The notes under the pieces are model-generated. The model did not search any database. It saw nothing but the letters and a program-made list of their open reading frames with translations, and was not told the DNA's origin. Made by a program: the position numbers and the translations under genes. A stretch of 61,176 nt of DNA, filler included, from an uncultured bacterium (GTDB lineage: Bacteria > CAYJOG01), in NCBI GenBank assembly GCA_964371695.1. It is 6 parts of 6 records of this genome, joined end to end, with 100 filler letters (N's around TTAATTAATTAA, not from the genome) between each part and the next. Parts side by side here need not be neighbours in the genome. Positions count along the whole stretch, not along the records: positions 1 to 10,520 come from CAYJOG010000059.1; 5 more parts are not named here. One strand, given 5' to 3'. Position 1 is the first letter of the stretch. Every line of letters begins with the position of its first letter. Below, piece after piece: positions 1 to 61,176 of this stretch.

Positions 1-1
1 G

Positions 2-427
2 ACATGGGTAGTAGACGCCAGCGTGGCCATGAAATGGTTTGTTCAGGAGGTTGATTCTGACAATGCCTTGGCTTTGCTTGATCAGGTTGGCCCCCTGGCA
101 GCCCCGGACCTTTTGCTTGCAGAAGTTTTGAATGGCCTGTGGCGCTTGAAACGCAAGGGAAAAATCACACTGCTGGAGCCCGAAAATATTTTGCGCACCC
201 TGCGTGGAAGCATTGGGCATTGGCGTGGACTCCATGAACTGGCCGATCAGGCCGCCGCGATTTCCGCCCTGCTGGATCATCCTGTTTATGACTGTTTTTA
301 CCTGGCCCTGGCCCAGAACGAAGGAATACAGTTGATCACAGCGGATATGCGCCTGCTGGAACGGCTTCAGGAAACCCGTCTCGCCAATTTGGCCGTTGAC
401 CTTGGCAAGTGGAGACCAGCCGAATAA
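2..427 (+). CDS. vapC: PIN-domain (VapC-type) toxin/ribonuclease, 5'-partial
   Basis: Frame is open to the window edge and reads TWVVDASVAMKWF; also has E-x-x-N and HPVYDCFYLALA...LITAD PIN motifs. Confidence 0.85.
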   Translation, partial: TWVVDASVAMKWFVQEVDSDNALALLDQVGPLAAPDLLLAEVLNGLWRLKRKGKITLLEPENILRTLRGSIGHWRGLHELADQAAAISALLDHPVYDCFYLALAQNEGIQLITADMRLLERLQETRLANLAVDLGKWRPAE

Positions 428-473
428 TGGCAAGGAGTTGGTCAAGCCCCCTTTATTTCGCACCCGGTTTGTC

Positions 474-501
474 TTGAACCCCCACAGGGCCACCCTAGAA
501 T
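474..501 (+). promoter_or_regulatory. putative sigma70 promoter of ppdK
   Basis: TTGAAC (474-479), 16-nt spacer, TAGAAT (496-501). Confidence 0.45.
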
Positions 502-570
502 GGCCCCATGGCAAAAGCCCCTGGGGGTTTTCTGCCGTTTGCCCACCACCCGTGTTCAAGGAGCGCCTGC

Positions 571-3309
571 ATGGCCAAATCCGCCAAACCCGCCAAACCT
601 GTTTCCACCTCTGGCAAAACCAGCCAGTGGGTCTATTTTTTTGGCGGCTGCAAGGCAGATGGCACGGGCGGAATGAAAGACCTGTTGGGCGGCAAGGGGG
701 CCGGACTGGCCGAAATGAGCAAGGCCGGTGTGCCCGTGCCGCCGGGTTTCACCATCACCACCGAGGTGTGCAACCGTTATTACAGCGACGGCCCCAAGGT
801 GGTAGATCAGGTTTTCCCCATGGCGCTCGCGGCCATGGCCAGGGTGGAAAAACTCATGGGGCGCAAATTCGGCGACCCAGCCAATCCCCTGCTGGTGAGC
901 GTGCGCAGCGGGGCCAAGTTTTCCATGCCCGGCATGATGGACACTATTTTGAACCTGGGGCTGAACGACGAAACGGTGCAGGGGCTGATCAAGGTCTCCA
1001 ATAACCCCGTATTCGGCTGGGACTGTTACCGCCGGTTCATCCAGATGTTCAGCAACGTGGTGCTGGAGATTGACCACCATCACTTCGAGCACGAGCTCAA
1101 CAAACTCAAACAGAAGCAGGGATTCACCGCCGACAACGAACTGGGCGCGGCGGACTGGCAGAAGGTGGTGGGGCTTTACAAGGCTCTGGTGCGCAAAACC
1201 ATCAAAAAGGATTTCCCCCAGGACGCCCGCGAGCAGTTGCGCCTCGCCGTCACCGCTGTTTTCAAAAGCTGGAACAACGACCGTGCGCTCATCTACCGCC
1301 GCATGAACGACATTCCCCACGACCTGGGCACCGCCGTGAACGTGCAGGCCATGGTGTTTGGCAACCTGAACGACAAAAGCGGCACCGGCGTGGGCTTCAC
1401 CCGCGACCCGGCCACCGGCGAAAAGGTGTTCTACGGCGAGTTTCTCATCAAGGCCCAGGGCGAAGACGTGGTGGCGGGCATTCGCACTGCCGAGCCCATC
1501 GCCAAACTCAAAACCGTGTTGCCTCAAGCCTATAAACAGCTTCAGGACATCACCACGCGCCTGGAAAAACATTACCGCGACCTTCAGGACTTCGAGTTCA
1601 CCATTGAAGACGGCCGCCTGTTCATGCTGCAAACCCGCAACGGCAAACGCACCGGCTTTGCCGCCATCAAGGCTGCCGTGGACATGGTGAGCGAAAAACT
1701 CATCGACAAAAAAGAAGCCATCCGCCGCATGGAGCCGCAGTTTCTGGATCAGTTGCTGCACCCGGTGTTTGACCCGCAATCCCGCAAGTCCCACACCGTG
1801 CTGGCCCGCGGCCTGCCCGCCAGCCCCGGCGCGGCCAGTGGCCACATCGTGTTCACCAGCGCCGAAGCGGTGAAGTGGAAACACCACAAAAAAGACGTGA
1901 TCCTGGTGCGGCAAGAGACCTCGCCCGATGACATTGAGGGCATGTATGCCGCCAAGGGCGTGCTCACCCTCACCGGCGGCATGACCAGCCACGCCGCCGT
2001 GGTGGGCCGCCAGATGGGCCTGCCAAGCGTGGTGGGTTGCGGCTCGGCGCGCCTGGATGAAAAAAAGAAACTGCTGATGGTGGGGGGCCAGACCCTGAAA
2101 GAAGGCGAGTGGCTTTCCATTGACGGCACCACGGGCGAGGTGCTGGCGGGCCACGTGCGCACCATTCCCAGCGAAGTGGTGCAGGTGGTGATGGGCAAAC
2201 TCAAACCCAGCCAGAGCGCCCTCTATCAGCAGTTCAACCAGATCATGTTGTGGGCTGATGAAATCAGACGGCTGAAGGTGCGCACCAACGCCGACACGCC
2301 CGAAGACGCCGCCCTGGCGGTGGCCTTTGGGGCCGAGGGCATTGGCCTGTGCCGCACCGAGCACATGTTTTTTGACCCGGTGCGGGTGCCCATCATGCAG
2401 GCCATGATCCTGGCCGAGAGCCGCGAAGACCGCGAAAAATTCCTGGCCAAGCTGGAGCCGATGCAGGAAGACGATTTTCTGGGCATCTTCAAGGCCATGG
2501 ATGGTCGCCCCGTCACCATTCGCCTGTTGGACCCGCCCCTGCACGAGTTTCTGCCCAAACGCGAAGAACTGATGCTGGAAATCCAGCGCCTGGAACTGAA
2601 AGGCGCCAGTGAGGCCAGCCTGAAAAAGAAAAAACGCCTGCTGGACCGCGTGCAGCAACTGCACGAGTTCAACCCCATGCTGGGTCTGCGGGGCTGCCGC
2701 CTGAGCCTGCTCATGCCAGAAATCACAGAGATGCAGGTGAAGGCCATCCTGGGCGCGGCCATCCGCCTGGAGAAACAGGGCAAAAAAGTGGTCCCCGAAA
2801 TCATGGTGCCCCTCACCGGCCACGTGAACGAAATGAAAGAGATGAAAAAACTCATTGACGGCGCGGCCAAAGAATCTTTTGAACGCACGGGACAGAAAGT
2901 GCGTTATCTGGTGGGCACGATGATCGAGATTCCCCGCGCCGCCATCACCGCCCACGAACTGGCGCATTACGCCGAGTTTTTCAGTTTTGGCACCAACGAT
3001 CTGACCCAGATGACGTTTGGGTTCAGCCGTGATGACGCAGGCAAGATCATTCGCCACTACACAGACAACGACATCTTTCGCCACGATCCCTTTGAAACCA
3101 TTGACCAGGATGGCGTGGGCGAGTTCATTCGCATCGCCCGCGACAAGGGCAAATCCACCCGCAAAAACCTCAAGCTGGGTATTTGCGGCGAACACGGCGG
3201 CGAAGACAAAAGCGTGGCTTTTTGTCACCGTGCGGGGCTGGATTATGTGAGCTGTTCACCCTATCGCGTGCCCCTGGCGCGCCTTTCCGCCGCCAGGGCG
3301 GCGCTCTGA
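571..3309 (+). CDS. ppdK: pyruvate, phosphate dikinase
   Basis: LGGKGAGLAEM, LVSVRSGA, GGMTSHAAVV (phospho-His), GLCRTEHMF, FSFGTNDLTQ, GICGEHGG; AAGGAG RBS before ATG 571 (in-frame ATG also at 508). Confidence 0.97.
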   Translation: MAKSAKPAKPVSTSGKTSQWVYFFGGCKADGTGGMKDLLGGKGAGLAEMSKAGVPVPPGFTITTEVCNRYYSDGPKVVDQVFPMALAAMARVEKLMGRKFGDPANPLLVSVRSGAKFSMPGMMDTILNLGLNDETVQGLIKVSNNPVFGWDCYRRFIQMFSNVVLEIDHHHFEHELNKLKQKQGFTADNELGAADWQKVVGLYKALVRKTIKKDFPQDAREQLRLAVTAVFKSWNNDRALIYRRMNDIPHDLGTAVNVQAMVFGNLNDKSGTGVGFTRDPATGEKVFYGEFLIKAQGEDVVAGIRTAEPIAKLKTVLPQAYKQLQDITTRLEKHYRDLQDFEFTIEDGRLFMLQTRNGKRTGFAAIKAAVDMVSEKLIDKKEAIRRMEPQFLDQLLHPVFDPQSRKSHTVLARGLPASPGAASGHIVFTSAEAVKWKHHKKDVILVRQETSPDDIEGMYAAKGVLTLTGGMTSHAAVVGRQMGLPSVVGCGSARLDEKKKLLMVGGQTLKEGEWLSIDGTTGEVLAGHVRTIPSEVVQVVMGKLKPSQSALYQQFNQIMLWADEIRRLKVRTNADTPEDAALAVAFGAEGIGLCRTEHMFFDPVRVPIMQAMILAESREDREKFLAKLEPMQEDDFLGIFKAMDGRPVTIRLLDPPLHEFLPKREELMLEIQRLELKGASEASLKKKKRLLDRVQQLHEFNPMLGLRGCRLSLLMPEITEMQVKAILGAAIRLEKQGKKVVPEIMVPLTGHVNEMKEMKKLIDGAAKESFERTGQKVRYLVGTMIEIPRAAITAHELAHYAEFFSFGTNDLTQMTFGFSRDDAGKIIRHYTDNDIFRHDPFETIDQDGVGEFIRIARDKGKSTRKNLKLGICGEHGGEDKSVAFCHRAGLDYVSCSPYRVPLARLSAARAAL

Positions 3310-3334
3310 GCCTGAGGAGGCCGCTGCAAATTAC

Positions 3335-5935
3335 ATGTCCCAACCCACTTCCCCATCGGCTTCTCCTAAACCTTCTGCCAAACGGGAATCCAAAACCTCC
3401 CGGCAGGGACAGAAAAGCCGGTGTGGGGAAGGGGAGGAGGCCGCTTCTTATTGTGTTCCCCTGGCCCAGGCTCCGCTGCAAACCGGGGCGCACGCCTGCT
3501 GGCTGGGGTCTCTGCTCGAGGCGGGTTTTGACGTGCGACCCGGATTTGTGGTGTTGCCCAAGGTGTTTGAGGAATACCAGTTATTGGGCCGACTGGCCGA
3601 AGACGCCACACAAGCCATCGCAGATTCCCTCAAGGCCATCACACCCAAAAACGGTCAAAAATCCGCGCCGCAAAAATCAGAAGGGCTTTCTTGCAATGGC
3701 CTGATTTTGAGCGTGTCGGTAGATGCCGTCATGCCCGATACCCTCAGCCCGCTCTGGGCCATTGGCGCGTCAGACAGCGCCGTGGGCAAGCGGGTGATGG
3801 AAACCCTCTGGGCCTATCTGAAAAGGGAAGGGGAGGGGGAACTCCCCTGTGCCCGAACCGTTGAGGAAGCATTGCTGCAGGGCGTGTCCCTGGTGTATGG
3901 CTGGTGGGAATCTGAAGTGATGGTGGGCCTGCGGCAAGTCCAGAATCTGCCCCGCAACCTGCCCATCAGTGTGGTGGTGCAGAGTGCGCCTTTCCGGCCC
4001 GAAGACGAAGGCGTGTTCGCCCTGCGCCTCACCTCACGGCATCCTTATACCGGCGAGGCAAAACTCTCTGGCGTGGTTTATGCGGGCGCGGTGGGAGACG
4101 ACCCCATCTATCACGACGGGGCAGGGGAAACATGGGACGAAACAACGCTGCTGAGCGGCCAGGGCCGCGCCGAACTGGCGGTGTTGTGCCGGGGAATCGA
4201 AAAACACATGCGCGAGATGGTTGATATTTCTCTGGCTCAGGGGCCAGACGGAAAAGTCTGGATCACCCGTGTGCAACCGGGCACCGGCACGGTAGAGGCC
4301 ACCGTGCGCATCGCCATGGACCTTTACACCGAGGGCATTTTGCCTGCCGAAGACGCCATCATGCGGGTGCGCCCCGCAGACCTGGAACAGGCCCTGCGCA
4401 GCCGTCTGACCGCCGCCATGAAAAGCCACCAGTTGGCGCGGGGCAAGGCGCTCACCAGCGGCTGGGTGCGCGGCGCGCTGGCCTTTGACCCAGACGACGT
4501 GCCGCGCCTGCGCGAAGAAACGGGCAAACAGGTGGTGTTGTGTGTAGACCGTCTTGGCCCCATGCGACGCGAAATGCTTTTTGGCGTAGACGCGGTGCTG
4601 TGTCTGGAAAAAAGCGTGCCGCCGCAGGTGATGAGCGTGTTTCTGGCCCGCAACACACCGTGTCTGTTTGGCCTGGAACCTGCAACGATTCTCGACAAAT
4701 CCCGTCTGAACGCAGGTGGCAAGGTGCTGGGCCGGGGCGATCTGGTGATGATCGACGCCGACAACGGCGTGCTCTATGACGGCCAGACCGCACCCGGAGA
4801 AACCACGCTGCCCGAAGAGTTCCGCACTCTCACCAAACTCACCGATCAGGTGGGCGGGGTGGGGGTGCGGGCCAATGTGGCCACACCGCAGGAGGCCGCC
4901 CTGGCGCGGAACCTGGGGGCCCAGGGCATCGGCCTGTTGCGCACCGAGCACCTGTTCCGCACCGACCGGCGCAAAGACGTGATGGCCCAGCTCATCCTGG
5001 CCAGCAATCCCGCCCAGCGCAGAGAGGCCCTGGCCGACCTGCTGCCCATCCAGCGCCACGATTTCCGCAACCTGTTTCAGGAGATGCAGGGCCTGCCCAT
5101 TACCATCCGGTTGCTGGACCCGCCGCTTTATCACTACCTGCCCACCTACGAAGACCTTTTGCGCGAAATGAACGAAGCCCGCATGAAGGGCGACTTCAGC
5201 CTGCCCGACGAAAAAGAACAACTGCTGCGGAAGCTTTTTGAACTGAAGGAACAAAACCCCATGCTGGGCCTGCGGGGCTGTCGCATCGGCATTCTTTACC
5301 CCGAAATCTATGAGATTCAGGTGAAAGCCGTGTTTGAGGCGACCATTGACCTTCTGGAGGAAGGAAAGATTATACGACCCGAAATCCTGGTGCCGTTTGT
5401 GGACCACACCAACGAGGTCAAAACCCTGGCCCACGCCATGGAGCAGGCAGCCCGCGAGGTGATGCGGCGGCGCAAACGCGAGGTGCCGTTTGTCTTCGGC
5501 ATCATGATCGAAACCCCGCGCTCGGTGATGGTGGCGGCGGACCTGGCGCAATACGTGGATTTCTTCAGCATCGGCTCGAACGACCTGACCCAGACCGCCT
5601 ATGGCATGTGCCGTGAAGACGCCGAAGGCCGTTTTCTGTTCACCTACATCGACCGCGGCATTTTCGAGAAAAACCCCTTTGAGGTACTGGACCGCGACGG
5701 CGTGGGACGGCTGATCACCCTGGCGATTCAGGAAGGCCGCCAGACCCATGGCAAGCTGGTGGTGGGTTTTTCCGGCGCCCAGGCGACGCACCCGGAGACG
5801 GTGCGCTTTGCACTGCTCAACGGCATCAACTATTTGAGCTGCCCGGTGGCCCACCTGCCGGTGGTGAAGCTGCTGGTGGCTCAGGAAGTGCTGCGGGCCA
5901 CCAACCCCGTGAAATTCCGTCGCGGCCAGGAGTGA
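3335..5935 (+). CDS. PPDK-like protein with degenerate ATP-grasp and His domains and a conserved PEP/pyruvate-binding barrel (probable pseudoenzyme)
   Basis: Colinear with ppdK (GLLRTEHLF, TIRLLDPPL, NPMLGLRGCR, MIETPR, SIGSNDLTQ) but has no TSH motif and GICGEH is replaced by GFSGAQ. Confidence 0.85.
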   Translation: MSQPTSPSASPKPSAKRESKTSRQGQKSRCGEGEEAASYCVPLAQAPLQTGAHACWLGSLLEAGFDVRPGFVVLPKVFEEYQLLGRLAEDATQAIADSLKAITPKNGQKSAPQKSEGLSCNGLILSVSVDAVMPDTLSPLWAIGASDSAVGKRVMETLWAYLKREGEGELPCARTVEEALLQGVSLVYGWWESEVMVGLRQVQNLPRNLPISVVVQSAPFRPEDEGVFALRLTSRHPYTGEAKLSGVVYAGAVGDDPIYHDGAGETWDETTLLSGQGRAELAVLCRGIEKHMREMVDISLAQGPDGKVWITRVQPGTGTVEATVRIAMDLYTEGILPAEDAIMRVRPADLEQALRSRLTAAMKSHQLARGKALTSGWVRGALAFDPDDVPRLREETGKQVVLCVDRLGPMRREMLFGVDAVLCLEKSVPPQVMSVFLARNTPCLFGLEPATILDKSRLNAGGKVLGRGDLVMIDADNGVLYDGQTAPGETTLPEEFRTLTKLTDQVGGVGVRANVATPQEAALARNLGAQGIGLLRTEHLFRTDRRKDVMAQLILASNPAQRREALADLLPIQRHDFRNLFQEMQGLPITIRLLDPPLYHYLPTYEDLLREMNEARMKGDFSLPDEKEQLLRKLFELKEQNPMLGLRGCRIGILYPEIYEIQVKAVFEATIDLLEEGKIIRPEILVPFVDHTNEVKTLAHAMEQAAREVMRRRKREVPFVFGIMIETPRSVMVAADLAQYVDFFSIGSNDLTQTAYGMCREDAEGRFLFTYIDRGIFEKNPFEVLDRDGVGRLITLAIQEGRQTHGKLVVGFSGAQATHPETVRFALLNGINYLSCPVAHLPVVKLLVAQEVLRATNPVKFRRGQE

Positions 5936-5949
5936 CACCCTCATCATTT

Positions 5950-5998
5950 CCCTCGCCCCTTTATGGGGAGAGGGTGGCGCAAAGCGCCGGGTGAGGGG
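5950..5998. repeat. REP-like palindromic repeat family A (CCCCTCACCC...CCCTCTCCC...GGGAGAGGG)
   Basis: Two-hairpin unit; other copies near 14452, 23126, 28574, 28761, 51362, 53961, 58748, 58913, 58982, 59202, 59319, 61136. Confidence 0.85.
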
Positions 5999-6180
5999 TT
6001 GGACATAAGCCACAAAGTCTTTATCCCTCATATCCCATGCCCATGGCTATCGAAGCTGGCCGCAGGAAGAGCGGGCGTAACTGCAGGAGGGCAAAACCAC
6101 CCCCGACTTCGCGTCGCATAATGATAATTATGTAATCATGTAATCGCGCGACCGCGCCCCTGCGTGATACAATTCAGCTC

Positions 6181-6378
6181 ATGAAAGTTGCAAGCAAAAT
6201 ACATGAAGAGCGTAAGGAGCACACGGAGAGCTTTCACTTGACGAATACGGACGTGGAGGCGCTGAACCGAGGTGCTGTAAGCTTTGAAGCTGGCCGTGTG
6301 AAACCTTGGGAGGAAGTCAAAGCCAACCTGAGAGCCAAACTTGAGGATGCAAAAAAGAACTCTCACAGTAACCGATGA
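6181..6378 (+). CDS. putative antitoxin (ParD-like C-terminus)
   Basis: 65 aa, overlaps the toxin start; EAGRVKPWEEVK resembles motifs of ParE/RelE-associated antitoxins. Confidence 0.6.
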   Translation: MKVASKIHEERKEHTESFHLTNTDVEALNRGAVSFEAGRVKPWEEVKANLRAKLEDAKKNSHSNR

Positions 6379-6688
6379 AGCCCAGGCCGATCTTGACGCG
6401 ATTTTGGAGTATTTATTAACCAACACCTCTGCCGCCAACGCTGCTCAGGTAATGGGTTGGATAGAACAAACCATTGAGTCTTTGTGTGAAGGCGCAGAGA
6501 GATATGCGATTATCGAAAGAGATGGTGTGGTGAAAATCATGAGAGGCGTTCGTGTGCATGCCTGCCGCCCTCTTACCGGTAAACGAGTGCGACCCACACG
6601 CTGGGTCGTTTATTTTCAACTGCATGAAACCACCGTAGGTGTAATCGGTGTACGCCACACCAGTCAAAAGCCTATTTGGGAAGAATAA
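6347..6688 (+). CDS. RelE/ParE family toxin
   Basis: TVTDEAQADLDAILEYL...IEQTIESL...WVVYF...VIGVRH pattern; locally lower GC. Confidence 0.8.
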   Translation: MQKRTLTVTDEAQADLDAILEYLLTNTSAANAAQVMGWIEQTIESLCEGAERYAIIERDGVVKIMRGVRVHACRPLTGKRVRPTRWVVYFQLHETTVGVIGVRHTSQKPIWEE

Positions 6689-6720
6689 TCTTTATCGGCC
6701 CCAACCCTTTTATACGCCCA

Positions 6721-7473
6721 TCACGCCCTGAACAACAAACCCTGACCCGTGGGCAGGCCCAGAATCTGCTGACCCATGCTGCAGGCAAAGTCATTCAGGG
6801 CCAGGTGCTGCACGTCGTGGCCCATAAAGCCGTAGTCGTCCATCACCACGCAGGCCCCGGGCGTCAGGCGGGGCCATAAAAATCGCAGCGCCGCCACCTC
6901 TGGATACGCCATGTTCATGTCCAGGTGCAGATAAGCCACCGGCTCGTCCGGCAGTTCGGCCAGCGTTGTCGGCACTTTGCCGCGTATCAGCTTCACGCCG
7001 GGTTTGTCCCTGAACAGCGCCTGCACAGGCTCCCATGAATCCGGGTAATGGCCATAACGCTCGGCCAGCCCCAGTTCCTTTTCTTTTTCCAGCATCTGAT
7101 CCACCGGCAGGCCACTGAAGGTGTCCAGCAGATACAACGTTTTGCCGCTGGTTTCAAAACCGGTGTAGTGATAAATCATCACCGCGCCGCCCCCCAGGTT
7201 CACGCCGCATTCCACAAAGTTGCCGGGCAGTTGCAGTGCGCGGCGGGCGGCCCAGCACCGCACCCAGGCCCGCCAGTGATTTTTGGCGTCGCCCCAACTG
7301 CCGGTGGCGCTGCCCATTTCCCAGGATTCAAGAAACAGCGGGTCCGCCAGAAAATCACTGGTGTGCCAGGTGACGAGGCCGTCAGCCATGAAGGTGGGTT
7401 CCAGCACCTGCCCTTCCTGATTTTGCGCATGATTGGCTTCGCCGGTGGTCACTTCAGTCTTCCTCCTGGGCAT
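6721..7473 (-). CDS. TylF/MycF-family O-methyltransferase
   Basis: GNFVECGV, YLLDTFSG, LHLDMN, VVMDDY motifs. Confidence 0.85.
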   Translation of the reverse strand: MPRRKTEVTTGEANHAQNQEGQVLEPTFMADGLVTWHTSDFLADPLFLESWEMGSATGSWGDAKNHWRAWVRCWAARRALQLPGNFVECGVNLGGGAVMIYHYTGFETSGKTLYLLDTFSGLPVDQMLEKEKELGLAERYGHYPDSWEPVQALFRDKPGVKLIRGKVPTTLAELPDEPVAYLHLDMNMAYPEVAALRFLWPRLTPGACVVMDDYGFMGHDVQHLALNDFACSMGQQILGLPTGQGLLFRA

Positions 7474-7586
7474 ATTGTTTGCGACGGTAAACCTTGCTGC
7501 TGATTTTCACCTTGGGGCGTTTGGACCGCAGCGCTTTTGAAAACACCACACCCGAACGGAATTTTTTGCCCCGACGTTTTTTCATG

Positions 7587-7760
7587 AGAACCTGTTTATA
7601 AAGTAGTCAAGAATCTTACAACAGGCTCTTGCAGGCCAGGGATGGCCTGCCCTGAAAACCGGAGGATTGAAAATTCGTAGGTTTTCGCCCCGTCGAGGGG
7701 ATTTATTCCCCGATGGCGGGGGGTTTATAAAGTCCAGGAGGGACTTTATAAACAGGCTCT
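7587..7760 (-). mobile_element. MITE-like structured element, copy 1
   Basis: 18-bp terminal inverted repeats AGA(A/G)CCTGTTTATAAAGT (7587-7604, 7743-7760); colinear homology with 55452-55636. Confidence 0.75.
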
Positions 7761-8374
7761 GAGGGCCGGGCCGCCTGATTTTTGTCGCGCCGCCAGGGCA
7801 GCCACGCGGCGAAATCGTGCCTGAGCCGGTGGCTGGCGCGCCGGGCCAGATAGATTCGCAGGCCCACCTTCACCACGGCCACGTCGCTCTGGCTCAGCAC
7901 CTGGGCCATGGCCTGGCTTACGTCCGGGTGTTGCTCGCGCCCCAACAGCGACAACATGAGCAGCGCGTGTTTGCGGCTCATGCGCCCCGCCAGACTTTTC
8001 ACCGCCACCACCCTCAGCCACGGGTTGTGGCTGGCCTGCAACCGCTCCAGGGCCTGGGCCACCGAGAGGGGCGGGGGCGGGGATATCCCCTGCCCTGCCC
8101 CATCTGCCGGAGACGTGGCGGCGAACAACGACGCCTGCATGGGGTGCGGCGTGGGCGTTGATTCTGTCACAACGGTTTTTTTCAGGGTCCGTTTGAGAAA
8201 ACGATGGCTTTCGAGAATTTCCCGGTAACGGGCCTGCACTGCGTCGCTGTCTCCGGCCACGTCGGGGTGACAGGTTTTGCTCAACTGCAAAAAAGCCTGA
8301 CGCGCCTGCTCCGCCCCCGCGTGGCCGGGCAGGCCCAGGGTTCTCAGCGCCGCCTGCACCGTGAGTTCCTCCAT
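7703..8374 (-). CDS. J-domain protein with a HEAT-like C-terminal region
   Basis: N-terminal J domain with HPD (KTCHPD); last ~19 codons lie inside the MITE-like element. Confidence 0.75.
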   Translation of the reverse strand: MEELTVQAALRTLGLPGHAGAEQARQAFLQLSKTCHPDVAGDSDAVQARYREILESHRFLKRTLKKTVVTESTPTPHPMQASLFAATSPADGAGQGISPPPPLSVAQALERLQASHNPWLRVVAVKSLAGRMSRKHALLMLSLLGREQHPDVSQAMAQVLSQSDVAVVKVGLRIYLARRASHRLRHDFAAWLPWRRDKNQAARPSEPVYKVPPGLYKPPAIGE

Positions 8375-8377
8375 GAC

Positions 8378-9964
8378 CTATTCCCACGCCACCAGAAAAA
8401 GTCCCTTGGGTGTGCGCTCCAGCACCACGCGGCGAATGGTGAGACGAATCAGCCCCCCCTCTTTGGGCAAAATCGCAAACTTCCCTGCCAGGTGTGCCGA
8501 CGCCCGCAGCGTGCGAGTTTTCATCACTGGCAGGCCCTCACGGTCCACCATATAAAGGCTCAGCGTGTCGGTTTTGACAGGGGCCTTGATTTGCAGCGGC
8601 GAGGGGGGAGACGCTTCAAAAATGGGCATTTTTTCGGCCTTTTGCAGCAGCAGCAGGTCTTTGAGCGCCGCGCCGGTGGCCCCCTGGCGCACCAACAGAT
8701 TTTTCATTTCGTTGCGCACAAAGGGCGCATTTTTGAATTCGTTTTTGAGGCGGATAAGCGACTTGCCGTCGCTGAGCAGCGACTGAAGACAAACCCCGTT
8801 TTTGTTGTGCAGGCAGGTGGTGAGTTTTTTAAGAAAGGCATTCACCTCGGCGGTGAGCAGTTCCTTGCCTTTTTCTTTGGACAGGGGAATCTCGCGCAGG
8901 CCCGGATTGTTTTTGGCCAGCAGCCCGGCGATTTCCCGCGTAGTGATTTTGTCAGACGGGCACTGGCTCTGTCCCACATGATGCACCGTGCGGGCGCCAT
9001 AAAAAAGCCGCGTGGAAGGGTCCAGAAAAAGATTTTTTTGCAGATAGTCCGCAGCGGCCTGAGCCTCTTGCAGTGCAGTGCCGCCTTTGAGCAACAAGGT
9101 GGTGATGGTGAGGCGGCACAGGTCGCTGGAAGGATGGTCGTAATAGGCCACGCGCACCGCCATCACCCGGCTGAAATCCGTTTCTGGAAAAAGGCGCTGA
9201 CCCAACCGCTGCGCCGCCAGCCCCACCTGCACAAACGGATTGCCCATGCCCGTGGGCGGACGACTGAGAGTGATGCCTCCCGGCAGATTGTGGCGCGGCA
9301 GGCTGCCCATGGCTTTTTCCATGGGAATCAGTGGCGACGCGGTGGTGGCCACCCCTTGCAGACGCGCCCTGAGGATTTCATACACGCCGTCCAGATAGGT
9401 TTTGGGGATTTCGTGCTGTGGTGTGCCGGGCATTTTTTCCCGGAACACAAAAAAGCCCTGGGGCCCCTGACGATAAACACGGGCATAGGCCGCCCCGCCC
9501 GATTTTTTCACCACCCGCAACACCTTGGGCCACTCCTTGCCATAGGCCACCACGTCGGCGGGTGTTTTGTCCTTGTAGTTCAGCAGGACATAACCAAACA
9601 GGCCCCGTTTTTCCTGATGGCTGTAAAAGGTCACCACGGCGTTGGCCAGCGTGGCGGGTTTCACGCCGGGGTAAAGGTTTTTGCTGTTGGCGTCCTGACT
9701 GAGGGGGTCGAGATAGATATAAGGATTGGGCAGGCTGGTTTTCCGGTCACAGTCCAGGTCTTTGAGTTTCAGGTTATTGCGTTTTTGCTGAAGGCATTTG
9801 GTTTTGTCCACCTTGGCCCCCAGCACAGCCAGATTCACGCCGGGCGGCAGATCCTGGGGGCCAAGAATCATGGCCTCCAGGTTCATGGGTTTGGCCATGA
9901 GCCGGGCGGGGAACAGCGCCAGCACCACACCCAGGCAAAAAAGCGCACGGCCCGTTTTTTTCAT
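8378..9964 (-). CDS. hypothetical exported protein
   Basis: 528-aa ORF with signal peptide MKKTGRALFCLGVVLALFPARLMA. Confidence 0.7.
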   Translation of the reverse strand: MKKTGRALFCLGVVLALFPARLMAKPMNLEAMILGPQDLPPGVNLAVLGAKVDKTKCLQQKRNNLKLKDLDCDRKTSLPNPYIYLDPLSQDANSKNLYPGVKPATLANAVVTFYSHQEKRGLFGYVLLNYKDKTPADVVAYGKEWPKVLRVVKKSGGAAYARVYRQGPQGFFVFREKMPGTPQHEIPKTYLDGVYEILRARLQGVATTASPLIPMEKAMGSLPRHNLPGGITLSRPPTGMGNPFVQVGLAAQRLGQRLFPETDFSRVMAVRVAYYDHPSSDLCRLTITTLLLKGGTALQEAQAAADYLQKNLFLDPSTRLFYGARTVHHVGQSQCPSDKITTREIAGLLAKNNPGLREIPLSKEKGKELLTAEVNAFLKKLTTCLHNKNGVCLQSLLSDGKSLIRLKNEFKNAPFVRNEMKNLLVRQGATGAALKDLLLLQKAEKMPIFEASPPSPLQIKAPVKTDTLSLYMVDREGLPVMKTRTLRASAHLAGKFAILPKEGGLIRLTIRRVVLERTPKGLFLVAWE

Positions 9965-10006
9965 GGCTGAATTGTAGGCGTTAGATTTTCAGATGTTGGA
10001 TACCTT

Positions 10007-10519
10007 TTAACCCTCAAGGGTTTCGGCAGCCCAGCGCAGCAGGCTTTCGGTGGTTTCCCAACCCACGCAGGCGTCGGTGACCGATACGCCGTATGTGAGT
10101 TTGGAAAGATCGCTGGTGAGTTTTTGCGCGCCTTCAAAAAGATGGCTTTCGAGCATCATGCCAATGAGGTCGCTGTTGCCCGCCTTGCGTTGCTCGATGA
10201 TGCTGCGCCAGGCGACTTCCTGTTTTTCGTGTTTTTTGCCAGAGTTGGCGTGGCTGCAATCCACCATCAGGGCCGGATTCATGCCCGCGCCCCGCACCAT
10301 GTCAGCGGCCTGTTTCACACTGCCGGGGTCGAAGTTGGACATCTCCCGCCCCCCCCGCAAAATAATGTGGCCATAGGCGTTGCCCCGCGTGTTCACCACA
10401 CAGGTGCGACCATCCGGATCCATGCCCAGAAAACTGTGGGGGTGGCGGGCGGCCTCCATGGCATCCACCGCGATTTGCAGGTTGCCTTCGGTGTTGTTTT
10501 TGAAGCCCACGGGCATGGA
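10007..10519 (-). CDS. class I DAHP synthase (AroF/G/H type), 5'-partial
   Basis: PVGFKN, HIILRGG, MVDCSHANS, GMMLESHL, YGVSVTDACVGW; truncated by the contig end. Confidence 0.93.
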   Translation of the reverse strand, partial: SMPVGFKNNTEGNLQIAVDAMEAARHPHSFLGMDPDGRTCVVNTRGNAYGHIILRGGREMSNFDPGSVKQAADMVRGAGMNPALMVDCSHANSGKKHEKQEVAWRSIIEQRKAGNSDLIGMMLESHLFEGAQKLTSDLSKLTYGVSVTDACVGWETTESLLRWAAETLEG

Positions 10520-10520
10520 C

Positions 10521-10620
10521 NNNNNNNNNNNNNNNNNNNNNNNNNNNNNNNNNNNNNNNNNNNNTTAATTAATTAANNNNNNNNNNNNNNNNNNNNNNNN
10601 NNNNNNNNNNNNNNNNNNNN
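10521..10620. other. artificial contig linker
   Basis: N44-TTAATTAATTAA-N44 (stops in all six frames). Confidence 0.98.
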
Positions 10621-10773
10621 GGCGTGCCCTGCCCAAAAAACGATCAAGCCCGCCAGCAACAACCTCTGGCGCAGCACAGAACAAGCGCGGCGTGTGGACC
10701 CCATACCCAGGCGGAAATTGTAGGGGGCAGAAAAGGAAAATAACGGGGGCCTGGCCATGGGGTGGCCGGTGGC

Positions 10774-10801
10774 TTGACTCTGGGGTTTCCTCTGGCACAC
10801 T
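10774..10801 (+). promoter_or_regulatory. putative tRNA promoter
   Basis: TTGACT, 16-nt spacer, TG-n-CACACT, about 10 nt before the tRNA. Confidence 0.4.
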
Positions 10802-10810
10802 TGGGCCTGC

Positions 10811-10884
<74 letters not shown>

Positions 10885-11239
10885 CCCCGGATTCTTGGCT
10901 TAAGGCTGGTTGCAGCCCAAACAAGTGTTCTGGACTTTCTCGCCGTTTGAGGTTGCGCCTGCCCAATGCCTACATTTGGTTCGCCGGTTTCATCCGTGAA
11001 ACCTTGCGAACAACACCGCACGGTAAAGACCAGCCCAAAAATATCTAAAGCCCAACCTTCCATTTGATTCTCAGTAATATTTCCCACCATCCCCAGCCGT
11101 TCTTTACCGGCGGCGGAAACGGCCATCCCTGGCCTCTGGCGATGGATGCTGCCAAAGGTTCCGGTTATCCATAAAACGCAACCCCTGCCCGGCTGCCGAG
11201 GCCAGGAAGGCCGAGGCACGAAGGGCGAGGCACGAAGGG

Positions 11240-11260
11240 CGAGTCCTCCCAGCCCCACCC
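11240..11260 (+). repeat. 21-bp duplication of the tRNA-Ile 3' end (att-like site)
   Basis: CGAGTCCTCCCAGCCCCACCC, identical to 10867-10887. Confidence 0.85.
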
Positions 11261-11272
11261 GCAGCCGTGGCG

Positions 11273-12004
11273 CTATTGGGTTTCCCTGACCGGTGGGGGC
11301 AGTTTCTCCAGCCATTCCACAATTTCATTGGCCAGCAGGCGGAATGGCGTGGCTTCGGCAGAGGCCTCGGTGGACATGTAAGGACTGGCATCCAGATTTT
11401 GGGCAACCTGCCCACAGGGGCGATCTTTACAATACCCCTGAAAAAGCATTTCAGGGCTGGGCCTGTTGTATTGGCCAGTCATGGGGTCTCCCTGGAGGCT
11501 GATGGTTTCATCCCATTTCTTTTTCTTGAGGATTCCGCCGGTTTTTACGTCAATCAGCAACAGATCGATGCCCATCTGAATCACGCCGCCATCTTTTGTG
11601 TTCATGAGTGCCCTGTGAATTTCCCAGCCCAGAACAATATCCGCCCCATGGTTTTGGCCGCTTTTCTGCACGGCCTTGATGAAAACATCTGGCTTTTTGT
11701 AGGAGAACTTTTCGGATGGGAATTCTTTGCGGAAAGCCTGAGGATCCAGAGAAAGCGCATCGGCTTTGCCGGTCATGAAAACAACGTATCCCAGCGAGGC
11801 CAAGGCCATGTTGGAAAAAAATTCGGCGGTGCCGAAAAATTTGTCCTTTTCCTGAAAGGCGGTGATTTTGGGGCGTGTGATCACCAGCCTGTGCGCCGGA
11901 CTGCCGGGAAGGCTGGCCACGGGCACCGCATCGGCGCGGCTGCACAGTCCCAACAACAACGCCGCCAGAAGAAAATGTTTTTGAAAACGACGCAAAGGTT
12001 TCAT
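11273..12004 (-). CDS. hypothetical exported protein (possible CsgG/TolB_N-like fold)
   Basis: Signal peptide; GADIVLGWEI...DLLLIDVKTG pattern; 4-bp overlap with the upstream gene. Confidence 0.65.
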   Translation of the reverse strand: MKPLRRFQKHFLLAALLLGLCSRADAVPVASLPGSPAHRLVITRPKITAFQEKDKFFGTAEFFSNMALASLGYVVFMTGKADALSLDPQAFRKEFPSEKFSYKKPDVFIKAVQKSGQNHGADIVLGWEIHRALMNTKDGGVIQMGIDLLLIDVKTGGILKKKKWDETISLQGDPMTGQYNRPSPEMLFQGYCKDRPCGQVAQNLDASPYMSTEASAEATPFRLLANEIVEWLEKLPPPVRETQ

Positions 12005-13569
12005 TTCAAAAGCCCTCCGAAGTCCAGTGTCAGCCTGTCCGCCGCCTGATGTATCAACATGGCCTGATTCATCAGCGCCAGACGCAGGGGATCAACGGCT
12101 GTTTTAAGAAGATCCCTTTTCTTGTCTACCGTGATGTTGTAGAGGTTATAACGATCACCCAGCAGTTTGACGTTTTTGGCCACGGGGGTGGGGTCCACCG
12201 AGTAATCCAGCGGATGGCTCATTTCGTGGTGCAGGGGATAGGTGGAATCCCACACCACCTGACCAGAGGCCACCTCCATCACCATGAAATGCACCGAAAA
12301 ATCAAGGTAATACTTCCGCACCAAATCCTGGGTACCCGCCAATAGGCCCAGTCCGCCCAGTTTGTCTTTCACCTTGCTCACGTTACTGAACAACAACACA
12401 TCCCCCACCACGACAAAATCGGCGCTCAGTTCCTGGCCCACCTTTCTGGCCATGGCGAGGTCATAACGTTTTTCCACCGGTGCTTTTTGTCCCGGATTCT
12501 TGAACATTTTCGCCATGCGCCTGCCCGCCACCTTTTGCGTGACGGCGGGGTTGAGCACCTGCCAGGGCCAGTTGCGGGCGGCGATGATCTGCATCTGATA
12601 AGACAGACTGGCCTGTTGCGCCCGCACCTCGTCAGAGTCTTTGGGCGCAAGGCTGTGACCCAGCCCCAGCATGGCCACGCGGAGTTCTTCTTCACTTTTT
12701 TTGCCCAGTTTTTTGAGCAGGCCCGACGGCAATCCGGGCGCGGCGGGCCTGCCTGAGTCGGCCAAAGTGTCGGGGGGCGCGCCGGGAGGCCCCAGCCGGG
12801 TTTTGCCCACCGTCATGACCTGCATGACATGGCCCACTGCCAAATCAATCTTTTTCCCTTTCATCGCGCCACCCGCCAGAAAACCCGTGAGGTAGGCCCC
12901 GGCGGCTGCTTTGAGATACTGGTTTTTGGCCGACTGCGTGAAGTTGTGGGTGATGGGAATGGTGGCGCCGTTGATGGCTTTCACTGGCTCAAAACTCAGC
13001 TCCAGTCGGCCTGAGCGGCCATAACCCTTGGCGGGCTGCACCGCCGAAACCGTGGCGGCAACAGCCGCGCCCTCTTTGATCACCACCGTCCCGCCCAGGC
13101 GCACGGCGTGTTTCAGCACAAAGGGCACCTTGTCGCCCTGGCGGCTGATCTGGCTGCCGATGCGCTGCCGCAGTTCCACCGCCAGAAAAACGCCTTCGGG
13201 CATCGCGGTGGGGAAAAACGATTTCGCCCCCGCGCCCTCCGGGGCCTCATAGGCCGCCCACCATTCTTTTTCGGGCGAGAGTTCGGTGTTGTCGTGAAGA
13301 TAGGGAATGGCGCTGGCGGATTTGGGCTGTGTGGCGAGAACCGTCACGATGCCCACGGGTTTCTGTTTTTTGTTCAGCAGGTGCAGCACCATGCCCGGCT
13401 TAAGACCGTGATCCGCCCCCTTGCCCAGCAGCAGGCTGCCGTCTTTGTTGAAGCCCTCCACACTGGCCTTGAAAGGCCTGGCCATGGCCGGGCTGGTGCT
13501 GAGTCCAAAAAACGCCACCAGCAACACAGCCTTGAACAAACAAATCGTGCGAATATAAACAGGATGCAT
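12001..13569 (-). CDS. multidomain exported protein (FlgT-C-like, TrbI-like and CsgG-like segments by eye)
   Basis: Signal peptide; GADHGLKPG, GRSGRLELSF and ARKVGQELSADFVVVG motifs. Confidence 0.65.
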   Translation of the reverse strand: MHPVYIRTICLFKAVLLVAFFGLSTSPAMARPFKASVEGFNKDGSLLLGKGADHGLKPGMVLHLLNKKQKPVGIVTVLATQPKSASAIPYLHDNTELSPEKEWWAAYEAPEGAGAKSFFPTAMPEGVFLAVELRQRIGSQISRQGDKVPFVLKHAVRLGGTVVIKEGAAVAATVSAVQPAKGYGRSGRLELSFEPVKAINGATIPITHNFTQSAKNQYLKAAAGAYLTGFLAGGAMKGKKIDLAVGHVMQVMTVGKTRLGPPGAPPDTLADSGRPAAPGLPSGLLKKLGKKSEEELRVAMLGLGHSLAPKDSDEVRAQQASLSYQMQIIAARNWPWQVLNPAVTQKVAGRRMAKMFKNPGQKAPVEKRYDLAMARKVGQELSADFVVVGDVLLFSNVSKVKDKLGGLGLLAGTQDLVRKYYLDFSVHFMVMEVASGQVVWDSTYPLHHEMSHPLDYSVDPTPVAKNVKLLGDRYNLYNITVDKKRDLLKTAVDPLRLALMNQAMLIHQAADRLTLDFGGLLK

Positions 13570-13748
13570 TTGAGAAGACTATGCCTGCCGACGCAGTGTT
13601 TCAACCGGGCGAAAGAAAGATTTTGGGCGCAGGAAACTGGTGGTTCATTCGACTCAAAATGAGTCGCAGCGATGTCCCCATCGCTGCTGTCATAGTGCGG
13701 TGGGGACACCGCACCTACTCCTCATTTTTAAACGGCTGAACCACTGAC

Positions 13749-14396
13749 TCACCACACCACCTGATGGCGAAACCCCGCGAGTTTTTTGGGGCCGATACCC
13801 TCGACATCCAGCAATTGTTCGGCACTGCTGAAGCGCCCGTGGGCGCGGCGATAAGCCACGATGGCCTGGGCCAGTTTGGGGCCGATGCCATCCAGCTTTT
13901 CCAGTTGGGCCGCCGTGGCGGTGTTCAGGTTCACCGGGCCGGTGAGAACTTTTGGCCCGGCGGAGGCACGGGTGTTTTCAGGCGGGGCGGCCTGCCCTGT
14001 TGAGGCGTCTGATGCCGAAGAGGTTTGCGTTGGGGCTTCTCCCCGGAAGGGCACACGAAACTTCTGGCCATCGGCCAGCCAGGACGCAAGGTTCAGATCT
14101 GCCGTGAGCGCCACGGGCAAAACTCCCTCCGCCGCCGCGATGGCTTCATAAAGCCGCACCGGATGGCTGAAGGTGTAGACCCCCGGCGACTTCACCGCGC
14201 CGGTCAGGTTCACCGCCGTAACCGGCGGCGGGTGAAGCGTGCCTTCTTCATCGGTCACGGGCAGGTGATCGGGCAGGGCCACCGGCGTGAGGGAGACCAC
14301 CGGCGGCCCGGCGGGGCGGCGCAGCAGCGCCCCCATCAGCCCCAGGCCACCCACCAGCGCCACGGCCATCAGCACACCGGCCTTTTCACCATCCAT
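13749..14396 (-). CDS. comEA: ComEA-family DNA-binding protein
   Basis: N-terminal TM, SLBB domain (VNLTGAVKSPGVY), VNLNTAT and two helix-hairpin-helix motifs (LDGIGPK, VEGIGPK). Confidence 0.92.
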   Translation of the reverse strand: MDGEKAGVLMAVALVGGLGLMGALLRRPAGPPVVSLTPVALPDHLPVTDEEGTLHPPPVTAVNLTGAVKSPGVYTFSHPVRLYEAIAAAEGVLPVALTADLNLASWLADGQKFRVPFRGEAPTQTSSASDASTGQAAPPENTRASAGPKVLTGPVNLNTATAAQLEKLDGIGPKLAQAIVAYRRAHGRFSSAEQLLDVEGIGPKKLAGFRHQVVW

Positions 14397-14451
14397 GGGC
14401 GTATTATCGCTGGTGGGGCACTTTTGTGAGGCAACGGCCGTTTATGTTTAA

Positions 14452-14645
14452 CCCCTCACCCGGCCTGCGGCCACCCTCTCCCCATAAAGGGGCGAGGGAA
14501 TGATGTTTCCATTTTCTTGAAGCCGCCCTGGAAAGGAATTAAGAACCTGCCGCTTTTTCTAATGCTCCATCTGTTTTAAAAAAAGTGGTAGCGCAGGCTT
14601 CCAGCCTGCGTTTTTTGGAGCTAAGGCAAGATGCCTGAGCCACCG
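14452..14645. repeat. REP cluster (family A copy plus an inverted family C pair, GCAGGC..GCCTGC)
   Basis: Family A 14452-14498; tggtagcgcaggcttccagcctgcg and ggcaagatgcctgagccacc; family C also near 51557, 53853 and 60970-61052. Confidence 0.7.
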
Positions 14646-14665
14646 AATTTAAGCCAGATGAACCA

Positions 14666-15061
14666 CTAGGGCAACAAGCCGGGCACGTTAAGCCTGGGGG
14701 GTTTGCGGCGGGTGAAGACGGTTTTTTTGGCGAGGGTCTGGCCCGCCTGCACGTTCACTTTTTTGAATTCCTCGGCGTTGCCCCACTGGTAACCCGCACG
14801 GGCGATGACGATTTCGTGTTCACCGGCGTTGAGCGACAGCGTGGTGGTTCCCGCGGGCTGGGGTACGCCGTCTACATACACCTTCGCGCCGCTGGGCAGT
14901 CCCTCCAGCACCAACTGAGCGGTGCGGGCGGTGGTTTGAGAGCCTGCGCCGTTCTGGGGCGCGGCGGCCTGACCGCCCCCCCCGCCGCCACCGCCACAAC
15001 CCGTGGCGGCCAGTGAGGCCATCAGAGAAAGAGAAAGCAGAAATGCGCGTGTGTGTGTCAT
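14666..15061 (-). CDS. PEGA-domain lipoprotein
   Basis: Lipobox-like ATGC, Gly-rich linker, PSGAKVYVDG...GEHEIVIARAGY. Confidence 0.8.
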   Translation of the reverse strand: MTHTRAFLLSLSLMASLAATGCGGGGGGGGQAAAPQNGAGSQTTARTAQLVLEGLPSGAKVYVDGVPQPAGTTTLSLNAGEHEIVIARAGYQWGNAEEFKKVNVQAGQTLAKKTVFTRRKPPRLNVPGLLP

Positions 15062-15078
15062 GTCAGAGGGCCTCCTGT

Positions 15079-18000
15079 TTATTGCGTCAGCACCAAGGTG
15101 CCTGGGCCGTTGCTGTAAACGATGAAAGACTCGCCGGGCTGGAACAGCCGCGTGGCGGCGTCGGGGATTTCCACCGCGTCACCATCTGGCCCCAGCAGCC
15201 AGGGGGTGTCGTCCACCCATTCCTGGGCCTGATTGAGCGGCACCACCGCACCACCGGGGGTTTTGAAACCGATGTTGCGGGCGTTGAAACCGATGGGGGC
15301 GCTGAGCATGTTCGAGACCAGATTCCAGCCCTCGGCCAGGGGCACTTCCACCGAGGCCGCCGCGCTCACGCGGGTGGGCACCGAGGCGCCGCTGCCACCC
15401 ACCAGCAACACCGGCGTGGGACCGGTGAGATCGCGGGTGAGGTCAACTTCCTGATAATCCCCGTTTTTATCCATGCGGTAACCCCGCAGGCCAGCCGCCT
15501 GCTGGGCGGTGAGGTTGCCCGCCAGAAACACCGCCGTAACCGGTGCGCTGAGTGTGCGCGTCACCGCCACCCCCGCGCCTTCGGCCCCCAGGCAGTTGGC
15601 GGACACGGTGAACGTGGTGACGCCCGCAGGCACGGTGAGCGCGCCGTTTTGCGCCAGATTCTCACCCGCGCCGCCGCTCACGGGAACCAGATTGACCACG
15701 CAACCCGTCGGTGTGCGGCTGTTCCAGGTGAGGGTGGCGGGGGCGGGCGATTCGGCCCGCAGTGTCCACACCCCTGCACCAGCGGATTTTTCCACCGGCA
15801 GCACGGCATAATTCTTGCCGCCGTTTTGAAGCGTCAGGCTCACCTTGCCGCCGGGGCTGGCGGGCGGCTCGCTCACGGCCAGACGGGCCGCGGGCAGCGT
15901 CCCCTGGGTGAAGCCCAGGGTGTCGCCGTCGTCGAACTGGCCGCCGGATTCAAGGCGGAAACGTACTTTCAGCGCAAAGGCCACGTCGGTGTCCAATGCG
16001 GCGGCGGCGGTGCGCGGCGTGGTGTGTTCCCACACCAGCGTCACCGGCTGGGTGGCGTTGATGAAATAGCCTTTGCGGCGCTCCAGGTCACTGCCGGGAT
16101 CTTTGCTGAGGTAGCCCCCCAAGCCATAACCAAAAAGGCGGCTTTCCACCAAGCCAGCGCTCACTGCGTCGGCAAAACTGAGTGTGGTTCCATTCGCGTC
16201 TTTCACCTTCAGGCTGTTCAGGGCGAGGTCCGCATCGCGGGGAGACCCCACCACGTTCCAGCCGGTTTTGAGGATTTTTTCGATGGGGCCAGTGGTGGCG
16301 GGCAACGCGCCGGACACCGCCAGGGTGAGATCATCATCAAAAGCGTAGACAAAAAAGCCTTCGCCCAGGGCCAGACCCGTGGGGGTGTAATAGTTTCCGA
16401 AATCATCCGCTGTTTTTTCGGGGTCGTAGCCGAAGAGGTTGTAGCGCCCATCACCCAGAGCCGTGACATCGGCGGTGGAGCCATCGATGGGCCACGTCAC
16501 CAGATTCCAGAAGTTCTTGGTGAAGGTGAGGCCGAAGCTGTCCTGACCCGTGGGGTTGTCGGTGCCCCCCGTGCCCCCGCCGCCGCCGGTGGCGCTCACC
16601 GAGATGCCGTCGGTGCTGGCCACGCCGCTCTCTAGCCCCGCGCCGTTGATGGCTTTGACGTTGATAAAATAGGTGACGCCTTCCGCCAAAGGCAGGCCCG
16701 CTTCGGTGAAAAACGTGCCCACGCCGGCGCTTGTCCAGGTTTTCACGTCGTCGGCCCCGGCGGTGGTGCCGATGGAAAACTCATAGCGGTTGATGCCGCT
16801 CTCGGCGTCGGTGGAGGGTTCCCAGAAAGCGCTGAGGCTGTCGGTGGAAAGCGTGGTGTCTCCTTCGTCCTGCAGCAGGGTGATGTCCGAGGGGGGCGTA
16901 GTGTCATTGGCAGCGGCGAGGTTCACGGTGATGCCGTCGGTGCTTTCCACCGGGCCTTCCAGCCCCGCACCGTTGATGGCCTTGATGTTGATGAAATATT
17001 CCGTGCCGTCGGTGAGCGTCAGCAGGTCGTCGCTGAGTGACGTGGTGGGCCCGGCGGTGGTCCAGTCCTTCACGTCCGTGTCGCCCGCCGTGGCGCCGAT
17101 GGAATAGAGGTAAACCGTAATGCCGCTGTCGTCGTCAAAGGCGGCGTCCCACGTGGCGGTGAGGGTGGTGGTGCTGGTGTTGATGAGCCCGCCATCCTGC
17201 AAGTTGGTGACCGCACTGGGGGACGTGGTGTCGCTGGCTCCGGCGGCGTTCACGGTGATACCGTCGGTGCTCACCACGCCGCTTTCCAGGTTCGCCCCGT
17301 TGATGGCCTTGACGTTGATGAAATAGTCCGTGGCGTCGGTGAGGGAAAGCTGGTCGTCTGTTAAAAACAGGGCGGTGCCCGCGCTGGTCCAGGTGCGCAC
17401 GTCGTCCAGGCCCGCAGCGGTGCCGATGGAATACTGGTATTCCCTGATACCGCTTTCGTCATCGGTGGCGGCGTCCCACTGCGCGCCCAGGGAGGTGGTG
17501 CTCACGGTGGTTGCGCCTGCGTCCACCAAGCCGGTCACGTCGGTGGGGGGCGTGGTGTCGCTGGCGGCAGCGGTGTTCACCGCGATGCCGTCGGTGCTTT
17601 CCACGGGGCTTTCCAGCCCTGCGCCGTTGATGGCGATGATGTTGATGAAATAAGTGGAACCGTCAGTCAGCGTGAGGGTGGTGTCCGTGAAGGTGGTCGC
17701 GCCGCCAGTGCTGGTCCAGTCTTTCACGTCTGTGCCGCCTGCGGTTGTGCCGACAGAATAACTGTAATCCGCCACGCCGCTTTCGGCGTCAAGGGCTGGA
17801 TCCCACGTGGCAGTGAGGGTGTCCAGGCTGGCGGTGAACTGTCCGCCGTCCTGCAGGTTGAACACACCGGTGGACGACGTGGTGTCGCTGGCCCCGGCGG
17901 TGTTCACGGTGATGCCGTCGGTGCTGGCCACGGGGGTTTCCAGTCCCGCAGCGTTCACACCTTTCACGTTGATGAAATAAGTAGTGGCGTCTGTGAGCGT

Positions 18001-19269
18001 GAGGGTGTTGTCCGTAAAAGTGGTGGCCGTGCCCGTGGTGGTCCAGGTTTTCACGTCGTCCAGACCCGGCGCAGTGCCGATGGAATAGCTGTATTCCGCC
18101 ACACCGCTTTCGGCGTCGGTGGAGGCGTCCCACGTGGCGGTGAGGGTGTCCAGGCTGGTGGTGACCGTGCCGCCATCCATCAGGTTGAGAATGTCGGTGG
18201 GCGGCGTGGTGTCGCTGGCAGCGGTGGTGTTCACCAGAATGCCGTCGGTGCTGGCCACGGTGCTTTCCAGGCCAGCGCTGTTCAACGCCCGCACGTTGAT
18301 GAAATAGGTTGTGCCGTCAGTCAGGGTGAGGGTGTTGTCCGTCACCGTGAGCGCCGTGCCCACGCTGGTCCAGGCCTTCACGTCCTCGGCCCCGATGCTG
18401 GTGCCGATGGAATAGCTGTATTCGGTGATGGTGCTTTCCGGGTCCGTCGCTGCGTCCCAACTGGCCGAGAGCGTGGTGGTGTCGGTCTGCGTCGCGCCGT
18501 CGTCAATCAGGCCCGCAACAGCCACCGGGGGGGTGGTGTCTGTCCCGGCCACAATGTCGATGCCATCAGTGCTCACCGGGTTGCTGGCAACTCCCGCGCC
18601 GTTCACCGCCCGCACATTGATGAAATAGGTGCTGCCCACCGACAGCGTAAGGGTGTTGTCAGAAAAAGTGATGTTCGTGCCGTTCTGGGTCCAGTTCACC
18701 ACGTCGGTGCCGCCAGCCGTGGTGCCGATGGAATATTCGTAATGCGTCACACCGCTTTCGGCGTCGGATGTGGCGTCCCAACTGGCCGAGAGCGTGGTGG
18801 TGTCGGTCTGTGTCGCGCCGTCGTCGATCAGGCCGGTGATGTCGGCGGGGGCCGAGGTGTCCACCGTGATACCGTCAGAGCTGGCCACCGGGCTGTCGAG
18901 CAGTTCGTCGTCAGAAGCCCGCACGTTGATGAAATATTGCTGGCCCGGCGTGAGGGTGAGCGTGTTATCGCTGAAGGTGAGCGACGTGCCCACGCTGGTC
19001 CAGGTCACCACGTCGTCCAGCCCCGCCGCCGTGCCGATGGAATAGCTGTAATCGGTGATGGTGCCGTCATCAATGGCGGCGTCCCAACTGGCCGAGAGCG
19101 TGGTGGTGGAACTGGTGTAGTTGCCGTCGTCAATCAGGTTGGTGACGGCGTTGGGGGCGATGGCCATGGCCTGACGGGGCAGCGCCCACAGCACCCCCGC
19201 CAGCAGCACGGCCAGGGCGAAAACCCCTGTCTTTCGCAGAAAATGCTTTTTTGTTGGTATGGCAAACAT
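15079..19269 (-). CDS. large exported protein with 8 tandem ~103-aa Fn3-like repeats and a C-terminal region with WNLV-type motifs
   Basis: Repeat DTTPP..L.D.G..TL.A.WD...ESG...Y.YSIGT...YFINV.A.N.AG...STDGI.V; signal peptide after ATG 19269 (alternative ATG 19308 overlaps the upstream stop). Confidence 0.85.
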   Translation of the reverse strand: MFAIPTKKHFLRKTGVFALAVLLAGVLWALPRQAMAIAPNAVTNLIDDGNYTSSTTTLSASWDAAIDDGTITDYSYSIGTAAGLDDVVTWTSVGTSLTFSDNTLTLTPGQQYFINVRASDDELLDSPVASSDGITVDTSAPADITGLIDDGATQTDTTTLSASWDATSDAESGVTHYEYSIGTTAGGTDVVNWTQNGTNITFSDNTLTLSVGSTYFINVRAVNGAGVASNPVSTDGIDIVAGTDTTPPVAVAGLIDDGATQTDTTTLSASWDAATDPESTITEYSYSIGTSIGAEDVKAWTSVGTALTVTDNTLTLTDGTTYFINVRALNSAGLESTVASTDGILVNTTAASDTTPPTDILNLMDGGTVTTSLDTLTATWDASTDAESGVAEYSYSIGTAPGLDDVKTWTTTGTATTFTDNTLTLTDATTYFINVKGVNAAGLETPVASTDGITVNTAGASDTTSSTGVFNLQDGGQFTASLDTLTATWDPALDAESGVADYSYSVGTTAGGTDVKDWTSTGGATTFTDTTLTLTDGSTYFINIIAINGAGLESPVESTDGIAVNTAAASDTTPPTDVTGLVDAGATTVSTTSLGAQWDAATDDESGIREYQYSIGTAAGLDDVRTWTSAGTALFLTDDQLSLTDATDYFINVKAINGANLESGVVSTDGITVNAAGASDTTSPSAVTNLQDGGLINTSTTTLTATWDAAFDDDSGITVYLYSIGATAGDTDVKDWTTAGPTTSLSDDLLTLTDGTEYFINIKAINGAGLEGPVESTDGITVNLAAANDTTPPSDITLLQDEGDTTLSTDSLSAFWEPSTDAESGINRYEFSIGTTAGADDVKTWTSAGVGTFFTEAGLPLAEGVTYFINVKAINGAGLESGVASTDGISVSATGGGGGTGGTDNPTGQDSFGLTFTKNFWNLVTWPIDGSTADVTALGDGRYNLFGYDPEKTADDFGNYYTPTGLALGEGFFVYAFDDDLTLAVSGALPATTGPIEKILKTGWNVVGSPRDADLALNSLKVKDANGTTLSFADAVSAGLVESRLFGYGLGGYLSKDPGSDLERRKGYFINATQPVTLVWEHTTPRTAAAALDTDVAFALKVRFRLESGGQFDDGDTLGFTQGTLPAARLAVSEPPASPGGKVSLTLQNGGKNYAVLPVEKSAGAGVWTLRAESPAPATLTWNSRTPTGCVVNLVPVSGGAGENLAQNGALTVPAGVTTFTVSANCLGAEGAGVAVTRTLSAPVTAVFLAGNLTAQQAAGLRGYRMDKNGDYQEVDLTRDLTGPTPVLLVGGSGASVPTRVSAAASVEVPLAEGWNLVSNMLSAPIGFNARNIGFKTPGGAVVPLNQAQEWVDDTPWLLGPDGDAVEIPDAATRLFQPGESFIVYSNGPGTLVLTQ

Positions 19270-19304
19270 GGCTGATCGTCGGCTCCTTGTGCGTCCTTTG
19301 GTGA

Positions 19305-20858
19305 TCATTGTCCTGGCACCCCCGGCGGCAGCAGCGGTGTGACGGTGACCTCGGTAAAGGCTTCGCATCCGCTGGTGAGTTCGTTGGGCACCACACCCTG
19401 CACGGTGATGTTGGCGGTGGACTGGCCAAACACGCCGGGCGTGAGGTTGGTGACCACCAACTGAAACTGGGCCTGGCCCTGGGCGTCCAGCGGCAGTTGG
19501 ATGATGTCGCTGCCCGCCACGCCTGCGGCCTGCACCGTGCCCAGGTCGGTCTGCACTTCGACAAAAGCGCCGTCGGGCATTGCGCCGGTGATGGGCAAAA
19601 AGGTGGCCGTGAAGGTGGCCATGTCCGCACCGTTGGCGAGCACGTCGGGTTTGTCCACCTCTACCGTGGGGGGGTTGTATTTGGGCGCGCCGCCGGTGCA
19701 ACCACCGGGAATGGCGTCTTCTGCGCCTTCTTCGGCAGAGCCGATGATGAGAATCGGGCCGGGGTCAGACTCGCTCGCGCCGGACACCACAATCACCGCC
19801 CCGGTCTGGGCATCTTCGGGCACTTCCACAATGGCGGTCTGGGGGTTGGATTCCAGGTCCGCACTCTGGGCGACAACCTCGTCCCCACCCTCGAATATAA
19901 AAGACAGGGAGTCCCGGTCAGGCAACGCACCCTGAAAGGAAATCTGAATCTGATCTCCCGGCCCGGCGGTTTGCGGCGAAATATCAATGATGCTGACACC
20001 GGCAAAAGACGGGCCACTGGTGACACCACTCTCGGCCACGGAGGGATCGAGTTCATGTATCACCAGGTCAAAAGCCACGCCGTCGTCCGAGCCTTCTGCC
20101 GCGCCGTAAACCCCCACGATGGCAACCACCGTGTCTTTGGCCGTGCGGTTGAGGTTGAACTGAATGACGGCAGGCTGGCCGCCCTCGATTTCGTCGGAAA
20201 TGATCTGGCCGCCGTCGCGTGTGGGCAGGGTGTCGCTGGCCATGTTGCCCACCAGGATTGCCGTGCCACCCGCCACGTTCAGTTCCACGTTATAGGGCCG
20301 GTTGTCGGCCACCATTTCAAAGGCGTAGAACTTGTATTTGCCAAACTTGACGGCGCCCACAACGGTTTCGTCCATACCAATGAAGCCAACTTCCACTTCT
20401 TCTTCGCCTTCAACACCTGCTCCGCCCTCTGATTCGGCAATGGTGAGGTTCGCGCCTTTTTCAGCCCGGCGGTCTCCGGCAGAGACATAAACCGCGCCAG
20501 TCTGCGCGCCATCGGGCACCACCACGGTGGCGACACCCGCCTCGAAACTGGAAGCCTCGGCGGTGACACCGCCCTCGAACTCGAAGGTGAGTGCATCGCC
20601 AGGGGCAGCGCCCTTCACCTTGAACTTCACTTCTGCGCCCACAGCGGCCTCTTTGGGAGACCCGCCTGAAATCTTCAAAGGCTTAGGAGCTTTCTCCTTG
20701 GCCACTTTCTCCTTTTTCACCTTGGGAGCCTTGGGCGCTTTGGGAGCCTTCTCCTTGGCCACTTTCTCCTTTTTCACCTTGGGAGCCTTGGGCGCTTTGG
20801 GAGCCTTCTCCTTGGCCACTTTCTCCTTTTTCACCTTGGGAGCCTTGGGCGCTTTGGG
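19305..20858 (-). CDS. acidic surface protein with Ig-like (IPT- and invasin-like) domains and a Lys-rich repeat, 5'-partial
   Basis: VPDGAQTGAV and VPEDAQTGAV repeats; VLANGADMATFTAT invasin-like motif; open to the contig end. Confidence 0.75.
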   Translation of the reverse strand, partial: PKAPKAPKVKKEKVAKEKAPKAPKAPKVKKEKVAKEKAPKAPKAPKVKKEKVAKEKAPKPLKISGGSPKEAAVGAEVKFKVKGAAPGDALTFEFEGGVTAEASSFEAGVATVVVPDGAQTGAVYVSAGDRRAEKGANLTIAESEGGAGVEGEEEVEVGFIGMDETVVGAVKFGKYKFYAFEMVADNRPYNVELNVAGGTAILVGNMASDTLPTRDGGQIISDEIEGGQPAVIQFNLNRTAKDTVVAIVGVYGAAEGSDDGVAFDLVIHELDPSVAESGVTSGPSFAGVSIIDISPQTAGPGDQIQISFQGALPDRDSLSFIFEGGDEVVAQSADLESNPQTAIVEVPEDAQTGAVIVVSGASESDPGPILIIGSAEEGAEDAIPGGCTGGAPKYNPPTVEVDKPDVLANGADMATFTATFLPITGAMPDGAFVEVQTDLGTVQAAGVAGSDIIQLPLDAQGQAQFQLVVTNLTPGVFGQSTANITVQGVVPNELTSGCEAFTEVTVTPLLPPGVPGQ

Positions 20859-20860
20859 AG
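20692..20860. repeat. 57-bp coding tandem repeat (KKEKVAKEKAPKAPKAPKV), about 3 copies to the contig end
   Basis: Identical nucleotide units. Confidence 0.95.
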
Positions 20861-20960
20861 NNNNNNNNNNNNNNNNNNNNNNNNNNNNNNNNNNNNNNNN
20901 NNNNTTAATTAATTAANNNNNNNNNNNNNNNNNNNNNNNNNNNNNNNNNNNNNNNNNNNN
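20861..20960. other. artificial contig linker
   Basis: N44-TTAATTAATTAA-N44. Confidence 0.98.
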
Positions 20961-20962
20961 GC

Positions 20963-21241
20963 CTGCTGGAGCGTGGGCAGTCGCAGGTCATCGGGTCACA
21001 GTGGCGGCTTTCCCTCAGCGGGCGATACACCCATCCCAAAGCCAAATACCTTTATCTGGCCTTGGGGGGCGATGCCTATTCATCGGGCCTGCCGGTTTAT
21101 GACGCCGAAATGGGCGGGCCGTCTTCGCTCATGGCGTTTGTCTATAAAAGCGACCCCACACAGGGGCCCAAGGTGGCCTCGTTGTATGAAAAAGCCGTGG
21201 GTGTGTTGTGGTTGCAGGTGGGCGCCGAGGTGAAGTTTTAA
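20963..21241 (+). CDS. C-terminal fragment of a probable outer-membrane beta-barrel protein
   Basis: Frame open from the contig start (absent from the ORF track), ending WLQVGAEVKF* with a beta-signal-like terminal Phe. Confidence 0.6.
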   Translation: MLERGQSQVIGSQWRLSLSGRYTHPKAKYLYLALGGDAYSSGLPVYDAEMGGPSSLMAFVYKSDPTQGPKVASLYEKAVGVLWLQVGAEVKF

Positions 21242-21264
21242 CCACCCGGCCAAAGGAGGCCGCC

Positions 21265-21618
21265 ATGGCGAAGATCCTTTTTATTCTCAACGACCCGCCC
21301 TATGGCACCGAGCGTTGTTTCAACGGCTTGCGTCTGGCCGGTGCGGTGGCCAAGCGCGAGGGCGAAGCGGTGCGGGTTTTTCTGATGGGTGACGCCGCCG
21401 CCTGCGCCAAGGCGGGGCAAAAGTTGCCCAATGGTTATTACAACATTGAGCGGATGCTGCGGGTGGTGGCGGGCCTGGGCGGGAAGATCGGCGTGTGCGG
21501 CACCTGCATGGACGCCAGGGGCATTGCCGAAAACGAACTGGCCGAAGGCGCGGCGCGCAGCACTTTGGAAGAACTCACGGACTGGACGCTGTGGGCGGAT
21601 CAGGTGCTGGTTTTTTAG
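21265..21618 (+). CDS. ychN: DsrE/DsrF-like family protein (YchN-like)
   Basis: ILNDPPYGTER, VFLMGDA, CGTCMDARG; AAGGAGG RBS. Confidence 0.9.
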   Translation: MAKILFILNDPPYGTERCFNGLRLAGAVAKREGEAVRVFLMGDAAACAKAGQKLPNGYYNIERMLRVVAGLGGKIGVCGTCMDARGIAENELAEGAARSTLEELTDWTLWADQVLVF

Positions 21619-22226
21619 AGTATTTTCAGATAAGGCAGCAGAAAAAATAATATGGAGACTATTAGGGAAATAAGGGAAATGATTATTGCCCCACATGATA
21701 GCCAGTTCGCGTGACGAGCAACGCCAACGGTTTCCTTGTGGCGTTTTTCTTCAACGATGTGTTTATTGACTTCGTAGCTTTGTTGGTTCCAGTGTGATTC
21801 TTCCCGTGCGGCGTGCTGGGTTATCTGGTCAATAAAATCTGTTTTTGTTTGGCTTGGCACAGGTGCTCCCGTTTGGGTCAGAGCGGAGCGGAAGAGTTTT
21901 TTATCTTGCTCCCACAACAAATATGAGAGAACTCTCCAGAGTGGCTGCTTTCCATTAAAACAATCGGTTGGAGTGTCGAGAATATCCAGAGCGCAGGCGC
22001 CAGGATATTCCAGCATAAGCCGCATGGTGGCGAACCTTATGTTTGTGCTTGTAAGATTGAAATGCGCACAGTGATAAAGCCCATTTTCGTGAGGGTGCCT
22101 GTCTGGGATAGTGAATTGAGGCGCACCATTTTTCTTTTCATCCAAAAGTTTTCTCATGCTGGCTAAATCATTTTGACTCAGGTAATCACGCATCCGATCA
22201 AAAAAACGATTTTGCACTATGTCCAC
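21615..22226 (-). CDS. hypothetical protein with C-terminal TM helix (start uncertain)
   Basis: Long ORF in a low-GC segment; hydrophobic C-terminus. Confidence 0.5.
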   Translation of the reverse strand: MDIVQNRFFDRMRDYLSQNDLASMRKLLDEKKNGAPQFTIPDRHPHENGLYHCAHFNLTSTNIRFATMRLMLEYPGACALDILDTPTDCFNGKQPLWRVLSYLLWEQDKKLFRSALTQTGAPVPSQTKTDFIDQITQHAAREESHWNQQSYEVNKHIVEEKRHKETVGVARHANWLSCGAIIISLISLIVSILFFLLPYLKIL

Positions 22227-22310
22227 AGCGACCCTGCTCACTACAGAAGGAAATGGTATCCAAAAAACTTTCAAGAGCAAGGCGATGGATAAATTTGCTA
22301 TACTTTCGCC

Positions 22311-23036
22311 ATGCGCAGGAAGTCTGAAAAGGTTTCTCAGGAACCCGATCCAATCGCCAAAGTAGAAATGATAATTGACAAAGGCGTTGGGGAGTATGTG
22401 GTCATGGTTTACCCAAATACGCTTGGCAAGTTGTTGAAGCGCCCCTTGTGGCTGGGAGTCCTCTTTGTTTTTTTGGGGTTGATTCTTGGTATTTTTGCGG
22501 GATTTGCAATTGCCCGGCAGCAAGAAGGCCCCTTCCCAAGCCGCGATTGGATTAAAAAGGATGACGATGGCCGTACTTTTTTCATCAATAAATCTTCTGG
22601 GGATTTATGTCATTTAAGCATTTATTCGGGTGACAAAGATCGGTGGACTTGTGACATACATGACGGTAATGGGAAAGCGCAATACCACATGTATCCCTGT
22701 CGGTGGAAATGGCCCTGGGGGGTGGTGTGCGCGGAAGACAAAACTGGTGAGCAAAGAAGCGCAACAGTGAAAAAAGAGCAACGTCACTTTACAGCAAGCT
22801 CAAAGCCGTTATTCCAGGGGTGGCTTAAGGCGCACCTTACCGACATCGGCAAGGCTGACGCCTATGCCGGACAGGTAAAGCAATTTGGTAAAAAACGGGC
22901 AGATGAGGCGGCTTTTTATAGATTTAAAAACGAGTTCCAGTCCTTCATCAAAGACGGTGGCGCGGTGCAGGGGACGAAGCCCTACGGCGCGGCGCAGCAA
23001 GCCACCACCGGGACTTCAGAAATCGAGAAAAAGTGA
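22311..23036 (+). CDS. hypothetical membrane-anchored protein
   Basis: 241-aa ORF in a low-GC segment, one TM helix, TATACT 6 nt before ATG. Confidence 0.65.
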   Translation: MRRKSEKVSQEPDPIAKVEMIIDKGVGEYVVMVYPNTLGKLLKRPLWLGVLFVFLGLILGIFAGFAIARQQEGPFPSRDWIKKDDDGRTFFINKSSGDLCHLSIYSGDKDRWTCDIHDGNGKAQYHMYPCRWKWPWGVVCAEDKTGEQRSATVKKEQRHFTASSKPLFQGWLKAHLTDIGKADAYAGQVKQFGKKRADEAAFYRFKNEFQSFIKDGGAVQGTKPYGAAQQATTGTSEIEKK

Positions 23037-23053
23037 TTTTTGATTTTGAATAC

Positions 23054-23164
23054 CTCGGCACTGTCGCGCCGCTGGGCGCACCCGGCAGCATCAATACGCT
23101 GCCGCAACCCCAAAGACCACCCGCGCCCATTACCCCAACCCTCTCCCCAAAAGGGGAGAGGGGG
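23054..23164 (+). repeat. ~85-nt structured repeat (family D) fused to REP A
   Basis: cggcactgtcgcgccg-ctgggcgcaccc-ggcagcatcaatacgctgcc...cgcgcccattacc; five copies in the window. Confidence 0.85.
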
Positions 23165-23255
23165 TAGAGAGCGCTCTGGTGTGTGGCTTACGGGCGCGGT
23201 GAAGCGAAAAGCAGCGAGCAAATCTCAGGAAAATGGCCAGGGCAAAAAGCAGTTT

Positions 23256-24761
23256 TCAAAACACCGCAGCTTTTTTCTGAAGGCGTGACAGCAGCGAGGG
23301 CCGGGGTTTTTCCGCGTCCTGTCCGGTGATGTGGTTCTCCGGCAGGGCTTCGTCTTTTTCTTCAAAAAACACCAAGCTCAGAATGGTGAAGAAGGCGGTG
23401 AAGGCGATTTTGATTTCGGTGAACGAGCGCAGTTTGAGTAGCTTCATCCACAGATAGGGCAGGCGGAGGTAATACTGGCGATAGGCCACCCGATAAAACG
23501 CCTCCACCTCGGCGGGCGGCAACTGGGGCTGGTTGAGAATGGCGTTGCTGTAATCGTATTTGGACCAGTCTTCGTGACCCAGATAACCCTCGCGCCGGGC
23601 TTCTTCATACATCACCGTGCCGGGAAACGGCGTGGCGATGTTGAACATGGCGGTGTCGGAGTTGATGTAGCGGGCCACGTTCAGGGTTTTCTGCATGGTG
23701 GTTTTGGTCTCACCGATGTTGCCCAGAATGTAACCGGCCTTGATGTCCATGCCCAGGGACTTGGCCATGTTGATGCAGTGAAAAAGCTTCTCGAACGTGG
23801 TGTGTTTTTTGATGGCTTCGAGGATTTCCTCGTCGCCGGTTTCAATGCCGTAGTCCAGCATGTAACAACCCGCCGCCTTCATCAGGCGCAGGGTTTCATA
23901 GTCGGTCATTTCGGTGCGCAGGTTGCACACCCACAGGGTCTTGATGTTCCGGCGGATTTTTTCTTCGCAAAACCGGCGGATCTTCATTTTTGCGCCGAGA
24001 AAAACGTCGTCGTAAAAACTGATGTCCCGCACGTGATACTGCTTTTCCAGCATTTCCAGTTCGTCCAGGTTCGCGTCGGTGCCCCGCGCCCGCACACGGC
24101 GGCCAAACACTTTCTGAAAGCAGAAAGTGCATTCGCCATAACATCCCCGCGTGGTGATGATGCTCAGCGCGGGCAGCACTTTGTAATTGCCCAGGCTGGG
24201 GCGGTAAAGGGGCAGGGGCAGCAGGTGATAGGCGGGCAGGGGAATGTCGTTAAGGTCCTTGATCAGCGCCCTGGGGGGTGTGCGGGCAAACACCGCCGGG
24301 TCGTCTTTTTGCCGGTAACACAGGCCGTGGATGGTTTCCCAGGCCTGGCCCCCCGCCAGTTCCGCCAGTGTGACCTCGCCTTCGCCAATGGCCACGGCGT
24401 CGGCCTGGGACTGCCGCAAGGTTTCTTCGGGCAGGGCGGTGGCGTGGGGGCCGCCCATGATCACCGGCGTGTCCGGGAAGTGCTTCTTGCTCATGGCGAT
24501 GACCGCCGCCGCGTGGTGAAAAATGGGAGTGGTGCTGGTGACGCCCAGCATGTCGGCATTAAAGGCAGTGATGTGGTTTTCGATGTCGTGGTAACCCAGG
24601 TTCAGCGCCTGGGCGTCCAGGATTTCCAACTGGTGGCCTTCCCGCTCCAGATAAGCCGCCAGACTCGCCAGACACATGGGGGGCACCACACCCGCCACCT
24701 TGCGCCAGATGTTGCCGTGGCGCTTGATCCACGGCGGATTGACGAGCAGCACCTTTGACAT
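23256..24761 (-). CDS. B12-binding radical SAM protein
   Basis: N-terminal cobalamin-binding domain (LASLAAYL, IMGGPHAT); RGCYGECTFC CxxxCxxC motif; TPFPGT. Confidence 0.92.
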   Translation of the reverse strand: MSKVLLVNPPWIKRHGNIWRKVAGVVPPMCLASLAAYLEREGHQLEILDAQALNLGYHDIENHITAFNADMLGVTSTTPIFHHAAAVIAMSKKHFPDTPVIMGGPHATALPEETLRQSQADAVAIGEGEVTLAELAGGQAWETIHGLCYRQKDDPAVFARTPPRALIKDLNDIPLPAYHLLPLPLYRPSLGNYKVLPALSIITTRGCYGECTFCFQKVFGRRVRARGTDANLDELEMLEKQYHVRDISFYDDVFLGAKMKIRRFCEEKIRRNIKTLWVCNLRTEMTDYETLRLMKAAGCYMLDYGIETGDEEILEAIKKHTTFEKLFHCINMAKSLGMDIKAGYILGNIGETKTTMQKTLNVARYINSDTAMFNIATPFPGTVMYEEARREGYLGHEDWSKYDYSNAILNQPQLPPAEVEAFYRVAYRQYYLRLPYLWMKLLKLRSFTEIKIAFTAFFTILSLVFFEEKDEALPENHITGQDAEKPRPSLLSRLQKKAAVF

Positions 24762-24900
24762 GAAACAGGTCCAGTTTAGGCCAGGGGGTGGTTGGGGGCC
24801 AATATTCGGGTCAAAAAGGCTAAAAACGGGGTTGAATGGTCCTTTTATGTGGGCAGCGATTTGGTCCAGGCGCTTTGCCGTGGCAAGATGTTCACCCCTC

Positions 24901-26013
24901 ATGGTTCAGTCCATCTTTATGGACGAGGATAACGCCGGGGTCAGCGGCCACCGGGAGGTGACCCGCGCCCTTGCCCGGCGGCTTCTGAGTCTCTCTCCCG
25001 CTGCCGTGGTGCTGGCGGTGGTGGATCTGTGGCCGGAGAAATTCGCCGAGACCTTTGCGCCCCTGCTGGACACGGGCACCGACATCGTGGCCTTCAGCAC
25101 CTCGGCGGTTTTCTCTGGCGGCAGATTGGTGGAGGGCCGCCCCGCCGTGGCGGGCCTGTGTTTTTTTGGCGAGGAATCGGCCCTGCGGTTTGACGCTGCG
25201 GGGGTGTGCAAAAGCACACCCCCCATGACACCCGCTCAGAGCGCCATGATTTTCAGCACGTCACGCCTTACCAATCTGGAGTCTCTGAGCGGTGTCTTCA
25301 CCCATTTTGCGCCCGATGCGCCCCAGCGTTTTTCCGGGGGCTTCACCATGGAAGACCCCCGCGGCCGCAGTTGGGTGTGGGACAGGTCTGGTGTGCATGA
25401 TTCTGGTTTCGTGGCGCTCCTGAGTCCGCAGCGGCCAGAGATGGGTTTGAGCCAGGGCATGCGCCGCCTGGGAGATCCCTATCTGGTCACCGCCGCAGAG
25501 GGCCCGTGGCTGAAGACGCTGGCGTTTCAGCCTGCGCTGGAACGGTTGGAAAACGCCCTGGAGAACGAAGGCAACGAGGTGGACGCCCAGTTGTTTGTGG
25601 GCTTTCCCTATGATCAGGCCGGAGAGCTGCGTGACCCGGAGGCGTTCCTGGCCTATCCGGTGATGGGGGTGGACCGCGAGGGCGGGGCGCTGCGCCTGAC
25701 GCTGGAGGTGCCCGTGGGGGTGCCCGCCCAGCTCATGGCCAAAAACGCCCAGGGGGCCACCGATGGTCTGGACCGTCTGGCCCAGGGACTGAAAAACGTG
25801 ATGCACGAGGCGCGTTTTGGCGTGGTCACCAGTTGTTGCGCCCGCAACAGCCGTTTTTTTGGCGCGGTGGGGTCAGACGCAAAAGCCTTTGGTGGCGCTT
25901 TTGGTGTGGTGCCGCATTTTGGCTGGTATGCCAACGGCGAGTTTTTTCATGATCACCGGGGGCTGCATCTGGTGCAGTTTTCGGCGGTGGTCAACGTGGC
26001 GGTTAATGACTGA
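24901..26013 (+). CDS. stand-alone FIST-domain protein
   Basis: SQGMRRLG..YLVT, SCCAR and GWYANGEF FIST_C motifs. Confidence 0.8.
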   Translation: MVQSIFMDEDNAGVSGHREVTRALARRLLSLSPAAVVLAVVDLWPEKFAETFAPLLDTGTDIVAFSTSAVFSGGRLVEGRPAVAGLCFFGEESALRFDAAGVCKSTPPMTPAQSAMIFSTSRLTNLESLSGVFTHFAPDAPQRFSGGFTMEDPRGRSWVWDRSGVHDSGFVALLSPQRPEMGLSQGMRRLGDPYLVTAAEGPWLKTLAFQPALERLENALENEGNEVDAQLFVGFPYDQAGELRDPEAFLAYPVMGVDREGGALRLTLEVPVGVPAQLMAKNAQGATDGLDRLAQGLKNVMHEARFGVVTSCCARNSRFFGAVGSDAKAFGGAFGVVPHFGWYANGEFFHDHRGLHLVQFSAVVNVAVND

Positions 26014-27418
26014 CATCCCCAACCATTCACCGGCGGAACTGGCGGCGCTGGACAGGGCGTTTGTCCTGCACCCGTTCACCTCGGTGCATGAGCACCTGTC
26101 CGCTGGTCCCCGCGTGATGGTGCGCGGTCAGGGGGTGCGCCTGCACGACGCCACGGGCAAGGAATATCTGGACGCCATGGCGGGGTTGTGGTGTGTGAAC
26201 ATCGGTTATGGCCGCCCCGAAATGGCGCGGGCCATGGCGGCGCAGTGCGAGCAACTTTCTTATTACCACAGCTTCATGGGCATGGCCAATCCGCCATCCA
26301 TTCTGCTGGCGCAAAAGCTGGTGGCCATGACGCCGCCTGGGCTGAACCACGTTTTTTTCGCCAACTCCGGCAGTGAGGCCAACGACACCCTCGTGAAACT
26401 GGTGTGGCTGCTGAACAATCAGCGGGGTTTGCCGCAGAAAAAAAAGTTCATCACCCGCCGGGGGGCCTATCACGGTGTCACGGTGGCCACCGCCAGCCTC
26501 AGCGGCCTGGACCCGATGCACGCCGGTTTTGATTTGCCAGTGGATCGCTTTTTGCACGTCACCAAACCGCACCATTACTGGAACGCCCAACCGGGTGAGG
26601 ACGAGGTGGCTTTTTCGGCCCGTCTGGCCCAGGAACTGGAAGACCTGATTTTGGCCGAGGGGCCTGACACCGTGGCGGCTTTTGTGGCCGAGCCGGTGAT
26701 GGGGGCGGGGGGTGTTGTGCCGCCCCCGGCGGGATATTTCGAGGCCATCGCGCCGGTGCTCAAACGCCACGGCGTGTGGTTTTGTGTGGATGAAGTCATC
26801 AGCGGATTTGGTCGCTTGGGCCAGTGGTTTGGCAGCGAGGTGTATGACCTGAAGCCGGACTTCATGACACTGGCCAAGGGCCTCACCAGCGGTTATGTGC
26901 CCATGTCGGCGTTGATGGTGGGGGACGAACCGTGGGAGATTCTCAAGGACGCTTCGGCAAAACATGGTCCTTTCGCCCATGGGTTTACCTACAGCGCCCA
27001 TCCGCTTTCGGCAGCGGTGGCGTTGGAAAACCTGCGGCTGATTGAAGAAGAAGACCTGCCGGGGCGGGCGGCCCGGTTGGGGGCGGTTTTTCAGAAAAAT
27101 CTGCGGGCCGCCGTGGGGGAACATCCGCTGGTGGGCGAGGTTCGGGGCCTGGGGCTGATTGCCGGTGTTGAACTGGTGGCGGACAAGGCGCGGAAAATAG
27201 CATTTGATGCGGCCCTGGGGGTGGGCAAGCGGCTGGCGATGTTGCTGATGGAAGAAGAGGGCCTCATCTGCCGCCCCATCGTGAACACGCTGGCGTTTTC
27301 GCCGCCGCTGGTGGTGGGCGAAGAGGACCTGGACCAGATGGTGATAAGTTTCGCGCGGGGGCTTGAAAAGGTGGGTGCGCTGCTGGTGCAGGAGGGAATC
27401 TGCAAGCCGGGAGCGTAG
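26007..27418 (+). CDS. class III PLP aminotransferase (omega-amino acid/polyamine type); ATG at about 26006
   Basis: YLDAMAGLW, SGSEAND, AYHG, DEVISGFGRLG, LAKGLTSGY. Confidence 0.93.
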
Positions 27419-27457
27419 AAGCCTCATGGATTTCTGGGATAATTTTCAGGGGTGTCG

Positions 27458-28552
27458 ATGAGCGTCTGGGACGTAGTGGCTTCGGGGAGTCTGGATCAAC
27501 TCAAGGTTCTGGTGCAGGCCGGTGAAAATCTGCGGGTGGTGAATGCTCAGGGCGAGACCCTGCTGCACGTGGCGGTGAAAAATGGCCATCGCCCCGTGGC
27601 GGCGTTTTTGCTGGTGCAGGGTCTGGACCCCAACGCCGCCGACCAGCGCGGGGCCACGCCATTGCACGAGGCGGCGTTGGCGGGGAATACGGTGCTTGTG
27701 CAGGTGCTGATCCGCCGTGGCGCGGACCCGCACCGCCAGACCCACCAGGGGAACACGCCCCTGCATTGTGTCGTGGCTCGCGGTCATGGCGAAACGGTGG
27801 ACTCGCTGCTGAGTGAAGGGGTTGATGCAAGGCCCGTCAACCAGCAGGGCCAGACGGCTGGTGAACTGGCGGCGGCCATGGGGTTTGAGCAAATGGCGGC
27901 GCGTCTGGGTGTGCGTCCGCAGGCCGCGCCTGCGCCGGAGGAGGAAGGATTTTTTGCTCCGGGCGCTGGGCCAGAGACCGGCCCGTCAGACCCGCCCTCC
28001 CGCGAATCCATCTCCGTTATTGCTTCAGAACCTTCTGGCCCGTTGTTGTTGCTCTTCAAACTCAAACTGGTGCTGGCGGTGGCGGCGGTGGGTGTGGTGT
28101 ATCTGGCGGTGGTGCGCACAACACCCCAACCCTGGATGCCCCAGCCGCAACAATTGGTGATATTTGAAATCGTCAGCGGCGGCAACCGCCGGGCGGGCTG
28201 GGAGGTGCGGCTGGACTTTGAAATCAAGGGCCTGGGGGTTCTGTTTTATGAAGGGCCGGGCATTCTGGAAATCCAGAAAAAAATCACCATGGGCAAAAAA
28301 CTTCAGGTGTGGATAGAGCCGCTGGGGGGCGTTACGCCGTCTCCGGGCCGGGTGTGGCAGATTGTCTCCAACGGCGAAATGGTGCTGTCGTTGCAGCAGG
28401 CCATGGCGGGCATGCTGGTGCTGCGTCAAAAGGAAATACAGAAAAACACAGTGCTGTTTGGTGTGCCGTTGTTTTTCGGGATTGTGGTGGGTCTGGTGCA
28501 GATGCAGGACAAGCTGACGGGCGAGGCCCGAAAACGGCGGCGGGTGGTGTAA
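27458..28552 (+). CDS. ankyrin-repeat membrane protein
   Basis: GETLLHVA, GATPLHEAA and GNTPLHCV repeats; two C-terminal TM segments. Confidence 0.85.
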   Translation: MSVWDVVASGSLDQLKVLVQAGENLRVVNAQGETLLHVAVKNGHRPVAAFLLVQGLDPNAADQRGATPLHEAALAGNTVLVQVLIRRGADPHRQTHQGNTPLHCVVARGHGETVDSLLSEGVDARPVNQQGQTAGELAAAMGFEQMAARLGVRPQAAPAPEEEGFFAPGAGPETGPSDPPSRESISVIASEPSGPLLLLFKLKLVLAVAAVGVVYLAVVRTTPQPWMPQPQQLVIFEIVSGGNRRAGWEVRLDFEIKGLGVLFYEGPGILEIQKKITMGKKLQVWIEPLGGVTPSPGRVWQIVSNGEMVLSLQQAMAGMLVLRQKEIQKNTVLFGVPLFFGIVVGLVQMQDKLTGEARKRRRVV

Positions 28553-28573
28553 AACAAAAAAGGGTGGCCCTTC

Positions 28574-28809
28574 ACCTCTCCCCTTGAGGGAGAGGTCGGA
28601 AGAATTGGCCTCTTGGGGCTAATTCTTCCGGGTAATGGGCGCGGGTGGTCTTTTGGGGCTGCGGCAGCATATTGATGCTGCCGGGCGCGCCCAGCGGCAC
28701 GACAGTGCCGGGGTTCAAACAAAAAACAAAAATCTTTTTTGGTTTTTTATTCATACTTGACCCCTCACCCGGCGCTACGCGCCACCCTCTCCCCATGAAG
28801 GGGAGAGGG
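28574..28809. repeat. REP A + family D mosaic between convergent genes
   Basis: REP A 28574-28640, family D 28628-28713 (minus), REP A 28761-28809. Confidence 0.85.
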
Positions 28810-28842
28810 AACGATGACTCAGTGCATAAATGCTGAAAAACC

Positions 28843-30171
<1,329 letters not shown>

Positions 30172-30324
30172 TTATATAGATGGGGTGTTGCCCCTGATTG
30201 ACCGAATGGTTTTATCGGCCTGACTGAACTGGAAACTTACCCCAAAAGAGAGCATTTCGCAGAAAAAACGCCCAACTTGCCGTCACCACGGGTAAATGCT
30301 TCCAGACCAAGTTAATCTTTAACC

Positions 30325-30977
30325 ATGTCAGCCACGCCACAAAAGGCTTTCGCGCCGGGCCGTTGGCTGAAAGGATTCTTCAAAAGCATCCTGTTTGCCC
30401 CGGTGCCGGTGCGCAGTTACTGGCTGGTGGCGGGTTATTTCTGCTTTCTGCTGTTTCTGTTTTTGTTCCGTCAAACGGCGCTTTTACTGGGAGAAAAAGG
30501 CTTCTGGCTTTTTCTGGCGGTGGCGGTGGTGGGCAGCTACGCCGTGTTTCTGGTGCATCCCATTTTGCCCGAACGCTGGCGCGGGGTGATCCAGCTGGCG
30601 CTCTACCTGGCCATCACCACCTACCTGCTGCTCGACGCCGATCTCAATGTCGCCAACGCCCTGATGGTGATGAGCATCGGCGTGATCATGGCGGCCTTCT
30701 GGTTTGGCCTGAGGGGGGCGGTGGTGCTGGGCGTTTTTCAGTCTGGTGTCACCTATCTTTTGTTTGACCAGCCGCCGCTGGCGATGTGGGCCAAGGGCCG
30801 GGCGGATTTTCTGGAGGCCCTGGCGTCCCTGTGGCTCATGTCCATGTTCGCGGGTCTGGTGGCCGAACTGTTTCACGAAAAAATCAGGGAGAACGAACGC
30901 CTGCGCCAACTGGTGGAACGCCAGGAGCGCCTGGGGGCCATGGGGGAAATGGTGGGGGGGCTGGCCCACGAACTGCG
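30325..30977 (+). CDS. membrane sensor histidine kinase, 3'-partial
   Basis: Several TM helices, then H-box ERLGAMGEMVGGLAHEL at the contig end. Confidence 0.85.
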
Positions 30978-31077
30978 NNNNNNNNNNNNNNNNNNNNNNN
31001 NNNNNNNNNNNNNNNNNNNNNTTAATTAATTAANNNNNNNNNNNNNNNNNNNNNNNNNNNNNNNNNNNNNNNNNNNN
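30978..31077. other. artificial contig linker
   Basis: N44-TTAATTAATTAA-N44. Confidence 0.98.
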
Positions 31078-31078
31078 C

Positions 31079-34000
31079 CGTGAGGGTGTACACCGCGTTG
31101 GCGGCGGCTGTCATGCCCCCAAAACGCACCCGCACGGTTTTGCCGTCGGCCTGCAGGGTGGCGCTGGTGACGGTGAGGGTGTCGGTGCTGCCGCTTTTGG
31201 CCGCGATGGTGTAGTTGGCCGCCACCTGCGAAGACACGGTGTCCAGCAGTTCGCTGAACTTGGCGTCTATCTCGCCCAGGGAGTTGAGCGTCACACCCGC
31301 CGGAGCCGGTGTGAGCAGGGCCGGGGCTTTTTCGTCGAAGTTGCCCGTGATGGTGGTGGTTGTGCCCGTCAGCGTGTTGCCCGCCGCGTCTACAAAAAAG
31401 CCCGCCGAGAGCGTCACGGTGTCGCCAATCGCCACGGTGGCCGGTTGGGTGGCGTTGCTCTTGAGCTTGATCTCCAGCGTGGTGGTGGCTGTCCAGTTGG
31501 CCGAGGTGATCTGGCCGTTTGTGCCGCCCGACAGCCAGGAGTGGCTGTTGTTCAGCCCCAGCACGAGGTTCACATTGGTGGCGTCCACCGTCACGGCGCG
31601 CATGGGTTCGGTGAAGGTAAAGCGCACGGTGTCGTCGTCGTCCAGGGCGTCCAGCTTGGCGGTGCCGTCGCTGGCAAACGCCGGGTTGGTGGTGACCAGG
31701 GCCGGGCTGGTGGTGTCAATGAACAGGGTGTTTCCGTTCACCGCTGCGCCACCGCTGAGGCTGATGCTGGCGGGTGCGCCGCTGGTGACACCGGTGCCCG
31801 TGAGTTGCGTGTTGCTGGCAAGGCTGGCTTTGAAGCTGGCCCCCGCCGCCGGGTTGTTGTTGGTCTGATACGCCACCAGGATGTTTTTGTTGGTGCCCTT
31901 GGTGAGGGTGTAACCGCCGGTGATGGTGAAGGCGGTGGCCGTGTCGTTGGCGGTGAACTGGGCGGGGGTGGTGGTAAGCAGGGTGTCGCCGGTGTCGGCC
32001 AGGCCGTTGTCGTTGGCATCGGCATAGAACTTCACGGCGTCCACGTCGGTGGCGTCGTTGCCCGTGCCGCTGGGCGTAAGCGTAACCGTGTCCAGCCGCA
32101 CGTCCTCGGCCGCGCCGGTGCGCACGGTGAACTGAAGCACCGGGGCGGCCGCCTGGGCGCGGGCAATGGTGCTGGCGGGCGTTTTGGGGCCAATGCCCAC
32201 GGTGAGCGCCCCCACCACGGTGAGGTTGTTGCTGCTGAGCGACGTGGTGTTGGGCAGGCGGATGGTCTGGCTGGTGAGGCCCCCGGTGCCCGTGGCGGCG
32301 TTTGCCCCCACCAGCGTAAAGGCCATGGTCTGGCCCGCTGTTTCGGTGCCGCTCAGGCTGGCGGTGAGCAGGAAGCTCTCGCTGGTGCTGAAGCTGCCCG
32401 TCACCGGCGTGGCGTTCACCGTCATGGCCAGCCCGCCGCTGATGAGCGTGAGCGTGGCCGTGCCGTTGTTGGTGGTGAAGGGGCTGCCCCCCGACGAAGC
32501 CACCAGGGTGTCGGTGCTGTCCACCGAGCCGACGGTTGCGCCGTTGTCGCGGTAAAGCTTGAGGCTGCTGATGGCGGTGTCTTCGTTCAGTGTGCCCGCG
32601 CCGGTGACCGTGACGGTTTTGAGCGTGACCGTCTCGCTCAGGGCCTGCAGGTTGAACCGGAAAACGGGCTGGTCTGTCACGCCCGTGGCCACGTTGGCGG
32701 CGGCGGGTGTGGCGGCGTCTACCGCGCCCGCCAAAGACCCGGCAAAGGTCATGGTGCTGCTGCTGAGAATGGCCCCCATGGCGGTGATGGGCGAGCCGCT
32801 GGTGGCTCCCTGGGCCGTGAGATCCGTGGCCGGGTCCAGCGTGACTTTCAGGGTTTCCTGCAGGGGGTTGACGTTGGCGCTATTGGTGTAGGCCGTCAGG
32901 TCATAGGCCACCAGAAAGGTTTTGGACTGGCCCGCCGTCACGCGGCGTCCGCCCCCGGCGGGCAGGGTGAACACCTGCTTGACGGTGTCGGAACCAAACA
33001 CCGAGGGCGTGAGGTTGGGAATGATTTCTTCTTCGCCGGTGTCTGCCGCGCCATTCTGGTTGGCGTCTACAAAAAACCGCACCTTGGCCACGCGACCATC
33101 CACCACTGTGTTCTGGCTGCGCTCATCGGCAGAGCCTGCGGGCGTCAGCGCAATGGCCGTGATGTCCACGCCTTCGCTGGTGCCCGCCGTGACCACCATC
33201 TGCAATATGGGCTGGGCCATGGCGCCGGGGGCCACGCCCACCGCCGCCGGATTGCCCGGCCCCATGGCGGCGGAAAGGTCGCCGCCGATCTGGATGGGAT
33301 TGCCCACCAGCCCCGTGGTGGGGGCCAGCGTGACGGGTATGGCCTGAAGGCTCACCACACCCGACATGGAGATGTCCGCGCCCTGTGAAATACCGATGGC
33401 GAAGGTCTCGCCGGTGATGGCCCCGCCCGCGCTGTCCATGTCCACCGTCACCAGAAAAGTGCCCGTGGTGGAGGCGGCCAGTTCCAGCGGCGCAGCGAGG
33501 TTAAACGCGGTTTTGGTGTTGTTGGCTGAAAAAATGGTGGAGCCTGTGAGCGCGACTTCGGTGTCGCCTGCGTCCACCTTGGCGTCGGCGTTCACGTCCA
33601 GATAGATGTGAACCTTGTCGATGTCGGTGTTGTCCTGGCCAGAGCCGTTGGGCGTGAGCGCCACCGCTTGCAGCTTGACGTTTTCATCGGCCCCCGGCGT
33701 GAGGGTGAACTGCAACACGGGCACGCCGGTGGCCGTGGGATTGATGGCGCGGGCCGCCGGATTGCTGCCGCCCAGCGCCGCCGTGAGCGGGCCGGTGACC
33801 GTGAGCACGTTGCCCACCGCGCTGCCCGTGGCGTTGATGAGCGAACTGCTGCTCACACCCCGCACCTGCACCTGCGACGATAGTGAAATGGACGCCTGAA
33901 AGGTGGCCCCCGTGACCGGCGTGCTGCCGATGTTGTAGGTCACCAGAAACGCCGCCGTCTGGCTGGCGCTGATGACGAAGGCCGTGGTGAGGGTGAACTG

Positions 34001-37000
34001 GCGCGCGGTGTCGTTGGTGGTGTAACCGGTGGGCGTGGTGGCCACCTGCCATTCGCCCGCGTCCAGCACACCATCGGCGTCGATGTCGTAATAAAGGCTC
34101 ACGTCAGCGGCAACAGAAGTCGTGAGGTCGCTCACGTCGTTGGCGGTGCCCGCCGGGGTGAGCGTGAGGTTCTCCAGTTGCACGGCCTCGGCGGAATAGN
34201 NNNNNNNNNCGCCCACGGTGCTGAGGGGGCTGGCGGGGCCCTTGGCCAGCGTGACCACGCCGCCGATGGTTTGTGTGTTGCCGCTCACACTGCCGCTCAC
34301 AATGGCGGCGCTGAGACCGCCGGTGATGTCTTTGGCCACCACCGAGGAGCTCAGCACGGCGCTGGCGCTGAACACTTCGCAGGCCGCCGCCGTGCCCCCC
34401 AGGGTGTAAGCCGCCAGCAGGTTTTTGGTGGTGCCCGCCGTGATGTCAAAAGGAGCCGCGAGGGTGAAGATTTGCAGCGTACCGTCCACCGTGTAAGTGG
34501 CGGGCGTGGCCCCCAGTTCGGTTTCGCCCACGTCGGCCACGGCGTCGCCGTCGGCGTCGTCAAAAAAGCGCACCTGCAGAATGTCCGCCGAATCGTCAAA
34601 CTGCGTGGCCGCGCAACCGGCGGGGCTTGCGGGCGTGAGCGCCAACGATTCCACCCTGATGCCCGCGCTGGCGTCTGCCGTCATGCGCAGTTGCGTGGTG
34701 GGGGTTTTGTCTTCGGCGTTGTTGTGGGCCCTGGCTGGCGGGTTGTTCAGCCCGGCCTGGAACGTGAGGCCGCCCCGGATGGTCTGGGTGTTGCCATTCA
34801 CATTGCCCCCACCCACGCCGAACACCTGATTGCTGGTGACGCCGCGCAACTGCACCGCATTGCTGCCGGAAAGATCGGCCCGCAGGGTTTCGCCGGTGCT
34901 GGCGGTGTTGGCCATGTCATAAACCAGCAGGTAGTTCTGCGCGGTGTTGGCGGTGATGGTTTCGGTGCCCGCAATGAGGAACGTGGTGGCGGTTTCGTCG
35001 CTGCTGTATTTGTTGGTCGCCAGCGTGATGGCCACGTCGGTGCCGTCCACCTCGCCCTGGGTGGCCCCGCTGTCGCGGTAGAGCTTGAGCTGGGTCACGT
35101 CCAGGCGGTCGTCGGCGGTGCCGGTGGGCGTGAGGGTGAGGCCATAAAGGTTGCTGCTTTCGTTGGGGCCGTTGGTGACGGTGAATTGCAGCATGGGCAC
35201 GTTCAGCGAACTGCCCCGGATGTTGCTGGAAATGGGGTTGAACACACCCGCCGCCACAGTGGCCCCGTTGCGGGTGGTCTGGTAGTTGCCGGTGATGGAG
35301 CCGCCCAGGGTGGGTGACACGCTGAGGAAGCTCACCTGTTCACTGGCGCTGACATCGGTGGCGCTGGCGATGGAGGCCCGCGCCGTGAGGCCCGCCGCCG
35401 TGCCGTCTACAAAGTCATAGACCACCAGCAGGCGGCGCGACTGCCCCGCCGCCACCAGAATGGACGCGCTGGCGTTTTGCGAGGCAAAATCAAACTGCGT
35501 GGCGGTGTCGTTGGCGCTGAAGGAAACCGGCGTGGCGTTGAGCGCCGCTTCGCCGTCCACAATGCCCGGCGTGTTCAGGTCCCAGTAAAACTTCACGGCG
35601 GCCAGACTGGTGAAGTCGTTGACCGTGCCCGCCGGTGTGAGGGTGAGGTAGTTCAGATAAATGCCGCTGTTTGGCCCGGCGGTGAAATCCACCGCCAGCA
35701 CTTCCGCCTCGCTGTCGGAAAGATCCACCCCGCCGGTGGCGGGTGTGTTGGGCGAAAGCGACGCCATGAAGGTGCCCGTGGCGATGCGCGTTGGCCCTGC
35801 CGCCGCCACGGTGGAGCGAATGTTGACCGCGCTGGTGCCCCCCAGGCCCGTGGCCCCCAGGGCAGGCACGGTGGCCACAAAACTGTTGCCGCCGATGGTG
35901 CCCGCTGAAAGGTCATAGGTGACCAGCACGTTTTTGAAACCCGAAGCCGGCAGTGAAAGACCGCTGGTGAAGGTGAACGTGGTGGCGGTGTTATCAGCGG
36001 TATACACCAGAGGCGAGGCGTCTATCTGCGTGTCGCCCGCGCTCACGGTGCCGCTGGCGTCGTTGTCTACCCAGAACTTGACCGCCGTGATGTTGGTGGC
36101 ATCGTTGCCCGTGCCGCTGGGGGTGACTTGCAGCGTGTTGAGCGTGATGTTCTCGGCGGAGTCCACCGAGAACTTGAAACTGGCCGCCGGTTGATTGGTC
36201 TGGCCGGGCACAATGGCCCCGTTGCCGAACAGATTGGCGTTTTCCACCGCCAAATTGCCCGCGACGGTCTGGATATTGCCCGCCGCCGTGGTGTTGGCGT
36301 AGATGGTCTGCAATGAGCTGCCGCCGGTGGCGCGGATGTCGGTGCTTTGTGTGAGCTGTGCGCGGAAGGTGGACCCCGGCGCGATGGGCGTGCCCATGTC
36401 ATAGGTCACCAGCAGGGTTTTGGTGGTGCCCGCCGTGATGGTGCGTGCGCCCGCCGCACCGCCCAGGGTGATGGCGATGGCGGTTTCATCGGCGGGATAC
36501 ACCGCCGCGCTGGCGGTGACGATCTGCGTTTCACCATCCACAATGCCCGCCGTGCCGGTGTCGAAATAAAACTTGATGCCCGTGATGCCGGTGTTGTCGT
36601 TGCCGCTGCCGGTGGGCTTCACCCGAATCTCTTGCAGCACCAGGTCTTCTTCGCCCGCCTGCAGGCTGAGGGCCATGATGGGCTGGTCATTGCTGTTGGC
36701 GCGGATGCCCTGGGCGGGCGGCGTGTTGGGGCTGAGCGCGAGGAACATCTTGCCCTTGATGGTTTGGATGTTGGCCGCCACCTGGGTGCCGCTGGGGGTG
36801 ATGGTGGTGCTGGTGGAAAGGCCCGTGGCGACAACATCGGCAGCAGGGCTGTTGATCTGGTATTGCAGCGTTTTGGAGGGCGAAATGTTGCCGTTGAAAT
36901 CCACCGCCACCAGAATGTTCTTGCTCTGGCCGGAGTTGATGGTGACACCACCCACAATGGTGAACTGCTGCTCCACCGCATCGGTCACGTCGGCGAGAAA

Positions 37001-40000
37001 GTTGGTGGGTGTGATGGTGAGCAGGGTGTCGGTGCCGTCCACCGCGCCGGGCGTGGAGCCTTCATCCACATAAAACTTCACCTGGGTGATGCCGGTGTTG
37101 TCGTTGAGGCTGCCCCCGGCCCCCACGCCCACGTCGCGCAGGTCAATGCGGTCCACACGGGTGTTTTCGGTGAGCGCCGAGAGCTTGAAGCCAAACACGG
37201 GTACACCCAGGGCGTCGGCCTCCACCCCCGCCGCCGCAGGGGGCGAGGTGGCGGTGGTGACGTTCAGTGTGCCATTCAGCACCAGATCGTTGCCCGAAAC
37301 GGGCACCGTGCCCGTGGGGTTCAGCGAGGTCACGGTTGAAGACGAAAGCACCACGTCGGTGAGTGCGGCGATTTTGGCGTTGAAGGTCTGCCCCGCCGTG
37401 GCGGTGGGAGACGTTTCCACCACCACAATGAAGTTTTTGGTGGTGCCTGCGGTGATCTGGCGGCAGGTGTCGGGGTCGGTGGACAGATCAAAAAGCGTGG
37501 CGGTGTTATCAGCGCTGTAACCGGTGGTGACCTGCTTGATGAGACAGTCGCCGGTGTTCAGCGTGCCGCTGTTGTCGTTGTCCAGATAAAGGCTGGGGCT
37601 GAGCAGGCCCGTGGCGTCGTTGCCCGTGCCAGCAGGGGTGATGTTCACCGACTTGAGCGATACGGTCTGGAACGTGTCCGCCGCGATGGAAAATTGCAGA
37701 TAGGACGCACTGATGTTCGTGCCCACGCTCTGCGCGCCGGGGGTCTGGGCCCCCAGGGCCAGGGTGGCGGAACCCACCACGCTTTTGACCGACGAACGCA
37801 TGGGCTGAAGACCGGTGGCCACATATTGATTGCTGGTGAGCGCGCCGGTCATGTAGATGTCGTAGAGGTTGGTGATCTGGCCGCTGGCGTCGCGCCCGGC
37901 CGACCCGGCGGTGGCCGCCATGGTGTAGGCCACCAGCAGGTTGGTGGTGATACCCGCCGTCACCGTCACCCCCGTGCCCGCGTTGAAGCTGAAGGACGTG
38001 GGTGTGTCGTTGGCCGTGAACGTGGCGGGTGTGGTGGTGAGCAGTGTGTCGCCGCCATCCACCAAGCCGTTGCTGTTGGTGTCCCAGTAAAACTTCACCG
38101 CCGTGATTTCGGTGGCGTCGCTGGTGGCCAGTCCCCCCGCCCCGCTGGCGGGCGTCGGGTCCAGCAAAATGCTCTTGAGCAGCATGTTTTCTTCCGGCCC
38201 CGGCGTGATGGCCAGTTGCATGATTTCCATCGAGGCATCGTTCCACACCGCAAAGCTGGTGGTGGGGTTGTTGCTGCCGCTCACCACGGCCACGCTGCCC
38301 GCCACCGTGGCGGTGGCCGGTGTGACGGTGTAACTGTTGGTGAGGATGGCCTGGGAGCTGGACACGCCGGTGGCGGTGACCGAAGTGAGCGCGAGAGCAA
38401 AGGTCTCCCCCGCCGAGGCGCTGCCCGCCATGGTGTAGTCCACGCTGATGTTCCGCGCCTGGGTGATGGTGCTGGCGCACAGGCCCACGCCGCCGGTGAT
38501 GGTGAAGGACCGGGCGGTGTTGTCGGTGGTGTAGGTGTTGGCGGAAAGAGTGCAGAGGTTGGCGGCGTCGTCGTTGCAGCTTTTGCTGGCGGTGTCCACG
38601 CAGGCTTTCACGGCGCTGATGTCAAAGGCGTCCTGGCCCGTGCCGCTGGGCGTGAGGGTGAAGGTGACGGCGCTGAAGTCTTCGCCGTTGGGCGTCACGT
38701 TGAAGTTGGCCATGTTCACGCCGGGGTTGCTGGCGCTGATAGTGGGCGCGGCGCTCACCTCGGCCCCGTCGGTGATGGTGACCCGGCCTGTGACCTTGTG
38801 GGTGTTGCCCGTGGCCGAGCCGAGGCCCCAGTCGCCCAGGGCGGCGGTGATGGGCGTCTCCTGCCACGTCACCTTGGGGGTGAGGCGCGACGTGCCCGAA
38901 GGCATGGTCACGGCCAGGGTGTCGCCGGGGTCTGCGGTGGGGGCGGCGGGCAGGTAATACACCACAAACACCGATTTGGCCTGACCGCTGGTGAGGTTGA
39001 CGGGGGTGTCCAGGATGAAATTGCGATAGGTGCTGTCGGCGGTGTAGGCGGTGAAGGTGGTGTTGAGTTGGGTATCCAGCGTGCTGCTGAACGCACCGTT
39101 GGCGTCGGCGTCCAGCCATAGCGTGACGTTGGTGAGTTCCGCCAGATCATCCATGGAGCCGGACGGCGTCAGCGCGATGCGCGTGACGTTGTTGGTGGAG
39201 CCGGTGCCGTTGGTAAGCGTCATCTGCATCACCACCTGAAAAGCGGCGTTCTCAATGATGCCCGTGGCCGCAGGATTCGTCGCGCCGGTGCTCACCGTCA
39301 CGCCCGGAATCGCCGACATGCTGTCGCCGGTCTGGACCGAGTTGTTGGGCGCGCTCGCGCCGTCCTGCGGAATCAGCCGCACACCGCTGTTGGACCCGGT
39401 GGCCACGATATCCACCGAGGGGCGGTCCATGATGCCCTGAAAGGCTCCCGCCGCCGTGCTGGTGCCCGCCGCCACGTCATAGGCCACCAGCAGGTTGTGG
39501 GTGGTGCCGCTCGCCAGCGTGATGGGCGCGGTGAAGTTGAACGTGGTGGCGGTGTTGTCCGCCGTAAACGTGGTGTTGGTGGTCGCAAGCGTGGTGTCGC
39601 CGCTGTCCACCCGCCCGGCCTCGGTGCCCACGTCCAGATAAAACCGCACGGCGGTGATGTTGCTCTGGTCGTTGGCGGTGCCGTTGGGGCGGATTTTGAT
39701 GCTTTGCAGGCTGGCCTGTTCGGCTGCGGAAACGGTGATCTGCAAACGTTGCACCGCCTGGGTGGGTGCGCCATTGACCACCGCCACCGCCGAGCCGCTC
39801 ACCGCAGCCAAAGACTGGTTGGCCACGTTGGTGATGGCCCCATAAACCTGATGGGTGGCGCTGGTGAGCGTGCTGCCGGAGATAGTGGCGTTGCCCGTGC
39901 TGGTGCTGCCGCTGAGTTCCAGATAGGTGGGGCTGATGGAGGCGACGTAGGTGCTGCCGTTCGCGCCGGGCGACACCCCCATGTTATAGGTCACCAGAAA

Positions 40001-41092
40001 CCGCCGGGTGCCGCTGGCGGTGATGGTCTGGGGGCTTTGCAGGCGATAGGTGAGCGGTGTTGTGCCGCCGTAGTTGAGCGGTGCGCCCACGGGCAGATAC
40101 AGCGTGTCGCCCGCGCTCACCACATTGTCGCTGTCCAGGTCTTCATACAGGGCCACTTCGGACACATGGTTGGAGGTGTGGCCGCCGCCGGTGCTGCTGT
40201 TGCCCAGTTGAAAGGCGTTGAGTACAAGATTCTCCAGGGCGTCTGCCGCCACGGTGAAGCTGAGCACCGACTGGCTCAGCACGCTGGCGGGCAGGGACAC
40301 CCCCGGCGTGTTGACATTGGTGATGGTGGCCCTACCCGTGAGCTTGGCCGGGTGGGCGTTGGACAGCGTGTGGGCCACGTTGTTGGCCGCCGTGGTGCTG
40401 GTGAAGGAAATGCCGCTGGTGCTTCCTTTATAAAAGAGATCGCTCGACGCACTGATGCCGGTGGACCATGTGTCCCCCGCCGGAGACGCCCCCCCGGCGA
40501 TTTCATACACCACCAGCAGGTGGCGGGAAGTGTTGATGGGAATGTTGGGCAATGTGGCGCTGAAGCTGAACACCTGGGCCGTGTCGTTGGTGGCGAAGGT
40601 GGTGGGGCTGGAGGTGAGCAGCGTGTCGGTGCCGTCCACCGCGCCGGGGGTGGAGCCGATATCCAGATAAAAGCGCACCACGGCGATTTCGGCGGCATCG
40701 TTGCCCGTGCCCGATGGCGACAGGCGGATGGCCTCCAGGTCTATGGCCTCTTCGGCCCCTGCGGTGAGCTTGATCTGGCGGGTCACGGCGGTGGTCTGGG
40801 CGGTGTACACACCAAACCCGGCGGCGGGCTGGTTGTCGCCATCGGCCACGGTGATGCCCCCCAGCACGGTGGTCTGCCCTCCCTGAAACGGGAACGACGC
40901 GCCCCCCGCGCCCAAAAGCGTGAGCGCCGTGGCGCTGGTTTCGCCCGTCACGGACAGATGGCTGCTCTGTGAGAGCGCCGAGCGGAAGGTCATGCCCCCC
41001 GTGACACCGGCGGCGTAGTTGTAATACACCAGCAGGTCCAGGGTCTGGCCCGCCGAAATTTGAGGCACACCGGTAAAGTTGAAGGTCTGGGC
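31079..41092 (-). CDS. giant repetitive Thr/Ala/Gly-rich surface protein (>3300 aa), partial at both ends
   Basis: Whole contig is one open frame (N gap 34200-34209); about 19 diverged ~165-aa beta-rich repeats, then two Ig-like domains (DTTSP, DEKAP). Confidence 0.9.
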
Positions 41093-41192
41093 NNNNNNNN
41101 NNNNNNNNNNNNNNNNNNNNNNNNNNNNNNNNNNNNTTAATTAATTAANNNNNNNNNNNNNNNNNNNNNNNNNNNNNNNNNNNNNNNNNNNN
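41093..41192. other. artificial contig linker
   Basis: N44-TTAATTAATTAA-N44. Confidence 0.98.
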
Positions 41193-41257
41193 GGGGCAAC
41201 GCCCCCGCGAAACACAATGACCCAAAATGCATCAACAGGATGTAAATCAACACTTGG

Positions 41258-41761
41258 CTAACCCGGCAGGTTTTCCACTTTCAAATCTTCCAGCCCGCCG
41301 GACTGGTCGTGCAAAGCCAGCACATCCAACCACAGATTATTTTTGATCGCCCGCCACCAATGGGGCCAGAGTTGTTGGTCCAGCACCGGCAAGTCATGTG
41401 AATCCAGATCGTGTTCCGACACCCAGGCCAAATCGCCTTCGTCACCAGCTTTTTCCTGACCTGAAAAAGCGTGGACATGAAACAGGTGTAATGACCAGTG
41501 CTGCGGCGGCTCCCACTGGCTCACCAACCCCATGGGCCGCAGGGCGGTGGACGACAAACCCGTCTCCTCTTTCATTTCGCGGCGCGCCGCCATGAGGGGT
41601 GTTTCTGTTTGCTGCACCTTGCCACCCGGCGGCACCCATAGCCCTGCGTTGGCCCCGCGATTTTTGTACAGCAGCAGCACCTGCCAGTCACCGGCCAGGG
41701 GTTGCCGGGTGATGAAAACGAGGCAGGTGTTCAGGGTGAGGTTTTGGTTTGGGTGGGGCAT
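41258..41761 (-). CDS. NUDIX hydrolase (MutT/8-oxo-dGTPase-like)
   Basis: Nudix box GGKVQQTETPLMAARREMKEETGL. Confidence 0.9.
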   Translation of the reverse strand: MPHPNQNLTLNTCLVFITRQPLAGDWQVLLLYKNRGANAGLWVPPGGKVQQTETPLMAARREMKEETGLSSTALRPMGLVSQWEPPQHWSLHLFHVHAFSGQEKAGDEGDLAWVSEHDLDSHDLPVLDQQLWPHWWRAIKNNLWLDVLALHDQSGGLEDLKVENLPG

Positions 41762-41762
41762 T

Positions 41763-42629
41763 TCACGCACCTTCCAAAAGACCCTTGAAGCGCCGGTGCA
41801 TCCAGAAATAACTCTCTGGATAGGCCCGCACAAAGTCTTCCAACTGGTCCTGAAACATCTGGAGCAGGTCGTACATCGGCACGGGGCCGTTTTCATTCAC
41901 CGGCTCAATGGGCGCACCCATCACCAACACCAGGCGGTTATCTTTGCGCCGGTAGCTGAACATGGGCAAAAGCGGCAGCCCCGTCTCTTGCGCAAATTTG
42001 GCCGGCCCTTTGAAGGTCCAGGCGGGTTGCTCGAACAGATACACAATCAACCCCCTGTCACCGGCGTGTTGATCCGCCATCAGCGCCAACTGGCGGCCAT
42101 TCTCCAGGGCTTTTTTGCTGCGCTGCACCACCCCCGGATCACGATAAATGATTTCCATGCCCCGGCGCAGGCGCGAGGTTTCCACAAAACGGTTCATGCC
42201 CTTCTGGCGAATCACCGCGCCCACGCCGGTGAGGGCCATTCCTTTTTCCTGAATGGCGTGGGTCAAAAGTTCCCAGTTTCCCGCGTGGGCCCCCGCCACC
42301 AGCACCGCCTTGCCACGGTACTGAAAAAATGACTCACCGTTTTGCCAAGCCACACGTTGCGCCCCCCGGCGGCTTGAGGCGTGAAAATATTTGAGCATTT
42401 CAAAAACAGATTTGGCCTGATGCGCAAAACAGGCCCGGCCGATTTTTTCGAGGGTGGCGTCGTCTTCGCCTTCAAAAGCGAGGCGCAGGTTAAACAGCAC
42501 AATGCGGCGGAACTTCCCCACCCTGTCAAAACCAAAAGCACCCAGGCGGTCGCACAGGGCATAGGCGGGCGCATCCGGGAAAAACCGCACCCCCCACGCC
42601 AAACCCCAAAGCAGGTAATAGAGCCACAT
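41763..42629 (-). CDS. lipid A late acyltransferase family (LpxL/HtrB-like)
   Basis: AHAGNWE, LMADQH, YPESYFWMHRRFK. Confidence 0.9.
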   Translation of the reverse strand: MWLYYLLWGLAWGVRFFPDAPAYALCDRLGAFGFDRVGKFRRIVLFNLRLAFEGEDDATLEKIGRACFAHQAKSVFEMLKYFHASSRRGAQRVAWQNGESFFQYRGKAVLVAGAHAGNWELLTHAIQEKGMALTGVGAVIRQKGMNRFVETSRLRRGMEIIYRDPGVVQRSKKALENGRQLALMADQHAGDRGLIVYLFEQPAWTFKGPAKFAQETGLPLLPMFSYRRKDNRLVLVMGAPIEPVNENGPVPMYDLLQMFQDQLEDFVRAYPESYFWMHRRFKGLLEGA

Positions 42630-42637
42630 GCCGCCGG

Positions 42638-45600
42638 TTATTTGAAGTTGGCCTTCAGCTCGGTGCTGAGCAGAAAACCCTTGTTGTCGTTTTTGGGCAT
42701 TTTGTCGCTTTGGGAATCGGCGTAACGGGCCTGGGTGTTGAGTTCCAGGGCACGGGTGAGTTTTTTGAACCAGTTGATTTCGAACACGTAGCGGGTGATG
42801 TCCGAACCGGTGGAAAAGTGGTTGAAGGAATATTTGAAACGGTTGTTTTCGCTTTTGCGATACAGCATGTCCAGGAGCAACGTGCTGTTGTCGGTGCTGC
42901 CCGTCTGATCCATGTCGTATTGCACCGCCAGGTTTGTTTTTTCGTTGTGCAGATAAAACAGGCGCAAGGCATATTTGTTGCCGCTGGTGGTGGTGGCGCT
43001 GGTGGGCGAATGGCTGTTGCGGTCGGTGAGTTCGTATTGCAATGAGCCTTTGAGCCGCCCCAGGCCCACATATTTCAGGCCGAACACCTGGTTTTGCTGG
43101 CTGCTGGCGCTCGAACCCGCGTCCAGTTCGGTGCTCAACCACGTCAGGCTGCTTTCCCACTTTTTGCCCATGTCAAAAAGAAAGTTGGCGTTGCTGGTGT
43201 CAGTGCGGGTTTTGCCCCCCAGGGTGCCGGGGGTGTCCTGCTGGCTCATTTCCAGGCCAAAGTTTTTGACTTTCCAGAAGGGATCGGCCTGCAAGGAATA
43301 GTGGATGGTGTTCTGGCTCTGGGCAGGCTGGCCGGGGCGGGAGTCCTGCGTGTCCTGGGTGTCCAGGTCCACGCCCAGGCTCAGGCGGTCAAAGGCGCGG
43401 TAGTCCAACTGGTATTGCACCATGGAGTTGGTGCTGGTGTAGCTGAGCGCCGGACTCAAGGTTTCGATTTCGTTTTCTTCCAGCCGCGCCACCAGGGTGA
43501 GGTCTTCGTTGGGTTTGGCCTCGGCCCCCAGCTTCATGTTGGTGGTCTGGCGCTTCAAGCCGGTGCTGGTGAAGTTTTCAAAGTCCTCATTCTGCAGGCC
43601 GCCGCTCAGCGAATAACGCGCGCCGAGGGGAAACTTGGCGTTAAAGCGCACCTGACTTGTTTTTTCGTCGCTCAGGCGCGTGGGCAGGTCATCCTGCAGG
43701 GTGCGGTCATAAAGGCCCACGCTGGCCTCCAGCCCCTTGAGGCTGCGAAAGGTGAGGTCATAGGCGGTTTCTTCCTGGTCTTTCACGTTGAGCTTCTGGA
43801 TATCCAGCGCCGTCTCGATGCTGCGGCGGCTGGCGGCAAAACCCAGGAGCGGTGAAATCTGATAAGACGCCTCGATGTTGCGCCGCAACGTGTCCAGGTT
43901 GTTCTCCACGCCAAACCCGGCAAACACCGTGTCTTTGGTGAAGGCCTCGTATTTGGCCTTGAGCGGGCCATGGTTGTAGTCCATCGTCAGGCTGCTGGCT
44001 TCGCCGTCCTGAATGGTGTTGAAGTTGCCCGACAGATTGAAGTCGTAGTTCACGATCACCGTCTGCACGGTGGCGGGGATGTCCTTGGCGAACAGCAACA
44101 TGCCTTCGTCGGTGCGCACGCTGAAATCCAGTGCGGAGAGTTTGTTGGACTCATTGAGCACGTCGTCGAAAAACACACTCACCGAGCCTTCCACAATGCC
44201 GCCCCGGCTCAGGCGACACACCTTGCCCTTGCAGGGGAAATAGAAATAACTGGCCGTGACCTGCGACCCCTGCGGCACCGGATTGCGGAAGGTGACCACA
44301 CCGCCCGTATAGTCCACAATCACCTCGCAGGGGTCATCCTGTGTGGGGCTTTGGGTGAGACACACGTTCTGGCGCACCTTGTTGGCAGTGATGAGAAAAA
44401 CATCCACCGCCTGGGTGTTGTCCCAGTTGGGGTTCACCGAGGCGCAGGTGGTGCCACCGGGGCAGGTGAGGGATTCCTCCTGCACCTGCGTGCTGGTGAG
44501 GCTGATGTTGATGCGCTCGTTCACCACCTTGAGGGGCTTTCGGCCAATGTCTGACGTGCTTTGGGCGCGCTCATAACTGGCGTTGAATTTTTCGCTGGGT
44601 TTGTAACTCAGCACCATGTCGGTGATCTGTTTTTCGAACCGTTTGCCCCCGGTGCCCACACCGGCGGGCAGTGTGCGAAAGATAACGCGCACAAAGGTCT
44701 GGCCGGTGCTGAAGGGGTCCCGCACCAACAGCAGGGCCTGATTGGCTTCGATCACCTGATAATCCACGGGCTGGGGAACCTGTGGAAAGATGTCGTAATC
44801 CGCCAGCAGTTCCACGGGGTTGATGCAGTTGCCCAGGCCGTCGTCCTGACACCGATAAACCACCTCACTGCCCGCATAAATGGGGGCGTTCAGCCGCTCT
44901 GGCGCGCCTATGGTGATCTGGTTCTGATAATAATCCTGCGTGAGGGTGGTGGAGGCGGTGGGCGGGAAATAACCATAATCCACCTTGATTTTTTTCACCT
45001 TGAAAAGATTCGCGCCGTCAAATTCCAGAAACCCATAGGCATAACCCCGCTCGGTGAGGTTGAAGCGATAAGGCACAACCCCAAAGTCCACTTCCTGAAA
45101 TCCTTCCCCTTCGTCCACACTCACCTTCACCGTGTTTTTCTGCAAAAGATCATGAGGCAAGTCCAGACACACCTGCTCACGGCAATAGGGCAGATCCGCC
45201 GTGATGGCGCAACTGCCGGGCGTGTCGCCCACCGTGCATTCATAACTGGTGGTTTTCAGCCCCGTGGCGGCGCTGGCCGCACCGGCCTTCTGACTCAACC
45301 GCCCCATGTCCAGCCGCAAAGGCCCCCTGGCATAAAAAGCCTGCATGCCGTTGGAATCCTGTCCGCTGGTGTTGAAGAGCAGCTCTTCTTCATAAAACAG
45401 CTCCACCAGATCGTTGGGGTCCAACACCTCGCGGAAGGTGATCTGCCCCAGAAAATAATCCACCGTGTATTGGCTGGGGGCCAGCGTCTGGCCATTCAGG
45501 CGCACCACCAAAGTGCCCTCCACAATGGGAAACTTCTGGAGCCGGTAAGGCCCCCTGGAGTTGTTGCCCTGAAATGTTTCTGACTGGTCAACAGATTTTT

Positions 45601-46528
45601 CCTGACTGGTGATGAACCCCAGGCCCCAGTTGGGACGGGTGTAGTTGGCCTGTAAGCCCTGGATTTTTTTGCTCATCACCGCCCAGGTGCCTGTCTGGAA
45701 ATTGGCGTTGAAGATGCCTCCCTGCAACGCCAGGGGGCCGTGTTTCACGTGCATGTCCAGTTCCTGCTCCTGGTTGGGGAACTCATAAAACCGGCCTTCC
45801 ACTTGGGTGTCGGCGTCGGGCGGCGTGCTCACCGTGATGTCGGTGCGCTGCTCCACCTTGTCCGCCAACAGCGCCAGGCCGTTCTGCGCCTCGAACTGGC
45901 TCTGGCTGCCGTCCACCTTCATGGCCCGGTAACGCACCGAGCGATAACCCTGCACGTTGATTTCGGGCAGCTTGGCGTCTTTCGCCGGGGAATCCAGGTC
46001 TATTTCATCGGCCACGGCGGCGGTGGCGGAAAGCACCGGCGGTGCGGCCACAGGTTTTTCCCTGAGCACCGGTGCAGGTTTTTCCGTCTTTTTTTCGGAC
46101 TTGGGCGGCCGGGCGGCCAGTTGGCGTTTGCGCTCCTTTTCGGCCAGGGGAGAAAGAATCTCGGCGGGGTCTTTCACGTCTTCCAGCTTCACCGCCCGCG
46201 CCGCCAGCGCCCCCTGAATGGCTTGCACCTCTGGCTGAAGACCCGCCAGCAATTGGGTGGCGTCTTCACGGAACTGGCGAAAGGCCCCTTCCTGATCAGG
46301 CGAAACGGCGCTCGCGGGCGAATAAAACGCCAGATACACCTGCCGCCGCAACACCAGCACCCACCACGCCTGCGACAACGCCGAGTCGGGTTTCAGGTCC
46401 GGTTCGTTTTTGATGAAGGTCCATTCCTGGACCAGCGGGTTTTTGAGAAACCCGCCCCACGACACCGGCTCACGGGCCTGCGCCGCCGCTGCCCAGCACC
46501 ACCAGAAAATCCCGATGCACCAGCTCAT
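42638..46528 (-). CDS. large outer-membrane beta-barrel protein with inserted VDY..G.ITF repeat domains
   Basis: Signal-like N-terminus ending AQA; GPYRL...YTVDYFLGQITF type domains; amphipathic strands ending KANFK; start overlaps the proB end. Confidence 0.75.
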   Translation of the reverse strand: MSWCIGIFWWCWAAAAQAREPVSWGGFLKNPLVQEWTFIKNEPDLKPDSALSQAWWVLVLRRQVYLAFYSPASAVSPDQEGAFRQFREDATQLLAGLQPEVQAIQGALAARAVKLEDVKDPAEILSPLAEKERKRQLAARPPKSEKKTEKPAPVLREKPVAAPPVLSATAAVADEIDLDSPAKDAKLPEINVQGYRSVRYRAMKVDGSQSQFEAQNGLALLADKVEQRTDITVSTPPDADTQVEGRFYEFPNQEQELDMHVKHGPLALQGGIFNANFQTGTWAVMSKKIQGLQANYTRPNWGLGFITSQEKSVDQSETFQGNNSRGPYRLQKFPIVEGTLVVRLNGQTLAPSQYTVDYFLGQITFREVLDPNDLVELFYEEELLFNTSGQDSNGMQAFYARGPLRLDMGRLSQKAGAASAATGLKTTSYECTVGDTPGSCAITADLPYCREQVCLDLPHDLLQKNTVKVSVDEGEGFQEVDFGVVPYRFNLTERGYAYGFLEFDGANLFKVKKIKVDYGYFPPTASTTLTQDYYQNQITIGAPERLNAPIYAGSEVVYRCQDDGLGNCINPVELLADYDIFPQVPQPVDYQVIEANQALLLVRDPFSTGQTFVRVIFRTLPAGVGTGGKRFEKQITDMVLSYKPSEKFNASYERAQSTSDIGRKPLKVVNERINISLTSTQVQEESLTCPGGTTCASVNPNWDNTQAVDVFLITANKVRQNVCLTQSPTQDDPCEVIVDYTGGVVTFRNPVPQGSQVTASYFYFPCKGKVCRLSRGGIVEGSVSVFFDDVLNESNKLSALDFSVRTDEGMLLFAKDIPATVQTVIVNYDFNLSGNFNTIQDGEASSLTMDYNHGPLKAKYEAFTKDTVFAGFGVENNLDTLRRNIEASYQISPLLGFAASRRSIETALDIQKLNVKDQEETAYDLTFRSLKGLEASVGLYDRTLQDDLPTRLSDEKTSQVRFNAKFPLGARYSLSGGLQNEDFENFTSTGLKRQTTNMKLGAEAKPNEDLTLVARLEENEIETLSPALSYTSTNSMVQYQLDYRAFDRLSLGVDLDTQDTQDSRPGQPAQSQNTIHYSLQADPFWKVKNFGLEMSQQDTPGTLGGKTRTDTSNANFLFDMGKKWESSLTWLSTELDAGSSASSQQNQVFGLKYVGLGRLKGSLQYELTDRNSHSPTSATTTSGNKYALRLFYLHNEKTNLAVQYDMDQTGSTDNSTLLLDMLYRKSENNRFKYSFNHFSTGSDITRYVFEINWFKKLTRALELNTQARYADSQSDKMPKNDNKGFLLSTELKANFK

Positions 46529-47603
46529 CTTCCAGGCGAAAGCCCAGCGCGGATTCGATGTCCCTGCTTTTAAGACCGGCGATTTTCGCAGCATCGTGGA
46601 TGGAATAATTGGAGAGGCCAGAGGCCAATTTTACCCCGGCTTCGTCGTGTATACCAATGGCGTCACCCCGTTCAAATTCGCCATCCACCGCCACCACGCC
46701 GCTGGGCAAAAGGCTCTTTTGCCCCTGCACCACGCTCTGTGCCGCCCCGGCATTGATGGTCACTCGGCCCTTTTCGGCCTGCATGGCCACCCACTGTTTT
46801 TTGGCGCTTTTGGGCGTGCTTTTGTGGGTGAGCAACGTGCCCGCCGGTTTGCCCGCAAAAAGTGTTCCCAACGCGCCCAGGGGCTTGCCCTGAATGATGT
46901 GGGTGCGCGTGCCCCCCAAAGCCGCCAATCGCGCCGCCTTGAGCTTGGTGAACATGCCGCCACTGCCGAGGTCCGAGCCTTCGGCCCCGGCGGCTTCGTC
47001 CAGTCGCACATCGTTCACGTCGGTCTGGCGGATGAGCGTGGCCGAGGTGTCGTGCCGGGGGTTGGCCGTGAAAAATCCCTCCACGTCGCTCATCAGCACC
47101 AGGGCCTGCGCCCCCACCATCTGGGCCGTGATGGCCGAAAGCGTGTCGTTGTCGCCAAACTTCAGTTCATCCACCGCCACGGTGTCGTTTTCGTTCACCA
47201 CGGGCAACACGCCGTTTTTGATCAGTTCCTCGAACGTGGCGCGGGCGTTGAGATATTTCTCACGCTGTGAAACGACATCCCGCGTGAGCAGCACCTGGGC
47301 CACCGTGACGCCCCTTTGGCCAAAGGCTTCGGCCCACGCGCTCATCAGGGCCACCTGACCCACCGCCGCCAGGGCCTGCCGCTGGCGCAGGGTTTTGGGA
47401 CGGGCGCTCACACCCATCCGCTCGCGCCCCAAAGCCACCGCGCCGCTGGACACCAGTATCGGCACAAGGCCCAACCGGCGCTGGGCCGCGAGTAGCTCCG
47501 CCAGTTCGTGAATGAAGGCGTGGTCCACAAAACCGTCCGCGCCGGTGATGGTGCTGCTGCCCACCTTGAGCACAACACGGCCTTTGAACCCAACGCCCGC
47601 CAT
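46470..47603 (-). CDS. proB: glutamate 5-kinase
   Basis: VVLKVGSS, VSSGAV, NENDTV, FGDNDTLSA, GSGGMFTK; PUA domain. Confidence 0.96.
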   Translation of the reverse strand: MAGVGFKGRVVLKVGSSTITGADGFVDHAFIHELAELLAAQRRLGLVPILVSSGAVALGRERMGVSARPKTLRQRQALAAVGQVALMSAWAEAFGQRGVTVAQVLLTRDVVSQREKYLNARATFEELIKNGVLPVVNENDTVAVDELKFGDNDTLSAITAQMVGAQALVLMSDVEGFFTANPRHDTSATLIRQTDVNDVRLDEAAGAEGSDLGSGGMFTKLKAARLAALGGTRTHIIQGKPLGALGTLFAGKPAGTLLTHKSTPKSAKKQWVAMQAEKGRVTINAGAAQSVVQGQKSLLPSGVVAVDGEFERGDAIGIHDEAGVKLASGLSNYSIHDAAKIAGLKSRDIESALGFRLEDELVHRDFLVVLGSGGAGP

Positions 47604-47635
47604 GGGGGTCAGATTAACAACCCCTTCCCGCCTTT

Positions 47636-48559
47636 TCACTCAATGACTTTATTCAGCGGGTATTCGATGATGCCCTCGGCCCCGGCTTCTTTCAGCAGCG
47701 GCAACACGTTTTTCACGTCGTTTTCCATGGCGATGACCTCCACGGCAATCCAGCCTTCTTCGGTGAGGTGGCTCACGGTGGGGCGGCGCAGGCCCGGCAA
47801 CAGGCGGATGATGCGCGACAGGTCCTTTTCCCGCAGGTTCATTTTCAGACCCACGCGGTCCTGGGCCGCCAGCGCACCGGTGAGCAGCATCAGCAGCCGC
47901 TCGGCCTTGGTGCGTTTGAACGTGTCTTCATGGGCCGTCTTGTTCATCACGAACTGGGTGGTGCTTTCCACCACGGTGTCCACAATGCGCAGGTTGTTGG
48001 CCCGCAGGCTGGAGCCGGTTTCGGTGAGTTCCACAATGGCGTCCACCAGATGGGGCACCTTCACTTCGGTGGCTCCCCAACTGAACTCCACGTCGGCCTT
48101 CACGCCGTGTTTCCTGAGATATTTTTTGGTGCCGCCCACCAGCTCGGTGGCGATGCGTTTGCCCTGGAGGTCTTTGACCGACCGCACGGGGCTGTCGTTG
48201 TGCACCGCCAGCACCCAACGCACGGGGTTGCTGCTGGCCTTGGAATAAGACAGCGGAGCCATGTGAACCAGCTTGGCCCCCTGCTCCATGATCCAGTCCA
48301 TGCCCGTCAGGCCAGCGTCCAGCAGGCCGATTTCCAGATAACGCGGAATCTCCTGCGCACGCATGAGCATGAGCTTGATTTCGGGGTCGTCGATGGTGGG
48401 GAAGTAGCTGCGCCCTGAAATGCCCACGCGGTAGCCGGCCCGCTCGAACAGTTTCTGGGTGGCGTCCTGCAGGCTGCCCTTGGGGAACCCCAACACCAGT
48501 TGCTGGGGTTTTTTCACCGCGCTGGCAGCGGGTTTTTTGCTTTTGGATGCTTTGGCCAC
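47636..48559 (-). CDS. hisG: ATP phosphoribosyltransferase, long form
   Basis: [33 protein letters not shown]-terminal regulatory domain; AAGGAG RBS. Confidence 0.96.
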
Positions 48560-48603
48560 GGAATCTCCTTGAAATGAATCCCGCCCAGAAAAACAGGCTG
48601 GGG

Positions 48604-48837
48604 TTAATACAGCATGAAGCCGGGTTGTTCCTGCACCCGAAAATAAACCTCATCGTGATAAAAAAGCCCCTGTGTGGCGTGGCCCTGGGGGCAGACATAA
48701 AGCAACATGCTCAGGGGGTTGTCCACCTCGCGGCCGTCTTCGGTCATCATCACGGCCTGATCCTTCTGCTCGCGCAAGGGGGCCTGCTGCTGGCAGTGGC
48801 AACACGCCACCTCTTGAGGCAAGCCGGGGGCGAACAA
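48604..48837 (-). CDS. small putative zinc-binding protein
   Basis: Fills the rpoZ-hisG gap; TTG start 3 nt after the rpoZ stop; CCHC and CPQGH motifs. Confidence 0.55.
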
Positions 48838-48840
48838 GGA

Positions 48841-49137
48841 TTACTCGATGATGGCGGTGTCGTCGGCCTTGTCCACCGAAGAATCCACCTCGGCCTTGGC
48901 GGTTTCGGCCACTTCGTCTTCTTTGTCCGGGTCGGTTTCCAGAGACATGTAGCCGATCACACCCATGGCGATCTCTTTGAGCGACACCGTGAGGGGGTGC
49001 TCGGTCTGGTCTTCTTCCATGATGGTTTCGATGCCAGAGGGCTGCACCAGTTGTTTGGCGCGGGCCGCCGCCACGTTGCAGAGAATGTATTTGTTGGCAA
49101 TACGGTCGGTGAGTGCCTCGGTGCAGGGATCAAGCAT
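48841..49137 (-). CDS. rpoZ: RNA polymerase omega subunit
   Basis: NKYILCNVAAARAKQL...PLTVSLKEI; directly follows gmk. Confidence 0.9.
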   Translation of the reverse strand: MLDPCTEALTDRIANKYILCNVAAARAKQLVQPSGIETIMEEDQTEHPLTVSLKEIAMGVIGYMSLETDPDKEDEVAETAKAEVDSSVDKADDTAIIE

Positions 49138-49798
49138 GTTCTGGCCCTTTCTTCTTCGCCGGTTTTTCCGCCGCTGGGTTTTTCAAACGCGCCGATCGGA
49201 CAAGCGCCTTGAGATCCTCCCCGGCCTGACCGGGATCGGCGTTAACGAGCCAATAAGTATAGTGAACCGCCTGGGCGATTTCAAAGGGCATGTTCTGGAT
49301 GCGGTTTTTGAGCGATCCGGCCTCTTCGGTGCCCCGCAGGCGCAGGCGGTGCTCCAGTTCGGCCAGACTGGGGGGCAGCATGAAAACATAAAGGGCTTCC
49401 AGACCCCTTTTTTGGAGGGTGGCCGCCCCCTGCACGTCCACCTCCAACACCACCAGTTTGCCTTGCTGGCGGGCTTTTTCCACGTGTTCGCGGCTCAAAC
49501 CATACCAATGGCCATAAATATTGGCCCATTCCAGCAGTTTGCCGTCTTTTTTGAGTTGGCCAAACGCAGCCTCGCTCACATAAAAATACTTTTTCTCGCT
49601 CACATTGGCCCGGCGGCGGGGCCGGGTGGTGTAACTGGGGGCGTACACCAGTTCGGGAAACTCCCGCGCCACGGCCCTGATCACCGTGCCCTTGCCCACG
49701 CCCGAAGGCCCACTCAGCACCAGCACCACCCCACGGGGCCGGGCGGGCTGGGCCGCCTTGAGAATGGCCGAAGCCTCTTTTTTGCCGGGGGTTTTCAT
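49130..49798 (-). CDS. gmk: guanylate kinase
   Basis: SGPSGVGKGT, SYTTRPRR, LEWANIYGHWYG, EVDVQG. Confidence 0.95.
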   Translation of the reverse strand: MKTPGKKEASAILKAAQPARPRGVVLVLSGPSGVGKGTVIRAVAREFPELVYAPSYTTRPRRRANVSEKKYFYVSEAAFGQLKKDGKLLEWANIYGHWYGLSREHVEKARQQGKLVVLEVDVQGAATLQKRGLEALYVFMLPPSLAELEHRLRLRGTEEAGSLKNRIQNMPFEIAQAVHYTYWLVNADPGQAGEDLKALVRSARLKNPAAEKPAKKKGPEHA

Positions 49799-50094
49799 GG
49801 CGACTCCTCTTCTTCTTCCTCTGGCAGGTCCGGCAACTCAGCCTGCTGACCCGCCAAGCGGCCCGCCAGGGCCTCGGTGGCGTGCAGGCTCAACACCAGA
49901 TGCCCACTGTCCATCACCACCACGCTGCGGGCCTTGCGCCCCTGCGTGGCCGACACCAGCAGCCCCCGCTCCCGCGCTTCGTTCACCATGCGTTTGACCG
50001 GGGCGCTGTCGGGTTTGATCACCGCCACCACCCGGTGGGCGTTGACATAGTTCTTCAACCCCAGGTGAATCAGTTTGGGCGGCGTGGTGCTCAA
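49795..50094 (-). CDS. remA: DUF370/RemA-family protein
   Basis: DSAPVKR, ATQGRKARSVVVMDSGHLVLS; canonical position upstream of gmk. Confidence 0.9.
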   Translation of the reverse strand: MSTTPPKLIHLGLKNYVNAHRVVAVIKPDSAPVKRMVNEARERGLLVSATQGRKARSVVVMDSGHLVLSLHATEALAGRLAGQQAELPDLPEEEEEESP

Positions 50095-50114
50095 GGCGAC
50101 AACTCAAACGCCCT

Positions 50115-50399
50115 TCAAACCTTCACTGCCCGCCGGGGGGCCTTTTTGGGTGCGCTTTTGGGTTTGGGTTTGGCGGAGGCCTTTTTCACGGCCTTGAGCG
50201 GCGCGGCCTCGCGCTGGGGTCCCTTGGCGGCAGGCTTGAGACTGGCCGCAGCGCGGTAAACCGACTTGATGTCCGTCAGCCTTTCCTCCAGCCGCCCCAG
50301 GCGGTCTTCGATGATCTCCACGTCTTCACGCGTGGCCAGCCCCAGGCTGGACAAAAACTTGCTGATGTTTTCCTCAAAAAGTTCCAACAGAATCGCCAT
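50115..50399 (-). CDS. small coiled-coil protein with a Lys/Ala/Pro tail (phasin- or UbiK-like)
   Basis: LGLATREDV..LEERL motif, basic tail, GGAG RBS. Confidence 0.6.
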   Translation of the reverse strand: MAILLELFEENISKFLSSLGLATREDVEIIEDRLGRLEERLTDIKSVYRAAASLKPAAKGPQREAAPLKAVKKASAKPKPKSAPKKAPRRAVKV

Positions 50400-50458
50400 G
50401 TCTGCCTCCGTGACAGCAGTGTAAGGGAGTCTGCTTGTCCATGACAATCATTCACACC

Positions 50459-50487
50459 TTGCCCCCGGTGGCCCTGGCTTCTAAAAT
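50459..50487 (+). promoter_or_regulatory. putative sigma70 promoter of tRNA-Val
   Basis: TTGCCC, 17-nt spacer, TAAAAT. Confidence 0.55.
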
Positions 50488-50498
50488 ACCTGCGCTAC

Positions 50499-50571
50499 GG
50501 ACGCGTAGCTCAGTTGGTAGAGCACTGCCTTCACACGGCAGGGGTCACTGGTTCGAGTCCAGTCGCGTCCA
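50499..50571 (+). tRNA. tRNA-Val(CAC)
   Basis: GGACGCG/CGCGTCC acceptor stem, anticodon arm CTGCC-TTCACAC-GGCAG, T loop GTTCGAGTC; CCA not encoded. Confidence 0.96.
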
Positions 50572-50602
50572 CCCCCCCGGTTGCCACACAACCACCCCCA
50601 TC

Positions 50603-51196
50603 ATGTCCCCGAACCCGCGTGAGTGGTTTCCCGATAAGGCTCTGGGGCCATTTGTGTTGAGCGCCCTGCTGCTGTTGACCGCCTGCAAAAGCGTTGACTC
50701 TCAGGCGGTGCAGGCCGCCAGACAGGTGCAGCACTTTGTGCATCCCGACCGCTTCTCACCCAAAGACCTCGTGCCCCTCACACTTTTCATGATTCAGGAA
50801 AAAAACAACCCACCCCTGCAAAGGGTGTTCAAGACCAACCAGAACCTCACCGAAGTGGCCGAGCCGGGCGCGGGCACCAAGGTGGAGGTGATGGGCCTGG
50901 ACCCGGACTTTCACAACACCCTGCCGGGGGGCTACGAACACCGGCGTGTGAAGCTGGACATTTTTCAGCACCTGGGCGAGGCGTGGTATCCGGGTTTTGT
51001 GGACGTGGTTCGCAAAAAAAACAGCCAGGAACCCTGGCGCGTGTTGATGCAATGCACCAGCGAACGGGCGCACCTGAACGGCAAAAATGAACTGAAATTC
51101 GACCCCATGAGCACCAACTGCTACTGGAGCCACTTTCACCACGACCGCGACTGGTACAAACCAGTCAAGGCCAGCTTCAGGCGCGAGAAGCCTTAG
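50603..51196 (+). CDS. hypothetical lipoprotein
   Basis: Lipobox LTAC after a hydrophobic stretch. Confidence 0.7.
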   Translation: MSPNPREWFPDKALGPFVLSALLLLTACKSVDSQAVQAARQVQHFVHPDRFSPKDLVPLTLFMIQEKNNPPLQRVFKTNQNLTEVAEPGAGTKVEVMGLDPDFHNTLPGGYEHRRVKLDIFQHLGEAWYPGFVDVVRKKNSQEPWRVLMQCTSERAHLNGKNELKFDPMSTNCYWSHFHHDRDWYKPVKASFRREKP

Positions 51197-51199
51197 AGC

Positions 51200-51299
51200 N
51201 NNNNNNNNNNNNNNNNNNNNNNNNNNNNNNNNNNNNNNNNNNNTTAATTAATTAANNNNNNNNNNNNNNNNNNNNNNNNNNNNNNNNNNNNNNNNNNNN
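51200..51299. other. artificial contig linker
   Basis: N44-TTAATTAATTAA-N44. Confidence 0.98.
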
Positions 51300-51414
51300 C
51301 GCGCCGCTGGGCGCGCCCGGCAGCATCAATATGCTGCCGCAATCCCAAAAGACCCCCCGCGCCCATTACCCGGCGCTACGCGCCACCCTCTCCCATGCAA
51401 AGCACGGGAGAGGG
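51300..51414 (+). repeat. family D repeat fused to REP A
   Basis: Matches 23054-23164. Confidence 0.85.
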
Positions 51415-51675
51415 AACAACTTCGGTGTGCATAAATTTCTTCAAAATGAACTAGGGCATCTGGCCGAGCAAAGGCGATAGCTGGTCCCGCCCCACTGAGC
51501 AAGAAAGCTGTTTTTGTAGTGGGGCGGGCGGGCTCGGCCGCCGTTGATATGAACGCCGGCAGGATGCCTGCACCACCAAAAAAATAATGAAAATGTTTTT
51601 TGCTTTTGTTTTTATGCCACAGGCGAGACGCCCGTGGCTACTGCAACGTCACCCGAAAACGGGTTTTCGCCCACC

Positions 51676-53793
51676 TTAATACGGCATCCAGTCCAGCGTC
51701 AGCACGCGACCGGGCACAGAAAAGCGGGCTGGCTGGGCGTCTTTTTCGGTGACGATCCACACCTCTTGTCCCACTCCCAGGGCCATGGCCGCCAGACCTT
51801 CGCGCAGGGCCACCGCCTTGACCGTGGACAGGTTTTTGGCCAGGGGCGGGGGTTGTATCAACCGCACCTCACCGGCGTTCAGGTCCAGGCGCACCAGCGT
51901 GTCCGTCAGCACGGGGCTGGGGGCATAAAGCACCCCCTTCACCACGGGGCTGAGGGCCGCACCTTCGGCATAAAACAGATATTTGGCGGTAGGGCCGAAG
52001 TTCACCCACTGGCCAGGGCCTTTCAGGGGCTGGCGTTTCAGGCAGGGTTCCTCCTGGCCGCCGCAGTCGCGCCCCAGCATCAGCAGGGTGGTGGCGTTTT
52101 CCCAACTCAGCGCCAGGGCCTTGCCGGGCAGCTTGAGCAGCGCGCCCCCCGTGGCCACGTCAACCACCACCGTCTGGGGCGACCAGCCGGGCTGTGAGAA
52201 CGTGCTCATGGCCAGCTTCATGCCGTCGGGCGACAGGCTGAGGTGTTTTTTGAAGGCAGTGTCTTTGAGCAGCACGCGGGCCGGTTTTCCCTGGCGCTGT
52301 ACCCACACCATATAGGTCGGGCCTTCGCGCTTCATCCACGCCCGCACACCCGCCCGGCTGGTGCTGAACAACCCCTCGCCCTCAAACCGCAGCACCCCCG
52401 CGCCCTTCAGGCTGAACACTTCTCCGGCGGCGGTGCTGATGAGCAGCCGCCCGCTCACCGAGCCGCCCAGGGGCCAGGTCTGGTCTCCCAGACCCGGCAG
52501 CGGCGGCGGCGCACCCCCACGGGCCAGCGCAGGCGGCGGGCCGGTTTTGGCCACAGCGGGGGGTGTTTTGGAAGGCGGCGTGGCCGCCCCGGTTGGCGCG
52601 GTGGCGGGCTTGTTTTTCTTTTCGATGGCGGCGATGCGGGCCGGGTCTTCTTTTGTGCAAAGGCCCTCTTTCTGGGCCATGGCGTCTTCGATAAAAGCGA
52701 TATTTTCTTTCACTGTGGGCTGGCTGGTGTCCAGCATCCGGGCCTGCTCCAGTTCTGAGAGGGCCCGCTGGCAATAACCCAGCTTGAACCAAGCAAAGGC
52801 CATGTTGTTGTGGGGCGCGGGGTCTTTGGGGTCCAGGGCCTGTGCCCGCAGATTGGCCCCGATGGCCTCTTCCACTTTCTCCTGCTTGAGCAGCGTGTTG
52901 GCCAGATTTTGCAGCGCCAAGCCATAACTGGGCGAGAGCGACAGGGCTTTTTCGTAATCCTTCGCGGCGTCGTCAAAACGTTCCAGCATTTCCATGGCGT
53001 GGCCCCGGTTGTTCAGCGCCACCGCCATGCCGGGGGAAATCGCCAATGCTTTTTCGTGGGCGCGCACGGCGTCTTCATAGGCCCCCAGACTGTCCTGGGC
53101 CACCCCCAGATTGGTCCAGCGTTCGGGGTCGTCGGGGTGCTGGATCAGTTCTTTTTTCAGCACCCGCACGGCGGTGGAAAAATCCTTCTCCACCAAAAAG
53201 GACTCGCCGGATTTTTCGGTCACGGAAAACTGGCGCAACTGTTCTTCCAGGTCCTGCTGGGCGAGGCGCACGCGCTCCTGGGTTTCGGGCGTGAGGCGGG
53301 TTTTGAGCTTGACGGTTTCGCCACCCCCCGCGAGCGCCAGATGCTGCTCGATCACGGTGTTGCCGGGGTGGCGTTTCTGGGCCGCCAGCAACACTTCCCG
53401 CGCCTGTTCCCGTTCGTCCAGACCCACCAGCACATAGGCCAGCTTGGTGGCGCACTTGAGGCAGGCGGGGTCCAACCCCAGGGCCTCGCGCAGGGCGGCG
53501 GCGGCCTCGGCAGGCTCGCCCAGTTCCAGATAACCCTCCCCCAGCAGTTGCAGCAGGGGCACGGGGTTGGGGGCGGCGGGCAGGGCCTCCTGCAAACGGG
53601 CGATGCCTTTTTCCCAGGCCTCCGATTCAAAATCCACCGTGGCCTGTTGCAGCACCTGGGCGGTTTGTTCTTCGGTGAGGAGGTTTTTGCCTTTGGCCGG
53701 GACGGAGGAAGAAAGGGGAAGAAGAAGCAGGAGAAAGAGCAGCAGCCATTGCCGTTGCAAAAGAAAAGGCCACGTCGTCAGAAAATGCCGCAT
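51676..53793 (-). CDS. exported TPR-repeat protein with a Pro-rich linker and beta-rich C-terminal domain
   Basis: Multiple TPRs (WTNLGVAQ, ALNNRGHA, ALQNLANT, PHNNMAFA); signal peptide. Confidence 0.85.
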   Translation of the reverse strand: MRHFLTTWPFLLQRQWLLLFLLLLLPLSSSVPAKGKNLLTEEQTAQVLQQATVDFESEAWEKGIARLQEALPAAPNPVPLLQLLGEGYLELGEPAEAAAALREALGLDPACLKCATKLAYVLVGLDEREQAREVLLAAQKRHPGNTVIEQHLALAGGGETVKLKTRLTPETQERVRLAQQDLEEQLRQFSVTEKSGESFLVEKDFSTAVRVLKKELIQHPDDPERWTNLGVAQDSLGAYEDAVRAHEKALAISPGMAVALNNRGHAMEMLERFDDAAKDYEKALSLSPSYGLALQNLANTLLKQEKVEEAIGANLRAQALDPKDPAPHNNMAFAWFKLGYCQRALSELEQARMLDTSQPTVKENIAFIEDAMAQKEGLCTKEDPARIAAIEKKNKPATAPTGAATPPSKTPPAVAKTGPPPALARGGAPPPLPGLGDQTWPLGGSVSGRLLISTAAGEVFSLKGAGVLRFEGEGLFSTSRAGVRAWMKREGPTYMVWVQRQGKPARVLLKDTAFKKHLSLSPDGMKLAMSTFSQPGWSPQTVVVDVATGGALLKLPGKALALSWENATTLLMLGRDCGGQEEPCLKRQPLKGPGQWVNFGPTAKYLFYAEGAALSPVVKGVLYAPSPVLTDTLVRLDLNAGEVRLIQPPPLAKNLSTVKAVALREGLAAMALGVGQEVWIVTEKDAQPARFSVPGRVLTLDWMPY

Positions 53794-53811
53794 CGTTCCC
53801 TCCCCCCCGCC

Positions 53812-53838
53812 GTCATTCCCGCAAAAGCGGGAATCCAG
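53812..53838. repeat. REP-like family B (GTCATTCCCGC..GCGGGAATCCAG)
   Basis: Other copies at 59147-59173, 61089-61115 and a partial one at 60928. Confidence 0.85.
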
Positions 53839-54064
53839 CTCAAAACAAAAAATTGGTGGCGCAGGCATCTTGCCTGCGTAAAGCAAAAGAGAAAAAACCA
53901 CTGCTCCTTCTCCCCCAGAACCCGGTTGCCGACCAGAAAAGGGGGGTGCTTTTTGCTTAACCCCTCACCCGGCCTGCGGCCACCCTCTCCCCATAAAGGG
54001 GAGAGGGAAATAAGGTGGCCTGTATTCGCATTCGTGGGAATGCAGCCCTCAAACGCCGACAAGC

Positions 54065-55651
54065 TCACATCGCCTCCACGCTCTGGCTCATTTTTTCCAG
54101 ATTCGGACGGCTCAGTTCAAAGTCGCGGGCGTTGGTGGTGGCGGTGATGAGAAACCAGCGGTCCCCCACTTTTTTCAGTTCCACCCACTGCGAGAGCGGC
54201 GCTTTGGCCACCACCAACTGATAACCCGCGCCGGTGGACGACAGGTTGCTGAAGGACACCTCAAACCCCACGCGCCGCAGGCCCTGCACGGTCTGGTCCA
54301 TGTGGGCGCTGGCGTCGGCCACGGTCTCTGGCTGAATGGTGAAGCGCGAGGGGCCGTTCAGAAACGTGACGCTGCCACCCAGCGACTGCGCGTCCCGCGA
54401 CCAGCCCGCCGAGGGGGGCGTCACCTTCAGCCCCAGTTCCGGCACCACAAAGGGCTGGCCCGCCGCCACCGCCATGGGGGGCGGCGCTGTGCCGGTGGCC
54501 ACGGGGGGCGCAAGGGTTTCGACTGTTTCGGGCGGCGTGGTTTCTGCCGGAGGCTGGTTTGTCAGGGGCGAGGGCAGGGGATTGCCGGTGGGGGGGGCTG
54601 ATGCGCTGAGCGGAACCGGGAGGGTTTCGCCCGGCGGGGCCATCACCACCACACCCGGCTGAGACGCTGAGGCCGTTTCGGGTGTTGTGGCCGGGAGCTG
54701 AGGGTTGACCGGCGGAGGAGCCGTGCCCGGCAACACGCCAAAATCCCGCAGCACCTTGGCTTCGTCAAAGGGGTCTGCGTCCAGCGGTGTGAGTCCCCCG
54801 GCAGACGCCACCGGCGGCGCGGCAGTGGGCGGGTTTTTCTGCACGATGATTTCGCGTCCCGTCAGCGCGTTGGCGGCAAAGGTGTCGGCCAGGTCCAGCC
54901 ACAGGGTGTCGTCCATCAGCGCCAGACGTGCGCCGTCTCGCAACAGCGCCGACACGGTGGGGTTGTTGCGCAGCACGCCGCCGGGCAGGGCGCTCAGGCG
55001 TTTGGCGCGGCTGATGAGGTCATCAAACATGCCGCCGGGGTGCCGCCGGTTTGCGGTCTCTGCCAGAATCAGCGCCACGGCGGCCCAGTCGGGGGTTTCC
55101 TGTCCCGGCGCGGCCTCGGCGTAGTCCAGCAACTGGCCCAGCTTGGTCACCAGAAAACCCGTCAGTTCCGAGCGGTCCTGCACACCGTCGGCCTGCCCCA
55201 GCCACCGCACAAACGCCGCCCCCTGGGCCACAAACACATGGGGCCGCTCAGCAGAGAGATCGGGGTGCAGCAGGGCGTCGTTCAGGTTTTTCATCAGCAG
55301 CGGCAGGCTGGTGCGGGCCTTCAGGCTCCAGGGCGCGCCGGCGGTGGTCATGAAACTTTTCAGGGCGTCGCGGAAGTCTTCCTGCACCGTGCGGGCCTGG
55401 GCGGGCGCACTGAACAACAGGGCGCACAGCGCGAGCAGTGCGCACCCCCACAGAACCTGTTTTAAAAGTCCGTCGTGGACTTTTAAAACCCAACGCCATC
55501 GGGGGCCAAGCCCCCTCGGCGTGGCGAAAACCTGCGCTTTTTCAAATCTCCGGTTTTCGTGTGCGGCCATCCATGGCCGCAAGAGCCTGTTCAAATTACA
55601 CCATGTTCCACATGGCGCAATTATTAAACAGGCTCTAGGTCTCACGGGCAT
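54065..55651 (-). CDS. hypothetical exported Pro-rich protein with an in-frame repeat element in its N-terminus
   Basis: Open frame; TACAAT 6 nt before ATG 55651; signal h-region and AQA site follow the element. Confidence 0.7.
   Translation of the reverse strand: MPVRPRACLIIAPCGTWCNLNRLLRPWMAAHENRRFEKAQVFATPRGLGPRWRWVLKVHDGLLKQVLWGCALLALCALLFSAPAQARTVQEDFRDALKSFMTTAGAPWSLKARTSLPLLMKNLNDALLHPDLSAERPHVFVAQGAAFVRWLGQADGVQDRSELTGFLVTKLGQLLDYAEAAPGQETPDWAAVALILAETANRRHPGGMFDDLISRAKRLSALPGGVLRNNPTVSALLRDGARLALMDDTLWLDLADTFAANALTGREIIVQKNPPTAAPPVASAGGLTPLDADPFDEAKVLRDFGVLPGTAPPPVNPQLPATTPETASASQPGVVVMAPPGETLPVPLSASAPPTGNPLPSPLTNQPPAETTPPETVETLAPPVATGTAPPPMAVAAGQPFVVPELGLKVTPPSAGWSRDAQSLGGSVTFLNGPSRFTIQPETVADASAHMDQTVQGLRRVGFEVSFSNLSSTGAGYQLVVAKAPLSQWVELKKVGDRWFLITATTNARDFELSRPNLEKMSQSVEAM
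55452..55636 (+). mobile_element. MITE-like structured element, copy 2
   Basis: Termini AGAACCTGTTT and AAACAGGCTCT; colinear with the reverse complement of 7587-7760. Confidence 0.75.
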
Positions 55652-55714
55652 CAACCCATTGTAGTGATGTTCAGGCGCGAGACTGGAAGGGGAAGATGGA
55701 AACAGGAGGCCGTT

Positions 55715-56377
55715 TCAATACCGCGGTTTTTTGCCCGTGAGTACATACACCGTGCGTTCGCCCAGGTTGGTGACGTGATCGGCCACGCGCTCCAGGCTCT
55801 GGCAGATCACCAGCAAGTGACTGGCCTGCATGACGGTGGCGGGGTTGTGATTCATCTGGTGCAGCAGTTCGCTGGTGAGGTCGCGGTGGAGCTGGTCGAT
55901 TTCTTCGTCGCGGGTGCAGGCGGCGTGGGCTTTTTCTTCGTTGCCGCTCACATAGGCGTCCAGCACTTCTTTGAGCATGGCGCTGGAAATCTCGCCCATG
56001 CGCAGCAGGTCCATGGACTGTTTCATGGGGGGCCAGTGCAAAAGCTCCAGGGCGTTGCGGGCCACTTTGCCCGACAGGTCGCCAATGCGTTCCAGGTCGG
56101 TGATGGCCTTGAGCAGAAAGGCCGCCTCGCGCAGGTCTTGCAGCATGGGGCCGTGCAGGGCGATGAGCCTGAGCGCGCCGTGCTCGATGGCGGCCTCCAG
56201 GTCGTCCATCATCTGGTCGTTTTCGGCCACGCGCCGGGCCAGGAGTTCATCCTGCGTGGCCAGGGCTTTGACGCTGTTTTTCAGGGCTTCTTCGGCCATC
56301 GCGCCCAGGCGCAGAAAATCCTCCTGCGCGGGGGCCATGACAGAAGAAAAATTTGTTTTGAGGCCTCGGGTCATCAT
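55715..56377 (-). CDS. phoU: phosphate signalling protein PhoU
   Basis: DLERIGD and LERVADHVTNLGE repeats. Confidence 0.95.
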   Translation of the reverse strand: MMTRGLKTNFSSVMAPAQEDFLRLGAMAEEALKNSVKALATQDELLARRVAENDQMMDDLEAAIEHGALRLIALHGPMLQDLREAAFLLKAITDLERIGDLSGKVARNALELLHWPPMKQSMDLLRMGEISSAMLKEVLDAYVSGNEEKAHAACTRDEEIDQLHRDLTSELLHQMNHNPATVMQASHLLVICQSLERVADHVTNLGERTVYVLTGKKPRY

Positions 56378-56513
56378 GCAATATCCTTAACCTCCTATTT
56401 TAGGGAGAAACATTGAGGTTTTGTTGAACAAATCATCATTTCCTTGTGAAAAACCGCACAAAATCGGGGCGTAGCACTGTGATTTGCCCCGCTGCCGGGG
56501 TTATTCTTTTTCC

Positions 56514-57050
56514 ATGCGCCCGCTTTCTGCCGCGTTGAACGAGGGCCTGAGCCAGCACCTGGGCCACAAACAGCAGCCGCTGCTGGCGCTCACGCGGGCC
56601 TGGGGCGAACTGGTGGGCCCCAAGCTGGCCATGCATACCTTGCCGGTCAAAATCACACCCAAGGGCCTGCTGGTGGTGAAGGTGGCGGGGGCCAGTCTGG
56701 CCCACGAACTGGCCCAGATGAAATCTGCGTTGTTGCCCAAACTGGTGCCCTATGGTGTCTCGCAGTTGCGCACCAGGGTGTCGGCCAAACTGCCCAATGC
56801 CATGTTGCCCCCCGCTGGCGGCGGGCCTGCCGATGCGCTGACTCCTCAGGAATTTGCCCGTCAGATCCGCGAAGCCCACCACCGGCAGATGAAGGCCACC
56901 CGCGAAAAAGCGCGGGCGCAGCAGGCGGCTGAGGCGGCCCCACCAGCGGAGGAATCTCCCGCCCCCGCCAGCGGCGAAAGCAGCGAGTCGCCCACCACCT
57001 TTGGTCAGGCCCTGGCCGCAGCCTGGGCCAAAAAGCAGCAACAGGGCTGA
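56514..57050 (+). CDS. DUF721/DciA-family protein
   Basis: AWGELVGPKLAMHTLPV...LVVKV..SLAHEL motif. Confidence 0.8.
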   Translation: MRPLSAALNEGLSQHLGHKQQPLLALTRAWGELVGPKLAMHTLPVKITPKGLLVVKVAGASLAHELAQMKSALLPKLVPYGVSQLRTRVSAKLPNAMLPPAGGGPADALTPQEFARQIREAHHRQMKATREKARAQQAAEAAPPAEESPAPASGESSESPTTFGQALAAAWAKKQQQG

Positions 57051-57136
57051 GTTCTTTTTGTGGCCCGGACACACCTGTTTGTGCCACCCCCCCAAAAAAA
57101 CCGCCCCTGTGCCAGACTGGATAAAATCCGCCCGTT

Positions 57137-58699
57137 TTGAACAATCACCGCCACACCTTTCGCCGCACGGCCGTTTTGCTGATGGCGACACTGATGGCGT
57201 TGGCGGCGCTGCGGGGTCAGGGCCAGCCGCCAGAGGCGTGGTCCACCGGCACACCCCCGCCCGAAGACCTCACCTGCCCCCAGGGCTGGGTCAAGGCCGC
57301 CCAGGTCACCGCCCCCGAAACCCGCGCCTGGACTCCCCCCGTGAGCCGCCAGTTGCCCGGCAACTATCACCGGGGCATGGCGCTGGCCTTCGTGCCCGGC
57401 AAAACGCCCCTCAGCCGCTGGTGGTATCAGGTGACGCTGCCCGGCGGCGGCAAGGGCGCGCTGCCCGCGTGGGAATCGGCCCTGGCCTGCGTGCCCACCC
57501 ATTACCTCACGCGCAACTTTCCCAAAAACCTGCCGCCGGGCCAGGCCGCCATGGTGGTGGCGGGGCAGGTGGGCCTGCGCAACGAACCCACCACCGAAAA
57601 ACTCGCCTGGCTGGACAACACCCGCGTGGCCGAGCTGCACCAGGGCACCGTGATGCGCGTGATGGGCCGCGCGGCAAATGGCTGGCTCAAGGTGCGCCCC
57701 GGCTCTCTCGCGGGCGCGCCGCTGTGGTATCTGCAAGCCCACGACCTGTACCCCATTCAGGAGCCGCCCCCCGCCGAGCTGCTGGAACTGCGCATCTTCA
57801 GCGAGCCGCCGGGCGTACCCCACGTGACGCTCACCGCCTCGCGGCCCCTGCCGGTGATGGTGAAGCAGTGGGGCGACAGGGCGCTGTCGGTGCAGATTTT
57901 TGTGGACCGCGTGAGCGGGGCGGCGCAGCAGGCGGTGCTCTCGGCGGGGGGCAAGCTGATGACGGGTCAGGTGACGCTGCCGCTTTATTTTCAGAAACCC
58001 GTGGCGGGTTTTGTGGAGGGCTGGAACTTCACGGGTCTGGAGCAACCCGCCGCCTGGGCGCTCTACAGCGCGCCGCCGCCCGTGCCGCCGCCGGGGGGCT
58101 GGCGGGCGGGGCTGAACGGCTTGCGGGTGGTGCTGGACCCAGGCCATGGCGCGGGCTTTGAACTACCGGGCTGTAAATATGGGGGGCTATAAAACCACGG
58201 CGGGGTCTGGTATAAAGAGGAAACCTTCACCCTGGCCATCGGCTTGGCCACGCGGGACGAACTCACCCGGCGTGGGGCCACGGTGTTGATGACCCGCGAA
58301 GGCCCCAACCCAAGCATGATGAGCCTCTATGCCCGCTCGCGTTTTGCGCGGCTGAACCAGGGGCAGGTGTTCATCAGCCACCACACCAATGCCGGGCCGT
58401 CTGCCGCACGGGGCGTGGAGGTGTATTACTTCACGCCCCAGAGCCGGGCGCTGGCCCAGGCGATGGTGATGCAGGTGGCCGCGGCCCAGGCCAACCCGGC
58501 GCGCAAGGCGGCGTTCAGCAGCTTTGGCGTGCTGCGCCACACGGCCATGCCGGCGGTGCTCATCGAACACGCCTTTCACAGCAACCCCGCCGAAGCCAAG
58601 CGCCTGACCGCGCCCGATTTTTATCAGCAGGCCGCCTTTGGCGTGGCCGAGGGCCTGACCGCCTGGCTGGAGAAGGTGTATCCGGCGGAGGGGATGTGA
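57137..58699 (+). pseudogene. N-acetylmuramoyl-L-alanine amidase (Amidase_3) interrupted by an in-frame TAA at 58190-58192
   Basis: VVLDPGHG before the stop; E..TL, LMTR, FISHHTNA and PAVLIE after it in the same frame. Confidence 0.8.
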
Positions 58700-58747
58700 G
58701 GGAGATTTTTATTCCTGTCTTGGAGGGGGAAATGTGGCCCCCTCGTC

Positions 58748-59364
58748 ACCTCTCCCCTTTACGGGGAGAGGTCGGCGCGTAGCGCCGGGTAATGGGCGCG
58801 GGGGGTCTTTTGGGAATGAGGCCGCATGTTGATGCTGCCGGGTGCGCCCAGCGGCACGACAGTGCCGGGGTCAAATATGAGAAAAAACCTTATTTGGTTA
58901 TTTTTTACATCGCCCTCACCCGGCCTTCGGCCACCCTCTCCCATGCAAGGCACGGGAGAGGGAAAAAGGCGGCGCTCGTTTCCTTCTCCCGTTCGAAGGA
59001 TGGGAGAAGGTGGCGCGTAGCGCCGGATAATGGGCGCGGGCGGTCTTTTGGGATTGCGGCAACATATTGATGCTGCCGGGCGCGCACAGCGGCGCGGCAG
59101 CGCCGGGCGTCAGACAAAAAGCAAAAACCAACTTTTTTATGTCTGACTGGATTCCCGCCTGCGCGGGAATGACGGCAGGAGGGTAGGTCTTCTCTTTACC
59201 CCCCTCTCCCCTTGAGGGAGAGGTCGGCGAAAATCGCATAGGGTGCGATTTGAGACGGGTGAGGGGTTTATTCAAATGCAAAAAAACAAATATCTTTTGA
59301 TTTTTTGCTTATTTTTCGCCCCTCACCCGCCCCTTCGGGGCACCCTCTCCCCATAGGGGAGAGG
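58748..59364. repeat. dense REP mosaic (5 family A, 2 family D, 1 family B)
   Basis: Units at 58748, 58785, 58913, 58982, 59023, 59147, 59202 and 59319, mostly separated by A/T tracts. Confidence 0.85.
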
Positions 59365-59427
59365 GAACGATGCTGGCGTGCGCAAACTTTTGCAAAAGGC
59401 TCTAACAGGGTGTTTCTCAGCACCCCG

Positions 59428-60156
59428 CTACGTCACCCTCTGGGCATTCAGGGGATTCTCCGTTGATTCCTGCGGCGTGATTTCTCCCACCCTCACCTGG
59501 GGCGCGTTGTTCATCTCGGTCAGCACCCAGTCCCAGAAAACACAGGCGGCTTTTTCGTCGCCCTGGGCCAGTGACACGTGTTTGGGAATCAGCACCCTGT
59601 TGTAAGGCGGCGTGAGATAAAACGCCCGCACCTTTTCGCCGGGGGCCGGGCGGGGGTTGAGGATGCACTCCATCAGCAGGCCCTCGCGCCACAGAGCCAG
59701 CAGGTGGGGCAGATGTTCGTCGCTCACCGTGTCTGGGTCCAGCACAAAACTGGTGCGGTGCTGGCGTCCGGGGCCGCCGAGGGTGAGGGGTTTGCCCTTT
59801 TGACGGAACAGCCATTCTTCGGGGGGCAGGTTTTCTTTTTCACCCGCTTCAAAGGCGTGCAGCATCAGCAGCGCCATGGCCCGCAAAAGCTGCTCAGCCG
59901 CCACCCCCAGCACCGGCCACAGGGGCGGCGTGAGGCGCGTGAGGTTTTCGGCCTCGCGCCAGCGATTTGGCTCAAACCGCACCACGTCGGCGCAAAAGGC
60001 GCGGAAGTCCGCCCCCGTCGCCACCGGTTCATCGGGGGCCATGGCGCTGAGCGAAAACCCGAAACGCCGGGCGGCGTTTTCACCGGTCAGCGACAACACC
60101 AGCACCTGTTCAGCACCCTGGAACGATTCATTCAGCGAGAGTCTCAAAAGCTGCAT
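59428..60156 (-). CDS. hypothetical protein
   Basis: 242-aa ORF; TATGAT 6 nt before ATG. Confidence 0.6.
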   Translation of the reverse strand: MQLLRLSLNESFQGAEQVLVLSLTGENAARRFGFSLSAMAPDEPVATGADFRAFCADVVRFEPNRWREAENLTRLTPPLWPVLGVAAEQLLRAMALLMLHAFEAGEKENLPPEEWLFRQKGKPLTLGGPGRQHRTSFVLDPDTVSDEHLPHLLALWREGLLMECILNPRPAPGEKVRAFYLTPPYNRVLIPKHVSLAQGDEKAACVFWDWVLTEMNNAPQVRVGEITPQESTENPLNAQRVT

Positions 60157-60304
60157 GGGGTCATCATAAAAGAAAGTAGGAGTAAAACATCTGGATAATG
60201 GGCCAGGTTTTTCCATCACCGGGCAACACCGGCTTTTTGCCCCCGTGTTGCTTGATTTCCCCATGCCATGTTTGGCTATACTTCCGGCTGCAAAAAGGTG
60301 CCCC

Positions 60305-60829
60305 ATGCGCGAAATGATTCTCAAAACCATCATCGAATTTGAAGAGCCGGAGCAGGCCCGCGAACTGGCCGCTTTGCTCAACCCTGAAGACGACGACCAG
60401 ATGGAGTCGCTCAAGAACACCCTGCGCGGCCTGGGTGAGGTTTCGTTTGCCAGCAAGAAGGGCAACGTGGCGGATTTGCTGGAGGCCCCCCGCAGCGGCA
60501 GCAAGGGTTCGTTTGTGGTGCGCGAGGCGTCTCTGAAGGGCACCACCGAACTGAAGGTGACCCTGGAAGGCGTGGGCGACGCGGGCTGGCTCATGGGCAT
60601 TGGTCTGGCGCTGCTGGCCGACGAAAACGGCGGCACCCTGCAAGACGCCACACTGGACGACCCCAATCAGAAAACCACCTTCGACTTTTTATGGGACGGC
60701 GAAAAAGCCCGCTACAGTCAGGCTGTGCGCGGTGTGGGTGGGGGCGACGACGAAGACGAGGAAGAAGACGAAGACCGGGAATTTGACGACGAGGACTTTG
60801 ACGAAGAGTTCCGCGACGAGGATTTTTAG
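60305..60829 (+). CDS. hypothetical acidic protein with an Asp/Glu-rich tail
   Basis: GC-rich third codon positions; C-terminus DDEDEEEDEDREFDDEDFDEEF. Confidence 0.7.
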   Translation: MREMILKTIIEFEEPEQARELAALLNPEDDDQMESLKNTLRGLGEVSFASKKGNVADLLEAPRSGSKGSFVVREASLKGTTELKVTLEGVGDAGWLMGIGLALLADENGGTLQDATLDDPNQKTTFDFLWDGEKARYSQAVRGVGGGDDEDEEEDEDREFDDEDFDEEFRDEDF

Positions 60830-60927
60830 TTCATTTTTGGAATTGGTGGGTCATCAGAAAAAGCCCCCGAACTCCCCCGCCCTGCGACACCCGCACGGAC
60901 GCGGACACACATCACCANNNNNNNNNN

Positions 60928-61161
60928 GGAATCCAGTCAGACATAGGCAAAAACATTCTTTCTTTTGGCAGTGGGGCAGGCGTCCCGCCTGCCTGAACAA
61001 AAAGGGCAAAAAACCTTTTTCTTTTCATGGCGGGCGAGACGCCCGCCCCACTGAAAGAGAACAGAAAAAGGTGTGTTTTTTGTCCCAACTGGATTCCCGC
61101 TTTCGCGGGAATGACGCCATCCAGGGCGGTTCTTCACCTCTCCCCTTTAATGGGGAGAGGT
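60928..61161. repeat. REP cluster (families B, C and A)
   Basis: Inverted family B pair enclosing an inverted family C pair, then a family A hairpin. Confidence 0.7.
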
Positions 61162-61176
61162 CGGATGGATTGGCCC

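Follow-up and report, generated by a model that had tools for sequence, protein, structure and literature searches.

A full-length PPDK paralogue encoded next to ppdK has lost its dikinase residues and is maintained by selection in an uncultured bacterium

In the genome of an uncultured bacterium, a canonical gene for pyruvate, phosphate dikinase (PPDK) is followed by a second gene, which, judged from its sequence, encodes a full-length PPDK paralogue that is no longer capable of the dikinase reaction, as the ATP site, the phospho-carrier histidine and the general-acid cysteine are gone. The paralogue is clearly maintained by selection and probably serves a new, non-dikinase role. PPDK is a textbook example of an enzyme with a swivelling domain, and the only regulator of the bacterial enzyme known to us is the DUF299 kinase/phosphatase, for which no match was found in the source genome (83% complete). 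If confirmed, the paralogue would add PPDK to the enzymes that are under the control of a dead paralogue. A copy which is inactivated at three sites but kept by selection would also represent a natural tool for studying what one PPDK subunit does for the other.

The ppdK locus and its second gene

The window, i.e. the whole stretch of DNA that was analysed (61,176 nucleotides, filler included), contains the following features at the locus.

474..501, + strand: candidate sigma-70-like promoter (TTGAAC, 16 nt spacer, TAGAAT), matching 9/12 positions in a consensus scan
571..3309, + strand: ppdK, canonical pyruvate, phosphate dikinase, 912 aa, ATG at 571 and TGA at 3307-3309
3310..3334, + strand: spacer between ppdK and the paralogue gene, 25 nt, with GAGGAGG at 3314-3320, 14 nt before the paralogue ATG
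3335-5935, + strand: ORF of the paralogue, 866 uninterrupted codons on the same strand as ppdK
5950..5999, no strand assigned: G+C-rich imperfect hairpin or repeat just 3' of the paralogue stop

The start of ppdK at position 571, as given in a preliminary description of this DNA, agrees with the database gene call of 912 aa, and AAGGAG is located 8 nt 5' of this ATG; an in-frame ATG further upstream, at position 508, would yield 933 aa. The encoded protein reached 1307.3 bits against TIGR01828 (cut-off 843.45) and 1035 bits against the C. symbiosum PPDK chains, and it contains all three Pfam domains as well as the full set of catalytic residues. Its best matches were MAG proteins from several phyla with an identity of 63% or less.

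The second gene had been described as an intact 866-aa paralogue starting 25 nt after ppdK, and both the ORF list and the translations bear this out. Before codon 67 there is no in-frame ATG, GTG or TTG other than the start ATG, and the distance of 14 nt between GAGGAGG and this ATG is long for a ribosome-binding site. From the shared strand, the spacing of 25 nt and the terminator scan, which revealed no terminator-like site in the intergenic spacer, we infer that ppdK and the paralogue gene are co-transcribed. The promoter scan upstream of ppdK returned three sites of the type listed above, compared to 1.9 expected by chance, and thus lends the candidate weak support.

The hairpin or repeat at 5950..5999 possibly marks the end of the transcription unit; it had no match in the terminator scan, Rfam or ARAGORN, and scanning the whole contig for tRNAs and Rfam families likewise gave no result. 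The summed contig depth in four runs amounted to 23, 24, 11 and 8 before this element (5601-5950), to 309, 312, 74 and 51 in bin 5951-6300, and to 3, 0, 4 and 2.5 after it. This peak points to a sequence that is common to many loci or organisms.

Residues, domains and predicted fold of the paralogue

The paralogue is divided into four regions, which are indicated here by their coordinates and the corresponding residues.

3335..3448, + strand: residues 1-38, Ser/Pro/Lys-rich tail, predicted to be disordered (pLDDT 34-37), unconstrained
3449..4354, + strand: residues 39-340, remnant ATP-grasp nucleotide-binding domain, whose predicted fold aligns to PPDK structures
4355..4804, + strand: residues 341-490, linker and homologue of the central swivel domain without the phospho-carrier His, according to alignments
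4805..5935, + strand: residues 491-866 and stop codon, PEP/pyruvate-binding TIM barrel (PF02896; pLDDT mostly 90-98)

A BLASTP comparison of the paralogue with the neighbouring ppdK product (237/731 identical, E 4e-119) reproduced every motif loss that had been listed earlier, i.e. GGKGAGL>GAHACWL, VSVRSG>LSVSVD, DFEF>DISL, MLQTRN>ITRVQP, GGMTSHAAV>KSVPPQVMS and GICGEH>GFSGAQ, and also all of the kept motifs, which are RTEH, IRLLDPP, LGLRGCR, MIETPR and SNDLTQ. The replacements from DFEF onwards and the kept motifs were likewise recovered in a 164-row MAFFT alignment and in a local pairwise alignment. In the N-terminal domain, the MAFFT alignment differs from BLASTP and sets GGKGAGL against GQKSVPL. 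Because of this different placement, the assignments of K22 and R92 depend on a weak second BLAST match (28/103 identical, E 0.041).

Residues are numbered according to Clostridium symbiosum PPDK, via the alignment of the neighbouring ppdK product to chain 1dik_A. The ATP-grasp ligands are all replaced (K22>H53 and R92>S128, both from the weak second match, as well as E323>S299, Q335>R312 and R337>Q314). In the central domain, the phospho-carrier H455 is replaced by Q431 and T453 by P429, and the translation holds no histidine anywhere between residues 366 and 482, and the alignment to PPDK references revealed no aligned phospho-histidine. A close relative of the paralogue (P0171) also carries Gln at this position. 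The general acid C831 is replaced by S813 (GxCGEH -> GFSGAQ), and the adjacent E833 and H834 are lost as well (E833>A815, H834>Q816). The PEP/Mg ligands are retained (R561=R536, R617=R592, D620=D595, E745=E726, N768=N749, D769=D750). Considering the columns that are conserved in at least 95% of 91 canonical PPDK rows, the paralogue keeps 49/62 barrel columns and 4/15 columns of the central domain, and those lost from the barrel cluster near Cys831 and in the C-terminal SCSPxRVP stretch.

Against TIGR01828 the paralogue scored 507.1 bits over residues 175-850, which is 336 bits under the cut-off of 843.45. Pfam recognised PF02896 (PEP-utilizers_C; residues 495-851, 218.3 bits compared to a gathering threshold of 22.8) as the only domain, while PF01326 (PPDK_N) and PF00391 (mobile His domain) were not recognised. 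In the AF2 model (pLDDT 85.8, pTM 0.86) all three domains are predicted to be folded, and the top Foldseek matches of this model were full-length PPDKs, with a TM of 0.74 to 1kbl and 1dik over the full-length alignment; the higher TM to these two than to the maize structures may merely reflect the predictor. The paralogue thus has its length and predicted three-domain fold in common with PPDK (EC 2.7.9.1; TIGR01828; C. symbiosum 1KBL/1DIK, maize 1VBG, Flaveria 5JVJ), at a sequence identity of 32-36% and with the barrel ligands kept, but it differs from the enzyme in the ATP-site, central-domain and Cys831-side residues named above.

Selection, distribution and phylogeny

The relative P0171, which originates from groundwater runs of a second study and is about 90-91% alike, has the same 866-aa frame. 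The 74 amino acid differences between the two proteins are distributed as 18/30, 20/90, 24/220, 4/150 and 8/376 along the protein, and the 3232-nt contig of the relative shows 254 differences in 2511 aligned nucleotides. In a neutral simulation with 5000 replicates, 170 amino acid changes were expected compared to 56 observed, none of the replicates (0/5000) was as low, and only 8 of them remained without a stop codon. Residues 31-120 changed at about the neutral rate (20 changes, 18 expected). In residues 121-340 there were 24 changes where 45 were expected, in the His-less central domain (residues 341-490) 4 where 30 were expected, and in the barrel (residues 491-866) 8 where 76 were expected. 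The approximate dN/dS, estimated from this single orthologue pair by indirectly combining nucleotide counts (runs X5/X6) with the amino acid differences of P0171, was 0.095 over the full length, with 0.17 in residues 31-502 and 0.025 in residues 506-866 of the barrel. From this we conclude that the paralogue is under selection and very unlikely to be a decaying copy, as had been proposed from its selective retention of motifs, and that the constraint falls on the PEP/pyruvate-Mg pocket, the barrel and the remodelled His-less central domain.

Of the earlier view of the gene pair as a new regulatory module, the maintenance of the paralogue is thus borne out, but the term overstated the reach of the pair. 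An exhaustive HMMER search of 1.84 billion representative proteins revealed no ortholog besides the ~91% relative; among 15273 matches at E<=0.001, the best non-self match reached 388 bits at 35% identity. A word-index search gave 18 matches among 7997 scored candidates, and above 39% identity only the paralogue's own cluster was found. Scans of metagenome and genome contigs returned one locus each, both of them ordinary PPDK-like fragments with 39% identity. The suggested search for tandem ppdK and His-less paralogues in other genomes gave no further case: among 300 sampled genomes, which are related to the source at the domain level only, 26 had two matches, and the 15 of these that were inspected contained no same-strand tandem of ppdK and a dead paralogue (0/15). 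The downstream flank of the relative differs from that of the paralogue locus, and the junction of ppdK and paralogue is absent from the listed contigs of the relative.

The paralogue shares 34% identity (374 bits) with its neighbour and is as distant from it as from other PPDKs, the best of which reaches the 388 bits mentioned above. In the FastTree phylogeny, the paralogue and its relative branch apart from the neighbouring ppdK on a stem of 1.99 substitutions per site, compared to a median terminal branch of 0.69. The long stem indicates fast remodelling followed by constraint, and implies that the copy is old rather than recent. On a branch of 1.99 substitutions per site, FastTree cannot decide between local duplication and transfer as the origin of the paralogue.

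Possible functions and related proteins

Since selection protects the PEP/pyruvate pocket, the dimerising barrel and the His-less central domain, the most likely function is that of a PEP/pyruvate-binding partner. The paralogue would be made from one transcript with PPDK, would bind PEP or pyruvate without catalysing a reaction, would associate with PPDK, or else with a second copy of itself, via its barrel domain, and would tune PPDK to the level of PEP or pyruvate. We infer ligand binding, heterodimer formation and regulation, and hold this reading tentatively, with rather less than even confidence.

Non-catalytic paralogue subunits are established for GlgD with GlgC, for HisZ with HisG and for the AdoMetDC and DHS prozymes of trypanosomatids, and the proposed partner of PPDK would be a dead-paralogue subunit of this kind. 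Like these proteins, the paralogue appears catalytically dead, is encoded beside the live enzyme and is under purifying selection (with an approximate dN/dS from one pair); they are known to form subunits, whereas a complex of the paralogue with PPDK is our proposal. In the literature searched, no dead-paralogue subunit was described for any PEP-utilising dikinase. The isolated PEP-binding domain of Enzyme I and PEP synthase (EIC; 2XZ7, 2BG5, 8A8E) has the same PEP-Mg-binding, oligomerising barrel fold (TMt 0.73-0.80, barrel part). These structures are parts of active enzymes in which the cysteine is present, whereas the barrel of the paralogue belongs to a full-length protein that has retained its two other domains in a dead state.

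According to PMC5556012, the subunits of PPDK meet at their PEP-binding domains, which together make up the dimer interface, and only the dimer is active, while the reason why the enzyme must be dimeric remains open. The barrels of the paralogue and the neighbouring ppdK product are 43% identical, so that a matching PPDK interface is not guaranteed. Further points speak against the partner reading. The paralogue is no closer to its neighbour than to other PPDKs and does not branch with it, the gene is confined to one lineage and one relative, and the spacing of its ribosome-binding site is long. Moreover, it is not obvious why a regulator that acts by dimerising should need the full Mg/PEP ligand set at a dN/dS of 0.025, and this constraint fits an enzyme equally well. 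A more specific version, a PPDK prozyme, seems possible but doubtful to us: the paralogue and PPDK would heterodimerise, either obligately or conditionally, via the PEP-binding barrels, and the intact, non-reactive pocket of the paralogue together with its locked central domain would serve as an allosteric sensor, determining how fast or in which direction the live subunit works. If this were true, it would be the first known regulatory subunit of any PEP-utilising dikinase.

Alternatively, the paralogue might be a neofunctionalised enzyme, in which the barrel alone converts PEP, pyruvate or another 2-oxo/enol acid related to them in a novel Mg-dependent reaction. No phospho-histidine would be needed, Ser813 would stand where PPDK has Cys831, and the other domains would serve as scaffold or lid. 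This would account for the retention of all metal and PEP ligands and for the low dN/dS of the barrel, and the Cys>Ser replacement at the Cys831 position recurs in PPDK paralogues that keep the histidine (L024 in genome G296, which is encoded beside a canonical ppdK, and P0063). The paralogue also shows a weak likeness to HpcH/HpaI pyruvate aldolases (E 0.0063, 16 bits, below the cut-off of 25), which we take to belong to the same pyruvate-Mg barrel clan. However, the constraint on the His-less central domain is as strong as that on the barrel, although an enzyme working by its barrel alone would have no need of this, and E833 and H834 beside the cysteine are also lost. We know of no precedent for a new barrel-only enzyme derived from a PPDK paralogue, nor was one found in the literature searched, and we judge this explanation to be on the unlikely side, yet worth considering.

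It is unlikely that the paralogue works on its own as a PEP/pyruvate sensor or scaffold, forming a homodimer that acts on a target other than PPDK, with the adjacency to ppdK as a relic of duplication or insertion. Such a role would be compatible with the kept ligand pocket and dimerisation domain, with a paralogue that is not sister to the neighbouring ppdK, with the mobile-looking toxin-antitoxin genes that flank the locus and with a relative lacking the common downstream flank, but the close same-strand spacing without a terminator-like site argues against it, as does the locus itself, in which there is no candidate partner gene other than ppdK. That the paralogue is a recently duplicated, functionless copy turning into a pseudogene is very improbable: the loss of catalytic residues in all three domains, the near-neutral rate in residues 1-120 and the very narrow distribution would fit, but two lineages that are 10% apart both have the intact frame of 866 codons, the neutral replicates almost always acquired stop codons and never showed so few amino acid changes, the long stem marks an old copy, and the identical sequence is present on 6 contigs of up to 70 kb. 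A still-active dikinase using other residues, for which only the predicted three-domain fold speaks, is the least probable of all in view of the central domain without any histidine, the replaced five ATP-site residues and Cys831, and the TIGR01828 score far short of the cut-off.

In other bacteria and in archaea, dead copies of PPDK have likewise evolved independently, and the tree requires at least three independent losses of the histidine among PPDK-like proteins. His-less representatives were found in a Eubacterium pyruvativorans cluster with 108 members (His>Tyr), in a Promethearchaeota protein (His>Ser, Cys>Ser) and in P0030, P0054 and P0104; no paper on such proteins was found in the literature searched. 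The His-less and Cys-less proteins are labelled "pyruvate, phosphate dikinase" or "putative PEP-binding protein" in databases, and since some thus bear the plain enzyme name, they matter for annotation and metabolic reconstruction: His-less PPDK-like genes, including those in a cultured bacterium, should not be counted as PPDK activity. Like the paralogue, these proteins are full-length PPDK homologues with a replaced phospho-carrier histidine, but they are only about 30-33% identical to it and fall outside its group. Most of them, unlike the paralogue, retain more of the ATP site or the cysteine, whereas P0054 resembles it in that its ATP and Cys motifs are dead as well.

Gene pair and catalytic residues of the paralog

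Contig C59 (CAYJOG010000059.1, window positions 1-10520) is one of the 672 contigs of a metagenome-assembled genome that is 83% complete. The gene pair on it comprises the following features:

474-501, plus strand: weak promoter-like site upstream of ppdK
571-3309, plus strand: ppdK, 912 aa by the database gene call (933 aa from an in-frame upstream ATG at 508)
3314-3320, plus strand: GAGGAGG, within the 25-nt spacer between ppdK and the paralog
3335-5935, plus strand: paralog frame of 866 uninterrupted codons, 25 nt after the end of ppdK

This agrees with the preliminary description, which had placed an intact 866-aa paralog 25 nt past ppdK. A terminator scan revealed no terminator-like site between the two genes. 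Judged by its sequence, the neighbouring ppdK encodes a normal PPDK, with 1307 bits against TIGR01828 (cut-off: 843), 1035 bits to C. symbiosum PPDK chains and all three of the three Pfam domains present.

The paralog shares 237 of 731 aligned residues with this neighbour (BLASTP, E 4e-119) and reaches 507 bits against TIGR01828, which is under the cut-off. Pfam recognised the PEP-binding barrel (PF02896, 218 bits) alone, and neither PPDK_N nor the mobile His domain. According to C. symbiosum numbering, checked against chain 1dik_A through an alignment of the neighbour, residues of the ATP site are replaced in the paralog (K22>H53, R92>S128, E323>S299, Q335>R312, R337>Q314; paralog residue second), as are residues of the central domain (T453>P429, H455>Q431) and of the barrel (C831>S813, E833>A815, H834>Q816). 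The K22 and R92 assignments stem from a weak second BLAST match (E 0.041), and a 164-row MAFFT alignment puts the N-terminal motifs of the paralog elsewhere. The PEP/Mg ligand set, i.e. R561, R617, D620, E745, N768 and D769, is retained completely. Both the catalytic losses and the retained PEP-Mg residues, which had been noticed by eye, were reproduced. No phospho-His can be aligned, since the translated central domain is free of histidine; among the 164 aligned PPDK homologues, the phospho-carrier column holds His in 154 rows and the Cys831 column holds Cys in 157.

Predicted fold and selection

The AlphaFold2 model of the paralog, based on a 102-row alignment, has a mean pLDDT of 85.8 and a pTM of 0.86, with disorder limited to residues 1-34 and 107-120 and to the three C-terminal ones. 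In a Foldseek search of the PDB full-length PPDKs ranked first (TM 0.74 to 1kbl and 1dik). From the model and these matches, the paralog is predicted to resemble a whole PPDK with all three domains rather than a fragment. Its divergence is distributed unevenly among the domains.

Identity of the paralog to 91 canonical PPDK rows and of the neighbouring ppdK to 90 rows.
Barrel: paralog 40%, neighbour 50%
Central domain: paralog 23.5%, neighbour 45%
N-terminal domain: paralog 23%, neighbour 41.5%

Where canonical rows are at least 95% conserved, the paralog keeps 49 of 62 barrel columns and 4 of 15 in the central domain and linkers, every one of them a glycine; at the 80% threshold, it keeps 92/120 in the barrel, 18/44 in the central and 21/41 in the N-terminal domain. 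The lost barrel columns cluster near Cys831 and the C-terminal SCSPxRVP stretch, which we take to be the pocket side that receives the phospho-His in solved PPDK structures. On that reading, remodelling affects the phospho-His side of the pocket and spares the side that holds the ligand.

The 90% cluster of the paralog contains five members, including P0171, a relative of likewise 866 aa that differs at 74 residues.

Amino acid differences between P0171 and the paralog, with neutral expectations.
Residues 1-30: 18/30
Residues 31-120: 20/90 (expected 18)
Residues 121-340: 24/220 (expected 45)
Residues 341-490: 4/150 (expected 30)
Residues 491-866: 8/376 (expected 76)

Logan contigs of X5 and X6, two groundwater runs from another study, contain a relative of the whole locus. 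A 3232-nt contig, which has the same length as recorded for that of P0171, can be aligned over 3423-5933, where 254 letters (10.1%) differ; the ppdK pieces differ by 5.4-9.2% and the flanking genes by 9-14%. Combining amino acid differences with nucleotide counts, we obtained an approximate dN/dS ratio of 0.095 overall; residues 31-502 gave 0.17 and residues 506-866 gave 0.025, with this split by domain being approximated from the two X6 contigs and the P0171 protein. When 254 random substitutions were simulated with the observed transition share (5000 replicates), 170 amino acid changes were expected under neutrality compared to 56 observed, a number as low as this occurred in none of the replicates, and a mean of 6.8 stop codons was expected, with eight replicates being stop-free. 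From this we conclude that the paralog is kept by selection and is not decaying, as had been proposed from its intact frame, which P0171 shares. Constraint is strong on the barrel and, unexpectedly, on the His-less central domain; residues 121-340 are constrained too, and the first subdomain is unconstrained.

Distribution and other His-less PPDK-like proteins

The distribution of the paralog is very narrow and restricted to one lineage. When 1.84 billion representatives were searched exhaustively with HMMER, the best hit outside the paralog's own cluster scored 388 bits at 35% identity (self score: 1955), and contig scans returned 39% matches only. In the 102-row tree, the paralog pair groups with neither the neighbouring ppdK nor other degenerate rows, and its stem branch measures 1.99 substitutions per site (median terminal branch: 0.69). 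Two TIGR01828 matches at E<=1e-100 occur in 26 of 300 other genomes; among the 15 inspected, none carries ppdK and a dead copy on the same strand, and ten represent a single gene reported as two pieces. In G140 and G280, the second copy is unlinked and keeps its catalytic motifs.

Genome G296 harbors two adjoining, divergently oriented full-length PPDKs, L024 (C88:48022-50649, minus) and L021 (51265-53976, plus), both over the TIGR01828 cut-off; L024 shows GNMSGH (His kept), Cys831>Ser (GLSGEH) and CRTEA. An unlinked copy in G041, L026 (C31:28126-30783, minus; 518 bits, under the cut-off), has the opposite pattern to the paralog, keeping the ATP-grasp motifs and the His with barrel PEP/Mg residues replaced (FRTDL, IRLCKHT, VVEISG, RSDKLTT, LVAGTH), and could be a dikinase that acts on another acceptor. 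G209, of the same genus, also has two matches. The second match in G240, L025 (C6:25582-27138), is a 1125-aa open frame covering PPDK model positions 2-514 only, an ATP-grasp and His domain without barrel.

The His is absent in six further representatives among the 164 homologues, and the tree requires at least three independent losses. One such case is P0099/P0297, from a cultured bacterium and with 108 cluster members under the name 'pyruvate, phosphate dikinase [Eubacterium pyruvativorans]'; it carries His>Tyr and Ala in place of R337 beside a canonical sister row (P0135), and is probably another non-dikinase paralog. A further one, from a Promethearchaeota MAG, is named 'putative PEP-binding protein'. 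The metagenomic P0030, P0054 and P0104 form one group (support 89) beside canonical rows, with degenerate ATP-site motifs in the latter two, and may constitute a small dead-PPDK family of their own; each is a singleton cluster, in which errors are possible. ESM Atlas neighbours include PPDK-family clusters with recognisable PPDK_N in just 11-44% of members. Full-text searches of literature outside subscription journals yielded no description of a PPDK pseudoenzyme or His-less paralog.

Proposed role and flanking genes

The paralog is a dead copy of a well-known enzyme, dikinase-dead and selected; it adjoins ppdK, retains the full set of PEP/Mg ligands and is predicted to adopt a PPDK fold. The preliminary interpretation is supported in part, in that the gene is selected; binding and regulation are putative. 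PPDK is active only as a dimer, whose interface is formed by both PEP-binding domains (PMC5556012). We tentatively favour a scheme close to the regulatory subunit suggested before, in which ppdK and the paralog would be read from one transcript and the paralog, a putative PEP or pyruvate binder, would serve PPDK as a non-catalytic partner, the two pairing via their barrels. It is less likely that the paralog, with its barrel conserved, represents a new barrel-only enzyme, and slightly less likely again that it is a stand-alone sensor acting elsewhere. Decay is highly improbable given the neutral simulation, and a still-active dikinase with Gln at the phospho-His position is scarcely credible. 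No DUF299 PPDK regulator was detected in the genome, which is 83% complete; pyruvate kinase is present.

At the contig end, 4 kb off, lies a fragment of DAHP synthase, a PEP-using enzyme (10007-10516, minus strand), and nothing suggests a functional link to the pair. Toxin-antitoxin genes are located on both sides:

23-427, plus strand: PIN-domain (VapC-like) ORF, upstream
6181-6378, plus strand: 65-aa ORF without Pfam match, overlapping the following toxin gene and likely its antitoxin
6341-6688, plus strand: ParE-family toxin, downstream

The downstream flank is variable, since the contig of the relative (X6 record 29) has no alignment beyond 5933. Just 3' of the paralog stop codon, a G+C-rich imperfect hairpin or repeat (5950-6000) matches neither Rfam nor tRNA models. 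Summed contig depth in four runs is 309, 312, 74 and 51 in bin 5951-6300, 23, 24, 11 and 8 in the bin before and 3, 0, 4 and 2.5 in the bin after, and the element looks like a short repeat common to many loci or organisms.
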